Source of the DNA: Mytilus edulis
Taxonomy: Eukaryota
Direction: 5' to 3'
NCBI RefSeq assembly: GCF_963676685.1
Contig: NC_092356.1
Coordinates: 65,658,001-65,722,000, forward strand
DNA length: 64,000 nt
Numbering within the stretch: position 1 is the first letter of the stretch; each line of letters opens with the position of its first letter. A program made the translations under genes and the position numbers. A model generated the notes under the pieces. The model saw nothing but the letters and a program-made list of their open reading frames with translations. It had not been told where the DNA came from and did not search any database. Of the stretch, positions 1-64,000 are shown piece after piece.

Positions 1-161
1 GCGCGAAGGCCCAAATATGGTGTCGGCCTGTGAGTCACACCCTTAGATTTCACAGTCAACTACGGTGTCCACGCTAAGGCCCAAATATAGCGTCAGCGCA
101 TGCGCGCAGCGCGCGTCTCGCGTCTGAGGTTTAATGGTCATACTCCCCCCACTATACTACT
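1..161 (-). mobile_element. Right-hand terminus (TIR) of a Polinton/Maverick element lying to the left of the window
   Basis: Ends in ...actatACTACT at 161 (reverse complement AGTAGT, the typical Polinton terminus). Its reverse complement aligns at roughly 90% by eye to 59579-59740, which adjoins Polinton genes. Confidence 0.85.
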
Positions 162-289
162 TCTTGGAATGAAAAATTTAGATTGATATATGTAATATTA
201 TATATCGTTTGATGTTATAAAGACACGCATTAAAGACCAATATCTATAAAAAAAAAAAAAGGGTCAGCTTATATATGTGACTGTGAGAA

Positions 290-640
290 ATTAAGTGTGT
301 ATAGAAGTATAAAGTTTGATATTTGTCTTGTAATTATTTTAGCTACATTAATAATATTAACATGCTGACAAAACTACGAAGTGGTACATTGAAACTTAAT
401 GTTGTAGTTGGTCGCTTCTCTGATATACTAAGAGAAATGCGTCTATGTGTATGATGTACTATGCAATGTGTTGAGAATGAATTCCATTTTGTATTTATAT
501 GTCCAGCATATAGGGCAATAAGAATATTTTTTTCTGCCACCTTATTATTGTTCATGGCCTAATATTTTTAAACTATCTTGTTTGTTGAAAGCAAATTCTA
601 GATCTCTAACAATTAATATACTATATATTGCCATAGCATG
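290..640 (+). mobile_element. Degraded LINE (CR1/L2-like) ORF2 C-terminal remnant
   Basis: The + strand reads SKLRSGTLKLNVVVGRF...RLC.*C...VENEFHFVFICPAYRAIR, the CCHC-type tail of non-LTR retrotransposon ORF2; contains stops. Confidence 0.55.
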
Positions 641-2296
641 TTCTATATGCTTTTGCAAATAAACTATTCATTCATTCATTCATTCAAATCAAGAATATCG
701 AAAATTTGTGTTAACGCACTCGGAAGCATATCTCAAGAACGTTTTACAACAAACGCAGGAAAATATGAATGCCTTCTCAAATCAAATTTATTAGAAAAAC
801 GAATTATTACAGAAGAGTGTCCGTCAATCACTTGCACTGTTATACAAATATTAATATAATATGTAACAACAAACCAGTGACAGTATACTGTTAACAAATG
901 ATTATAGCATTGCAATTTAATTGTTATTACGGTGAGGTTGAATTCCCTGTCATTTATTCATCATCCAGACACGAACTTGTATCAGAAAAAATATGTCTAT
1001 GTGCCTAAAACGAACTTTAAGGTATAGAGGTGACTTTTGTCAGAGACAAGTGTTTGTGACCATCCACCAGAACGTGCAGCCATCCGAAGTTCAGTACTTC
1101 GGTACTTTGATTACTTTAGTAATTTCAATTAGACTGTTGAACAGACTGAGATATAGAACTATAAAACACAGTTATATAAAAAAAAAAAGGTAATTATTCT
1201 TCATTTATGGGATTATAATTTCTATAGTTTTTAGTAATCGTCACCATATATATCCGTTAAAATGTAGTTCATAATCTTTCGGAAGTTCAACATCTGGATA
1301 TACATGTATACATAGAGTTCATATATATTTTCCCGGAAGTTCAACATTTGGATATATGAAATAGTAAATATTTTATTTCGGAAGTTCAACATTTGGATTT
1401 ATATTTCATAATATTCCATTCACCATAACAGTATACCTTTAATCAATTTCCGAATGATCTATTCCACTACTAGATACATGTATATTATATACTTAATAAA
1501 AGGCCTAGTAACAATTTTAAAACACATATATAAAATTGAGAATGGAAATTGGGAATGTGTCAAAGAGACAACAACAGAACCATAGAACAGACAACATATA
1601 TAGTCGACCTTTTTCTTATTTTTAGAAACTGGACGTGATTGGTCCCTCCCTATCTGTCTGTCAATCGTCGTGTAACATTTCCCCTTCATTATTTTTTGGA
1701 GAATTTTCCAAAAGTAATAGATACGATATCAAGGCGAATTTGTTAGAGAAAACATAAGAAATAACTTGAGCTTTCAAATTGGTAGTTGAAATTGCGTGCC
1801 TAATAAACTAAATGAAACGTTTCCTTAATAAGAAAAGAGTGACCAATGTGAACTCATGGTTTGGTTCGTCTTAAAATACAGGTTGGAATCTAAGTACTAG
1901 AAAAAATATAAATATATTTAATACCTTCTTAACATGCTTAATTCATTAACGCCTTTTCTATACACGGATGCATAGCCAAATCAACATCTTAAACATTACA
2001 AACAAATCATATTGGTTAAAGTAGTATTGCCTATAGTTTGCTTAAGCCTTTAACTTAGATGTAGAAACATACTAGGCGAAGCGAGGCGAATTTTTTTAGG
2101 GGGGTTCGTGTGACTGAAACGGGAGAAGCTTATTTCAGCATTACTATGGGACAGGTCAATGCAATTATAATAATAAAAAATAAGAAGACGAAAACATATT
2201 AATATGAATAGGAATACGAATATGGATACATACACAGTCATTGCTTTATATATATATATAATATATATATCTATGTCCAACATCAAGTTATAATAG

Positions 2297-2665
2297 ATAT
2301 AGGAAGATGTGGTGTGAGTGCCAATGAGACAACTCTCCATACAAATAACAATTTAAAAAGTAAACCATTATAGGTTAAAGTACGGCCTTCAACACGGAGC
2401 CTTAGCTCACACCGAACAACAAGCTATAAAGGGCCCCAAAATTACTAGTGTAAAACCATTCAAACGGGAAAACCAACGGTCTAATCTATATAAACAAAAC
2501 GAGAAACGAGAAACACGTATATATTACATAAACAAACGACAACTACTGTACATCAGATTCCTGACTTAGGACAGGTGCAAACATTTGCAGCGGGATTAAA
2601 CGTTTTAATGGATCCAAACCTTCTCCCTTTTTCTGAAACAATAGCATAACATCACAACAAAGAAA
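2297..2665 (-). mobile_element. Short dispersed retro-repeat, family 3 (twister-bearing); second copy at about 42915-43345 (-)
   Basis: Two near-identical copies in the window; shares its terminal motifs and twister fold with families 1 and 2. Confidence 0.8.
2553..2636 (-). ncRNA. Twister-like ribozyme, P3-type permutation (family 3)
   Basis: Minus strand reads ucaga..GGGA GAAGG..UAA UCCC GC U gcaaa ug uuugc A CCUG UCCUAAGU CAGG AA ucuga. P2, P3, P4, P5, T1 (CCU/AGG) and T2 can all form; predicted U^A cut between 2598 and 2597. Confidence 0.75.
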
Positions 2666-3064
2666 AAGCTTATAAGCTTATAAAAGACGAAAACGGATTT
2701 TCGACGTGCTCATGTTACAAGTGATCACAAGTTACCTGTAAACATTCCGCTGGAAGACATGACAACCTACCTGGACACATTATTCTACCAATTTTCAAGT
2801 CATTGGTTTGACCTACCGGGGTTCGAACCCGCTACCTACCGCACTAGAATCAATGGAACACGCTAGCATACAACCAGACAATGCTGATCGCTCCTTTAAA
2901 TAATCTTATTCTAAAAGTTTACCAATTTAACACTGTAATAAGATCATTGAATATTGTTTTTATTGGTATACATATTGATTTAGTTATTAGTTAATTAAAA
3001 GCAAACTAAATATTACTAGTACGTGTATGTTATATACATATACACATTCATGGATCTACAATCT

Positions 3065-3445
3065 GTCGATACCTGTAACTTGGCATTGCACAAGGTCAAG
3101 TTTTTCTCTGACGGTTTATGACGTCTTTACACTAAATCCATTGGATGTTGGATGTGTACGGATTGATAATTTAGTCTTAGATACATGATTTTTCTATAAG
3201 TTGTTAGTGGCTTTGAACTAGCTGTCGAGTAACTGCGAGTACTCTCAGATATGTTCCTAGTGTCTTTTTGTTGTCGGGATGTACAAGTATCCGGCCACAT
3301 CCACTTGTATTTTTGTCCATCTGATGAGTTAAGCCTTTTTCAACTGATTTTTATAGTTCGTTCTTATGTTGTACTGTAATACCACTGTCCCAGGTTAGGG
3401 GAGGATTGGGATCCCCCTAACATGTTTAACCCCGCCACATTATTA
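3065..3445 (+). mobile_element. Family 1 retro-repeat (3' region of a Penelope-like element), 3'-truncated
   Basis: Matches other family 1 copies at about 22050-22290(+), 33624-34135(+), 35657-36045(-), 36103-36720(-), 41143-41350(-) and 55440-55720(+). Confidence 0.8.
3110..3176 (+). promoter_or_regulatory. Type II SECIS-like element in family 1 repeat
   Basis: AUGAC (3118) / UGAU (3164) core; 10-bp helix GUCUUUACAC/GUGUACGGAU with one mismatch; unpaired AAA; apical mini-stem UCCA/UGGA. Confidence 0.7.
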
Positions 3446-4748
3446 AGAAAATAGATTAAAAAGCTAGGTTGAAATTGCCTGCCTAATAAACTAAATGAAA
3501 CGTTTCCTTAATAAGAAAAGAGTGACCAATGTGAACTCATGGTTTGGTTCGTCTTAAAATACAGGTTGGAATCTAAGTACTAGAAAAAATATAAATATAT
3601 TTAATACCTTCTTAACATGCTTAATGTATTAACGCCTTTTCTATACACGGATGCATAGTCAAATCAATATCTTAAACATTACAAAAAAATCATATTGGTT
3701 AAAGTAGTATTGCCTATAGTTTGCTTCAACTTAGATGTATATAAACATAGGGTATTACATCTATGGTTTAAATGATCCATGCATGGGTTGTTTCTCTCTC
3801 AAAATATCACTATTCACCACACACTATAAAAAAAAAAAATTAACCGCGACCTGTTAAACAAAAATAGGTCAATTTATTTATAGAACTAGACTAAGTGTAT
3901 TTATTTTATATCGGATATTAAATATAGTTCTGGTTTGTAAGTATTTATGTCACATTATATTTATATATTTATTTTTGAATTACAAGTCATTTTAGATATG
4001 CAAATGTGCTATCGATGGACATAGGTTTTTTTGGCAGATGGTGTAGGTAACAAAGATCCGGCCCGCGACTAACTATAATTGTACAATCCATTGTACAGCA
4101 TTATTTACAATAATCATCCGAACAGAAGACACGTTAGCAAAAACTATTTTTAAAGGCAGTCAGGAATACAGATCCTTTTTGTACTTGCATTATGATAGGG
4201 TGTGTTAATATTACAGTAGATTAACCGCATGAGTTACAGGGCAAAATATACATTCATGAGGGTCTGGATGGAGTTTTCAGAGTAGAGAAAATGAACCCAC
4301 GTACCACCCCCCTCCCCGCCCAAATATATATAACAGACCGGCTGACATATTTCAAACATGCAAGTTTAGCATGTTTAGTACCTTGTGTTATATTAAAGTA
4401 TATAGGATTTTTTTCCAGGAACAAATACTTGTGCAGTGGAAAGAAAAATAATTGAATAATAAAATACTGATTACATTGATTGATTGGTTGGTGTTAAGCG
4501 ACACTTTAAGCATTATTGTGCTATTTCGTGGCGACTACTTTTTGTAACCTTGGATAGAACAAGCGACCTTTAGTGGGAAAACTCATATGCTAGTCAATTA
4601 AGATTGGGGTCAAGTCAGAACATATAGGAATGATGCGTTATATTTATTGTTCTTCATCAATTCATGCTGGTCAGTCTCCCTTAACGAAATCAATCTTCAT
4701 ATTGATGTTAATCGCACAATTGGTTTTTGCTATTTCAGACACCCAGGC

Positions 4749-7700
4749 ATGGATTCACACATTGTACTAGTGACCGGTGGCAGTGGTTTCCTTGGTCAGC
4801 ATGTTGTCAAACATTTAGATATGTTTTGTGATGATATAACGGAAATACGAGTCCTAGACATCAGACCGTATGAAAAGAATTTGGGTAACAAACGTTTTAA
4901 ATTTTATATTAAGTGTACTTGGCAGTCTCATTACCACACATTCATACACCTCTATTTCGAATTACATTTATTGCAATCAGTTGCTCATCACTTTGGACAG
5001 ATCCAAGCTAGACAATATGACAAGCTTTTCCATTTGCGGTCAATAAGTCTTCTTTTAAAACTTCCATTACAGAGCAGAAAATTTGTACAGTAAGATTAAC
5101 ACATTTCTCATTCAATATAATGGAAAGAATATTCTTTTTGCAGGCGTGCAAATTGTCTCAGATAACATCTTTTTCTTTGTTTACATAAAGTTGTTGGACG
5201 GCTTTGTTGTAGATTTTGAAGACAGAAAGCCAGTTACATCAATTATAGGAAATCTTACAGATCCGGATGTCGTCAGGAAAGCTTGTAAAAATGTTAAATG
5301 TGTCTTCCATATTGCTGCATTGGTGGAATATAAGTTGTTTCCAGATATCACAGCTTTAAATGAGATAAATATTCAGGGTATGTATAGTAGGTATTTACTA
5401 TATTTATGATAAATTAAATATAAATAATAGCGAATACGTTTTCCACAGTCTATTTTATCAGTAACGCGTGGATACATTTTCTAAGTTCTCAATAATTGAA
5501 TTTAATTCTGAGCCTTGAGGAACGTCGACTATGAAAGAAACGAATAGTGAATTTTGGGTGTTTTGGTGCGTTTTTTTTTTTATTAACCTACATTATGAAC
5601 GCTCAAACCTACACAATTGAAATCATGGAATGTATAAATACGTTTAACACGTCGCATATACATATACGACAAAAATAGCATCTTTAAGTGAAAAATATAA
5701 TATAATTACTTCTGGAAATTCATCAAGTACGCATCCTTGAATATGACTTGGTCTGCGCTCCTCGTTATAGTATTGTATAATTGTTTGGCATTGCCTTTAT
5801 CAGATTCCCTTCGACTTATGAACTTTTTTAATGTATCTTTGGTACAAAATGTATCTTCCGCCTCTTTATAGACATATTTAACCACATTAACTAATTATGT
5901 ACATGATGTATAGTATTGTTATTTGTTGTAATTTCACAATATTTTTAAGGTACCCTGAATGTAATTAATGCATGTAAAGAAGAAGGGGTCGAAAACCTGA
6001 TATACTGCGGAAGTATCTCGTCCTTTTTCGATGGGCACGAGGTATTCGAAGGAACAGAAGAAACTGTACCAATTGCAAAAAGTCCGCTAGGGGAATACGC
6101 TGTATCAAAAAAAGTTGCATTAGAAATGGTAATTAAGGAAAATGGAAGTGTTTTAGAAAACGGTTAGTCATACATTTAATTTCTATAAGTATGTAGAGGT
6201 TAAGATAAAACATTTAGTTCATTTTAAAGCAACTATATGCACAGGATTATTTTTTATACACAGTTTTGATTTAGAATAAAAACCGACATGGATAGAAACA
6301 ATAAAAAATAACACTATTACAAATACAATTCCACTATAATATTCTTGTCATGATTAGAAAAAAACACCAATGAATATAAAATGACATATTAAACTAATTT
6401 TAGTAGTATTAATTTTCTATGAATATAAGAAGTTCTTTCATCATTGAAAACTATCCACCGAAGACGAAGGAGACACGGTGAAGGAGATCATGTACGGTGT
6501 TGTACAAAAAAAAAGAAGTTTAGTATTGAAGCTCTTACAGGCTCTGAAATTCCAAAATATGAAACTATTCAAAATAGGAGAACTCGTACATGTAGTAACT
6601 AAACAACGTTTAAAGACAAAATAGCGTAATATTTCATGATAATGTAACACAATCAACGACATTATATACATTTGTACTTGGGCTCTACGCATTTGTTTTT
6701 AGTTTCATTTCAATCAGCATGTCAATAATAAATAGTACATGTATGTTTATAGAAAGTGTTGTTATTTCTATAAATATTCTTGCCTTTTAGAGACAAAACC
6801 AGAAGTATAAAAGTATTGATTTATTGTTGGTAGCTTAACGTCCAATAGTAAACATTTCAAACATATTTAGGACGATAACAAATTTACAATAAATACAATA
6901 GGTAGGTCCTGAATTAGAGGACGTCTGGGATGCATGAAAGTCGGAGTATTGGGACAGCCGCTGTCAAATGAAGGGTATATTGGATAGGGACAAAAATGTT
7001 GACTGGCATCAGCCTGGTCACCTTTGGACACCTCAAAGAATTTTTTCAATGCATTATAATAGCTGAGACCGTGGCAGCTACACGAGAAGTGGATAAAACG
7101 TCCCGACCCCCTTCTGATCAGACGTGGCTATTGTACAGCCTGCACAACCAACGTACTCCTCATTTTAGCCAGGGTTTTACTGTCGGTCGTAAAAAGACCA
7201 AGAGTGACAATATTTCTATTCCCATATCTATTTATTCGGAGAAATCTGATGTTGTTTTTTATTAATTGTTTTTTTTGTGTGTGTGTGGGGGGGGGGGGGG
7301 GGGGGGTAAAATTCTAATTCAAATCGGGTTTGGCTTTACTTTTGATCCTTTTTATAAGGTCGTCGACGTTTGAACAAGTTTTGAACTCAGTTTTGGCCTT
7401 TCAAATGTTTCGGCTTCCAGTTTCGATGAAAAGACGTTTATTATCGAAATGCTCATCTGGTAATAAAATTGGTATAAATTGGTATACAAGTAGTTCCAAA
7501 TTCCAAATATTATTGATATATTTTTTTTTCTAGAAGAAATCAGATATTAGTGTTGTCTGTTTTACTGTACATTTTTTTATTGTGCTTCTGTCATCCTTCT
7601 TAATTTTTAATGCATTATTTTATAGGAAAATTTTTCCAGACAACAGCTGTATTACCTACATCTATGTACGGAGAAGAAGACCGGAGGCGATTAGAAGTGG

Positions 7701-8182
7701 CATCGTTCTATAAAGAAGGAACTGTGTCTAGGGTAGTCGGGAAAACAACAGCATTGTTACCTCTTGTTTACGTAGGCAATGTGGCAATGATGTTTGTAAA
7801 GGTCTATGAAAGGATGGGTAGAGATAATGGTATTGGCGGCCATTATTTTTTCACTGTTGACGACACTCCCCCTCAAAATGCTTTTGAGTCTGGCCACATG
7901 TACATACCGAAAGCAAATGTCAACATAACTTTGTCCTGGTGGTATATACCAATGTTTGTAACCATGGCAATGGTTACATTGTTGTATTACATTCTCTTAC
8001 CAATAAGACCATTTTATAAAGTAAATTTGCCTATATCGAACTGGATTATTTTACATATGAATAAAACTTGCCTTTACAAGAATGATAAAGCTAAGAAAAT
8101 GCTCGGATATGAACCTCTATATGACTATGAAACAGCACTGAAGAAGACAAAGGCGTTTTTTGGTACTGTCAGACAAACATGA
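4749..8182 (+). CDS. 3-beta-hydroxysteroid dehydrogenase/isomerase-like extended SDR, 356 aa, 4 coding exons
   Basis: Exons 4749-4884, 5213-5377, 5950-6162 and 7626-8182 join in frame across GT-AG phase-1 introns (1071 nt). Motifs: VLVTGGSGFLG (NAD binding), VFHIAA, NIQGTLNVINAC, catalytic YAVSK, PTSMYGEED, VYVGNVA, a hydrophobic membrane segment, and KAKKMLGYEP. Confidence 0.93.
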
Positions 8183-10945
8183 ATAATTGTATATTTTATG
8201 TGACATAAATAATATAAAATTGTATCATTTTCTCATCATATACTCATTTAGAGTGGGTTTGCAATTAATATTTAATGCTTAATAATGTAGCCGTATTTTT
8301 TTTTTGCACTAGTCCTTCACGTTTTATGTAAAAATTGAGTTGCTTTTAATTCACATATAGATAGTAGACACATTTCATTTATAAAAAAGTATCCGACACA
8401 TTTAGATTGGAACAAACTGTAAAAAATAGTTGGATAGGGCTTGACTTTAGATTGACACGAATAGTAAAATACTCATGCACGAAATACAAAAGATGTGAAG
8501 TACCTAGTATCTAACAACACTTGCAATTACTGAAAGAAGTACACTTTCAATAAATTTAAAATTTCATGTTAGGACGCCAGAAACAGTCTGAAAAAACCTT
8601 CTAAAGTGGAAGTATTGGCTGAAAATAGTCCCATAACTGTGTATTGTTTTTATTTATTTAAAACAAGTGTTGAAAATGACCAGTGAGTGAAGTATGTTTT
8701 TTATATAATGTTTGACAGTTGTTTCAAAAAGAGTGAAAAATCTCTCGTCGTATTAGTGTACTTAACTTTAGGTTTAAATGTACCGGATTATTTATACATA
8801 ACCCATACAGTTTTTAATATGTTTCATTCAATTGATAAAGAAACAAGTGCGTGTTTATTCGTTCAGATGGAAGCTTATGATAAAAAAATACTATTTCAAG
8901 GTCTTTTAACAGTTATATTGATGTCGACAGATATTATTGTAAAACATTAAATGAGCACGCATAAAAAACAATTAACGGAGTGTAGAGGTAACTATAGCAA
9001 TTGAATTTAAATATTAAAAGGGAAATCTTTACCCCAATCAGTGGGCCGGTTCATTTATATTTGCAATGGTTCCATTTAAATGCAATTTGAAATGAATTAG
9101 ATTTGCAACATCAAGTTGTCAATATAACAAAATAAAAAATCATTTTGTTGACGATGCGACTTGTATTAATTTGCTGTTCATTTTTCAAAAGTTGCGACAC
9201 GACAAACTAATTTAATCTGCAACATTCTGTAGTTTTTGCCAGCATGCCACATTTTGTTTTCGTTCATTTTTTATTAATAAATCCGACCGTTAGTTTTCTC
9301 ATTTGAATTATTTTATATTTCGCATTTCTGAACTTTTTACAGCTTACTAGATGTATACATACGTTATGGGTTTGTTCATTATTGAAGGTAACATATACTT
9401 GTTTTTGTCATTTTGACTCTGATTGAGTCTTGTAGCAATGCCAATCATAACACATCTTATTTAAATATGATTAGTCTTTTTTATTTGACCAACTGGTTTT
9501 AATGTATAGAGTTTGCGATATCAAGATCCACTACCCTCTTTCTTACTGTTGTATGGATCTCACTCGCGGCATTAGTCTTCACTTTGGAAGGTGATGTTCT
9601 TTAAACTTTTCGAATGATTTTACCATGATCGACGGTAGAGTCCATGTGATGTTCTTTTAAATTTTTCGAATGTGTTGTACCATGATCGATTGTAGGGTTC
9701 ATGTGATTATATTTTAAACTTTTCGAATGTGTTGTACCATGATCGATGGTAGGGTTCATGTGATTATCTTTTAAACTTTTCGAATGTATTGTGCCATGAT
9801 CGACGGTTGGGTCCATGTGATGTTCTTTTAAACTTTTCGAATGTGTAGTACCATGATCGATTGTAGGGTTCATGTGATTATCTTTTAAACTTTTCGAATG
9901 TATTGTGCCATGATCGACGGTAGGGTCCATGTGATGTTCTTTTAAACTTTTCGAATGTGTAGTACCATGATCAATGGTAGGCTCCATGTGATGTTCTTTT
10001 AAACTTTTCGAATGTGTAGTACCATGATCGATTGTAGGCTCCAGGTGATGTTCTTTTAAACTTTTCGAATGTGTAGTACCATGATCGGTTGTAGGATCCA
10101 TGTGATGTTCTTTTAAACTTTTCGAATGTGTAGTACCATGATCGATTGTAGGATCCATGTGATGTTCTTTTGAACTTTTCGAATGGTTGAACCAAAATCG
10201 ATGGTAGGGTCCATGTGAAGTTCTTTTAAATTTTTCGGATGTGTTGAACCATAATCGATGGTAGGGTCCATGTGATGTTCTTTTGAAATTTTCGAATGGT
10301 TGAACCATAATCGATGGTAGGGTCCATGTGAAGTTCTTTTAAATTTTTCGGATGTGTTGAACCATAATCGATGGTAGGGTCCATGTGATGTTCTTTTACA
10401 TTTTTCGAATGTGTTGTACCATGATCGATGAAAGGGTTCATGTGATGTTCTTTTAAACTTTTCGAATGGTTGGTGGTAGGGTTCATGTGATGTTCTTTTA
10501 AACTTTTCGAATGTGTTGTACCATGATCGATTGTAGGGTTCATGTGAATATCTTTTAAACTTTTCGAATGTGTTGTGCCATTATCGATTGTAGGGGTCAT
10601 GTGATTATCTTTAAACTTTTCGAATGTATTGTGCCATGATCGATGGTAGGCTCCATGTGATGTTCTTTTGAACTTTTCGAATGTCTTGTACAATGATCGA
10701 TGATAGGGTTCATGTGGTGTTCTTTAAAACTTTTCGAATGATCGAAGGAAGTGTTCATGTTATGTTCTTTTAAACTTTTCGAATGTGTTGTGCCTTGATC
10801 GATGTAGGGGTCCATTTGATGTTCTCTTAAGCTTTTCGAATGATCGATGATAGAGTTCATATGATGTCTTTTTACATTTTTTGGATATGCTGTACTATGA
10901 TTGAAGGAAGGGTTCATGTGATGTTCTTTTACATTTTTCGAAAGT

Positions 10946-11264
10946 GTTTCGTCCCCGAGGGTATCACCAGCCCAGAAGTCAGCACTTCGGTGTTGACATG
11001 AATATCAATTATGTGGTCATTTTTATAAATTTCCTGTTCACAAAACTTTGAAATTTATGAAAAACTAAGGATTTTCTTATCCCAGGCATAGATTACCTTA
11101 GCCGTATTTGGCACAACTTTTTGGAATTTTGGATCTTCAATGCTCTTCAACTTTGTATTTGTTTGGTTTATAACTATTTTGATATGAGCGTCACTGATGA
11201 GTCTTATGAAGACGAAACGCACGTCTGGCGTACTAAATTATAACCCTGGTACCTTTGATAACTA
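10946..11264 (+). mobile_element. 5'-truncated hammerhead retrozyme (family A) inserted in the minisatellite
   Basis: Reverse complement of the 355-bp unit at 26219-27111; hammerhead at 11188-11231. Confidence 0.9.
11188..11231 (+). ncRNA. Minimal type I hammerhead ribozyme (stem III palindrome mutated)
   Basis: gcguca CUGAUGA gucu uauga agac GAA acgc acgu C uggcgu; predicted cut after GUC at 11225. Confidence 0.8.
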
Positions 11265-13477
11265 ATTGTACCATGAGACGACGGTAGAGTTCATTTGATG
11301 TTCTTTTAAACTTTTCGACTGTGTTGTACCATGATGATTGGTAGGGTCCGTGTAATATTCTTTTAAACTTTTCAAATGTGTTTTACCATGATCGATGATA
11401 GGGTTCATGTGTTGTTCTTTCAAACATTTCGAATGATCGACGCTAGGGTTCATGTGATGTTCTTTTAAACTTTTTGAATGATCGATGGTAGGGTCCTTGT
11501 GATTTTCTTTTGAACTTTTCGAATGTTTGAAACATGATCGATGGTAGGCTTCATGTGAATATCTTTTAAACTTTTCGAATGTGTTGTGCCATGATCGATG
11601 GTAGGGTCCATGTGATGTTCTTTTGAACTTTTCGAATGTTTGAAACATGATCAATAATAGACTTCATGTGATGTTCTTTTACATTTTTCGAATGTTTCAA
11701 ACATGATCGATTATAGGGTTCATGTGATGTTCTTTTACACTTTTCAAATGTGTTGTACAGTGATCGATGGTAGGGTTCATGTGAGGTTTTTTTTAAAACT
11801 TTTCGAATGATCCATGGTAGGGTTCATGTGATTATCTTTTAAACTTTTCGAATGTGTTGTGCCATGATCGATGGTAGAGTCCATGTGAGGTTCTTTTGAA
11901 CTTTTCGAATGTGTTGTACCATGATCGATGATAGGGTTCATGTGATGTACATTTAAACTTTTCGTATGATTGATGTAGGGTTCATGTGGTGTTCTTTTAA
12001 ATTTTCGAATGTGTTGTACCATGATCAATTGTAGGGTTCATGTGATTATCTTTTAAACTTTTGAATGTGTTGTGCCATGATCGATGATAGGCTCCATGTG
12101 ATGTTCTTTTGAATTTTTCGAATGTTTGAAACATGATCAATGGTAGGGTCCATGTGAAGTTCTTTTAAACTTTTCGAATGTGTTGTACCATGATCGATGT
12201 TAGGGTCCATGTGATGCTCTTTTGAACTTTTCGAATGTTTGAAACATGATCGATGGTAGGCTTCATGTGATTATCTTTTAAATTTTTCGAATGTGTTGTA
12301 CCATGATCGACGGTAGAGTCCATTTGATGTTCTTTTAAAATTTTCGATTGTGTTTTACCATGATGATTAGAAGGGTCAATGTGATGTTCTTTTAAACTTT
12401 TCAAATGTGTTGTACCATGATCGATTGTAGAGTTCATGTGATTATCTTTTAAATTTTTCGAATGTTTGAACCATGATCGATGATAAGGTTCATGTGATGT
12501 TCTTTTAAACTTTTCGAATGTTTGAACCATGATCGATGGTAGGGTTCATGTGATGTTATTTTAAACTTTTCGAATGTGTAGTACCATGATCGATTGTAGG
12601 GTTCATGTGATGTTCTTTAAAACTTTTAGAATGTTTGAACCATGATCGATGATAAGGTTCATGTGATGTTCTTTTAAACTTTTCGAATGTCTGAACCATG
12701 ATTGATTGTAGGGTTTATGTGATTATCTTTTCAACTTTTCGAATGTGTTGTGCCATGATCGATGGAAGGGTCCATATGATGTTCTTAATAATTTTTCGAA
12801 TATTTGAACCATGATCGATGATAGGGTTCGTGTTGTTCATCGGTCTTTTGAAATTATTGTGTAGTGCTTTGATGACCGATGTTTGTCTTTTTGTAGTTGT
12901 ATATAACTGTGTTGATTTAGAAATATAACGGTTAAACCACTCATCAGGCTAGCGTACTTAACTTATCATGTACCAAATTAACTATTTCCAACCTTTAATT
13001 CGAAAAATTAATAAAATATCAAGTGCGTATGTAATCGTTCAAATGTATTAAATAATAAACAAAATATTTCAATGTCTTTTATTACTATCATACTGATGCC
13101 GACAGAACCATTTGTAAAAAATAAATGCGCACAAATGCACTATTAACGGTGTTTATAATATAATCGAATTCAAATATTAAAATGGAAATCTCAACCAACA
13201 TCCACAATCATGATCAGTTAAATCTAAAACTAATGTTGTTACTCACTCATGTAAACTCACCCGTGTTGACCTAGTTCTTTTCATCTGTCAAGCGTTATAT
13301 ATCTATGAGTTTCCAAAATGTTTGTCAACAGTGAACATGATGATTAGATAAGATGAACTATAACAAAAATAATGAAATGAATAAATTTCTACCTTTCATT
13401 TTAATACTTTGCCGTCTGTGTTTATTAATATTTGTTTTGTACTGTAACGACGGGATCCTCTTAAACAATAGAATAGG

Positions 13478-13615
13478 AGAGCTATGTTGTGGTTAGTGCA
13501 TTGGAATACTAACAGAAAGGTTTCTGGATCGATCCCCGCTTCGGGTAGAAAATTTCAAGGACTGAATTTTCGTCTCCCCCTTGACATCATTTGCGAGTAT
13601 GGTATTAAGGAACGA
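13478..13615 (+). mobile_element. Degraded tRNA-derived SINE head
   Basis: A-box-like agctatgttgtggttag and B-box-like ggatcgatccc at tRNA spacing; no intact cloverleaf. Confidence 0.5.
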
Positions 13616-14701
13616 TTTATTTGGCTCTAAAACCTGGTTCAACACATCTTTTTTTAAATCCTGTACCAAGTCAGGAATATGGCATTTATTGTCATATAGT
13701 CCTTTCTTTTATGTACGTTGGCGTTTGTTTTTGTATCAGTTAAGTAATTCTGGTAATCCGTTGTTTTCATCCAAAAGTTGATGTGGTTCCCTCGGTTTTG
13801 GTTTTGTGGGCCGGATTTGTTTTCGCCTAATCGACTTATGACTATTGAACTACGATATATTACTGTTGCCTTTATTGGAATTATTTGTACCATGATCTAT
13901 GTTAGGGTTAGTGGTGTTCCTTCGACTTTTATTATTGTGTAGTGTTTTGCTAGCTGTTGTTTGTTTCACATCCTGAGCTCATAATGGTATCAAGGACATA
14001 ACAAATCATAAGTTGATCATAATGTCAATGTATCGCTTGAAGTTTTTGTCGGTCTAGTGTACTTTTTCTTGTTTTGAAGAACTGAATTATGGAATTTACA
14101 ATATTTTCTTCGATACAGTTGATAAAAAAAAAGACCTCATTGAATCATTCAGACGGCAGTTATAATAAAAAAAAATATTTCAAGGTATTTTCATGCAGTT
14201 ATAAATATGCTAGCAGACATAATTATAAGATTTTTAAATATGCACTCGAATATAGCTTGATGTTTTTTTTATTATGCAAGTCATCAGTGTCTAGTGGTAA
14301 TTATAGCAACCGAGTTTAATATGATGAGTGATTTTTTAGCTGTGATTTATGACATAATATATAATGTATGAAAAAACAAACCAAAGTCCACAATCAGTTA
14401 TACATCAAAGACACTCTTAAAATATTTATCCATTAAGTGTAACGTTACTATATTGTTTTCGTCATATGAGTCTGAAATGCTATATGCACTTTCATCTACA
14501 TAAAAAGAATTTAAAATCATGACAGTTAGAAGGCCAAATCAATTATGTGTTATGAAATTGAAACGCAACGACAACCTGAATTAACAAAATTTGCAGAATC
14601 TTTACAATCATTGACAATGAAAAGAAAACTGTTACCAATCATTAGGTGTAACTACAGCGTCTATGGTATTTATTATTGTAACGTTGTATGTTTGTTGTAA
14701 T

Positions 14702-15122
14702 GCTACTTTTGCATAGGTACTATTTCTGTACATAATTTCTGTAGTAATGGAAATTTACTTTTATTATGTATTACCTTTTCTTTACTAAAAAATTATTGTA
14801 ACATTTGGGTACCTGTATTTTACAGCACCTAATTTGTACTTAAAATATTGGTACAGAAATAATACCAATATTTATCACAGTATTACATGTTTGAACATCA
14901 GAACTTTAAAAGATTTGAAATAGACAAACTTTCAAAATGCTTAAAATGTATAACGATGTAAAAAATATCTAGTACTTAATTCAAGTACTAATCAAGTGCT
15001 GTAAAATACAGGTACCTAAATATTACAATAATTTTAAAATAGCAAAATAGTACTGAATATTAAAAGTAGATTTCCAGTACTACAGATTGTTGGTACAGAA
15101 AAAGTACCTATGCAAAAGTAGC
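14702..15122. mobile_element. MITE/foldback element with long (~140 bp) imperfect TIRs
   Basis: gctacttttgcataggtact...ggtacctgtattttacagcac is mirrored by gtgctgtaaaatacaggtacc...agtacctatgcaaaagtagc. Confidence 0.75.
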
Positions 15123-15770
15123 TGTGTAACACAGTTAAAGGGCATTGGAATCAACAAAATGCCTGCAGCCATTGCCATCCATGTCTTGAAATAGAAACAG
15201 AATGATTAAATGAACAACAAATCATAAACTTAATAAAGTCTTTTGTTGTTTGCCTGATAGTCTACGAGGTTACCAACAGTTTGAATGCTAATCTTAATAG
15301 ATGCACATTATTTTAGTGTAGTTATACTTGACGGGATCCGTTTCATGTTAGCCAATCAGAATAACGTATTATAATGAAACATACATCTAACGCAATTATT
15401 CAGCTATAAAAGGTTCAGAAATTTAAAAAATGTGAAACAATACAAACGTGTTTGATTGTTGTTGAATTCTTATTGTAATGATAAGATGACTGGTGTTTAC
15501 TAAATGTTCTATATAAAAAAAAACTTTACAAATTCACAAATCAGTAAAGTACTGAATATATTTTACACTATTTTAAACATCTTATTATGAGTGTAAACAG
15601 TTCCCACATGTTTACGAAAACATTTTAATGGTATAGAGGCGTCCAACCGCAGACAGATTGACACGTTATATTGCAGAAAGTATTGCCCTTTTTTTTTCTT
15701 ATTGGCTAGACATATTCAATAACAGAAGGTTGGAATACTAGTTTGTGCTTGAATTAATCCGCTCGTGCAC

Positions 15771-15845
15771 TATAAATAACTTTTGCTAAACAAAGTTGCT
15801 TTACAAGCATTATATTATTATCCAAAAGGACATCGTATTTCAAAA
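15771..15845 (+). promoter_or_regulatory. Putative TATA box and non-coding exon 1 of the mytilectin gene
   Basis: TATAAA at 15771; donor aaaa|gtaagt at 15846; polypyrimidine acceptor ttttcag at 16543; the segment is conserved in the paralogous block near 20195-20310. Confidence 0.65.
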
Positions 15846-16584
15846 GTAAGTTTTTACAATGCACAACAGTACTTTCAGTTTAATTTTCGCAACGCTTTTA
15901 TGTCATGTTGCTTTTTGCCGCTTTGTTGCTTTGTTGGTGTATTGGAAAGATCAGACAAGATATATGTGTATAATTTAATATTTGAAAGAAGAGTGAACTT
16001 GGTTTTTGTTTTGTTAGGAAAATTATCTGCTGAAAGGATTAGTATCTTTCAATTATAATTCCTAGGCAGATTAGTTTTATATTTTTTTTATTTTGAACAA
16101 TGATGTCCTCTTTTTGTTGTTGGAAAATACTTGATAGTTTTAAAATCTTGCAAAATTACAAACTCGAATCATTTCAGTGTTAAGAATTAAGCTTTATATT
16201 TACAGTTTGAACTTTTATTTACAACCTGGAAGAGTACATACGAGGAGATGATACTGTTATTTAAGATGAAAAACTTTTTAAAATGTATGTTTAAATCATG
16301 GGCATTTGCCGTACAGTATTATTCACTTTGGAATATTGGGTTTCTGTCTTTTACGTATACCTGACATGTAATTTATTTTTGTATCTGATGTGATTGCACT
16401 GGTCGTGTTTCCGGCTGTAATGCTATCGAGTTATTTTTCACTTTAAAGATTGAAATTTAAAACTTATAAAAATAAGCACGGAGACAAATAAAGATCGAAA
16501 AAAACTATATGCAGCAATTAGTTTAACTTATTTTTCTTTTCAGTCGGACACAGAATATCTAAACTTGCAAACCGTATAGAGAAA

Positions 16585-17037
16585 ATGACTACGTTTCTTA
16601 TCAAACACAAGGCCAGTGGAAAGTTTCTACATCCAAAGGGTGGCAGTAGCAATCCTGCTAACGATACTAACTTGGTTCTGCACAGCGATATCCACGAAAG
16701 AATGTACTTCCAGTTCGACGTTGTTGATGAACGATGGGGATATATTAAACATGCTGCAAGTGGGAAAATTGTCCATCCCCTCGGTGGAAAAGTTGACCCA
16801 CCAAATGAAACCAAGTTGGTTCTGCATCAAGACCGTCATGATCGCGCACTGTTCGCCATGGATTTTTTCAATGACAATATTATACACAAGGCGGGAAAAT
16901 ACGTCCATCCGAAGGGCGGATCCACGAATCCATCAAACGAAACATTAACAGTAATGCATGGAGATAAACACAAAGCTATGGAATTTATTTTTGTTTCTCC
17001 AAAAGATAAAGACAAACGCGTTTTAGTCTATGTCTAA
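16585..17037 (+). CDS. MytiLec-1: Mytilectin, MytiLec-1-like alpha-galactoside-binding beta-trefoil lectin (150 aa, single coding exon)
   Basis: Three tandem subdomains, each with HPxGG and HxDxH motifs; sequence recognisably that of the MytiLec-1/CGL/MTL family; no signal peptide; AATAAA at 17154. Confidence 0.97.
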   Translation: MTTFLIKHKASGKFLHPKGGSSNPANDTNLVLHSDIHERMYFQFDVVDERWGYIKHAASGKIVHPLGGKVDPPNETKLVLHQDRHDRALFAMDFFNDNIIHKAGKYVHPKGGSTNPSNETLTVMHGDKHKAMEFIFVSPKDKDKRVLVYV

Positions 17038-18072
17038 AATTTATCATTTAAATTGACAAAACAAATGTACATTTGGCTCGCTTAATCGTTAGCTTTTTTG
17101 TATATATAATGAATTAGAAGGTTTTGGCATATCTTACTAAGGAGTTTGTTACAAATAAACAACATGGACCTGTTTTTATTCTTTATATATAATAAATAAT
17201 GCATAGTTGATTACAATAACAATCTTATCTTTTTAATCTATGCAGTTCGTCTACCAATAACAGTTTATTCGTACCATACGTTATAAACGCACATATCGTT
17301 TCTATTTAGCACGGGGAATATCGTTTATATAAGAAGAAGAAAGAAAGCAACATGAATAATATAAAAGTAAGAAGATATGGTATGTTAGCCAATGAGACAA
17401 GTAACCGCTAGAGAAAAATTTGCGTAGATGCCTAGGTTGACCTTCAAAAATGATGAAAACCCTTACCACATAGCAATCTACAATAGGCTCTGACATTGAA
17501 CATATATAACAACATGAACAACTCAAGGCAGAAAACAAACAGTCATTGTTGCTACCGTCTGTGGCGAAACACATTGGTTATTTTATTAATTAAAGTATAT
17601 AGATACATAACTCTACACGGTCATATGATACATATACATGAAATATGTCGGCGATATTGGGCCATTATGAGACAAATTGCATACTTGAGTCGTTTAAATG
17701 TTTACCCACAGTAAAAGTCATCCTTTTCGATAATGTAGGACTCCAATTTAATGAAAGGCATTATATAGTTAGTATTCCTTATAAACATAATAAATTACAG
17801 AATACTTAAGAATATGCCTGTTTATAGATGATCGTCAGTTGAGGACCAAATATTCCGTAAGCTTTTGCAATTGTAAACTTTTCCTGGGGTATAAAATTTT
17901 TAGCATTTATAATAGAAACTTTTTTTTCAAACATTTAATTATTTAATATTACCATGTCAACACAAAATGGTGATGATACTATCGGGGATGAAACCTTCAC
18001 CAGCAGTGGCATTGACTAAATGGTTGCAAAAATCCTCATTAAAAATACTAGGTTTAAAATTTTGTACTTTTA

Positions 18073-18499
18073 GGCCACAGACCACAATTAGATTCTCTAT
18101 TAGTTCTTTATAACGTTTTGTTTCATTAAAAAAAAAAATGCACCTAATCTTTTTGTCAAATTTTTTGTGTGTGTAAAGTACTGTACAGTTCTAGTCCAAA
18201 ACTATATCCAAAATTCAGAAAGATTGCACCTCTGTAGTTTACAAATTCAGCCAATACACATCCATACCCCTATGGACAAGTCAAAAGATGTTCCGAAAAC
18301 TGTAAATATCACATTTTTGCACCTGGCCTAATCACTCTTTCCATATCAAAATCAGTTAAAATAAAACATCCAAAAGTTTATTTTAGCTCTGTTCTTTCAT
18401 TTCCACTCCAGAAAATCTAAGAAATGCATGAGAAAGGGAAAAAATAAAGAAAAAATACACTATAATTAAAGGGAACTATATTAATTGTGGTCTTTGGCC
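18073..18499. mobile_element. MITE inserted in a decayed retrozyme copy
   Basis: TIR ggccacagaccacaatta / taattgtggtctttggcc; the flanks rejoin as degenerate family A sequence (tttgtac...gccagacg). Confidence 0.6.
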
Positions 18500-18949
18500 G
18501 CCAGACGTGCTTTTTGTATACAGAACACTCACACGTGACTCAGGTAGATGATTATCACAAAAGCTTAGTCAGCAAATAGTAAGTACAAAGTAAAAACATT
18601 ATCTGTACGCCATATTCTTAATAAGTTTTCATGGGTTTTTGAGTTACTAAAACAAAGATAGGATAAAATTTTCATTTAATCATTTTGCATGCTAGGGAAT
18701 AAATATAGAACGAATCAAATTGTTTATAGAGAGAAACTGCATTCGTCACTATAATGGTGAAATGGAGAAGCCTATTCAACATTAGTAAAACATATTTTCG
18801 TGGATGAAAAAAAAAACATGCGTTTAAAGGTCGACATTTTGTCCATGGTAGATATGCGTAAAATCTGCATAAAACGTACGCAATACTATTACAGATAAGA
18901 CATATATAAAAATAAATTGATATCCCATAGTTTTAGAATTAAATGAATA

Positions 18950-19220
18950 GAGAATGTGTCCATGGACACAGATGATGCATCAAATTGCATAGAACATTGC
19001 AAAGGGACAAAACTCAAGAACGGTAGAAGTCTGGCAACCCAAATCCCCACTTGATCTGTGTTGTGTGGTAATAAGCATTGTGCTTAAGTTGCGGAACATT
19101 TGGCCAAGACAAACCTTAGATAGAGAATGGAAAATAATTTTGGACGAACGGATGGACGGATGTACGGATGGACAAGGGTACCACTTAATGCCTCCATCTG
19201 AGCATGACAATATTGGATGC
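18950..19220 (-). mobile_element. Degraded Helentron-associated (HINE/DINE-like) element
   Basis: (GGAC/GGAT)n tract plus agaatgtgtcc..gacacagatg terminus, the reverse complement of the element ends at 51165-52288. Confidence 0.5.
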
Positions 19221-19944
19221 ATATTTTACAGCTATTTAACCTGACTGTGCTTTTCATCTCAATGCTTTTCGTCCGTTTAAAGTGTAACGATTTCATTCAT
19301 GAAACGTCTGATTTTATACGTATATGATTTTCGAGAGTGTTGCTAATTATGTGTATTTTTAACAGCTGTTTTGAACAAAGATAGCGAAAAATGAGTTTCT
19401 ATTTTCGTGTGTAAACTTTATATGTTGCTAAACAAACATATAGCAATTGATCATTGACATGTTATATTTGTGTATGATATTAGACTTTGTACGTGCGTCG
19501 ATACAGTTTCAATGCTATTCATAGCTATTTTGCACTGCCTCTAGAATTTTGTGTACGATATGGTTAAAGTTTTCCGAACGATACAAAGTTGTTTTGCCAT
19601 ATAAAATATAAGGCGATAAAAAAGGGAAACACCCTTTCTGATAATAAAACAAAACAAGCTCATAGTTTTATATTTCAAACACCTTTTCTTGATCTATAAA
19701 ATATCACAAAAAATGCAATAAAAAGTGAAACTATATCGAATCCCATTATTAGACCCAATAAAAACTTCCAAACATGTCTTTTGACACTGAGTAAATAATT
19801 ACAAAAAATATACATGCATCATATTTTCAGCATTCAAACCAAATTGCTTATATGAAATATAAGGGACATGTCAAGTTGTCTTATTACCGTAATTGTGTAT
19901 CTCGGCATCAAAATACATTCAACTAGAACTACATGATCATTGGT

Positions 19945-22900
19945 ATCTCCGATTGCAGAAAATGTCACGATTATTGTCAAAAATAGAATTCAAATTGTAT
20001 ACTACCTAGGATTTTTGTTTGTTTGATAGCATTGGTGATATTTAAAAGATGAAATAAAATGCTTTTTACATTGTCATCGGGGAATATTTTAACGAACACA
20101 TTAACATATATACCACTTCGAAAACCTAACAAATTCAAAAGTATAATTTACCATCATATACATGTATTGCTAGACATATATAATAAAAGAGATTACTAGT
20201 GTGTGCTTAAATTAATCCGCTGGTATACTAAAAATAACTTCGGCAAAACAAAGTTACTATACAAGCATTGTATCATACTTTGAACAGACATCGTATTTAA
20301 AACAATAAGTTCGAATTTTGAAAAGACCAGTAAAGCTATTACGGAGCCCCTTAAATGCCAAAGATGAAATTTAAAATATTTGTATACGCGACTTTAAATC
20401 TTCTTCGCACAACTTCAAATCTTAAGCGCACAACTTTTAATTTTGTGCGCACAACTTTTTAAAACTTGTGCGCACAACTTTTTTAAACTTATGCACACAT
20501 TTTTTTTTTTTAACTTTTGAGCACAACTTTAAACTTGTGCGCACACTATTTAATCTTGTGTGCACAACTTTTAATCTTGTGCACATAACTTTAAATCTTG
20601 TGCGCACAACTTTTAAACTTGTGCGCGCAACTTTTAATCTTGTGCGCACAACTATTTTAAACTTGTGCGAACAAGTTCTTAAACTTGAGCGCACATCTTT
20701 TAAACTTGTGTGCACAACTTTTAATCTTGTGCCAACAACTTTTAAATTTAAACGCACAACTTTAGTAAACTTGAACGTGCGACTTGTACTGCCCGGACCA
20801 GCGAGTTTAACCAAGATGACTGGGTTTATGTAAAGATAAACAATCAGGAGCAGACTTTTATTTCACTACCAATCCAAATGGGGAAAAACTGAAAATACAA
20901 ATATAAATACAATTTTGCAATGTGTTCAATGATAATTAAAGTCCATTAAAAATACAAATATACAGTTCGTAGATATATAAAGCTGTTAATGTTCTTTATA
21001 ATAATAAATAGATGAATATTCTTGCACACGTTGGGTTCAGTCTGAATTAAATTGTGTAATCGCAGATACGAACAGTTTGAACGGTTAAATGTTCATATTT
21101 TCTTTATAACATAGGATTGATTGATTGTTGGTTGCTTAACGTCCAGTGTTATAACATAGGAAAATATATTAAAACAGTTCATCGCTGATGTAAAGAAATA
21201 ATTTGTAATGTTTTAAAGGTAAGTAACGCTGTGGTTAGCCACGAATTGTTCCTTTGGACAACGTGTCCGCTGACTGTTCCTTACAGTTGTGCACACGCTC
21301 TGCTGAGCAGTTTACGTCACTCAGAAGAGAGGGGAAAGTAACACGGGTTCCTACACTGTCCTGTATAAAACTCATTAAACTGTAGCACATAAAGTGATGT
21401 ACTTAATGAAACAATCAATATAAAATGATGATCACATGAAGAACAAATGGTGAATGAGTTCTAGAACACGACTTGTTAAACTGTTCACAGAACTAAAAGT
21501 CATGTATGTTTATAAACTTGCTTTCATTGACTAATAAATCAAGAAAGAATGGATCTGACTTTTACGTATATTGATCTATATTATTTTTGGAATAAATCAT
21601 AAGGTTTACATTTTTATTTTCTCCTTTGAAAACCACTGGGCCAATTCGGATCTAATTTGGCAAGGATGATCCTTGGTAGGAGGGGGTTCATGTCTTGTTC
21701 TCGAGTGCTTGTAAATAGGGCTATCGGGTTTAAGAACTTGAGGTTAACTTAAAGTTTTAAAAAACTTTTAAGAATCAGTAGTAGCAAGGCAGTGATATTG
21801 TCTGACTCATCAGACGGACATGATGTTTCAAATTAGTAAAAAAAGGTAGGTCCAGGGGTCAATGGGGTCCGAGCAATTTGGGTTCATAGTTAATCATTGA
21901 TTTAATTTGAAAATTTTTAAAAGTCTTGTTCGTCTGAATAAACAGTAGCAATGCAGTCATGTTTTGCATGAAACATCAAAAGGATATGAAGATCAAATTT
22001 AAAAAAAAAGATTTTCACATGAACTAGCAACGACACGGCAGTCTACCTGTTAACCCCGCCACATTATTTATGTATGTGTCTGTCCCAAGTCAGGAGCCTG
22101 TAATTCAGTGGTTGTCGTTTGTTCATGTGTTACATATTTGTTTTTCGTTAATTCTTTTACATAAATAAGGCCGTTAGTTTTCTCGTTTGAATTGTCTTAT
22201 CGGGGCCTTTTATAGCTGACTATGCGGTATGGGCTTTGCTCATTGTTGAAGGCCGTACGTATGGCAACCATACCAAATGTTCTTTCTTTATATCTAATTG
22301 GAAAAAGCTTTTATAATTCTCTCTAGATCCAACAATGACATGGCAGATATATTTTGCATTTAGCATTACAGTCAGTGCCAATTATTTTACTTTTTCCTTT
22401 AATGTTGTAAAACATTAATTTATTTAAATCAAAATACAAAAGCCTTCGACTTCCACCTCAAATATTAATGGTCATCAATTACTTATCAATTAAGGACTTT
22501 TGACGTGTTCAATTCGTTGTTATATGAACCTGTTGTATCTATATCACAAAGAACGTAGTCCGAGGTTGATATTTGTGTTTAGCAGGAGGACATATTTGTG
22601 TAGATGTCTTGAAGAATCCAATCTAGTTAAAATATAGATCTCTGATTTCGTTACACTCCAAAAATAAGGACAAACGTGTTTTAGTCTATGCCTAGAAATT
22701 ATCATTAAAATGGACAAAACAGATTTATGATTAGCTTTGCTTAATCGCTAGCTTGCTAAAATGTTGGTTTTTTTTTAAATATATTTTATGACATTGCTTG
22801 CTAAAGAGTTTGCTACAAATGAAAAACGTGGATTAGACCCTGTTTGTTACACTTTGTTTTTTATCCTTCATATATAATTAAAAAAAAAATAATCGCAGTC

Positions 22901-23240
22901 GCATACGATCGTTTTTCTTTTGTTTTTTTTTAATGTATGCAGTTCGCCTAACAAAAAAGTTTTATTCGTTTATCCTGTTTCTGTTCATCACGGTGTATAC
23001 CATTTATATAAGTAGAATATGAATAATTTAAAAGTAAGATGTGATATGATAGTCAATGAGTAACTGTCTATCATTAGATGCCTAGGTCATCTTCCGACCT
23101 TTATGAATGATCAAAACCCTTACCACATAGAAAGATACAAAGACTTGGAACAAGTTTAACATCATGAAAAATTCAAGTTAGAACAAAAGCAGTCATTGTG
23201 TCGTCTGTGTCGATAAACATTGGTTATTTTATTAATTAAA
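19945..23240 (+). pseudogene. Mytilectin pseudogene copy 2 (upstream block, exon 1, last codons and 3' UTR only)
   Basis: 20195-20310 matches the promoter/exon 1 at 15736-15850, with the donor mutated to ataagt. 22657-22695 encodes ..NKDKRVLVYA*. 22696-23240 matches 17038-17590. The middle is replaced by repeats. Confidence 0.85.
20385..20785. repeat. Minisatellite, ~21-bp unit (ttttaaacttgtgcgcacaac)
   Basis: About 18 tandem units around a palindromic tgtgcgcaca core; probably internal to a non-autonomous DNA element starting near 20340. Confidence 0.9.
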
Positions 23241-23242
23241 AA

Positions 23243-25281
23243 CGGGGACGAACGATGCCAGACGGACGTTCAAACTCATAGATAGAAAATAAACTGAAAA
23301 TGACATGGCTAAAAAGAAAAAGACAAATAGACAAATAACTGTACACAAGACACAACATAGAAAACTAAAGACTAAGCAACACGAACCCCACCAAAAAGGG
23401 GGGTGATCTCTGGTGCTCCGGAAGGGCAGGCAGATCCTGCTCCATATGTGGCACCCGTTGTGTTGCTCATGTTATTACAAACCTGGTAAATAGTCTAATT
23501 AGGTAGATCACATTCGTAAAAAGGGAACGGAGTTGTAGTTTCGACATAAGGAACTTATGCGATACCATCTGTGAAACGGATATTCCATAGCGGTCAACCA
23601 ACTCGTGATGGCGTCCGTAAAATTTACGAAGTGATGATTTCACCTTCACCATTTGGAACTCTTGGTTTAATAGCTTCTTTGTGAGCAGCAACCCTCTATT
23701 AGGGGAAGATCCGGGTCTTCATCTTTGGTTGAAATTCCAAAGGAACTTATATAGAATCGACCAATGATTATCCAGAATTTCCTCTTTGATTAGTGTCGTG
23801 GCGGTATATGTTGAGTTTCCAAGTGAATTCTCAATACATAATTCATTTATCTAACACTTTATGAAATGAGATTTACACACAAAAACGATGTTGTTTGGGA
23901 CTTTATCTGCGGGGACAACGATATGTTTGTCAAGGAGGTAGGACAAGTGTTTTGCAACATTCGGGTCTCTAAAGATTGACGTAGCATGGTCTTGATAGAC
24001 TAATTCAGTTGCTTAATTCTGATTTGTATCAACGACCTTATAGCCTTAATCCATTTTACGTCTTGGCATGATCATCGACTTAATCCATAGGTATTTTGAA
24101 GCTGTGTTTCCAATTGATGGATTTAGGCTCTGGATATTTCGGACCTTTGGATAACACATTTCGCAGGGATGTGTTATGAAAAATGTTGAGGCCAGCCGAA
24201 TTATATGTGATTTGGAAAATAGCACAAGTTCAATCAGGAGGCTTAAATTGAGAAAGGAAATAAGGAATATGTCAAAGAAACAACAACCCGACTATGGACC
24301 AGATAAGACCACAAATGAGTCTTTAACGCAGAGAAAATCCCCCACCCGGAGGTGGTCCTCAGCTGGCTCTTAAATGAAATTGTGTACTAGTTCAGTGAAA
24401 ATGGACATCACACTAAACTCCAAAAATATAAATGAACTAAAATAAAAAAATAAAAACATACAAGACTAACAAAGGCCAGAGGCTCCTGACAGGCGCAATA
24501 TTGGGATCCCGCATAACGTGTTTGTAATTGAAATTGTTAGTTGCAATTGGTTTAGTATACGATTAAGAACTGATTGGTACAGACCGATCTTTAAAATGTG
24601 GAGGTGTTTTCAATTGCACTAATTCGTGATGAAGGATATTGCCCAAGTTGACGCCTTCAAGATTTTTGTTGGCAAAGGATATTTAAGAACATATCTTTTC
24701 TTTTTTTTCATCTTTTCTAAGACGAACTGGTTTAAAAGGTCTGTGACTTGCAATATCAGAAATGATAGCTGTACGTTTGTTTTGGTTTGAATGAAGTTTG
24801 TAACAGTGTTTTCCAAAGATAAATTAAACAAAGAATGAAGGTTTTTTTTAAAGGGGTAATGTATAAAGTTTCGTGAGAATGTGATGAATAACTAACAGCT
24901 CTTGTATAAATGGCAACAAGTCATTAATAGATACATCAAGGAGAGTTTGTGATGGATAATGCCGATGACCATGACTGCGACGAAGTCGAAGAGTAGAGTT
25001 GAAAATATTCATCTCATTCACCGAGCTACAAGGAAAACTAGATACATTACCTGTGCCATCAATTTTGTCATTGCAACCATATAGTGTCCATTTCCCAATT
25101 GTCGAATTCAGTAGTCCCCTTTTTGTCTACGGAGGGGCGTTAATTGCAAGATGAGGATTGTAAGTCCTGTGGTACTGGTATATTTTTCGATAATGCGAAC
25201 TTTTATAGAAACGATTGAATGATCGGACTGATTTAAATGCAGGTAAAGAATGTCGCTTACATTGTGGTTGATATCTGATCT
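23243..25281 (-). mobile_element. Decayed, internally deleted Penelope-like retroelement with the endonuclease upstream of the RT (Naiad-type)
   Basis: Minus-strand order: GIY-YIG C-terminal-like HLNQSDHSIVSIKVRIIEK..RRQKGDY (25281-25100), then RT N-region IVVPADKVPNNIVFVCK..KEEILDNH (24000-23740), then RT C-terminus LLTKKLLNQ..SSLRKFYGRHHELVDRYG (23690-23580), then 3' tail. A family 2 copy is nested at about 24245-24505. The element splits the 3' flank of pseudogene 2. Confidence 0.75.
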
Positions 25282-26218
25282 ATGGCCGCACATACGATAA
25301 AGTATAAAGATACATAATGATATATGGTCATTTGAAAAATATAATATGTCGACAACATTGGATCATTGTGAAATGATATGCAGAATTGAGTCTTAATCTT
25401 TTTTTATTCATCGTTAAATAAAGCAACCAGTGTTCAAAAGTCATAAATCGATTGATAGGAAACAAATCAGGGTAACATACTAAAAAGTTAAATCACAAAA
25501 ATACTGAACTCTGAGGATAATTTAAAACGGAAAATACCTAATATACAGTTATGAGAGTAAAACACATTTTATCTACAACCAAATCCAACTTTCCATCAGT
25601 GTCCCTCTTTTCTTTAAGTACTTTTCAATTATAATTATTTTTAAGCATACTTGCTACAACTCATGAATTTGAAGAAAAGGATTATTTTCCTTAACCACTG
25701 TCAAATAAGTGTCTTGTAGATAGTATATATTAAAGTTTCCAGATTAAAAAAAAACTAAAAACATCCATCTTTTTAAATAAATCACCCAGACCCTGAAAGT
25801 TAGCAGACAGTGTCTTTAAAGAGCTCATCATGTTTGAAATATGAGTACATTATCATTAGATATGCCTGCATTGTAGCATAATTATGATTATTCTTAGTAT
25901 ACCTTCACATGAGACACAATGACATATACAAAAAGATGTGCTCAAAATATATTTAGGTACGACTGTATTAAATTTTCGACATACATTTAACACGCTCAAT
26001 ACAGGAACCAACAGCGTAATTCAATACATTAAAGACATTCATCTGAGAGAAAACATTATAACTTACAGACAATAATCTTGTCAAAAGAAAAGAAAAAGCA
26101 ATATGTTAAGCCTTATTGTATTTGGAATTTGTCCGTTTCTGCGTTTTGCATTATATGATACCACCAAAAATATTTTAACAGAAATATAGATCAGCTGTAC
26201 AAAATGTCAATATGTAGA

Positions 26219-27111
26219 TAGTTATCAAAAGTACCAGGATTATAATTTTATACGCCAGACGCGCGTTTCGTTTACATAAGACTCATCAGTGACGCTCAGA
26301 TCAAAATAGTTAAAAAGCCAAATAAATACAAAGTTGAAGAGCATTGAGGATCAAAAATTCCTAAAAGTTGTGCCAAATATGGCTAAGGTAATCTACTCCT
26401 GGGGTAAGAAAATCCTTAGTTTTTCGAAAAATTCAAAGTTTTGTAAACAGAAAATTTATAAAAATGACCATATAATTGATATTCATGTCAACACCAAAGT
26501 GCTGACTACTGGGCTGGTGATACCCTCGGGGACGAAACGTCCACCAGCAGTGGCATCGACCCAGTGGTGTAAATAGTTATCAAAAGTACCAGGATTATAA
26601 TTTTATACGCCAAACGCGCGTTTCGTCTACATAAGACTCATCAGTGACGCTCAGATCAAAATAGTTAAAAAGCCAAATAAATACAAAGTTGAAGAGCATT
26701 GAGGATCAAAAATTTCTAAAAGTTGTGCCAAATATGGCTAAGGTAATCTACTCCTGGGGTAAGAAAATCCTTAGTTTTTCGAAAAATTCAAAGTTTTGTA
26801 AACAGAAAATTTATAAAAATGACCATATAATTGATATTCATGTCAACACCAAAGTGCTGACTACTGGGCTGGTGATACCCTCGGGGACGAAACGTCCACC
26901 AGCAGTGGCATCGACCCAGTGGTGTAAATAGTTATCAAAAGTACCAGGATTATAATTTTATACGCCAGACGCGCGTTTCGTCTACATAAGACTCATCAGT
27001 GACGCTCAGATCAAAATAGTTAACAAGCCAAATAAATACAAAGTTGAAGAGCATTGAGGATCAAAAATTCCTAAAAGTTGTGCCAAATATGGCTAAGGTA
27101 ATCTACTCCTG
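26219..27111 (-). mobile_element. Tandem array (2.5 x 355 bp) of hammerhead retrozyme family A
   Basis: Near-identical 355-bp units, with one hammerhead per unit on the minus strand at 26252-26295, 26607-26650 and 26962-27005. Confidence 0.93.
26962..27005 (-). ncRNA. Minimal type I hammerhead ribozyme, intact
   Basis: gcguca CUGAUGA gucu uaugu agac GAA acgc gcgu C uggcgu: complete core and palindromic stem III. The copy at 26252 has a stem II mismatch; the copy at 26607 has a GUU triplet. Confidence 0.92.
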
Positions 27112-27399
27112 TAAAAAGATACAAATTCTTCAGTTTTTCTTAGTGTCTCAATTAGGCTTATCTTTCTTCGAGTAACGTCATCCTCAAATCTAATTTTACT
27201 GGTCAAATCTTTCCTACATCTCATAATTTGACGCTTAATATCACTACTGGATAGCTTAACATCATTGTCATATTCCCGAATATTTTTTTCTCTCCATCGA
27301 TTTATGACTTTAAAACAACGGTATACTACTGTTGCCTTTATTTAACAATAACTTGATAGGGCCCAGCCTTTTGTGATAGTAAACGGTGAATTGCACCCA

Positions 27400-27950
27400 C
27401 ATCTCAATCTTCTAACTAGACATTTAGTTCTTTTAAAAGTTTCCAGAAAGTCGTTTCTTCAATCTAGTTTATCCATTTTTGGTAAATTTATTGTTTTGAC
27501 GCTATGGTTTCTTCAGTAATTACTGCTTACATCAGCCTGTTTTGAAAGTCGACTTGTTCCATTTAGGTCTCTTCTAATTGTTGTATTTGAATACTGTATA
27601 GCTTGTATCGTATTCTTCGGGTCTTCATTTTCTATAAATAAAGCATCCAATTTTTCCTGCATACCATTTTTAACTTCTTCATCTTTTTAGTCAATCTTAT
27701 TAGGCACAGATATTTCAATTTCATTCATTAGCTTTTTAACAATTACAGTAACTACTTGATCAAGATCACTAGTTTTTATCATATCTGTTTTTACTCTACT
27801 AAGGTAACACCTTCAAGTTTGAATTTTATTTCCTCGATATACCTTTGAAAGTTCATTATACCAGATAAGTCTAAACTATTGTTTGAGTCATTAGATACGT
27901 ATGAATGTGTTCGATTATTATGTGGTGGTTTATTTATTTCCATTTTTGCC
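27400..27950 (-). mobile_element. Possible degraded LINE ORF1 fragment
   Basis: Interrupted, K/E-rich coding-like sequence on the minus strand; no diagnostic motif. Confidence 0.3.
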
Positions 27951-28239
27951 GCAAGTATTATCTGAACAGTATTTTTAGGTTTAGTAGTAGATCATTTTTG
28001 TAGATTTTAAACCAGCTACTTTACCATAAATACATACTGTACATATATTGTCACCTCTTGTAGCAGAAATCAATAATCAAATATCATTATAGATCCTTCA
28101 AGAAAATTTATTCACAAGTAGTAAGATTTTTACTGTTGGAAATAAATCTACAAAAGTTGTATCATTCTATTCTCCTTTGAATTTGCTATCACAAAATACT
28201 CAATTCACAGACAGTGTCGTCCTACATTTGGCAAACCAA

Positions 28240-30360
28240 TGCGATAATTGCAAATATTTCCGCTTGCGGAAAAAGTCACGATTAATGTCAAATACAGAAT
28301 TCAAATTGAATATTGCCTATTTTTGTTTTTGTTGGATAGCATTGTTGGTATTTGAAAGGCTAAATAGAGTTTAGTTTCACTGTCATCCGGGAATTTTTTA
28401 AACGATAACAGGAACATATTACCGCTGCCAAATACGTAACAAGTTATAATTTACTAACATTTAGTAAACACAACAGCAATGAAAATAAAATCAACCACTC
28501 GCAAAAATCTAGAAAAAAGGACAATCGCATAAAAGTACATTTGAAGATTCCCGTAATATTATGGAAATGGAATGTGGTAGGATTACTAAGGAGACAACTA
28601 CGCACCAGAATCCAATAACAAACATACTACAGCTTTTGGTCATTCACAAATCACTGAAGTACTATTAACTACTAATTCAGTTTATTTTTTTTTTGCAATG
28701 CAACTGCTTTCTGTTACTTTCATTGCTTTTTGATAGTTAAAGATTTGAAAAGACCAACAAAGACAACAGAGGTTTAACTAAAATATTTGACAGTATATGA
28801 AACTTTCTGTTTTGTTTGTTTGAAAAATATCTTCTCTTTCAATTACCAAGTTTCCTAACCAAATGAATTGTTATGTTTGTTTTGGACAATATAAATCTTA
28901 ACTTCATAAAATAAAATATGAGAATGTTGTATTTTGTTGTAGGTAAATACTCCATAATTTCAAAATCTTTCAAAACGCATTTTGGTGTTAAGAATAAGCC
29001 TTTATGTTTAGAGTTTGGACGCAGTTTGTTTTTAACACCTGGAGAAGATGATATGATATTATTCATTTAAGTAAAGTTAAATATAAAATAGTTTAAAAAG
29101 ATAAACTTTTAACTAATTTGATGAGAAATAAACATTATTTCCTTTTTAAAAAAATATTCTGTAAACATGATGGGAAGTTGCCGTAAAGTTTAATTTCCTT
29201 GAGTTGTTAGGTTTCTGTCTTTTACGTATACTTGACATGACTTTTTTGTCAAACTGACTGACCTGTGGATGAACAATAACATGATTGCACTAGCGGTGTT
29301 TCCGGTCGCAATGCTATCGATTTATTTCTCACTTTAAAGATTAAAATTCAAACACTTTTCAAAACATGTATGGCGACAGCTACAGATTGAAAGAAAACAT
29401 ATGCAGCAATAAGTTCATCTTTTGTTTTTGTTTCAGTCGGAAACAAAATATCTCGACTTGGAAACAGCGATGACTACGTTTTTTTATCAAACACAAGGCC
29501 GTTCACCTCATAAATAACGGTTTATTCTAAACATGCGTTAGATACGCCCGTGCACGAGGGTATATGGTTTTTATGAATAGAAGAATGAAAGCAACGTGTA
29601 GAATATGAAAGTATGAAGATGTGGTATGATTGTCAATGAGACAACTATCCACCAGAGAAAAAATGTCGAAGAGGCATATCTAGGTTAACGTACTACTTTC
29701 AAGAATGATCAATACCCTTACCATAGAGAAAGCTATAATAACCACAACAGAAACAATTTAAATTAGAAATTTAAACGAGCATTTTTGCAAGGATTTTATT
29801 TATTTTATCAATTAAAGTCTTAAGATACATAATGCTCAATGGTCATTTGATAAATATATTTGTCGACAACTTTGGACCAGCATTAAATACAATGCGCAAT
29901 TAAGTCGAAAAAAGTAAAATTAAAAAAATAATGAACTCCGAGAAAAATGTTTACTCACCATTTAAGTCATCCTTATAAATGAGTCCAGTTGAGTGAAGAG
30001 CATTATATTGTTTTTATTCCTTATATTAAATAATAACAAGATTACAGAATATACATGTCTTTAGATAATCGCGAGTTGAGGACCGCAAATTGCGGAAGGT
30101 TTGTCAAATACAGCAAATGTAATCTATTCCTAGGGTAGAAAGCCCTTGCCATTAATAGAAATGCAATGTTATGCAAATAGTTACTTCATTTACATTACAA
30201 TGTCAATGATAACGCATGTCAACACATAAGTGCTGACTAGTGGGCTGATGCAACTCTCGGGGATGAGCCCTTCCCTGTCAGTGGCATCGATATAGTAGTA
30301 AAATAACCTAGGTTTGAAGTAATTACGCCAGAGACGCATTTGTATGCTGTACAAATGACC
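28240..30360 (+). pseudogene. Mytilectin pseudogene copy 3 (upstream block, intron, first 10 codons, then a deletion into the 3' flank)
   Basis: 29160-29460 matches the intron and acceptor at 16290-16570. ATG ACT ACG TTTTTTT ATC AAA CAC AAG GCC at 29470-29500 carries a +1 frameshift. 29501 onward matches 17245 onward. 28240-28460 matches 19945-20150. Confidence 0.9.
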
Positions 30361-30752
30361 AGGGATACGTAAGGTGACTACCATGTGAGTTTTAAGGTGA
30401 AACTTCATATTAGTGCGGAATTAATCATCGAATTCGATACAAACAAACCTTTTGTTTTCTTTTTCAATTATTGAACAGAAGACAAACTACTTGTGTTGGC
30501 CAAGATTTTTATTTATTTTGCAATGCATCAAGAATGTTGTGTACGACATGGTAAACGTTTTCAAAACGGTAGTAAGCTATTTTCAAAGAAAACATGAGGC
30601 GACAATCACGGAAACAACGTTTCAGGAACAAGAAATTTTAAAAAAGACTAAAAATAAAATAACAAAAATACTGAACTTCGAGGAATATTCAGAATGGAAA
30701 GTCCCTAATCAAAAGATAAAACACATCAAACGAATGGACAACAACTGTCACA

Positions 30753-31126
30753 AAATTGGTACCGTTAATGTTATTACTACCACTGGGTCGATGCCTCTGC
30801 TGGTGGACTGTTAGTCCCCGAGGGTATCACCAGCCCAGTAGCCAGTACTTCGGTACTGGCATGAAAATACAGATTTTTTGTGTTATTGAAATTTGCTGTT
30901 ACAAATTGTTAGAAATTATTATAAATTAAGGAATGTATCTCCCTCATGCATAGCTCTGATTCCTTTCACGGATTTGGCTATACTTTTTGGACCTTTTGGA
31001 TTATAGCTCTTCGTCTTTTATATAAGCTTTGGATTTCAAATATTTTGGCCACGAGCATCACTGAAGAGACATGTATTGTCGAAATGCGCATCTGGTGCAG
31101 GTAAATTGGTACCGTTAATGTTATTA
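30753..31126 (+). mobile_element. Hammerhead retrozyme family B: one 350-bp unit plus ~24-bp terminal redundancy
   Basis: aaattggtaccgttaatgttatta at 30753 and 31103 (period 350); hammerhead at 31055-31098. Confidence 0.9.
31055..31098 (+). ncRNA. Minimal type I hammerhead ribozyme, intact (family B)
   Basis: gcauca CUGAAGA gaca uguau uguc GAA augc gcau C uggugc; predicted cut after AUC at 31092; all three stems covary relative to family A. Confidence 0.92.
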
Positions 31127-32647
31127 TCATATATTCCTGACTTAATACAGGCATTTTCAAATGTAGAATATGGTGGATTGAACCTGGTTTTATAGCGCTA
31201 AATCTTTCACGTGTATGACAGTCGCATCAAATTCCTTAAATAATAATGCGTGAACAAAACAGACATAATAGGTAAAATTGTCAAAATAGGGATACAGCCA
31301 TCAATACCGTTTCATAAATGATATGTATTTGTTATTATCATCCGGAAACAAGTTTATCATGTTTATGGAATCAATCTTGACCTGTACGTAATGGTCGGTG
31401 GCTATATGTTAAATTTCAAAAAGGCCGTACAGTGACCTATAGTTGTATGACACATATCAAAACGTCATTGTTGGGAACCTTTATATATTGCTGTTTGCTC
31501 TGAACAAATTTAAATGCTTCGTGTTGAAGGCCATACCTTGACTAATATATGGTTTTTTTTACAAATTGTTACTAAGATGGAGAGATGTCTCGTTACTATT
31601 TGTATACATATAGGTTTAGTTAGTAATTTTTTTTAATCTTATTTCTATATAAGTCTTGAATTATGCGTTTCAAAACAGGACAATTGAGTCCCTCAATGAC
31701 GCATGTCAAACCAAGCCAAGTGAGTCCTGAATGGCGCATGTCAAAACAAGCTAATTGATTCCTGAATTACGTATGCCAAAACCATCAATATAAAACTTTA
31801 CTCGTATTTTAATGTCAACGACATTGTGGCTGAAATTTAAAATAATCCAAATCAAGTTATGTGACGGACAGATGGATGAATGAACGAACATGGGCATCAT
31901 TTTGTTAGTCATTTCTTCTATGCGGGGGTATACATTTTTATATTTGATGCGTTTCCCTCAGGTTTAGTTTGTAACCCGGATTTGGTTTTTTTTTTCAATA
32001 GATTTATGAATTTCGAACAGTGGTATACTATTGTCGCCTTTATTTAAATGAGCAAATATCACGAATCTTCAAAGAAAATTTCATACAACAAAACAACAGC
32101 CAAACACGAAACAGCCATACAAATTCTTTTATTTACATTAACATGTATATCAATATCCAATATTTTTAAATAATTGTAAATAATTGTAAGCTAATTAATA
32201 AAATTGAATTATTCATAATATAAAAACACATAGTTGTCCATATCGAATACAATGGCAGAAAGAGGTAGTCCATATAAAAATAAAACAATATGATCACCAG
32301 TAATTGTTAATTTCAAATTTAAATTTACACACATATAAACGTATATCTTCTTTTATTCATAATTATGATATAGTGTTCTATAGCAAATAACGCTTCTAAC
32401 AATGACTTAGTATATCATAAACTAACAAAGCAAATCAATAACATTCCCTCATTGAACACATATTTGGCAATAAATGCGATTCCTATAGTTATAAAATGCC
32501 TTGACAATTCTAATTAACCTGAATTGCAGTTCATTCTTTGTAAGAACCGGGAGTTCAGAAAATAAACATATCAAAGTTATTTTCAATTATCCTTCGTGAT
32601 TTTATTAATGGAAACTTTTCCTAAGTCGTAGGGAATATCTTGTTCAT

Positions 32648-35600
32648 TCAAATTGTCTGCTTGCAGTCGGTTTTGTTCACACTTATTTTATCACTTATAT
32701 TTTTTTCAGGAATTAAACTTCCGTTTTGTAAAGACTTCATTGTATCTCCAACCAGTCCAAATTCATGGTTTTCTAGATTGCTCCTCAGGCTTTCTGTACT
32801 CTCTGAATTTCTACCTGAAAGAACAAAAAATATTGAATGATTAAACCAAAACTGTTTTATTTTATTTTTAAAGTTACGTTTTTTATATATAATTATGTTT
32901 AGAGACAATTTATGGCGATAACTGCATAAAGTATTTATTTCGGTTATCTATTAGTAAGCATAACAGCCATTCCTTTCAATCAATATATGTATATTAGACT
33001 CCCCATCAAACCGACTTAAACACATAGAAAAACAATTAATTTTATCAAGTTCGTTGTTTGGTGTAACGAAGAAGTGAACGATCCAATTTTTTTCAGCTTT
33101 TTTTTTTTTTAACAAAATCTACTAGTTCTAATTTTTAACATGCATAATTATATTTTCCCCAGGAACGCAAATAGGAAACTGTGTATTCTCAATGTATCAT
33201 TCTGAAAGATGAGGCTAAAGTTAAGCTGTAATATTTAATTTAAATCTTATTCAACGCTCCCATATATTTTATGTAACTAAAGTTTTATATAAAAAATGTG
33301 AATAACATTTAAATAAAATAGAAATATGCCACCCACTATTGATATTACTCAAGAGTACATGTAATAAAAAAATATCTATATTGAAGCCTACAACTGAATG
33401 ATTTTTATTAAATGCTTAAAACAAAGTAAGCATACCTGCTGATTCATATCCGCTCGACTGTTCATCTGAAACTACAAATTAGTTAACATTATACATTTGA
33501 TTCAATACATAATTGCGGTTTTAATTTTCACTCGTTTTTTTCAGAAAATAAGAAGACGTGATATAATAATAAATTAGACAACTAATCACTATACACCATG
33601 TAAGTGATGTAAGTAAGTACATAAGCTGTCAGATAACTGCGAGTACTCTCAGATCTGTTCATTGTGTCTTTTTGTGTTGGGATGTATAAGTACCGGGCCA
33701 CGTCCACTTGTATATTTGTCCATCTGATGAGTTAAGCCATTTTCAATTGATTTTTATACTTCGTTCTTATGTTGTACTGTTATACCACTGTCCCAGGTTA
33801 GGGGAGGGTTGGGATCCCGCTAACATGTTTAACCCCGCCACATTATTTATGTATGTGCCTGTCCCAAGTCAGGAGCCTGTAATTCAGTGGTTGTCGTTTG
33901 TTTATGTGTTACATATTTGTTTTTCGTTCTTTTTTTACATAAATAAGGCCGTTAGTTTTCTCGTTTGAATTGTTTTACATTGTCATTTCGGGGCCTTTTA
34001 AAGCTGACTATGCGGTATGGGCTTTGCTCATTGTTGAAGGCCGTACGGTGACCTATAGGTGTTAATGTCTGTGTCATTTTGGTCTTTTGTGGATAGTTGT
34101 CTCATTGGCAATAATATCACATCTTCTTTTTTATATAAAATAATAATTGAGAATGGAAAAAGGGATTGTGTCAAAGCGCCAACAACCCCGACCATAGAGC
34201 AGATAACAGTCGAAGGCCACCAATGTATAGATTAACATTAAACTGATAATAGAGCATTTGCATTTTTCACGTATCTGGATACGTTCGTAGATAAACGTAT
34301 ACGTATCGGCCAGGTTTATAAAATATAATATTAAACTCCGACCTCAATTAAAACTACATTAAAATTAAATGCATTTATATAAAATATGTTAATCGCGACC
34401 CACTTGTCTCAATTTAGCCTTTCCTCATATACGTGATATAGACGATACGTCGATACGGATACGCCAGCAAATACACGAATAGTGTAAATGTTCTAATTAG
34501 AACAACCAACTACAGAACAGACAACACCACGAGCAGTAAGCTATAGGTGAGGCTTGTTTAGGGGGGGTATCAATATCCCATATCCCATTAAGTTTTTATC
34601 CCAATATCCCGTATCGCTATAATGTTTACCCCTAATATCCCAATAAATATTTTTTACAAATATCCCATATCCCTAAAACTATTTTGAAATATCCCAAAAA
34701 ATCATTACAAATTCATTCCCAAGCCCGTTTTTTTCCTCATCATCACAGCGTCAACAATTTTGACTGGTAAAACAAACTGTGTTAAAGGAAATTTACAGTG
34801 CATACTTCCAGTGTTAAATAAGAATATATGTGTCCAAAAGATGAAGTGTTCCATCTTAGAGCCTTGTATAACAATCTCTTTTTATGTGATCTTAAACGAT
34901 GAATTTAGTGTAAGAGGTCTAATTTCAGACTTTTTTTTTAATTGTTCAAACCGTGATGCATATGACTGTACAATTTCATTTTGATAGCATTCTTCCCTCA
35001 TTGATAAGAAACTTCATCCTACACGTTAACCTATGCTGGAAAGAACAGAAGGACTCAACCCTGTCTCTTGTCCGAGATTGCTCTGACATTCAACGGCTGT
35101 TTTGCCAGACAAGCTGAGACAGTGGGACGTCAGAGCACGTCCATATCAAAAAGTGGATATTTAGCATGCAAGTTCAAGAACTCAAAATTTAACATAAGAA
35201 AGCTTTCTGCTTATGTACCTACATTACACTTAACTGTTGCAATATTTTTACAGCAGGCAAAATTTGCACAAGAAATAATACAACATTTGACTCTGTGATC
35301 TTGAACTTTATGAATTACATAGATCCTAATATTTTTGTTACTTTTTTTTAATTTCCTTCCTCACAACACCAGTAATAGAAAGAGCATATATTAATTTACA
35401 TTGATTATTTAGTAATTATTCGTTTTTAACATAGTTTATACGGCGAAATATCTACTTTTTGATATGAGACGTGCTCTGACGTCCCTCGGCCCTAGCTTGT
35501 CTGGCAAAACAGCCGTTGCACATCAGAGCAATCTGTGAAACGTGAAGACCTCTGAAGATCCTCGCCACGTAAAAAATAAGAGGTAAAACACTAAAAAAAT

Positions 35601-38600
35601 ATCCTGTAATCATATAAAGCATAAAAAAAAATAAAAACATTGACAACAATAAGGCTTATAAAAAAGAAGATGTGGTATGATTGCCAATGAGACAAATATC
35701 CACAAAAGACCAAAATGACACAGACATTAACAACTATAGGTCACCGTACGGCCTTCTCCAATGAGCAAAGCCCATACCGCAAAGTCAGCTATAAAAGGCC
35801 CCGATAAGACAATGTAAAACAATTCTAACGAGAAAACTAACGGCCTTATTTATGTGAAACAAAAAATGAACGAAAAACAAATATGTAACACATAAACCAA
35901 CGAAAACCACTGAATTACAGGCTCCTGACTTTGGACAGGCACATATATACATAAATAATGTGGCGGGGTTAAACATGTTAGCGGGATCCCAACCCTCCCC
36001 CTAACCTGGGACAGTGGTATAAAAGTAACTCATCAGATGGATACATCCAACAAAAATCTATGATTATTTCAAGAAAATTATCAATGCATATGAGCATATC
36101 ATATAAAAAAAGATGTGGTATGATTGCCAATGAGACAACTCTTCACAAGAGACCATGTGACACAGAAATTAACAATTATAGGTCACCGTACGACCTTCAA
36201 CAATGAGTAAAGCTCACACCGCATAGTTAGCTATAAAAGGTCCTGAAATGACAAATGTAGAACAATTCAAACGAGAAAACTAACGGCCTAATTTATGTAT
36301 AAAAAAATGAACAAAAAACAAATATGTAACACAGCAACAAACGACAACCACTGAATTAAAGACTCCTGACTTTGGAAAGACACATACATACAGAATGTGG
36401 CCAGGTTAAACATGTTAGCGGGATCCCAACCCTCCCCTTAACCCGGGACAGTGGTGTAACAGTACAACATAAGAACGAACTATACAAATCAGTTGAAAAA
36501 GGCTTAACTCATCAGATGGATACAAATAGAAATACATCTAACAAAAACAGAGAGTGGACGTGACCGAGTACTTGTACATCCCATCAACAAAAAGACACTA
36601 AGTACAGATCTGATCTAGTACTCGCAGTTACTGACAGCTAGTTCAAAGCCAATTACAAGTAATAAACAGTAATGCATCTGAGACTAAATTATCAATCATT
36701 ACACATCTAGCATCCAATGGCACGGTAAACAACATCTCCGTAAAAATGAGGATGTGCTATCCCGTTTGAAATAAGTTTTCTACAGGTAGAACCTAACTTC
36801 AAAACCAAATCTATAATTTAGTAAAGATTTTAAGTGATTTATGGTAACGAAATTCCTGACTTAATAATTTACCAGTATCACATAGATTTCGTTCATTAAA
36901 ATACAACAGACACGGGCATAGCGGAGGAGTTGTGATATACAAACACCGTATGTTAGTGTCAATTAAAGGAACATCACCATCCAAAAAAGGAAGTATGGAA
37001 AGCAAAACAAATACTTTTAAAATTATCAGTACATATGAGCATATAAATATCGAAAATAGATCAATACTTTTCGCTTGGGTTTGGATGACTTTTAAATAAA
37101 ACGACCATAAACTCAATTAAAATCAACAAAGCACTAAAAGGACCTTTAATATTAAACTTTTTTGGGCAAATTTATCAAGTGAGATGTAAATATTTCTGTA
37201 CTTAACTTTTAAATTCCAATTATTTTTTTTCATGTTAAAAATTCAATATCCTTATAAATGCATCAATATCCCATATCCCATTTACAATTAGGACAAATAT
37301 CCCATATCCCTAAAATTAAAATGGCAAATATCCCGTATCCAAATATACCCTATACAAGCCTCATAGGTATACAAACAATTCACAATGACAGTAAAATTAT
37401 ATAGTAACAGCGCGTATGTATAAAACGTGTTTCAGACGTCACCGTCTACTCAACATTGTTTCAGACGAGATCGTCTACTTTACACTACTTCATTTTTAGC
37501 CATGGCGTTGTCAGTTTGTTTTAGATTTATGAGTTTGACTGTCCCTTTGGTATCTTTCGTCCCTCTTACACGTGTTTCAGACGAGATCGTCTACTCTACA
37601 CGTGTTACATAAAATCTATTTAATATTGCTAAAACCAATTTATTTAAAATTTAAAATTATTAAAATTATTTTCCATAAAGCTTACCTATATAATTACCGA
37701 TTCCATCCTCCGAAACTTGTGTAATTGGAGTTGATTTATGTTCGGAAAGTTGTGTAGGTCGAGGATTTTGGCATTCAAGTAATCTGTCTTCATTTTTATC
37801 ACAAATGTGTGCTAAATCGGAACTTACATTATGACCCAATGAAAAGTCAGTGCTATGTTTTCTTTGGTGGTCTTCTGGATATTCTTCTTGAGATAATTCC
37901 AGTGAACTAATGTTATTGTTATTTCGGCTTTCTAGTACGAAATTAGTTTTACTCGTCGATGTATTAACACAAGATTCGTCGTCAGAAGTTTGATTAACTT
38001 TTTCATTATTTATAATTTTCGTAATGATCTTTGGTAAAGCATCTGCATTTTTAATTTCAATGCTTTTTAATTTGTTTGCGCATCTGTCCTCGGGTATTGA
38101 AGATTTTTCCATTTCGTTAGAATTCTTCACAGGAGCATCATGTTCTTTTTTAATTATACTTTCAACCTTAGGTACACTATGAATGAGGTCTTTTGCCAAG
38201 TTTGCGTTCCGCAAGTTATTTTGTAAATTGCCTTTCGCTTCAGCATAGTGTCCATTTGTTCCGTTATTTTGTTGATGGTCAAGAAGTCGACCCTCTTCAG
38301 CTTTATCAGCACCTAAAGAGAAATGATATGGTATTTCAGTATTATGATTTAATCTTTACAAAAGTGCAGCAACAACGCATAATGAAAGATACTGGTATTG
38401 TCGAATCAAACTCTACATTTTAGTCTTCTGTAAAAGTGTTGTCCGTATTCTATTGTCTAACAATTCTAGTATAACAAAAGTAATAATTTCTTAATCTCAC
38501 CGTCATTCTTTTGTCTTGTGTACTTCAGAAGTATACCTGCAATCAGAATGATTCCCACAACTACCATTAGTACCAAAACTATTACACTGAAAATATAATA

Positions 38601-41600
38601 CAAAACTATTAATAATGAGACTCGAAAAGATTTAGAGCTTGACATAATGACAAAACACCTGTCACTGCCCGTTTGTTATTAAAGACCGTACGTTGCCTTC
38701 TGTTTGTATTTTGTATATTATTTGTGTTGGGTTACTGCATCGTTGACGATTCCATATCCCCGTTAAGGTAGTGCGTTCGGATTAAAATTTCGTTCCAATA
38801 TGATTTTAGAACAGTAACCATTCGGCTATAAAAATGAATCCATCTAAATGCAGTTATCTACAAAAAGGCCTTCACATTTTTTTCTTATTTAAACATAATT
38901 CTATAAATTTTATAGCTTACATTTATTTTTATTAATCATAAAAATCGCAATTTTACGTTAATAATCGCTTGTCCGGCGTAACATTTTCAGATTGAATAAA
39001 ATGAATTTTCCTATGTTCTGTTGTAATTGTGAACATAAAATCTGCGAAATTTGGTATTTTTAACTTCCTAATAGATTTGTTTTCTGACATCATACATTGT
39101 ACCCGGTTTTTTGGCGTAGGACGAAAGGAGTAGGTCCAGTAAGACCCCTTTTTGGCCCCAACATATAGCAGTTTTACAAAATTGTTAAAATGTAAACTTT
39201 TAGTTATTCATTGGACAGTAGAATGCTTCTGCTACATAAATTTGGGCTGATTTTGACAATACAATGCACATATATCGGGTACTAGCACCATTAAGTCATG
39301 CTAAATTACTGAAATCTTCACAATTCTAGCATTTTAGTTAAATTTTAGACGGTTTTCGTGTAAAACGAAAGTGGCAGCATTCGTGTTCATCCTTAATATT
39401 GAAATGTAAGTTGTATTTTATGATAATACATAACATATATAAAGGTTGGGGATGAACACGGATGCGGCCACTTTCATTTTTGACAAAAACCATCTGATAA
39501 ATTGCATTTTTCGGCATATTTGGTAGATTTTTCATATTTCAGCTTGAATCGGTGCGTTTTTTATGACTAAATCAGTTAAAATCTTTCACATAAAGTAATT
39601 GATTCAAATAAAATAGACACTTAAGTGTTTAAAAAGTGGTCAAAATCTTTCGTCAGATGAACATGAAATTTGAGGCCAAAATCGGTCATTACCGGACCTA
39701 CTCCTTTAAAGCAAGTCCTCAACAAAATATTAAGCAGAGGAACCCGTTTTTACATGTTTTGAGGAAAGTTATTCAAGATTTAAGATTACATTTTTATCGC
39801 TATTATATCATTAAATCATATTAAGATTAATAAAAGTATACTAAATAAAAAGTTCCGAAAAAACGTAAGCATTTTCATAGTTTCAAATGTAAAGCAAACT
39901 TTTTTATGGAGCAGAATTTTAATAAATCTCATGTCTAGCCACTATGTCCAAACGTTATCTTCTTCCATTCCTTAGATGAAATTTGTGATATAGATACATG
40001 TAGAAAATGTGCATTTATAATACTAAATCAACATTTTTAAAATATACAAACTATAAGTTCATTCAAATGGCCATATGAGTTAGGTGTTTTCACTAACATC
40101 ATGACCTTATAATCTTATTTTAGATTTAGCATTCCCTATATCTAGTCATTATGTACAAGGGCGTCATTTAAGACGTTTCTGCACAGCTGCGCCATTTATA
40201 TGAATACACACTAATCCGGCTAGGCTGTTAAAATGATGCCGGGAAATGTTCATTCCAAAATGGTCTGCTGAATCAAAATAACACTCAGATTTGAAATTTA
40301 AAAAAACACCACACACATCAGGATTAGACCCTTTATAGACACAGTGAGAAAAGGGGGAAGAACTAGGGATAATTTCTTATGGTCAAAAGTTGTCACACAA
40401 ATCTAAAAACCATCTTTACAGATTAGAATCCAAGGTACAACGGTCTTATAAACTTTAAACAATTATATAAATACTGTATATGTAAATTGCAAAGATAACC
40501 ATAAGTCCTTGAAAAAAACGGAGAAAGAGCCTTGCATATACACTAGTAGTCTGAAAAATTGCTCATTCAGATGTTGGACAAAAGTGATTTCATCCTTAAA
40601 AAAATAATCATTTCCACTAAAAACAAATTAAAATTATATTTTTCTAAATTATTTTATGAAATAAAAACTTTAAGATGTAGAAATGATTGAAGTGTTTATT
40701 TTCTCATGTGTTCCTCCGGTATTAAGAATAAGCGCAAAGATTTTTTTACCAAAACTTTTTCTAACCAAAATAAAATTGGGAAAATTTGCATTTGTTTTCA
40801 ACTCATAAAAAAAGAACGATTCTTACAAAACTCATGGCCTTATAAACAATAAAACTTGAATCAATCCTTCATCTTATGGTATTTATTTGATAAAAATCGG
40901 CCGAGAAGGTACTCGGCAATATTTTTTGAAAAATAGCGCAAATTCGCTTTTGATCAGAAAACGTAAACGTGTATGGATTCAAAATTGTCAATTTTTCATG
41001 TTACATTTTGTGACGCAATACCGTGCGTAACGTCGGTGTGTTTAGGTAAAATAAAAAAAAGTCCGGAATTTCAAATCGCTTTAATGTCCGAAGAGTATAA
41101 GTTAGGGAACAAAATGAGTTAAAAGTATTGATAGGCTATGAATATAAAAAAAGAAGATGTGGTATGATTGCAAATGAGACAACTGTCCTCTAGAGACCAA
41201 AATGACACACAAATTAACAACCAGAGGTCACCGTATGGCCTTCAACAATGAACAAAGCCCATACCGCATAGTCAGCTATAAAAGTCTCCGAAATGACAGT
41301 GTAAAACAATTCAAACGAGAAAATTAACGGTCTTATTTATGTACAAAAAAAAGAATAAAGCTCCTGTAATTTTGAGATATATTTTTTTTTCAAATGTCTG
41401 TAAAAGGCTAACTCGAACTTTTACCTTAATAGTTGCATTGGTATTTTTTGGATCTAAAATAAAAAAAAAAATAATCAAGAATCTGCTGAAACTTTGGTAA
41501 ATGACCATTTGTGAATTATCAGAGTCTTGTGTGCAAAAAAACATGGGTTTTATGGGGCAAACTATTGTACCCTGTATCTTCAGGGGGGGGGGGGGAAGGA

Positions 41601-44600
41601 GCCCGAACATCTAACATATATTCCTAAACCTGACCTAAGTACATCCTTAATTCATGATATTGTAATGATGTTCACTTATGCGAAAGACATTTATTTCAAT
41701 GTTATACAATACGCTTACTTAGTTGAAATGGAAATGAAATTGTGTTGTTATTTGCTGTGTTGCTGCCCTACTTGCCAATGGCATACCGGGCATTAACTAA
41801 GTCTACAAATTTATACGTTGCTGTTTACTATCATAACTGATATATACATACGAAAAATTACGACCAAAATGACAAAAATACAGTATTTTGTTGTTTAAGT
41901 TAGTAGGTTCAAGGTTAAGTGATGGATACTTACATGGCAACTAACCAGCTAGATGAAGGCTCCATAGTTACGCGTGCAACTGACGGGATCGAAAACGATT
42001 CTTTCCTTTGAATAGTGGTACTCTCTAGGTAAAAAGATATTATAAAGTTCCATTATAAATTTTTAAAAATTCAACTACCATTGATATTCTTCATTACTGG
42101 TGTAAACAAAAAACACAGGAGCGCACAATCAAAAGTATTATAATTGATAGACATACAATAAAAAAATCTTATAACAATGCATAAAAAAAGTCACTGGACA
42201 ATGTTAAAATACTCAATATGTATGAAGTTGGACTTTGAGTGCAGTTTACTAATAAGTTACTTTTATTTATTTAGTAGAACGGAAGGATAAAATGAATCCT
42301 AGAAAACTAAGCAATAATGTTGACTCCAAAATATTTTCATCGATTCGTTGTTCAATAAGCAGATAGATGTTTAAATGAAAGTCCATCACAAACTAAATTG
42401 TTATTGTTTTTTTTTATTTTCAAATGTGTTCATGTATCCATTTTGGCAAAGATAAACTCCATTCCTTCAGTCTTTCTGTTAAAATTTCAGATCAGAGCTG
42501 TTCTGTGCAACTTGGTTAATGTTTGTGTCAATCACATCACCATCATTTATTTTCGTCTTTTCGAGTTTGTATTGTTCATATACCATCTATAATGTTAACG
42601 TTTTTTGCATTCCTTTGCCTACTTTACCAATTAACCCCCTGTTCTTATCAATTGTCAGATTTGTAATTTATTCATTCATAAAAAAATCAATTTACCTGTT
42701 TTCTCTGTAGAAAATATGTGAGATTCTGTTGTGGCACCTTTAATAGTGTCCTCCCTGTAAAACACAAACCATTAAAAAGTTTTTAAAATAACTAAATATC
42801 TATGGAGGAAGTAAGTTTGTTGAAAAAAATTCTTGTAAAACTCTTATTTTGCGATAGTATTTTGATTGGTAAGTTTATTCGGTGTTTGTACATTATGCAT
42901 GGGCAGATCTTAGATATAGGAAGATGTGGTGTTAGTGCTAATGAGACAACTCTCCATCCAAATAACAATTTGAAAAATATATATATATATATATATATAT
43001 TGTTTTTAGGTCAATATACGGCCTTCAACACGGAGCCTTGGCTCACACCGAACAACAAGCTATAAAGGGCCCCAAAATTACTAATGTAAAAACCATTCAA
43101 ACGGGAAAACCAACGGTCTAATCTATATAAAAAAAACGAGAAACGAGAAACACGTATAAATTACATAAACAAACGACAACTACTGTACATCAGATTCCTG
43201 ACTTAGGACAGGTTCAAACATATGCAGCGGGATTAAATGTTTTAATGGAATCAAACCTTCTCCCTTTTTCTGAAACAATAGCATAACATCACAACATAGA
43301 AAAACACACGATAAAATATCAATTGGTAGTCTTAACTCAACCAAACAACGTAAATTAATATTATAAAAAGGAAGGGTCCAACCAAATGATACCATTCAAA
43401 CCTATTGATCGTAAAAAAAAAAGGGGGAGAACCCTGCACCCTTGGATTCACCTCTGTGCTCACTAGTTTCACAAAGAACAAAAAGCTACTATTAACCATC
43501 AACAGAGCATTTTATTGTTGAATGTAAAGAATGATATTCAGCCAAAAATTCATTAAACAACTTGGTTAATAGAGATCTCCTATATTAGAGAGGCCATGCA
43601 TAATTCGTCCGTCTATTGATGCCGGGCTGGCACGATATTAACCAATTCGTCAATCCTCGGCAGAATCCGCTACTCTCATTCTATTAGATGAGGATACGGA
43701 ATCGGCCGAGTTGAGACGAATGGATATTTACCTTATCGGAATGTTGTGTGTATTCTTTTTCATTTCAGATAGTTTAAAAGATGAGTATTTTGTAAATATC
43801 GGTTTGTTGATACGTGTATTGCACGCTTCTATAGACTTTTTTCTCCTTATTTTTGACTTTTGAAAGAATATCTACTGTGTGGTTGTACATTCTTGCACTC
43901 GGTCAGGTAAGAGCGCATAGGAGTAAAATCAAACAAAATAATAATTGCTCAATTAGGTAGGGGGAGGAGTTATATATACTGTTTTCTTATGATTTTGTAG
44001 TGTTAAAATAACATATAACTTCAGTTATTTCCCCCATCCCAAATTGTACCGATTGTAAGCTTGATTTCTAGTTCATTTTTTTGCTCTTACTTTGACAAGT
44101 AAGAAACCTGTCGGTAAAATATAAACTCCGGGGTCAAAAGTCTGTAATAAAAAAATCATCCAATTCTTTTCAAAGATTTGTCTTGTTCGTTTGAACATCG
44201 ATAGTTTTTATTATATTCAACCTTGCATGCATACGTTTCATTCCCGATTTCCTTTATTCTGATAAACAAAATATCTAATAACATCTGTTCTATATATCTA
44301 TATCAAAGGAAAACAATTTGTTTGTATGTCTTTATGTCATGCCGTTAGTCAGGTTTAAAACCGAAAATCTGTTACACATAAAGAGGAAATGTTAGGTTTG
44401 GACCTACTAGAATAAGATAAAAAAAAATTCTTCAGTGTAACAGCTGAGAGTTATATGAGTATGTCTGTAATAAATCAAGGTTAACTATGAAAAAACCTGT
44501 TTATCAACTAAAGATGGTCCTACCTCTTAACTGGTTTATTTGTAGTCTGTACCGTGGAGCTGAAAGTTGTAACGTATAAACAAATTAAAAAACGGTTCTT

Positions 44601-47600
44601 TAAATCAAAACGAAGGTTCTCTATTTAAAAATCAAGGACCAAAAACAGAGTTCAGTTAAAATTCAGCATAAAAACATATATGCATTATCAAGAACATGAA
44701 GTTTATAATGCAAGATTGCTTTATGAGTATCAATTGAAAACATTCTGTGTAGTTTTTCGTGGACTGTGTTTTATGTGTTTTTTTTTTTTGTTATTTGCTT
44801 TTATTTCCGATTTGTGGTTTTTACTTTTCCCTGTGTAGCTCGTCCTTTTGAATCAATTTCATTATTGACATACTTATTTCGAAAATGCTTATATCTTATC
44901 ATCTGGTATGATGCACCAAATTATTTTAATTTTTTTTTAAACGAAAGGTGGTATGAGAGAAGCATGAACTCTTGATCCTTTCGAACACCTAAGCTCATCT
45001 AGGTTTTTTTGGTAGGATCATGAACATTAGTAAAGTTTGGTAAACTGTTGTTTGTATTTATTTCTTTTTTCTTTTTTGAGTTATATCTTATACTTTTGGT
45101 TCTTGGTTGCTTTACTTTTATTCATTGTAGGCAACAGACTTACTGTAATATCAAAGAAATAAATAACGCACCTTTTGACTACAACACTGCCACCAGTGCT
45201 GATACAAGGGCCACAACCTGTTTCGTTCTTCCATGTACCAAACGGACAATGTACACATGCTAGAAAAAATCATGTTGATCATAGTCATTATAGAATTAAA
45301 GTTTAAACAGTTAACGGGTTGACATATTTAAGAAGGATTTTCTAAATAATTTTATTTGTCCTGACAACTTTTAAACTTTTCCTTACTTTAGATCTAATAT
45401 GTCTATAGTCCACCTCTATACTGAATTCCAGCTAGTTGATATTACCACAACAGTGGCGGATCAGGGGTAATCCGGAGGTTGGAATCCCTTTTTTTGGGAC
45501 GATCAATGCATTTGAATAGGGACCTATGGTTGGAACCCCCTTTTTATCCTGGGTGGGTTCGTCTTAATAACCAACAAGCTGTAAATATTAAACAGAGCAC
45601 ACCAAAGCACTGCTTTTAACACAAAATAGATGCTTGATGTATATATGATCAAAAGATAAATATTGTATACATACTATATTTCAAATTGCATGATTATGTA
45701 TAATTCAATTTGACTTACTTCCATTTTCATTTAAGGTTTCTCCGACACCACACGTTTCCATCTTTTTCATGCATGCGCACGGATCTCCATAGTAACATTC
45801 ATCAGTATTACACTGGCAAAACTTGGCATAACTACACATTTTAGCATTGGAAGTACGACTTGGCTCAATATCTGAAATTGACAATTTTTAATTACTAAAA
45901 AAATATAAGTTTATATATATTACAAATCGGCTGTCTGTTACATATTTTAGATGTAAGTAAAAATAATGCATTGTTTTTATACGTAACTTTGCTTCAGAAT
46001 GTCAGCCCCGGTCTTTGGGTGGGATGGTGTTGCTCATTCGTTATTTTTTTTTTTTTTTTATGTAATACCTGGTTGTATGTACATGTAGCAGTTATTTGCC
46101 TTTTCAGCGTTTGTCCTCTTTTTTGGGGGCAATTTATTATCACTTTTCTTTCTGACTTATGGGTTATGATCTTTTGTTTTTGTATCTGTAGTCACTTTCT
46201 CCTCTAAGTCGTTCTGAGCCAATATCAAGGCACCTGACATAGTAAAGGTAGATGGAATTAAATATTTAGGAGAAAATATTTGAAAAAACGCTTATAAAAA
46301 ATAAGTTCAGAAAAAATCATTTAAATGTTTAATATATATCCGTAAATGTAGAAAACAAAAACAAAAACGAACAAGACAAAACAAAACAAAACACAGAACA
46401 GAACGGGTATAAGCAAAACAATACAAAATGATAAATAATAATACAGTATCAGAGAATGTTCTCATTGACCTAACCTTCAAATATAGATACCAAGCTGTCA
46501 TTAAACTCATCTGTCACTTTACTTTCCCTTTTTCCTTTTTCTAATTCAAGCATCACTAAAGATTCTTTTTTGACGAAACGCGCGTCTGTCGTACAAAATA
46601 ATAAGCGCGATATCTTTTTTTCTTTATACTACTCAATTTTACTACTTGCTACATGTATTAGAAACATGTAGAATGAGATTCACATTTAAAATTTTGAAAA
46701 GAAAAACTACATACCTGATGCATGACATTTATCCTTGTTTTTGTTTTCAAAGCATTCTGTTTGTTTGGTGTCCTGTGTTGATTGGATGTAGTTAGGTTGG
46801 ACCAACTCTAACGGACAAGGGTGACATATATCTTTGGTATGATCATCACTACATGGTAATATTTCATTTCCTGTTACAAATAAACACAAGTATAACTCTG
46901 TTATAAATGACACTGTTTATTTTGTATATCTTTAGTATAAATAGTATTATTGTTTGTATATTAAAGTGATCAACTGAAAATATATTAAAACCAAGTAAAA
47001 GGAACATATTGATATGTTTAAAAGAAATACAATCCTTTTTAATTTTAAATAAGCATTTGCAAGTTTTATTCATTGTTGAAGGTCGTACAGTGACCTATAA
47101 TTGTCAATTTCTGTGTCATTTAGTTTCTTATGGCCTCATACAGCATGTTTTATTTTTATATTGTATAAAAACTAACTACAATACAGTTTACACAACTAAA
47201 AACCAAGCAAGAGTTCGCTAAATAAAATAGCAGACAATGTGTTCTGAAAGCTGTGATCTATAGGTAAAAGTACTTATTACAACGCATAAAATTGAAGTTC
47301 GTGAGCAATAAAATAACAGGAGAAAAGAAGCCCGAAAAACGCAAGGATTGGTCGTATTCCCCGTCGAATGAGTGAAAATATATATATGCATCTTAAATTG
47401 TTACATATTATTAATGACCTCAGAATGGGTAGATTTTCCGTTTAATCTATATATTTCAATCTTGATATTCATATATCTAAAATTAAATTTTGACTGTTAC
47501 CTGGTGGACAATTTACAATTGGAATACATAACCGCCTCTTATTTCCAATCAATCTAGATATATACTGGACATCAGAATTTTCACGAACATCAGCCTAAAA

Positions 47601-48299
47601 AAACATAAAAATATATTATCACAATGAACAATTCACTAAAGTACATGTATGACGACGTCAGTGATTAACATTTATACAACGTTCGCAAATTTGAAATTGT
47701 GTGAGTATTGACTTTTGTATTAATTAACTCATGTAGCAGCTTAAGTGTTGTATATCAAACTGTTGTTTTTTTCTTTCTGTTCCTGTGTAAATTGATCTTG
47801 GAGAGTATGTATCTATTTGGTTGGGGTATTTTTAGGCGTATACGTGTTTCGTTGAAAGGTACTTTAATATCGCGTGTCATTCCCTCATTTGATTCACCCT
47901 TATAATAATCGTATCCAAATTAATACTTCTATGCGAATTATTTCTTGAATTATTTTTTTCACTGGATTTTTGTGTATCATGACATTTGTCTATAAAAAAA
48001 AATAACCGATATACATATTTCAGTATATTTTTCAGAGACATCTGCCTGTGTAATTGTGGAACATCATTTTTCTTTTGTTTTTGGTGAATTGTACTTTCAT
48101 CTGAGTCAAAACACGACTCCTTAATTTTAAAATGGGGGTAAACATACAAGTGATACTGAGGGTGATATTGAATTAGGAAAATGTCACATGACTGTATATA
48201 TAATACTAAATGTATTTATTCAACAATACTTACCAGGACAGTGGAAAGTCCAATCACGTAGAGATACAATTGTAATTTACACATTTCCATATGTTTCAT
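32648..48299 (-). CDS. TNF-receptor-superfamily-like type I membrane protein, ~550 aa, 12 coding exons, no death domain
   Basis: Exons 48299-48234, 47594-47501, 46870-46715, 45871-45719, 45259-45172, 44559-44524, 42754-42696, 42024-41934, 38586-38501, 38312-37686, 33465-33436 and 32814-32648 join in frame across GT-AG introns (1653 nt). Product: signal-like N-terminus; Cys-rich ectodomain (CPPGNEILPC..DICHPCP; CQCNTDECYYGDPCAC; CVHCPFGTWKNETGCGPC); Ser/Thr stalk; TM WLVAIVIVLVLMVVVGIILIAGILL then KYTRQK; long low-complexity tail. Confidence 0.8.
33794..33879 (+). ncRNA. Twister-like ribozyme, P3-type permutation (family 1, best copy)
   Basis: cagguu aGGG GAGGG uugggaucccgcuaacauguu U^AA CCCC GC C acau..augu G CCUG UCCCAAGU CAGG A gccug; predicted cut between 33830 and 33831. 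Confidence 0.78.
34251..34494. mobile_element. Small MITE with 3-bp TSD (AAT), Harbinger-like
   Basis: TIR agagcatttgca / tgtaaatgttct; aat on both flanks. Confidence 0.6.
34549..37362. mobile_element. Non-autonomous DNA transposon (GAG...CTC ends, ATAGGT duplication) with nested retro-repeats
   Basis: TIR gaggcttgtttaggg / ccctatacaagcctc; ataggt at 34543-34548 and 37363-37368; subterminal atatccc repeats at both ends. Confidence 0.8.
36720..36990 (-). mobile_element. Penelope-like RT C-terminal fragment joined directly to a family 1 repeat
   Basis: PFLDGDVPL..FNERNLCDTGKLLSQEFRYHK..FTK..GIAHPHFYGDVVYRA (frameshifted), followed immediately and in the same orientation by family 1 sequence at 36720-36103. 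Confidence 0.75.
38767..41425. mobile_element. Possible old Kolobok-like non-autonomous element
   Basis: ttaa|ggtagtgcgttcg ... cgaacttttacc|ttaa; weak TIR with TTAA on both sides. Confidence 0.4.
39126..39705. mobile_element. Kolobok-like MITE
   Basis: TIR aggagtaggtccagtaa / ttaccggacctactcct; TTAA present on the right flank only. Confidence 0.7.
43190..43273 (-). ncRNA. Twister-like ribozyme (family 3), sense orientation in an intron of the TNFR-like gene
   Basis: Core identical to 2553-2636; P5 weakened by two substitutions. Confidence 0.65.
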
Positions 48300-50102
48300 A
48301 ATAATGATAAATTCCTGTGGTCACAGTCTGCTATAAACAACTGAAGAAAAAAAATGATAATGAAGTTGAAATGGGTAGTCTTGCTAAAATCGATTTGTGG
48401 ACTTATAAAAAAAAAGTGAAATAACAAAAATACCGAACTCAAAGGAAATTTCAAAACGGAAAGTCCGTTATCAAATGGCAAAATCAAAAGCTTAGACACA
48501 TCAAACGAAGGGATAAGAAATGATATTCTTGACTAGGTACAGGCTAACGATTTATTGATACATTGATTGTTGATTGATCGATGATCATTGCTTAACGTCA
48601 TGTCAGTACAAAATGACTTCATTGCAATCAAAACTAACAAAAAAAATCATCATAATTATTCAAATTAATGTATGTATTTTTACATTTCGTTTTCAGCATA
48701 TCATCCGAACTATAAAAAACACAATAAGAATTGAAAAGAAAGACATGTGAAAAAGGGAAAACTTACACATTATCAATAAATACATTAATGACTTACGCCA
48801 TGTTAAACAAATGGAATATAAAACATTAAATAACAGAAGGCATTGAATTCATTCATTTAAAATTCTTTCTATTTAAAGTTTTTCCCCCGGATAAGTGTGA
48901 CGTAGATTTAAAAACTCGGCCCACGATAAATATTTACAGTCGACACATTCGTCTTTGTTATTTTGCATTGAAATACAATACAATGAATATGCTGTACCCG
49001 GAGCTAAAAAATATTCAATACAATTTGTACTAAGAAAATAATTATCTTTAATTGCATCATAGAATGATAAACGTTCAACATTTCTTTAAATTTAAAAAAC
49101 AAAAGAAAAGAATTGTTTTTTTCTTATTTTGTTTAACTGTTGGATTTCATTTTTAGTGTTTATTAAAAACATTAAAAATTGCACTTAGAATACGATATTT
49201 TTCAAACTTTCAAGGAGAAAATGCCATATTTGGGCCACCTTTATTCTTTCAAAAGTAAAATTTTACCTATTTCCCGTCCTTTTCAGAAAAAAACCCTGAT
49301 AATCTATTTTACGATTCAAATTATTTATCATTTTTATCTTTCTTCATATTTACCAAAGTGTTAAACTGTAAGTAGCATTATGATAGCTATCTGTGTCAAG
49401 AACCAAGCAAATCATCTGTCTGCATGTGATAGAGGAAAAAAATCGATTGTCTTTGACTAAAGTTGTCATATAAACCCCAACCCTGCCGTCCAACCTAATT
49501 TCTCGATAAGGAGGATAGGTGCCTATGACATTATATGGGGCACATACATTTTTAATCAAAAGACTTAGTGTAGCTTTCCTGGGGAAAGTCTAACAGAGAT
49601 ATTCAGCTCCTAGTCATATTGTAAAAATGAGAAGTATATATATATATATAAAAACTGACAAAATCATACGCCATCAAAAAACGGAACAAGTGAAAAACAA
49701 TTCATATTGCCATATTCCTGACTTAGTATATATAGGTATCATCCGAAGGTAATTATGAGTTAAACCTGGAATTGAAGCTAGCTAAATCTCTTACTTTTAT
49801 GACAGTTGTTTAGAGTACCTTAGTGGTGACAAAATTGGATAAACAAACCAACTGAAGCAGACATTAGACGTGACAAGAACGAGGCCCACAATATTTCAAA
49901 TAAAATTGAGAATTTAAATTGGGAATGTGTCATAGAGACAACAACCCGACATAAGAACAGAAAACAGTATTTTAGCATCAGTAGGGAATATAAAAATGTA
50001 GTAACGTGTATATCTACTTACGTTTATAAACCAGTCAACAATCCGTCTTATAAAATAAAAATAAATGTATGAATCGAACCACTATTTTCAAATTGTTTAT
50101 AA

Positions 50103-50112
50103 GGGGAACCCC
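50103..50112. promoter_or_regulatory. NF-kB-like site GGGGAACCCC upstream of the TNFR-like gene
   Basis: Fits GGGRNNYYCC in otherwise very AT-rich DNA; related motifs near 49581 and 48880. Confidence 0.4.
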
Positions 50113-51164
50113 CGGTATGAGTATCTATGCAAATATTTATTTATTAAGTGTTTAAGATTACCAAGAATTTAAATTTACATAAACAGTCTCGGGAAACACC
50201 TGAAGATACTAAAAATAAACATATGTGCACGAAAACTTTTGACGAGTACTGAACCATGATAATGTTTAAAATACATACATTGTAGTTTAATCTATCTAAT
50301 GTAACATACAATAAGAGGTGTGGGCGAAATGTAGTACAATATGAATTCGTCATTCGTTTTTTGAAAAGATCAATTTTGGTAAACCATTTGGAATATAAAA
50401 TATGAATACTTGTGTAGCGGAAAGTTCATTTTGAGAAATATTCTTTTATAAATAACATCATTTAAATCCATGACTAACAGTTGATTAGAGCTATTACAAA
50501 ATGTATGAGTGTTTATTACATGTTATCAGAAAGTTGATTTTTTCGCAATAGGCACTTTTATATATGTTAAAATAATTTAAACGTTTCATCACATACACAT
50601 ATGTCTTCAAAGATAATAAACAGAATTAATTAGTAGCTCAACAGTGATGTTTTGCGACGTCCGTTCGCCTGTCAGATCTATTAGACATATACGCCCTGTT
50701 TACTTTTCCCCTGATTACTTTAAGTATGTGCTTAGGCACAACAACTCGTGCATTCTTGATGTACTTTTGTGTTGATAAAAGCAGTCCATACATCAACAAT
50801 TTACTTTCTCATAATATACTTATGCATGAAATACTTGCCACTGGACATTGATCAAACAAGCCAGAATCAACAGGTCGATCTATTATGATAACCTGTTTAT
50901 TTATCAATACAACAAGCATAAAGACTTGAATACGTTATATTCTATTTGATTCCATGAGTTAAATTATGACTCGTATAGCATAGCCAGGACGGTTACTGAA
51001 TATAATCTAGAAAAATGAAAATATTTGTAAAAAAACATCTTGACATGCTATTAGTTTTCCTGACAATCCATTTTTACATGTATAATTGCTGGACAATCCA
51101 TTTTTACACGTATAACACACGTACTTAAAATAAATGATAAAATTAATAATGAACTTGGTTATTC

Positions 51165-52288
51165 TTTTTATGCCCCATTTATGGGCATTATGTTTTCTGG
51201 TCTGTGCGTCCGTCTGTTCGTTCGTTCGTTCGTCCGTCCGGCTGTCCCGCTTCAGGTTAAAGTTTTTGGTCGAGGTAGTTTTTGATGAAGCTGAAATGCA
51301 ATCCACTTGAAACTTAGTACCCTATGATATGATCTTTCAATTTTAATGCCAAGCTAGAGATTTTGTCCCATTTTCACGGCCCACTGAACATAGAAAATGA
51401 TAGTGCGGATGGGGCATCCGTGTACTTTGGACACTTTCTTGTTCATCAATGTTTCGAAAGTAAAACACTAGGTCCTAATTGCTCTTTAACTTCGTACTTT
51501 ATTTGCCCTTTTTTTCGAGCGTCACTGATTAGTCTTTTGTAGACGAAACGCGCGATTGGCGTAAATTAAAAATTTCAATCCTTGTATCTATGGTGAGATT
51601 ATATTCAATGTTATATGAATCGTCATTGCTAGTAGTCTTTTCTATGCCCCCACCTACGATAGTAGAGGGGCATTATGTTTTCTGGTCTGTACGTTCATTC
51701 GTCTGTCTGTCTGTTCGTTCGTCTATCTGTCGTATCGTTCACCCGTCCGTTCGTCCGTCCGTCCGTTCGTCCCGCTTCAGGTTAAAGTTTTTGGTCAAGG
51801 TAGTTTTTGATGAAGCTGAAGTCCAATCAACTTGAAACTTAGTACACATGTTCCTTATGATATCATCTTTCTTATTTTAATGCCAAATAAAACTTTTGAC
51901 CCCAATTTCAAGGTCCACTGAACATAGAAAATGTTAGTTCGAGGGGTGCATCCGTGTACTGGGGACACATACTTGTTAACCTATGATTTTTATGCCCCAC
52001 CTACGATAGTATAGGGGCATTATGTTTTCTGGTCTGTGCGTCCGTTCGTCCGTCCGTCTGTTCGTTCGTCCGTCCGTCTGTCCCGCTTCAGGTTAAAGTT
52101 TTTGGTCAAGGTAGTTTTTGATGAAGTTGAAGTCCAATCGACTTCAAACTTAGTAAACATGTTCCCTATGATATGATCTTTTTAATTTTAATGCCAAATT
52201 AGAGGGTTTACCCCAATTTCACGGTCCACTGAACATAGAAAATGATAGTGCGAGTGGGGCATTCGTGTACTGGGGACACATTCTTGTT
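51165..52288 (+). mobile_element. Three adjacent Helentron-associated non-autonomous elements (HINE/DINE-1-like)
   Basis: Copies at about 51165-51443, 51637-51977 and 51987-52288: 5' hairpin atgcccc..ggggcat, (GTCC/GTTC)n tract, 3' ggggcat plus gtgt..acac hairpin, T-rich ends. Confidence 0.8.
51519..51562 (+). ncRNA. Degenerate hammerhead (retrozyme relic); similar relics at about 46550-46592 and 7410-7460
   Basis: gcguca CUGAUUA gucu uuugu agac GAA acgcgcg AU uggcgu; core mutated. Confidence 0.6.
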
Positions 52289-52550
52289 CTTGCTGCGTTG
52301 AGGACCAATTGGTGGCCTTGGGTTGTTTTCTTTTGAAACTTTCCCGTTTCAATCATCTATTCTATTCTTTCAAATAACCTGTTTTATATAATCGAATATA
52401 ATTATTAAATTGGTATTTACCATTATCAACAATGATATTGAATGACAAAAGCAATTAAATAAAATGCCAATTGTGACAACAGACATTTAAAAATATACAC
52501 ATTTGTGTGGGTGAACATACGTCATACTCTTTTTATCTAACAAATGACTG

Positions 52551-52936
52551 TATGCTACTGTTGGCAACACACCAGTGAGGAATTGAATATCTGGAATAGC
52601 TTACTTCATATCATACCAGACATATATGGACAGACGTTAATGAGAGTGTAACAAAAAAGACCTATTGGTGTTCTGCTGTTGTCTGTTCTATGGTCGGGTT
52701 TTTGTCTCTTTGACAAATTCCCCATTTCCATTCTCAATTTATTTATGCTACTGTTGGTAACACACAAGTGAGGAATTGGATATCTGGAATAGCTTACTTC
52801 ATATCATACCAGACATATATGGACAGACGTTAATGCTAGAGTAAGAAAAAAGACCTATTGGTGTTCTGCTGTTGTCTGTTCTATGGTTGGGTTGTTGTCT
52901 CTTTGACAAATTCCCCATTTCCATTCTCAATTTATT
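52551..52936. repeat. Tandem duplication of ~193 bp ending in a family 2 tail
   Basis: tatgctactgttgg...cattctcaatttattt occurs twice in tandem. Confidence 0.85.
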
Positions 52937-53271
52937 TAAAAAAAAAAAAAATTTACACGTTATCTTAATACAAAAAAAAAAAGTATACCAATTGCAAACT
53001 TAACGAAAGCAAGCTATTCATAAAAGAGTATTAGTAGTACTAAAATGATGTGATGAGGCATACATTTGCTATTCACACGACTTATATACTTTTTAATTAT
53101 TATTTTTATGACTTCAACCTACGATTCTTTATGACAGATAATTTAGATAATATGCAATCAATTCCATCGTCATGTGTTATATAATAGTATGTATTATGTT
53201 ACAACTCTACATTCTACTGACTAGGAAAGGTAACACAAGATCACCGTAAGCTGAATTACTAGTTAAGTTTA

Positions 53272-53375
53272 GGTGGTCGAGTGGCCTAGAGCGCTGGACA
53301 GTGCAGGCGATGTTGTCTTGATATCTCAATAGCATGAGTTCGAATCCCGGAGAGGGAAGAACGAAAATTTGCAAT
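53272..53375 (+). mobile_element. tRNA-derived SINE head
   Basis: A box tggtcgagtgg and B box gttcgaatcc; the anticodon arm and acceptor stem do not form. Confidence 0.6.
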
Positions 53376-56351
53376 GTACCAAGCTCTCATTCACCAGAAT
53401 CTACCATCAATATCAAGTATTCAAAAAGAACAAATAAAAAACAAAAACCTTTAGATAAAGACATTCATTGACAAGTGAGGTTCCTTACAGGTAAACGAAT
53501 AAACAACTGGAAATATTATGTTTTCGTATCTCAACCTTTCCTCATTTATTCATTTGCAAAAGATACATTAAAAAATGCACGATTAAAATTTGTACAGAGA
53601 CAAAAAAAAAAAAAAAAAAAATAAAGATCCTATTTAGCTTTGCTTGTATTTGTTTTGTTAATCTGCTGCGTTTTCAGTAAATTGTTTACTTAAACATTTT
53701 CGAAGCATATCAGTAACTAAGATAGGATAAACAGCCAGAACACATTATTCCTTTCTTTATCGTGTTTGTTTGTGTGCTTAAAAAAGATTTTGTGTTCATG
53801 AATATAAAATGTTTTTGTTTCAAGTACCTAAGACCAACTTAGGACACATCTTATTCTTAAGTGGGTTTATCAAACATGTCTCAACTTCGGAAAATCATAG
53901 GAATTGTCCTAACTTTAGGATACCAGTTTAGGTGTCATAGGATGTTCCGAACTTTAGGATACCAATTGAGGTGTCTTAAGATGGTCTTAGGGTGGTCCTA
54001 ACTTAAGGATATATTTGAATTTCGTCTTTTTTTCATTTTCACACGTATTAGTTTTTAAGCAGTAGTAAAATAGTTGGAATTCTCCGTATTTTTATGAAAA
54101 ATGTACGAGATTTGCCTTTCAACTATTAAAGAATAAAACCGTGACACTCCGAATTCAACTCACGCAAAAACATGATTTTTACCGATTATATAGTTTACAA
54201 TTGGTTTGTTATTTTTTTTATATAATACGTAGTTATCATTTTTGTCTTCTGTTTTGTTTTATATTTCTTCTCCGCCAATACTTAGGAAATTGGTTAGGAC
54301 GTCCTAGCTAAGATAATCCTAAGATAGCTTCGATGTGCTGATTTTGTTTAATGTGTGTGAAGTAATTTTGTTTTCATGAACGTGACATTACTTTGTTTCA
54401 TGAACCTGAAATGATTTTGTTTCATGTGCATGGAGTGATATTTTTCCATGGACCGATACATCGTTTCTATATTGATGTTGATATTTTGACTACGTGAACA
54501 ATATATATATATATATATATATATTTAAACAGTATATATACTATAGTGACATCCTGTAATACGATGCATACAATAGCCTATAAATATAAGCTTAACTAAT
54601 TCAAATGTTTATACAACAAAAGATTTAAATATCTATGTAATGTCAGAACCGGATACAAGGTTATAAGATAAAATTCTGTCCTATATTTGACAATACATTT
54701 TCCATTGAGTTGGAGCGACTTATGCATGACGAAACATTGTATATTTACTGAAGCTGTCATAACATACATAACAGGAAGGAAAAAAACACTGAGTTTGTTT
54801 TGAAATTATTGATTAACCTTTAAATGATACAGTGTACATGGTGTAATACACTAACGACATCAATTAAAAAAAATTTTTATGCTTACTATCGTTGTAATAG
54901 CATGGAAGTATACAATCATCCAATGTGCTTGGATTAGGGAACTAAAGGAAGAGTTGGTGCCTTCTAACGTTTAACCTTCAAGTGTGACACATTCGGTACG
55001 TGCCAAGTCAGGCGCCTGTAGTTCCGTGGTTGTCGTTATTTGCTATGTTGCATATTTGTTTTTCATACATTATTTTGTACATCGGTTAGGGCGTTGGTTC
55101 TATTGTTTGAATTGTTTTGCATTTCTCATTTCGGGGATGTTTAAACGGGTAAACCAACGGTCTAATGTATATAAAAAACGAGAAACACTGATGAACAACA
55201 TTAACAGACGACAAATACTGAACATCAAATTGCACATACATTTATGACAGTGACTTATAGTTATCCCTATGACTTGTTGTCACTCTTTCCCTATAGAAAT
55301 TGTACAACAACTCGAGTTTGATCTGAAGAAATTCATAAGAATTAAAAAAAAATATGGTTTCTCAAAGAAATAAACATAATAGTTATAGAAAACGAGTCAT
55401 TATCATGATGCATGGACTTTTCGTAGGCTCGGTTATTATTCTTTCTTATGTTGTACTGTTATAATCCTGGTACTTTTGATAACTAATTATACCACTCTCC
55501 CAGGTTAGGGGGAGGGTTGGGATCCCGCTAACATGTTTAACCCCGCCACATTATTTATGTATGTGTCTGTACCAAGTCAGGAGCCAATTCAGTGGTTGTC
55601 GTTTGTTTATGTGTTACATATTTGTTTTTCGTTCATTTTTTTAACATAAATAAGGCCGGTAGTTTTCTCGTTTGAATTGTTTTACATTGTCTTATCGGGG
55701 CCTATTATAGCCGACTAGGGTAATCGTATCGTGAAACACGAAGTTCAAAGTTTAAAATCATGCACAATTTATTTATATACGAGTTAATAACCGATGGTGC
55801 GTTTCATTTCATGTCCATTTTCATGTAAAATAATGAGCACAAAGCGAAATCCGAACTTTATTATGCTAGGATGAAGATAGGATGATCTTAAGACACCTTA
55901 TTGGGTGTCCTAAAGTTAGGACGAAAAATGAGACATATCAAAAGTTAAGAGAGCTGCGAGAACACGACTTATGACAAAGACTTGACATAAGATAGACTTA
56001 GGACACGTCCTAATCCTAAGATAGCTTCGAGAACACCACCCCTGATTTGCAATGACGAATAGTGCGCCAGTGAACTTGTGGTTATTCTCATATCAAATAG
56101 AAACTCGAAATAGCCTGTGTCGCTTACTTAGGTCTATGAGTATATTTAACAAAGGACACTTTCTAACACTGTAGACAATCACGGGAATATTATTCATAAC
56201 AAAAAACCTTCTTTGTTGATCTTGTATTACTGATCCTTTTTCTGTTTATTTTATCTCTATATTCTTCAGTTTTGGCTCAAAACACTAAAGCGGGTAACAC
56301 AATTGTCATTTAATGACAATCACTCATATAAAGACGACAGTTTACTAAGTA

Positions 56352-56640
56352 AAAAGGAAAATCACAAAAATACTGAACTCTGAGGAAAAATCAAATCAGA
56401 AAGTCCCTAATCAAATGGCAAAATCAAAGGATGAAACACATCAAACGAATGGACAACAACTGTCACATTCCTGACTTGGTATAGGCATTTTCAAATATAG
56501 AAAATGGTGGATTAAACCTGATTTTATAGCACTAAACCTCTCACTTGTATGATAGTCGCATCAAATTCCGTTATATTTACAACGATGCGTGAACAAAACA
56601 GACAAAATAGGTAAAATAGTCAAATATGGGAACAGCAGTC
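56352..56640 (-). mobile_element. Family 4 retro-repeat with twister-like fold at 56461-56554
   Basis: Minus strand reads ucaua caaguga GAGGU..UAA UCC AC C auuuuc..gaaaau G CCUA UACCAAGU CAGG AA uguga. T1 is ACC/GGU and T2 is AC/GU; this copy has one P4 mismatch. Confidence 0.75.
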
Positions 56641-57574
56641 ATCATTGAGTTACAATATGAAAACAAACAAACAATACAAAAAAGGCACAAATTAAAAACA
56701 CATTCATTGCTTTACGTGACTGACGTCAGAAAATTCAAACGTCACACGGGAACAATAAATTGATTCGAGATACACGTTATTTATTAAGTCAACAACGTTA
56801 TAACACACAGATAGCAAAATGTCAGCATGATAAATTATTCTTGGTGACTGTGTGTATAATCAAAATATATGATTTGAGAACAATAAAAGTTCGTGTCGGA
56901 AAGAAGAAAATTAAAGCCTTATTTTAAATTAGTATGTTTGTGCGTTAGTTTACGTTGACTACTTCTGTTAGTGTGTCAGTGTATCTTCACAAGAAACGAT
57001 GTTTTAAATATTTTGTGATACTGAACTACTTTGTAACTCAAACTCATTTAAAAACATAATAATTATACTCAAATATAAAATGAAATATATAGTTTATTTC
57101 CTCCTAATCGGTTTTGATAATACCCTTATTTCGATATTTCCTGGTAAAATGCTTAATTTGAAAATTTCCCCGAAATTGGGTTGGACAATATTGAATAAAA
57201 CGGATATACTTTGGGGAAAAAATGATTTGATCGTATGCAATTTCACTCAAAAAGTTGACCGAAACATTCGAGAAAGTAAAACACAATCCCAATGTCTAAA
57301 TGTCTTTACCTACAAGTAAACATAAACACATACCATATGCTTAATACAATATCGTAAGTATTAATGTATTTGTTTACATAATACCTATACATATATATAT
57401 ATAATCAAGCGTTTGTTTTTGAAAGCCTGCTGTCAAAATTTGTGTAACTTTATTGTTAGAGTTTTATGTTACATTTGTTACACATTGAATATTTCAATTT
57501 AATGGTATCTTTTATATTATAATTACGTAAACATTTGAGAAGCATATGAATTTGACTCTCTCAACACTCAAATG

Positions 57575-58376
57575 GACTACCAAAATGTCAGTATGCACCT
57601 CACCTCAGAAGCTAAAAAAACCTTTAAATAGTCTTCTAAGAAGGGATATAGTTACGATACTGTTGTCAGGTCATTAAAGATTGCATATTTTGGCGTTAAT
57701 ATTGATTCACTTATAGGGTCTTTGCGTCGGAACTAAACACATTTATTTAAAAACCAGTTGTTGGCATGACACGGGTGATGTTCTTCTCATATATGTTATG
57801 ATGGTGTGATACTTAACCCCTCACGGGAAGGATTGTGCCTGATATTCATATGATGAAGACATAATCTTTCAATCAGTTTAATTGAAGTCTGGAGCTGGCA
57901 TGTCAGTTAACTGCTATTAGTCTGATGTAATTCATGTATTATTGTCATTTTGTTTATTTTCTTTGGTTACATCTTCTGACATCAGACTCGGACTTCTCTT
58001 GAACTGAATTTTAATATGCGTATTGTTATGCGTTTACTTTTCTGAATTGGCTAGAGTTATAGGGGGAGGGTTGAGATCTCATAAACATGTTTAACCCTGC
58101 CTCATTTTTGCGCCTGTCCCAAATTAGGAGCCTCTGGCCTTTGTTAGTCTTGTTTTATTTTTAATTTTAGTTACTTGTGTACAATTTGGAGTTTAGTATG
58201 GCGTTCATTATCACTGAACTAGTATATATATTTGTTTAGGGGCCAGCTGAAGGACGCCTCCGGGTGCGGGAATTTCTCGCTGCATTGAAGACCTGTTGGT
58301 GACCTTCTGCTGTTGTCTTCTCTATGGTCGGGTTGTTGTCTCTTTGACACATTCCCCATTTCCATTCTCAATTTTA
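57575..58376 (+). mobile_element. 5'-truncated Penelope-like element, family 2: ORF end, SECIS, twister fold, 3' module
   Basis: Frame reads ..PLNSLLRRDIV / KGYSYDTVVRSLKIAYFGVNIDSLIGSLRRN* across a frameshift, with the stop near 57736. SECIS at 57780-57860; decayed twister at 58050-58139; the tail matches many short copies in the window. Confidence 0.7.
57780..57860 (+). promoter_or_regulatory. Type II SECIS element
   Basis: Helix I ucauau/auauga; AUGAU (57798) / UGAU (57840) core; helix II GGUGUGAUACUU/AAGGAUUGUGCC; unpaired AA; mini-stem CCC/GGG; lies about 60 nt after the ORF stop. Confidence 0.8.
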
Positions 58377-60248
58377 CCGTATTATGGTAGCAAAGCATGT
58401 AAACATACAGCTCTGCTAGAACTGATATGTACAAATGTGTGTAAAAGACATGATGAATCTTCTACATTTCGAAATGCCGAAAGCATCTGTGTTCAAAATT
58501 GAGTGGCAAAAGTAAATACTTTTGTATCAGTTTTTGCAGTTTTGGATCAGTGTAAGAAGTTTTAGTTCCTCATACAAATACATAAGACAATGTTTGAAAC
58601 ATAAATACTACAGGCTGAGAGTCTGATATGTTATGATCATCGGCAAAATCACTTATGTTAAATATTAAATTATCTTTAGGTATATACATGCGCTGTGATA
58701 CCTTGAAAGCTAATCCACATTGCATGACTTGAATAAAACGTTCGTCCTTAGAAGGAATATTGATTCCATATCATGTGTATGATGTCCTGGCAGTGAACCA
58801 AATTTCATATGATTATTATCAAAACAATATGTTTAAATGTCTGTCCGTGTTTTTGTTATAAGAAACGGACTACAATGTCACTTTGTATTACACTTTGACC
58901 ACATATTTTTACCTGGTTATAGTAGGCATTTTCGGGTGAATTTACGTACTAAATAAGATTTCCTGGTAATCTGCAACTGCAATCATTTTACATAGGTAGC
59001 ATACATGGAAATTCCTTCAAAAAATAAATGATTCAGTAAATCGGTTTGCGAAACCATGTTTTTATTTAATTAAGTGGATGGTTAGCTTGTGTGTGTATGT
59101 AAGTATAAGTTCGATGTTAGTTTTCTATACTTGTTTTACTGAATAAACTATTAATATGATCCAGGACCGTTTTCCTAAATAAACAATATTGTGCATTTTA
59201 TGATTAATTTTACCATTATCATCACACGAAGTTCAATTGGGATATATCTGTTAATTCAGCATAATATTGGGGCATTGTCCTTTTTCCATGTGAAAGATTT
59301 TGAGAAATATGGGATTCGTTTGTCATTACAAGAAGAATTTTGTTTATCATTGTAACAGTTGTTTTATTTTTCTTAAGACGTTTTCAGTAGGGGAAAATAT
59401 ATATGTACACTACGCTACTGAAACAAACGAGCTTTTGGCGAAAAATCAGAATCAAGAACTTTTAAAATAAACATGACGATATGTGTTATAATAGTCAACA
59501 ATCGAATTATCTACCAGATCTACAGTTTAAATGACATGAGAATAAATATTTGAAGGTCCCTGCACGTTTTTCATCAAGAGTAGTGTATGTGGGGGAGTAT
59601 GACCCCCAAACCTCGGACGCGAGACGCGAGCTGCGCGCATGCGCCGACGCTATATTTGGGCCTTAGCGTGGACGCCGTAGTTGACTCTGAAATCTAAGGG
59701 TATGACTCACAGGCCGACGCCATATTTGGGCATTCGCACGGACGCGAGCGCTATAGTTTGACCTGAGCGCGGACGCGAACACTATATTTGGGCCTTCACG
59801 CGGACATCGGGACACCAATTCCATATTTGGACCTGAAATCGGGACGCAAGACGTTATAGTTAGACCTGCGCGCGTACACTCACGCTATATTTGGGCCTCA
59901 GCACGGACATCAGAGTTGGACTTGACATGGGGATGCATACCTAAGGATATGACTCACACGAACACCTTATTTGAGTGCAGAGGCTATAGTTGGGCTTAGG
60001 CGCGGGCGCTATACCTAAATATTGGTCCAAGCTACCCTCCAAGGTGGACGTTACGTCACACTCTAGAAAGTGGTGTTCGGATAAATCTCTCTCACACTTC
60101 CAGATACTAGATCTGGTTCAGGACTTGAGACCTGCTACATATTCATGTAGGTGGTTTAAGATTCTTTTCTTTTCTTTTCTTTTCTTTTCTTGTTTTATTA
60201 TCTATTTATTTCTTTCTTTATTTTTTTTTTGTATCATTTTTTTTTTTT

Positions 60249-60367
60249 TTAACCAAATACGGCTACGAGTTTGCTGTCATTCTTAATCAAGTCAGTGGAT
60301 GAAAAGGTGCTGATAATGTCCTTCATCTCCAGTTCTCGACATCTCAATTTGACGTAATAAATACAAT
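60249..60367 (-). pseudogene. Detached C-terminus of the Polinton cysteine protease
   Basis: Reads CIYYVKLRCRELEMKDIISTFSSTDLIKNDSKLVAVFG*, which continues ..TCGLY in frame once 60368-61902 and one TSD are removed. Confidence 0.88.
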
Positions 60368-61902
60368 TAGTGGAGCGGCGGAGCAGACAATTTCAGAAAT
60401 TTAAATTACCTAAATACCTCATGGACTTTTAATAGCTCGTTGGAAAGCTGAAATCGTGTACTTTTTGAAAATATGTGTCGTCAATATGAAAGCTGGTACC
60501 ATTATGCCGAAAATCAAGGTCAAAGGTCATCACTTAAAAAATCCTATTTTCATCTCGAGAAACAATACCATTGATATTTTTCAAAATTAATAATCTATTC
60601 AATAAATTAAATGAGTATTACTATGTATCAATGTGTTAGTTCATACAACTTTGTTTTTTTATTTGGACTTGACGTCAAAAGAACGTTATATTTAACTTTT
60701 TTGAAGGTAGTCCGTGGTATACAAATTTTAAAGGGTGATCATAATTTCCAGGCACCAAAGAATTAGAGAAATCGTAATTTATATCTGGTGTTTCCTTTTC
60801 AGCTGAAGAACATGCTACTGCTTTTAAATTATGTTTACTTGTGTAGCTTTTAAAACATGATCTATGGTACCTAAATACGGGTAATTTACTAGATATTTCA
60901 TTGCAGAACTCATAAAAAAAACTGAACAAATCATCACGTCTCTTTGCTGCAGCATTTATCAGGCTTTTTCTTCCAGATTCCGTTGATGTTATCAAATTTT
61001 CATCATCAACAGAATTGCAGATAATGCAATTGTCAACACCAACTTCCACTCTCCTTTTTTTTTTTGGCATTCGGAGGGACTAGTTTTAATGAGACTGATA
61101 AATTGTCCATTTGATGAAATAAGAAACAAATCAAACACACCTGAAAACCAAACAAACCCTACAATGATATTCACTTTTCCCGTTGAAATCAACAAAATCT
61201 AATACACAACAATACCAAACAATATAAATTAATCACAAAGCTTCGGAAATTACAAAATGAACAAGAAATATGCTTGAAAACGACTACAATCAACCTTCGA
61301 AAAATTGCTGAATGTTGGACTATAAATAGAAACCACAACAATGTCGGTAAATTTGAGACAAATATTCGGACTTCAAATCTCAATAAAAAGCCGATATTTA
61401 GCCAAATATTTATCTTATAAAGAATTTACTGCAAAAAGTAAATCGAGTCGATTGAAGTATTATACGACGGCTTTATTGTTGTGCCTTTAAAATACAACTA
61501 TACTGCACGTGCAAATAATGCTAGGTGAAAAACGATGATTTTTCACTGTTATTTTCAACCATTTTCAGATGCATTGTGCTCTCCATATAGGACTTTTTAA
61601 AAATGCTCTTGTATGAAGTTCAAGAATAACTATATTTACCAATTTCGTTCACAAATTATTTTTTAGAACGTGTTTGATATGAAATATGAGTACCGAATCA
61701 GCAGTGGGGTATACGATGCAAGTTGGGTAACGTCAGTTAAGGCTTTTTTTAACGTCATTTGTAACACATTTTATTTTGACGACAAACATTTTTCAGAAGT
61801 TGAATAATCGATAGACATTTTAAGCCATTAAAATCCCATGAGGTATTTAGGTAATTTAAACTCGTTAACTAAGCGACTTTTTTAACTTTCGCCGCTCCAC
61901 TA
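60368..61902 (-). mobile_element. Internally deleted Academ-like DNA transposon inserted in the Polinton protease
   Basis: TIR TAGTGGAGCGGCG plus subterminal inverted ttaaattacctaaatacctcatgg; 3-bp TSD AAT (60365-60367 and 61903-61905); TAG ends and a 3-bp TSD fit Academ. Confidence 0.8.
60675..61070 (-). pseudogene. Truncated N-terminus of the transposon protein (NLS, CxxC...YHxxC zinc-binding motif)
   Basis: MPKKKRR..CIIC..G.KSL..AA..R.D..YHRSCFKSYT; no catalytic domain follows. Confidence 0.6.
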
Positions 61903-63136
61903 AATACAAGCCACAGGTATTTGAATCATTGGGTTGAATTTGATTGCCAATCACACAGTATTCCGGTCCATTCACGATGAGTACATTTCTAAAATAGCGT
62001 TGGTACGTTTCCGGGTATCGACCTAAGGAGTCGAAAAATTCGGGTGGACCCGATGCGGGAAAATAAAAAGCCACCCAATGACTCCCCTTTTGGTCACAGT
62101 TGTCCGTATTGACTACAAACGTTCTAGGCCTGTCGCTCACATAGCTAGGCAAGTCTTCTGCACAGCACACGGTCACGGGCAATCCGCTCAAAGCATCCTC
62201 TACATCTTTCCCGGTCATCGGAAGAGCAATGCCGTTTTTCTTCCCACACCCTTGCTGACTATGGGTTTCCAATCCGCGAAGGTGAGCAAACACTACTCCA
62301 CAATCCCGACAGGCGATGAGATCTTCTCGTCTTTCAGCATCGTCCGACGATACGTCTGTTGTCTCGTCGGCCATGTCTTCGTCTGACGAGACCGAACTTT
62401 CGTCTTCGGAGAGATGGGGGTCCTCCTTCTTTTCATCATGTGTCTCTCCTTGACCGATCTGCAAGACCTCTGTGCGTAATCTGGAGGCTTCCGGGGTTTT
62501 AGCTTTTAGGTCAACCAGAAGGTACCCGAAAGGTGTCCTCGTTGCCTCTTCGAATTTCCGGAGAAAGAAGTCCCCTCGAGAAGGATACATCTGTCGGCCC
62601 AGCGTCATGATGGGTTGACGATCAATGGGGTTATTAAAGAGAACGAGATAATGACAGTTTCGTCTCTGGGTGGGGTCTTTGCCAAAGTATAAATTCTGAT
62701 TCAAAACGACGACCGATAAATTTCTATGGTGACTCCCTTCCGTAAACAAATCATTTATTCTGGAGTCTTTGGCCGAGGTCGACATGAGATCATCTAATAG
62801 GATCATGTTTCGAATGTTGGGATCGAAAAAATCGTCCCTTTCGAGATCAAAAGGAATTCCACGAATGAATTCAACGCGTGGAAGCACTGTTCGTTGTAAT
62901 TCCTTGTAAAGAGGTTGCCACCTTTTATACAACCAAACAATTCTTTCTGGACTGGGACTACACAGTCTTTTTATGTGTTGAAGCACATCTTTCATAAAAT
63001 GAGTTTTTCCGCAGGAGGTGGGACCGGACACGATCATGGTAAAAGGGTGGCTAAACACGAAAGTCTCCTGTTGCTGCTGCTGCTGCTGCTTTTGCTGCTG
63101 TTGTTGCTGTTGCTGCTGTTGCTGCTGCTGTTGCTT

Positions 63137-63182
<46 letters not shown>

Positions 63183-63292
63183 GGTACATCTGGGTGGTAT
63201 AGTGGCTCATCGGAAGAATGCTTACTTCTCATATGTCTTTGAAGATCGTGCGGCCACACATATACTTTACGGCAAATATTGCAATTAAACAT
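61865..63292 (-). CDS. Polinton fusion ORF: C2H2 finger, polyQ, A32/FtsK-like packaging ATPase, acidic linker, second Zn finger, adenain-like protease (C-terminus disrupted)
   Basis: CNIC..H..H; Walker A GPTSCGKT; Walker B ILLDD; FTEGSHHRNLSVVVLNQN; CRDC..H...C; protease NTD..GSHW, FFDSLG, Q...TCGLY. The last 12 aa derive from the inserted transposon. Confidence 0.9.
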
Positions 63293-63329
63293 ATTCGTAA
63301 TGTCCTAAATATGAATGTGTAGTTTCCTC

Positions 63330-63761
63330 TTATAGATTCTTCCTACGAAAATGTAGCAAGAGAAATACGTGGTCATCTTTTAGACGACATATTTGCAAAT
63401 GATCGTCTCTCAACACAAATTCGATGTGATACAATTCATTCCTGGTGACCGGAAAATAGATTGGTTTCTCGAACGTCACGTCCGTAATATCTTCATTCAA
63501 TAACCGTATCGACTGGAGAATAGGGAGAGCCGTTTCCCTCACGTACGACTGGTGCACGAAATCGGAACAGAAATACATACGTCTCGTTAAGGCTTCTAAT
63601 TCCGGTATGAACGACACCTCCAATAATGCACATTCCCACGATCCATCTAACGTATAGCGTTTGGGCAGTCGCACTTTGAAATTGCCACCTACATTGTTTG
63701 TAAACGTTGAAAGCGAGTCTTCGCTATTAATAAATAAACAAAACTGGTCCATAATATTCAT
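63330..63761 (-). CDS. Polinton minor capsid (penton-like) protein, compact 143 aa
   Basis: F.L..NS..S...F.NN..NF.V.LP....L.G.WECAL.E motif at the N-terminus and LRD..........LHFR at the C-terminus, adjacent to the ATPase gene. Confidence 0.75.
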   Translation of the reverse strand: MNIMDQFCLFINSEDSLSTFTNNVGGNFKVRLPKRYTLDGSWECALLEVSFIPELEALTRRMYFCSDFVHQSYVRETALPILQSIRLLNEDITDVTFEKPIYFPVTRNELYHIEFVLRDDHLQICRLKDDHVFLLLHFRRKNL

Positions 63762-64000
63762 TTCAGTTTAACCTTTAGTCTCTCTCTTATAGCTTTATTC
63801 AACCCAACCCCGTAGTTAAGAAATAAACGTAAAAAGTAGTTGGTTGCTGAATATTTAGTGGCAAATATTTCATGCAATTTAACAATAAAAACAATAGGTA
63901 TAGGTCTTGTGATAAAGCGAGGGAAATTTGGACTACCGGAAAATGAGGAAACATTGGATAGAGACAAACGTTTTGTTAACAGGCTAAATCGTGTTATGGA

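What the first reader, a model, noticed from the sequence alone, without database searches (positions are those of the whole stretch)
33794..33879. P3-type twister ribozymes hidden in four abundant mussel repeat families, with covariation in both pseudoknots
Seen: four repeat families that differ in sequence share one motif order: [P3]-P2'-GA-xxx ... U^AA-P2-T2-P5 hairpin-CCUG-UxxxAAGU-CAGG-A-[P3']. Pseudoknot T1 covaries: CCC/GGG (family 1 at 33794 and family 2 at 58050), CCU/AGG (family 3 at 2553 and 43190), ACC/GGU (family 4 at 56461). T2 is GC/GU or AC/GU. The pair closing P5 is C-G or U-A, and P2, P3 and P5 change sequence while keeping pairing. Known: this maps onto the twister consensus (cleavage at U^A, general-base G before the conserved A, L4 UCCCAAGC in the rice example), and P1-less mini-twisters can cleave. 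Penelope-like elements are normally associated with hammerheads. Inference: these are 3' or pLTR modules of Penelope-like elements that use a permuted twister instead, and their short copies amount to 'twister retrozymes'. I do not recall this being described in bivalves but cannot check. Caveat: a canonical P1 stem is missing.
Basis: partly seen in the sequence, partly recalled or inferred. Interest (0 to 1): 0.92.

Follow-up and report, generated by a model that had tools for sequence, protein, structure and literature searches.

The report
Permuted twister ribozyme fold in Naiad retroelements
A very abundant mussel repeat carries a rearranged copy of the twister self-cutting RNA fold in the tail of Naiad-type Penelope-like jumping genes, a group described as lacking ribozymes; cutting itself has not been shown.

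Summary
It has the twister core in the order P5-P2'-GA-GGG-linker-U^AA-P2-GC-P3-P4-L4-P4'-A-P5'. That topology is type P5, not type P3.

An exact core pattern occurs 20,355 times in this genome and never in the reversed control. My covariance model finds 12 copies in the window.

Rfam's Twister-P5 model aligns end to end with a sister copy, but only at 23 bits against a cut-off of 37.6. No copy reaches a gathering score.

P3 and P5 differ in sequence between lineages and still pair. T1 takes three matched forms: CCC/GGG, CCU/AGG and ACC/GGU. T2 varies on one side only, P4 never varies, and P2 fails in family 4.

P1 is missing. Its 21-nt place holds two palindromes that change sequence yet stay self-complementary, which suggests pairing between two copies.

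The module lies about 280-300 nt before the 3' end of Naiad-type Penelope-like elements. This is shown for families 1, 2 and 3 and for several foreign lineages, but not for family 4.

RNA reads show transcription but no pile-up of ends at 33830/33831, so cleavage is unproven. The scan has noted this motif before, elsewhere in this genome. I found no paper that links twister with Naiads.

The parts
33624..34136 (+). 5'-truncated copy of a Naiad-type 3' tail (family 1) that carries the motif. The 3' end is the same in all copies; the 5' ends vary.
   Evidence: Self-BLAST of the window. A longer copy at 36990-36101(-) runs upstream into RT C-terminal remnants.
33784..33797 (+). P5, 5' strand: outer arm 33784-33790 and inner arm 33794-33797
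   Evidence: Pairs with 33885-33891 and 33876-33879. P5 has a different sequence in each lineage.
33801..33808 (+). P2 3' strand (G run), GA, and T1 3' strand GGG (33806-33808). This copy lacks one G of the run.
   Evidence: 118 of 360 reads insert a G after 33800.
33809..33829 (+). 21-nt linker in the place of P1, holding palindrome 1 (33811-33818) and palindrome 2 (33822-33829)
   Evidence: No hairpin is predicted (0 to -2.6 kcal/mol), but a homodimer duplex is. The Rfam Twister-P5 model has a 20-nt P1 hairpin at this place.
33830..33838 (+). U^AA with the predicted scissile bond at 33830|33831, P2 5' strand CCCC (33833-33836), and L2 GC (33837-33838, T2)
33839..33857 (+).
   Evidence: All four modelled pairs show compensatory changes across lineages.
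33858..33874 (+). P4 (CCUG/CAGG), the 8-nt loop L4 (T1 CCC 33863-33865; T2 GU 33868-33869), and the conserved A at 33874
   Evidence: Rfam twister-P1 partial match at 33839-33874, 16.5 bits. The same P4/L4 letters occur in an Rfam-certified type-P3 twister in L063.
33876..33891 (+). P5, 3' strand (33876-33879 and 33885-33891)
58057..58129 (+). Family 2 copy. It lies in a 5'-truncated Naiad, after an ORF-end remnant at 57644-57733 and a SECIS-like stretch at 57788-57852.
   Evidence: R1 74.9 bits; tblastn; SECIS_1 24.6 bits
2559..2632 (-). Family 3 copy (T1 CCU/AGG)
   Evidence: R1 67.5 bits
43196..43269 (-). Family 3 copy, partly decayed
   Evidence: R1 61.4 bits
56469..56549 (-). Family 4 copy (T1 ACC/GGU; P2 does not fit the canonical register)
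   Evidence: R1 63.1 bits
35923..36006 (-). Family 1 copy, the second unit of a partial tandem
   Evidence: R1 78.3 bits
36364..36443 (-). Family 1 copy, decayed, preceded by RT and C-terminal remnants at 36990-36710(-)
55503..55582 (+). Family 1 copy
   Evidence: R1 77.3 bits
31135..31215 (-). Family 4 variant with T1 AUU/GAU and C in place of U at the cleavage site
   Evidence: R1 49.5 bits

Best explanation
The stretch is a dead, 5'-truncated copy of the 3' tail of a Naiad-type Penelope-like retrotransposon. The tail holds a circularly permuted (type-P5) member of the twister ribozyme class.

Shown: the twister core letters and helices P2, P3, P4 and P5 and pseudoknots T1 and T2 are present. 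P3, P5 and T1 are kept through changes of sequence between lineages. The module sits about 280-300 nt before the 3' end of Naiad units, and it recurs in the upstream truncated copy that forms the pseudo-LTR.

Inferred: in a transcript running through a tandem or pseudo-LTR arrangement, cleavage at U^A in both copies would release a unit-length RNA with 5'-OH and 2',3'-cyclic phosphate ends. This is the role proposed for hammerheads in other Penelope-like elements.

Also inferred: P1 is replaced by two palindromes, so the active form may need two copies to pair. Lone copies scattered in host transcripts would then stay uncut.
For: Abundance and core:
- The core pattern has 20,355 exact matches and 0 in the control.
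- Rfam Twister-P5 aligns over all 58 model positions to L031:5584-5650 (23.1 bits, E 0.0037 on 146 nt), with a 21-nt insert where the model has a 20-nt P1.
- L113 scores 19.4 bits with the same model.
- The same P4/L4 letters occur in an Rfam-certified twister in L063 (58.7 bits).

Pairing, on 78 distinct rows:
- 85.9% of cells pair against 78.3+-0.6 in shuffles (0 of 500 reach it) and 30-46% when partners are slid.
- T1 pairs are GC 49 / AU 8, GC 57, and GC 33 / UA 15 / GU 4. T1 was not part of the model that made the alignment.
- All four P3 pairs show compensatory changes.

P5 and the linker:
- Each lineage has its own 7-12 bp P5 helix; the cognate mean is 7.5 against 6.4+-0.16 for non-cognate pairings.
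- Both palindromes are present in 54% of rows against 8+-3% of shuffled linkers, with at least 9 different perfect forms of palindrome 1.
- The linker is predicted to dimerise at -12.5 to -20.5 kcal/mol in 9 of 10 lineages and has no hairpin.

Naiad host:
- Element anatomy.
- More than 100 near-identical RT copies in the genome.
- Naiads are reported to lack canonical hammerheads (PMC8557442).
- Penelope-like hammerheads are thought to act as dimers in tandems (PMC6765202).
- Twisters without P1 can still cleave, inefficiently (PMC8501958).
Against: - No Rfam gathering hit in the window or the genome. The best twister scores are 16-23 bits.
- P1 is absent.
- P4 is invariant and T2 varies on one side only, so neither shows two-sided covariation.
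- P2 fails in the ACC-type families (72% paired overall).
- In an unbiased mutual-information ranking, the proposed T1 partners rank only 3rd of 70 columns, because family-specific columns co-vary by descent. The independent compensatory events are few, about 3-4.
- RNAalifold without constraints recovers only P4. The MFE z-score is -0.93.
- Raw RNA reads cover the repeat on both strands, but no place shows many molecules beginning or ending, so there is no sign of cleavage at 33830/33831.
Confidence: 0.6

Rival explanations
1. A twister-derived relic. The fold descends from a twister but no longer cleaves, and it is kept in Naiad tails for another role: recognition by the element's reverse transcriptase, or RNA dimerisation through the palindromes.
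For: P1 is lost and its place holds palindromes. No read ends pile up at the predicted site. Rfam scores are below threshold. P2 is weak in abundant family 4.
Against: The catalytic-core letters are kept across lineages whose RTs are only 38-70% identical, while the rest of the tails no longer aligns. These letters are UAA, GA before T1, AAG in L4 and the A after P4. A mere binding site would not need both pseudoknots.
Confidence: 0.22
2. One reading: the short copies are 'twister retrozymes', non-autonomous elements that spread through small circular RNAs cut out by two twisters.
For: Partial tandems of tails exist, for example 36639-36101 and 36027-35657 on the minus strand with two motifs about 440 nt apart. 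Contigs of other runs show 'goes back' joints of about 435-470 nt.
Against: The copies share one 3' end and have variable 5' ends, as expected of 5'-truncated insertions of the autonomous element (PMC8557442). No cleaved or circular RNA signal was seen. The joints are equally explained by tandem DNA.
Confidence: 0.1
3. Chance resemblance: an ordinary conserved repeat domain that merely looks like a twister.
For: No Rfam gathering hit. Covariation statistics are confounded by descent.
Against: There is an end-to-end alignment to the Rfam type-P5 model. All core letters are in the right order. Three matched T1 forms sit exactly where the model predicts. P5 and P3 are kept by different sequences.
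Confidence: 0.05

Closest known systems
Type-P5 twister ribozyme (Rfam RF02684, clan CL00120)
   Same: Same order of elements, open at P5. Same core letters: GAGGG, UAA, GC, the L4 loop with CCCAAG, and the A after P4. Both pseudoknots are possible. The model aligns over all 58 positions.
   Different: The P1 hairpin is replaced by an unpaired 21-nt linker with two palindromes. A P3 hairpin is inserted. L4 ends in U, not C. The score is below the gathering cut-off. The host is an animal retroelement, not the mostly bacterial seed set.
Twister variants at the 5' end of Perere-3 (RTE) retrotransposons in Schistosoma mansoni (PMC8501958)
   Same: A twister-class motif carried by a retrotransposon in thousands of copies. 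P1 is weak or dispensable. The proposed role is cutting the element RNA out of a longer transcript.
   Different: Those are type P1, at the 5' end of an APE-type LINE, with P1 partly made from the target-site duplication. Here the motif is type P5, in the 3' tail or pseudo-LTR of a GIY-YIG Penelope-like element.
Hammerhead ribozymes in the pseudo-LTRs of Penelope-like elements (PMC4209133, PMC6765202)
   Same: Same position in the element, the repeated tail. The element has the same tandem layout. The closing helix is weak and the motif is proposed to act as a dimer of two copies.
   Different: A different ribozyme class. Naiads were reported to lack canonical hammerheads (PMC8557442).
Metazoan non-LTR retrozymes (PMC7229834)
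   Same: Short, abundant, ribozyme-bearing repeats in the same genus. A hammerhead array of this kind lies in this window at 26252-27005.
   Different: Retrozymes are tandem units bounded by hammerheads and yield circular RNAs. The twister copies here are dispersed 5'-truncated tails, and no circles were seen.

Membership tests
Twister ribozyme class | Reaches the Rfam gathering score of a twister model | tested here: not met
   0 gathering hits in the window and the genome. Best scores: 23.1 bits for Twister-P5 (cut-off 37.6), 19.4 and 20.3 bits, and 16.5 bits at the finding itself.
Twister ribozyme class | U-A cleavage step within UAA, directly 5' of P2 | tested here: met
   33830-33832 followed by CCCC. 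The column is invariant or nearly so in 23 representatives.
Twister ribozyme class | P4 closing an 8-nt loop with xCCCAAGy, followed by a conserved A | tested here: met
   33858-33874. P4 is 97.7% paired but never varies. An Rfam-certified twister in L063 has identical letters.
Twister ribozyme class | Pseudoknot T1 between L4 and the GA-GGG strand | tested here: met
   80.6% of cells are paired. Matched forms: GGG/CCC 20, GGU/ACC 10, AGG/CCU 7, GGG/UCC 3, GAU/AUU 1. Caveat: the partner columns rank 3rd of 70 by mutual information.
Twister ribozyme class | Pseudoknot T2 between L2 (GC/AC) and the last two letters of L4 | tested here: met
   94.2% paired, as GU 45 / AU 27 and CG 71. The change is on one side only.
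Twister ribozyme class | P2 helix | tested here: inconclusive
   4 of 4 pairs in families 1-3 (GGGG/CCCC, GGGA/UCCC), but 2 of 4 in family 4 and its relatives. 71.9% paired overall.
Twister ribozyme class | P1 helix flanking the cleavage site | tested here: not met
   The 21-nt linker folds at 0 to -2.6 kcal/mol. Published work says P1 is not strictly needed (PMC8501958).
Twister ribozyme class | Site-specific self-cleavage | tested here: inconclusive
   Raw RNA reads show no place where molecules begin or end. That was one run, 6% read, and the reads come from many decayed copies.
Type P5 rather than type P3 topology | The RNA ends lie between P4'-A and P2', not between L2 and P4 | tested here: met
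   Compare the layout of the Rfam type-P3 alignment with the type-P5 alignment. The lineage-specific long helix joins the two outer flanks.
Naiad clade of Penelope-like elements (PMC8557442) | N-terminal GIY-YIG endonuclease, KR-rich block, CxC and GxKF/Y motifs, DKA in place of DKG, and a C-terminal RT | tested here: met
   All were read in L031:2517-5252. Pfam is weak (RVT_1 E 0.16). Atlas neighbours carry RVT_1, HTH_animal and DUF8422. The insertion-in-fingers domain was not examined.
Naiad clade of Penelope-like elements (PMC8557442) | Unit of 3.4-4.4 kb with a pseudo-LTR made by an upstream truncated copy, and no canonical hammerhead | tested here: met
   The unit is 3968 bp. 1371-1927 matches 5338-5895 at 98.4%. 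Rfam finds no hammerhead inside the unit.
Naiad clade of Penelope-like elements (PMC8557442) | Selenoprotein coding in bivalve lineages (in-frame UGA plus SECIS) | tested here: met
   In-frame TGA at L031:2535-2537 and 3811-3813. SECIS_1 scores 41.4 bits, above its cut-off of 35, at 5310-5374.
Retrozyme | Short tandem units bounded by ribozymes that give circular RNA | tested here: not met
   Copies are dispersed and 5'-truncated. No circular or cleaved signal was seen.

The most novel reading that the evidence does not exclude
Naiad Penelope-like elements did not lose their ribozyme; they use a different one. It would be a P1-less twister that becomes active only when two copies pair through two co-evolving palindromes. 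That would be the first obligate-dimer twister, and a second ribozyme class recruited to the same step of the Penelope-like life cycle.
Probability: 0.4. Interest if true: 0.85.

Novelty: new variant of a known kind. Interest (0 to 1): 0.78.

Why it matters
Naiads are among the most abundant retroelements of bivalves and other marine invertebrates. Their lack of a hammerhead was taken as a sign that ribozymes may be dispensable passengers of Penelope-like elements (PMC8557442). A conserved twister in the same position would reverse that reading: self-cleavage would be a general requirement, met by two unrelated ribozyme classes.

It would also add tens of thousands of animal twisters that the current Rfam models miss. 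It would give a natural twister without P1, possibly dimer-dependent, that can be tested directly at the bench.

Tried and rejected
- My first idea was an RTE- or SINE-borne twister, as in Schistosoma (PMC8501958; PMC7761336). I dropped it because the ORF upstream is a GIY-YIG plus RT Penelope-like ORF, not an APE-type LINE.
- Rfam gathering searches of the window and genome gave nothing.
- Unconstrained RNAalifold recovered only P4. Single-sequence MFE was uninformative, as expected for a double pseudoknot.
- RNA reads give no support for cleavage.
- Mutual-information ranking did not single out the T1 partners.
- No ORF link was found for family 4 or for the 'J' group of foreign copies.
I therefore could not fetch the 6201 RT homologues found to test other phyla.
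- A scan of viral contigs returned only 7 stretches, on IMG/VR viral contigs, which I did not examine further.
- A paper on mollusc SINE domains (PMC4758252) was checked. The passages I read concern other SINE domains (MESC, Snail, V and Nin-DC) and show no link to this motif.

Full report
**1. Is it there?**

The sequence at 33784-33891 reads, 5' to 3':
- an outer helix strand
- UUA
- a G run, then GA-GGG
- a 21-nt linker
- U^AA-CCCC-GC
- a hairpin
- CCUG, an 8-nt loop UCCCAAGU, CAGG, then A
- the other strand of the outer helix

The 16-mer of P4 plus loop occurs 15 times in the window with up to 3 mismatches, against 0.18 expected. An exact, family-neutral core pattern occurs 20,355 times in the 1.37-Gb genome and never in the reversed control.

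I built a covariance model, R1, from 23 representatives using only P2, P3 and P4. It finds 12 copies in the window at E below 1e-4.

**2. Is it a twister, and of which type?**

Rfam gives no gathering hit in the window or the genome. The finding itself gets only a partial twister-P1 match covering P3-P4-L4 (16.5 bits).

On a cleaner sister copy, Rfam's Twister-P5 model aligns over all 58 positions (L031:5584-5650, 23.1 bits, E 0.0037 on 146 nt). In that alignment P2', GAGGG, UAA, P2, GC and P4/L4 are all in register, and a 21-nt insert sits where the model has a 20-nt P1 hairpin. A foreign copy, L113, scores 19.4 bits with the same model.

A bacterial contig picked up by the same pattern, L063, has three Rfam-certified type-P3 twisters. 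One of them has the same CCUG/loop/CAGG-A letters. Its alignment shows that in type P3 the ends lie between L2 and P4.

In the mussel motif the ends lie between P4'-A and P2'. The topology is therefore type P5.

**3. Pairing across lineages**

A metagenome scan added copies from other organisms. R1 aligned 97 copies, 78 of them distinct. I added T1 and T2, which were not in the model, and counted pairs.

Overall, 85.9% of cells pair. Shuffles give 78.3+-0.6, and none of 500 reach the observed value. Slid partners give 30-46%.

| Element | Result |
|---|---|
| T1 | GC 49 / AU 8; GC 57; GC 33 / UA 15 / GU 4 |
| T2 | 94% paired, but only G or A opposite an invariant U |
| P3 | compensatory changes at all four pairs |
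| P4 | never varies |
| P2 | 72% paired |

The matched T1 forms are GGG/CCC (20 rows), GGU/ACC (10), AGG/CCU (7), GGG/UCC (3), GAU/AUU (1) and GGU/AUC (1).

P2 is perfect in families 1-3. In family 4 and its relatives only 2 of 4 positions pair in the canonical register; other registers are possible there but clash with T2.

P5 is a different 7-12 bp helix in each lineage. The cognate mean is 7.5, against 6.4+-0.16 for non-cognate flanks.

Two cautions apply. The rows are related by descent. In an unbiased mutual-information ranking, the predicted T1 partners come 3rd of 70 columns, because family-diagnostic columns co-vary too. I count only about 3-4 independent compensatory events in T1. Also, unconstrained RNAalifold recovers only P4.

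**4. The missing P1**

The 21-nt linker has no predicted structure of its own (0 to -2.6 kcal/mol). It holds two self-complementary boxes.

Box 1 appears in at least nine different perfect forms at the same place. Examples are GGGAUCCC, GAGAUCUC, GAGCGCUC, UGGAUCCA, UGGUACCA, UGGGCCCA, UAGCGCUA, GGCAUGCC and GGCGCGCC. Box 2 appears in forms such as AACAUGUU, AACUAGUU, AACGUU and AACCGGUU.

Both boxes are present in 54% of rows, against 8+-3% of shuffled linkers. The centre of box 1 stays palindromic as it changes, which a small hairpin would not require. Predicted homodimers are -12.5 to -20.5 kcal/mol in 9 of 10 lineages.

Pairing between two copies is therefore the simplest reading. It parallels the dimer model for Penelope-like hammerheads (PMC6765202). 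This is an inference, not a result.

**5. What carries it**

Upstream of family 2 copies I found RT ORFs. I then read a whole unit, L031:1928-5895, of 3968 bp. It holds:
- a GIY-YIG-like N-terminus
- a KR-rich block
- the CxC, GPKY and DKA motifs
- an RT with the YLDD box
- a stop at 5253-5255
- a SECIS element at 5310-5374 (41.4 bits, above its cut-off)
- two in-frame TGA codons
- the motif, with U5614|A5615 lying 281 nt before the unit's end

A truncated upstream copy at 1371-1927 is 98.4% identical to 5338-5895. It carries the motif again, 3968 nt upstream.

These are the diagnostic features of Naiads, including the selenoprotein habit of bivalve lineages (PMC8557442). The genome holds more than 100 near-identical RT copies.

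tblastn with the L031 protein pieces finds a Naiad-like ORF on the same strand, just upstream of the motif, in these places:
- L071 and L097 (family 3; RT 68-70% identical)
- L098 (84%)
- L115 (65-72%)
- L072 (38-49%; ACC-type motif)
- L081 (weak match)

In the window, RT and C-terminal remnants at 36990-36710(-) precede a family 1 copy. An ORF-end remnant at 57644-57733 precedes the SECIS-like stretch and the family 2 motif.

The copy at 33624-34136 is a 5'-truncated tail. All copies share its 3' end and differ at the 5' end. Between families 1 and 2, only the motif itself still aligns. I found no such ORF link for family 4.

**6. Does it cut?**

One raw-read RNA run was available; 6% of it was read, at 90% or higher identity. 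It covers the repeat on both strands. Depth rises from 114/78 before about 33810 to 660/367 after it, on both strands alike, which fits the greater number of short copies. No place shows many molecules beginning or ending. There is thus no support for cleavage.

This does not weigh heavily. Most reads must come from decayed copies inside host transcripts, and a dimer-dependent ribozyme would leave lone copies uncut.

**7. Known or new?**

The following are already known:
- twisters, including type P5
- twisters at the 5' ends of RTE elements (PMC8501958; PMC7761336 mentions unpublished work)
- hammerheads in Penelope-like elements

Naiads are described as lacking canonical hammerheads (PMC8557442). 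No paper in the library holds both 'Naiad' and 'twister', and none links twisters with bivalves.

The scan's own earlier notes had already read this motif, on other pieces of this genome, as a type-P5 twister in Naiad tails. That lead changed my first reading, and I re-derived each step here independently.

**Verdict**

This is a real, strongly conserved twister-class fold in Naiad tails, with an unusual P1 replacement.

Noticed in passing
window 26252-26295, 26607-26650, 26962-27005 (-) and 11188-11231 (+): Type I hammerhead motifs at 29-33 bits, just under the Rfam cut-off of 34. Three of them are spaced exactly 355 bp apart, like the known mussel hammerhead retrozymes. Hammerhead-bearing and twister-bearing elements thus coexist in one window.
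   Followed up: partly
L031:2535-2537, 3811-3813, 5310-5374; window 57788-57852: The family 2 Naiad has two in-frame TGA codons and a SECIS element above Rfam's cut-off in its 3' UTR. It is a selenoprotein-coding retrotransposon in a mussel. The window copy keeps a weaker SECIS-like stretch (24.6 bits).
   Followed up: partly
window 33787-33802 (also 3384-3399 and 36000-36015): In family 1, the stretch covering the P5 strand, the junction and the start of P2' is itself a 3-mismatch copy of the P4-L4 16-mer. It may be an old internal duplication or an alternative pairing partner. Unexplained.
   Followed up: no
window 33852-33895: 50 RNA reads from 26 start places, all with the first mate on +, jump back 44 nt (33895 to 33852). 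This suggests expressed family members with a 44-nt duplication of the P4-to-P5 part.
   Followed up: no
window 24494-25078 (-): A weak (29.5%) match to the Naiad linker region, just downstream of the hammerhead array on the same strand. It may be the remnant of a different Penelope-like element.
   Followed up: no
window 4647-5093 and 7610-8182 (+): Two ORF pieces match the 3-beta-hydroxysteroid dehydrogenase family (Pfam PF01073). They are probably exons of a host gene whose introns hold some of these repeats.
   Followed up: no
window 61865-63292 (-), 63023-63172: A 475-aa ORF with a C2H2 zinc finger and a long CTG/CAG repeat. The repeat causes a spurious isrG Rfam match.
   Followed up: no
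L031:6181-6224 (-): A type I hammerhead at the Rfam cut-off (34.5 bits) lies just outside the Naiad unit on the opposite strand. It belongs to a neighbouring element.
   Followed up: no
L063 (metagenome contig), 1403-1469, 4085-4152, 4896-4966 (-): Three canonical type-P3 twisters (58-62 bits) lie within 3.6 kb of one contig, probably bacterial or phage. They were useful as a positive control for the core letters.
   Followed up: partly
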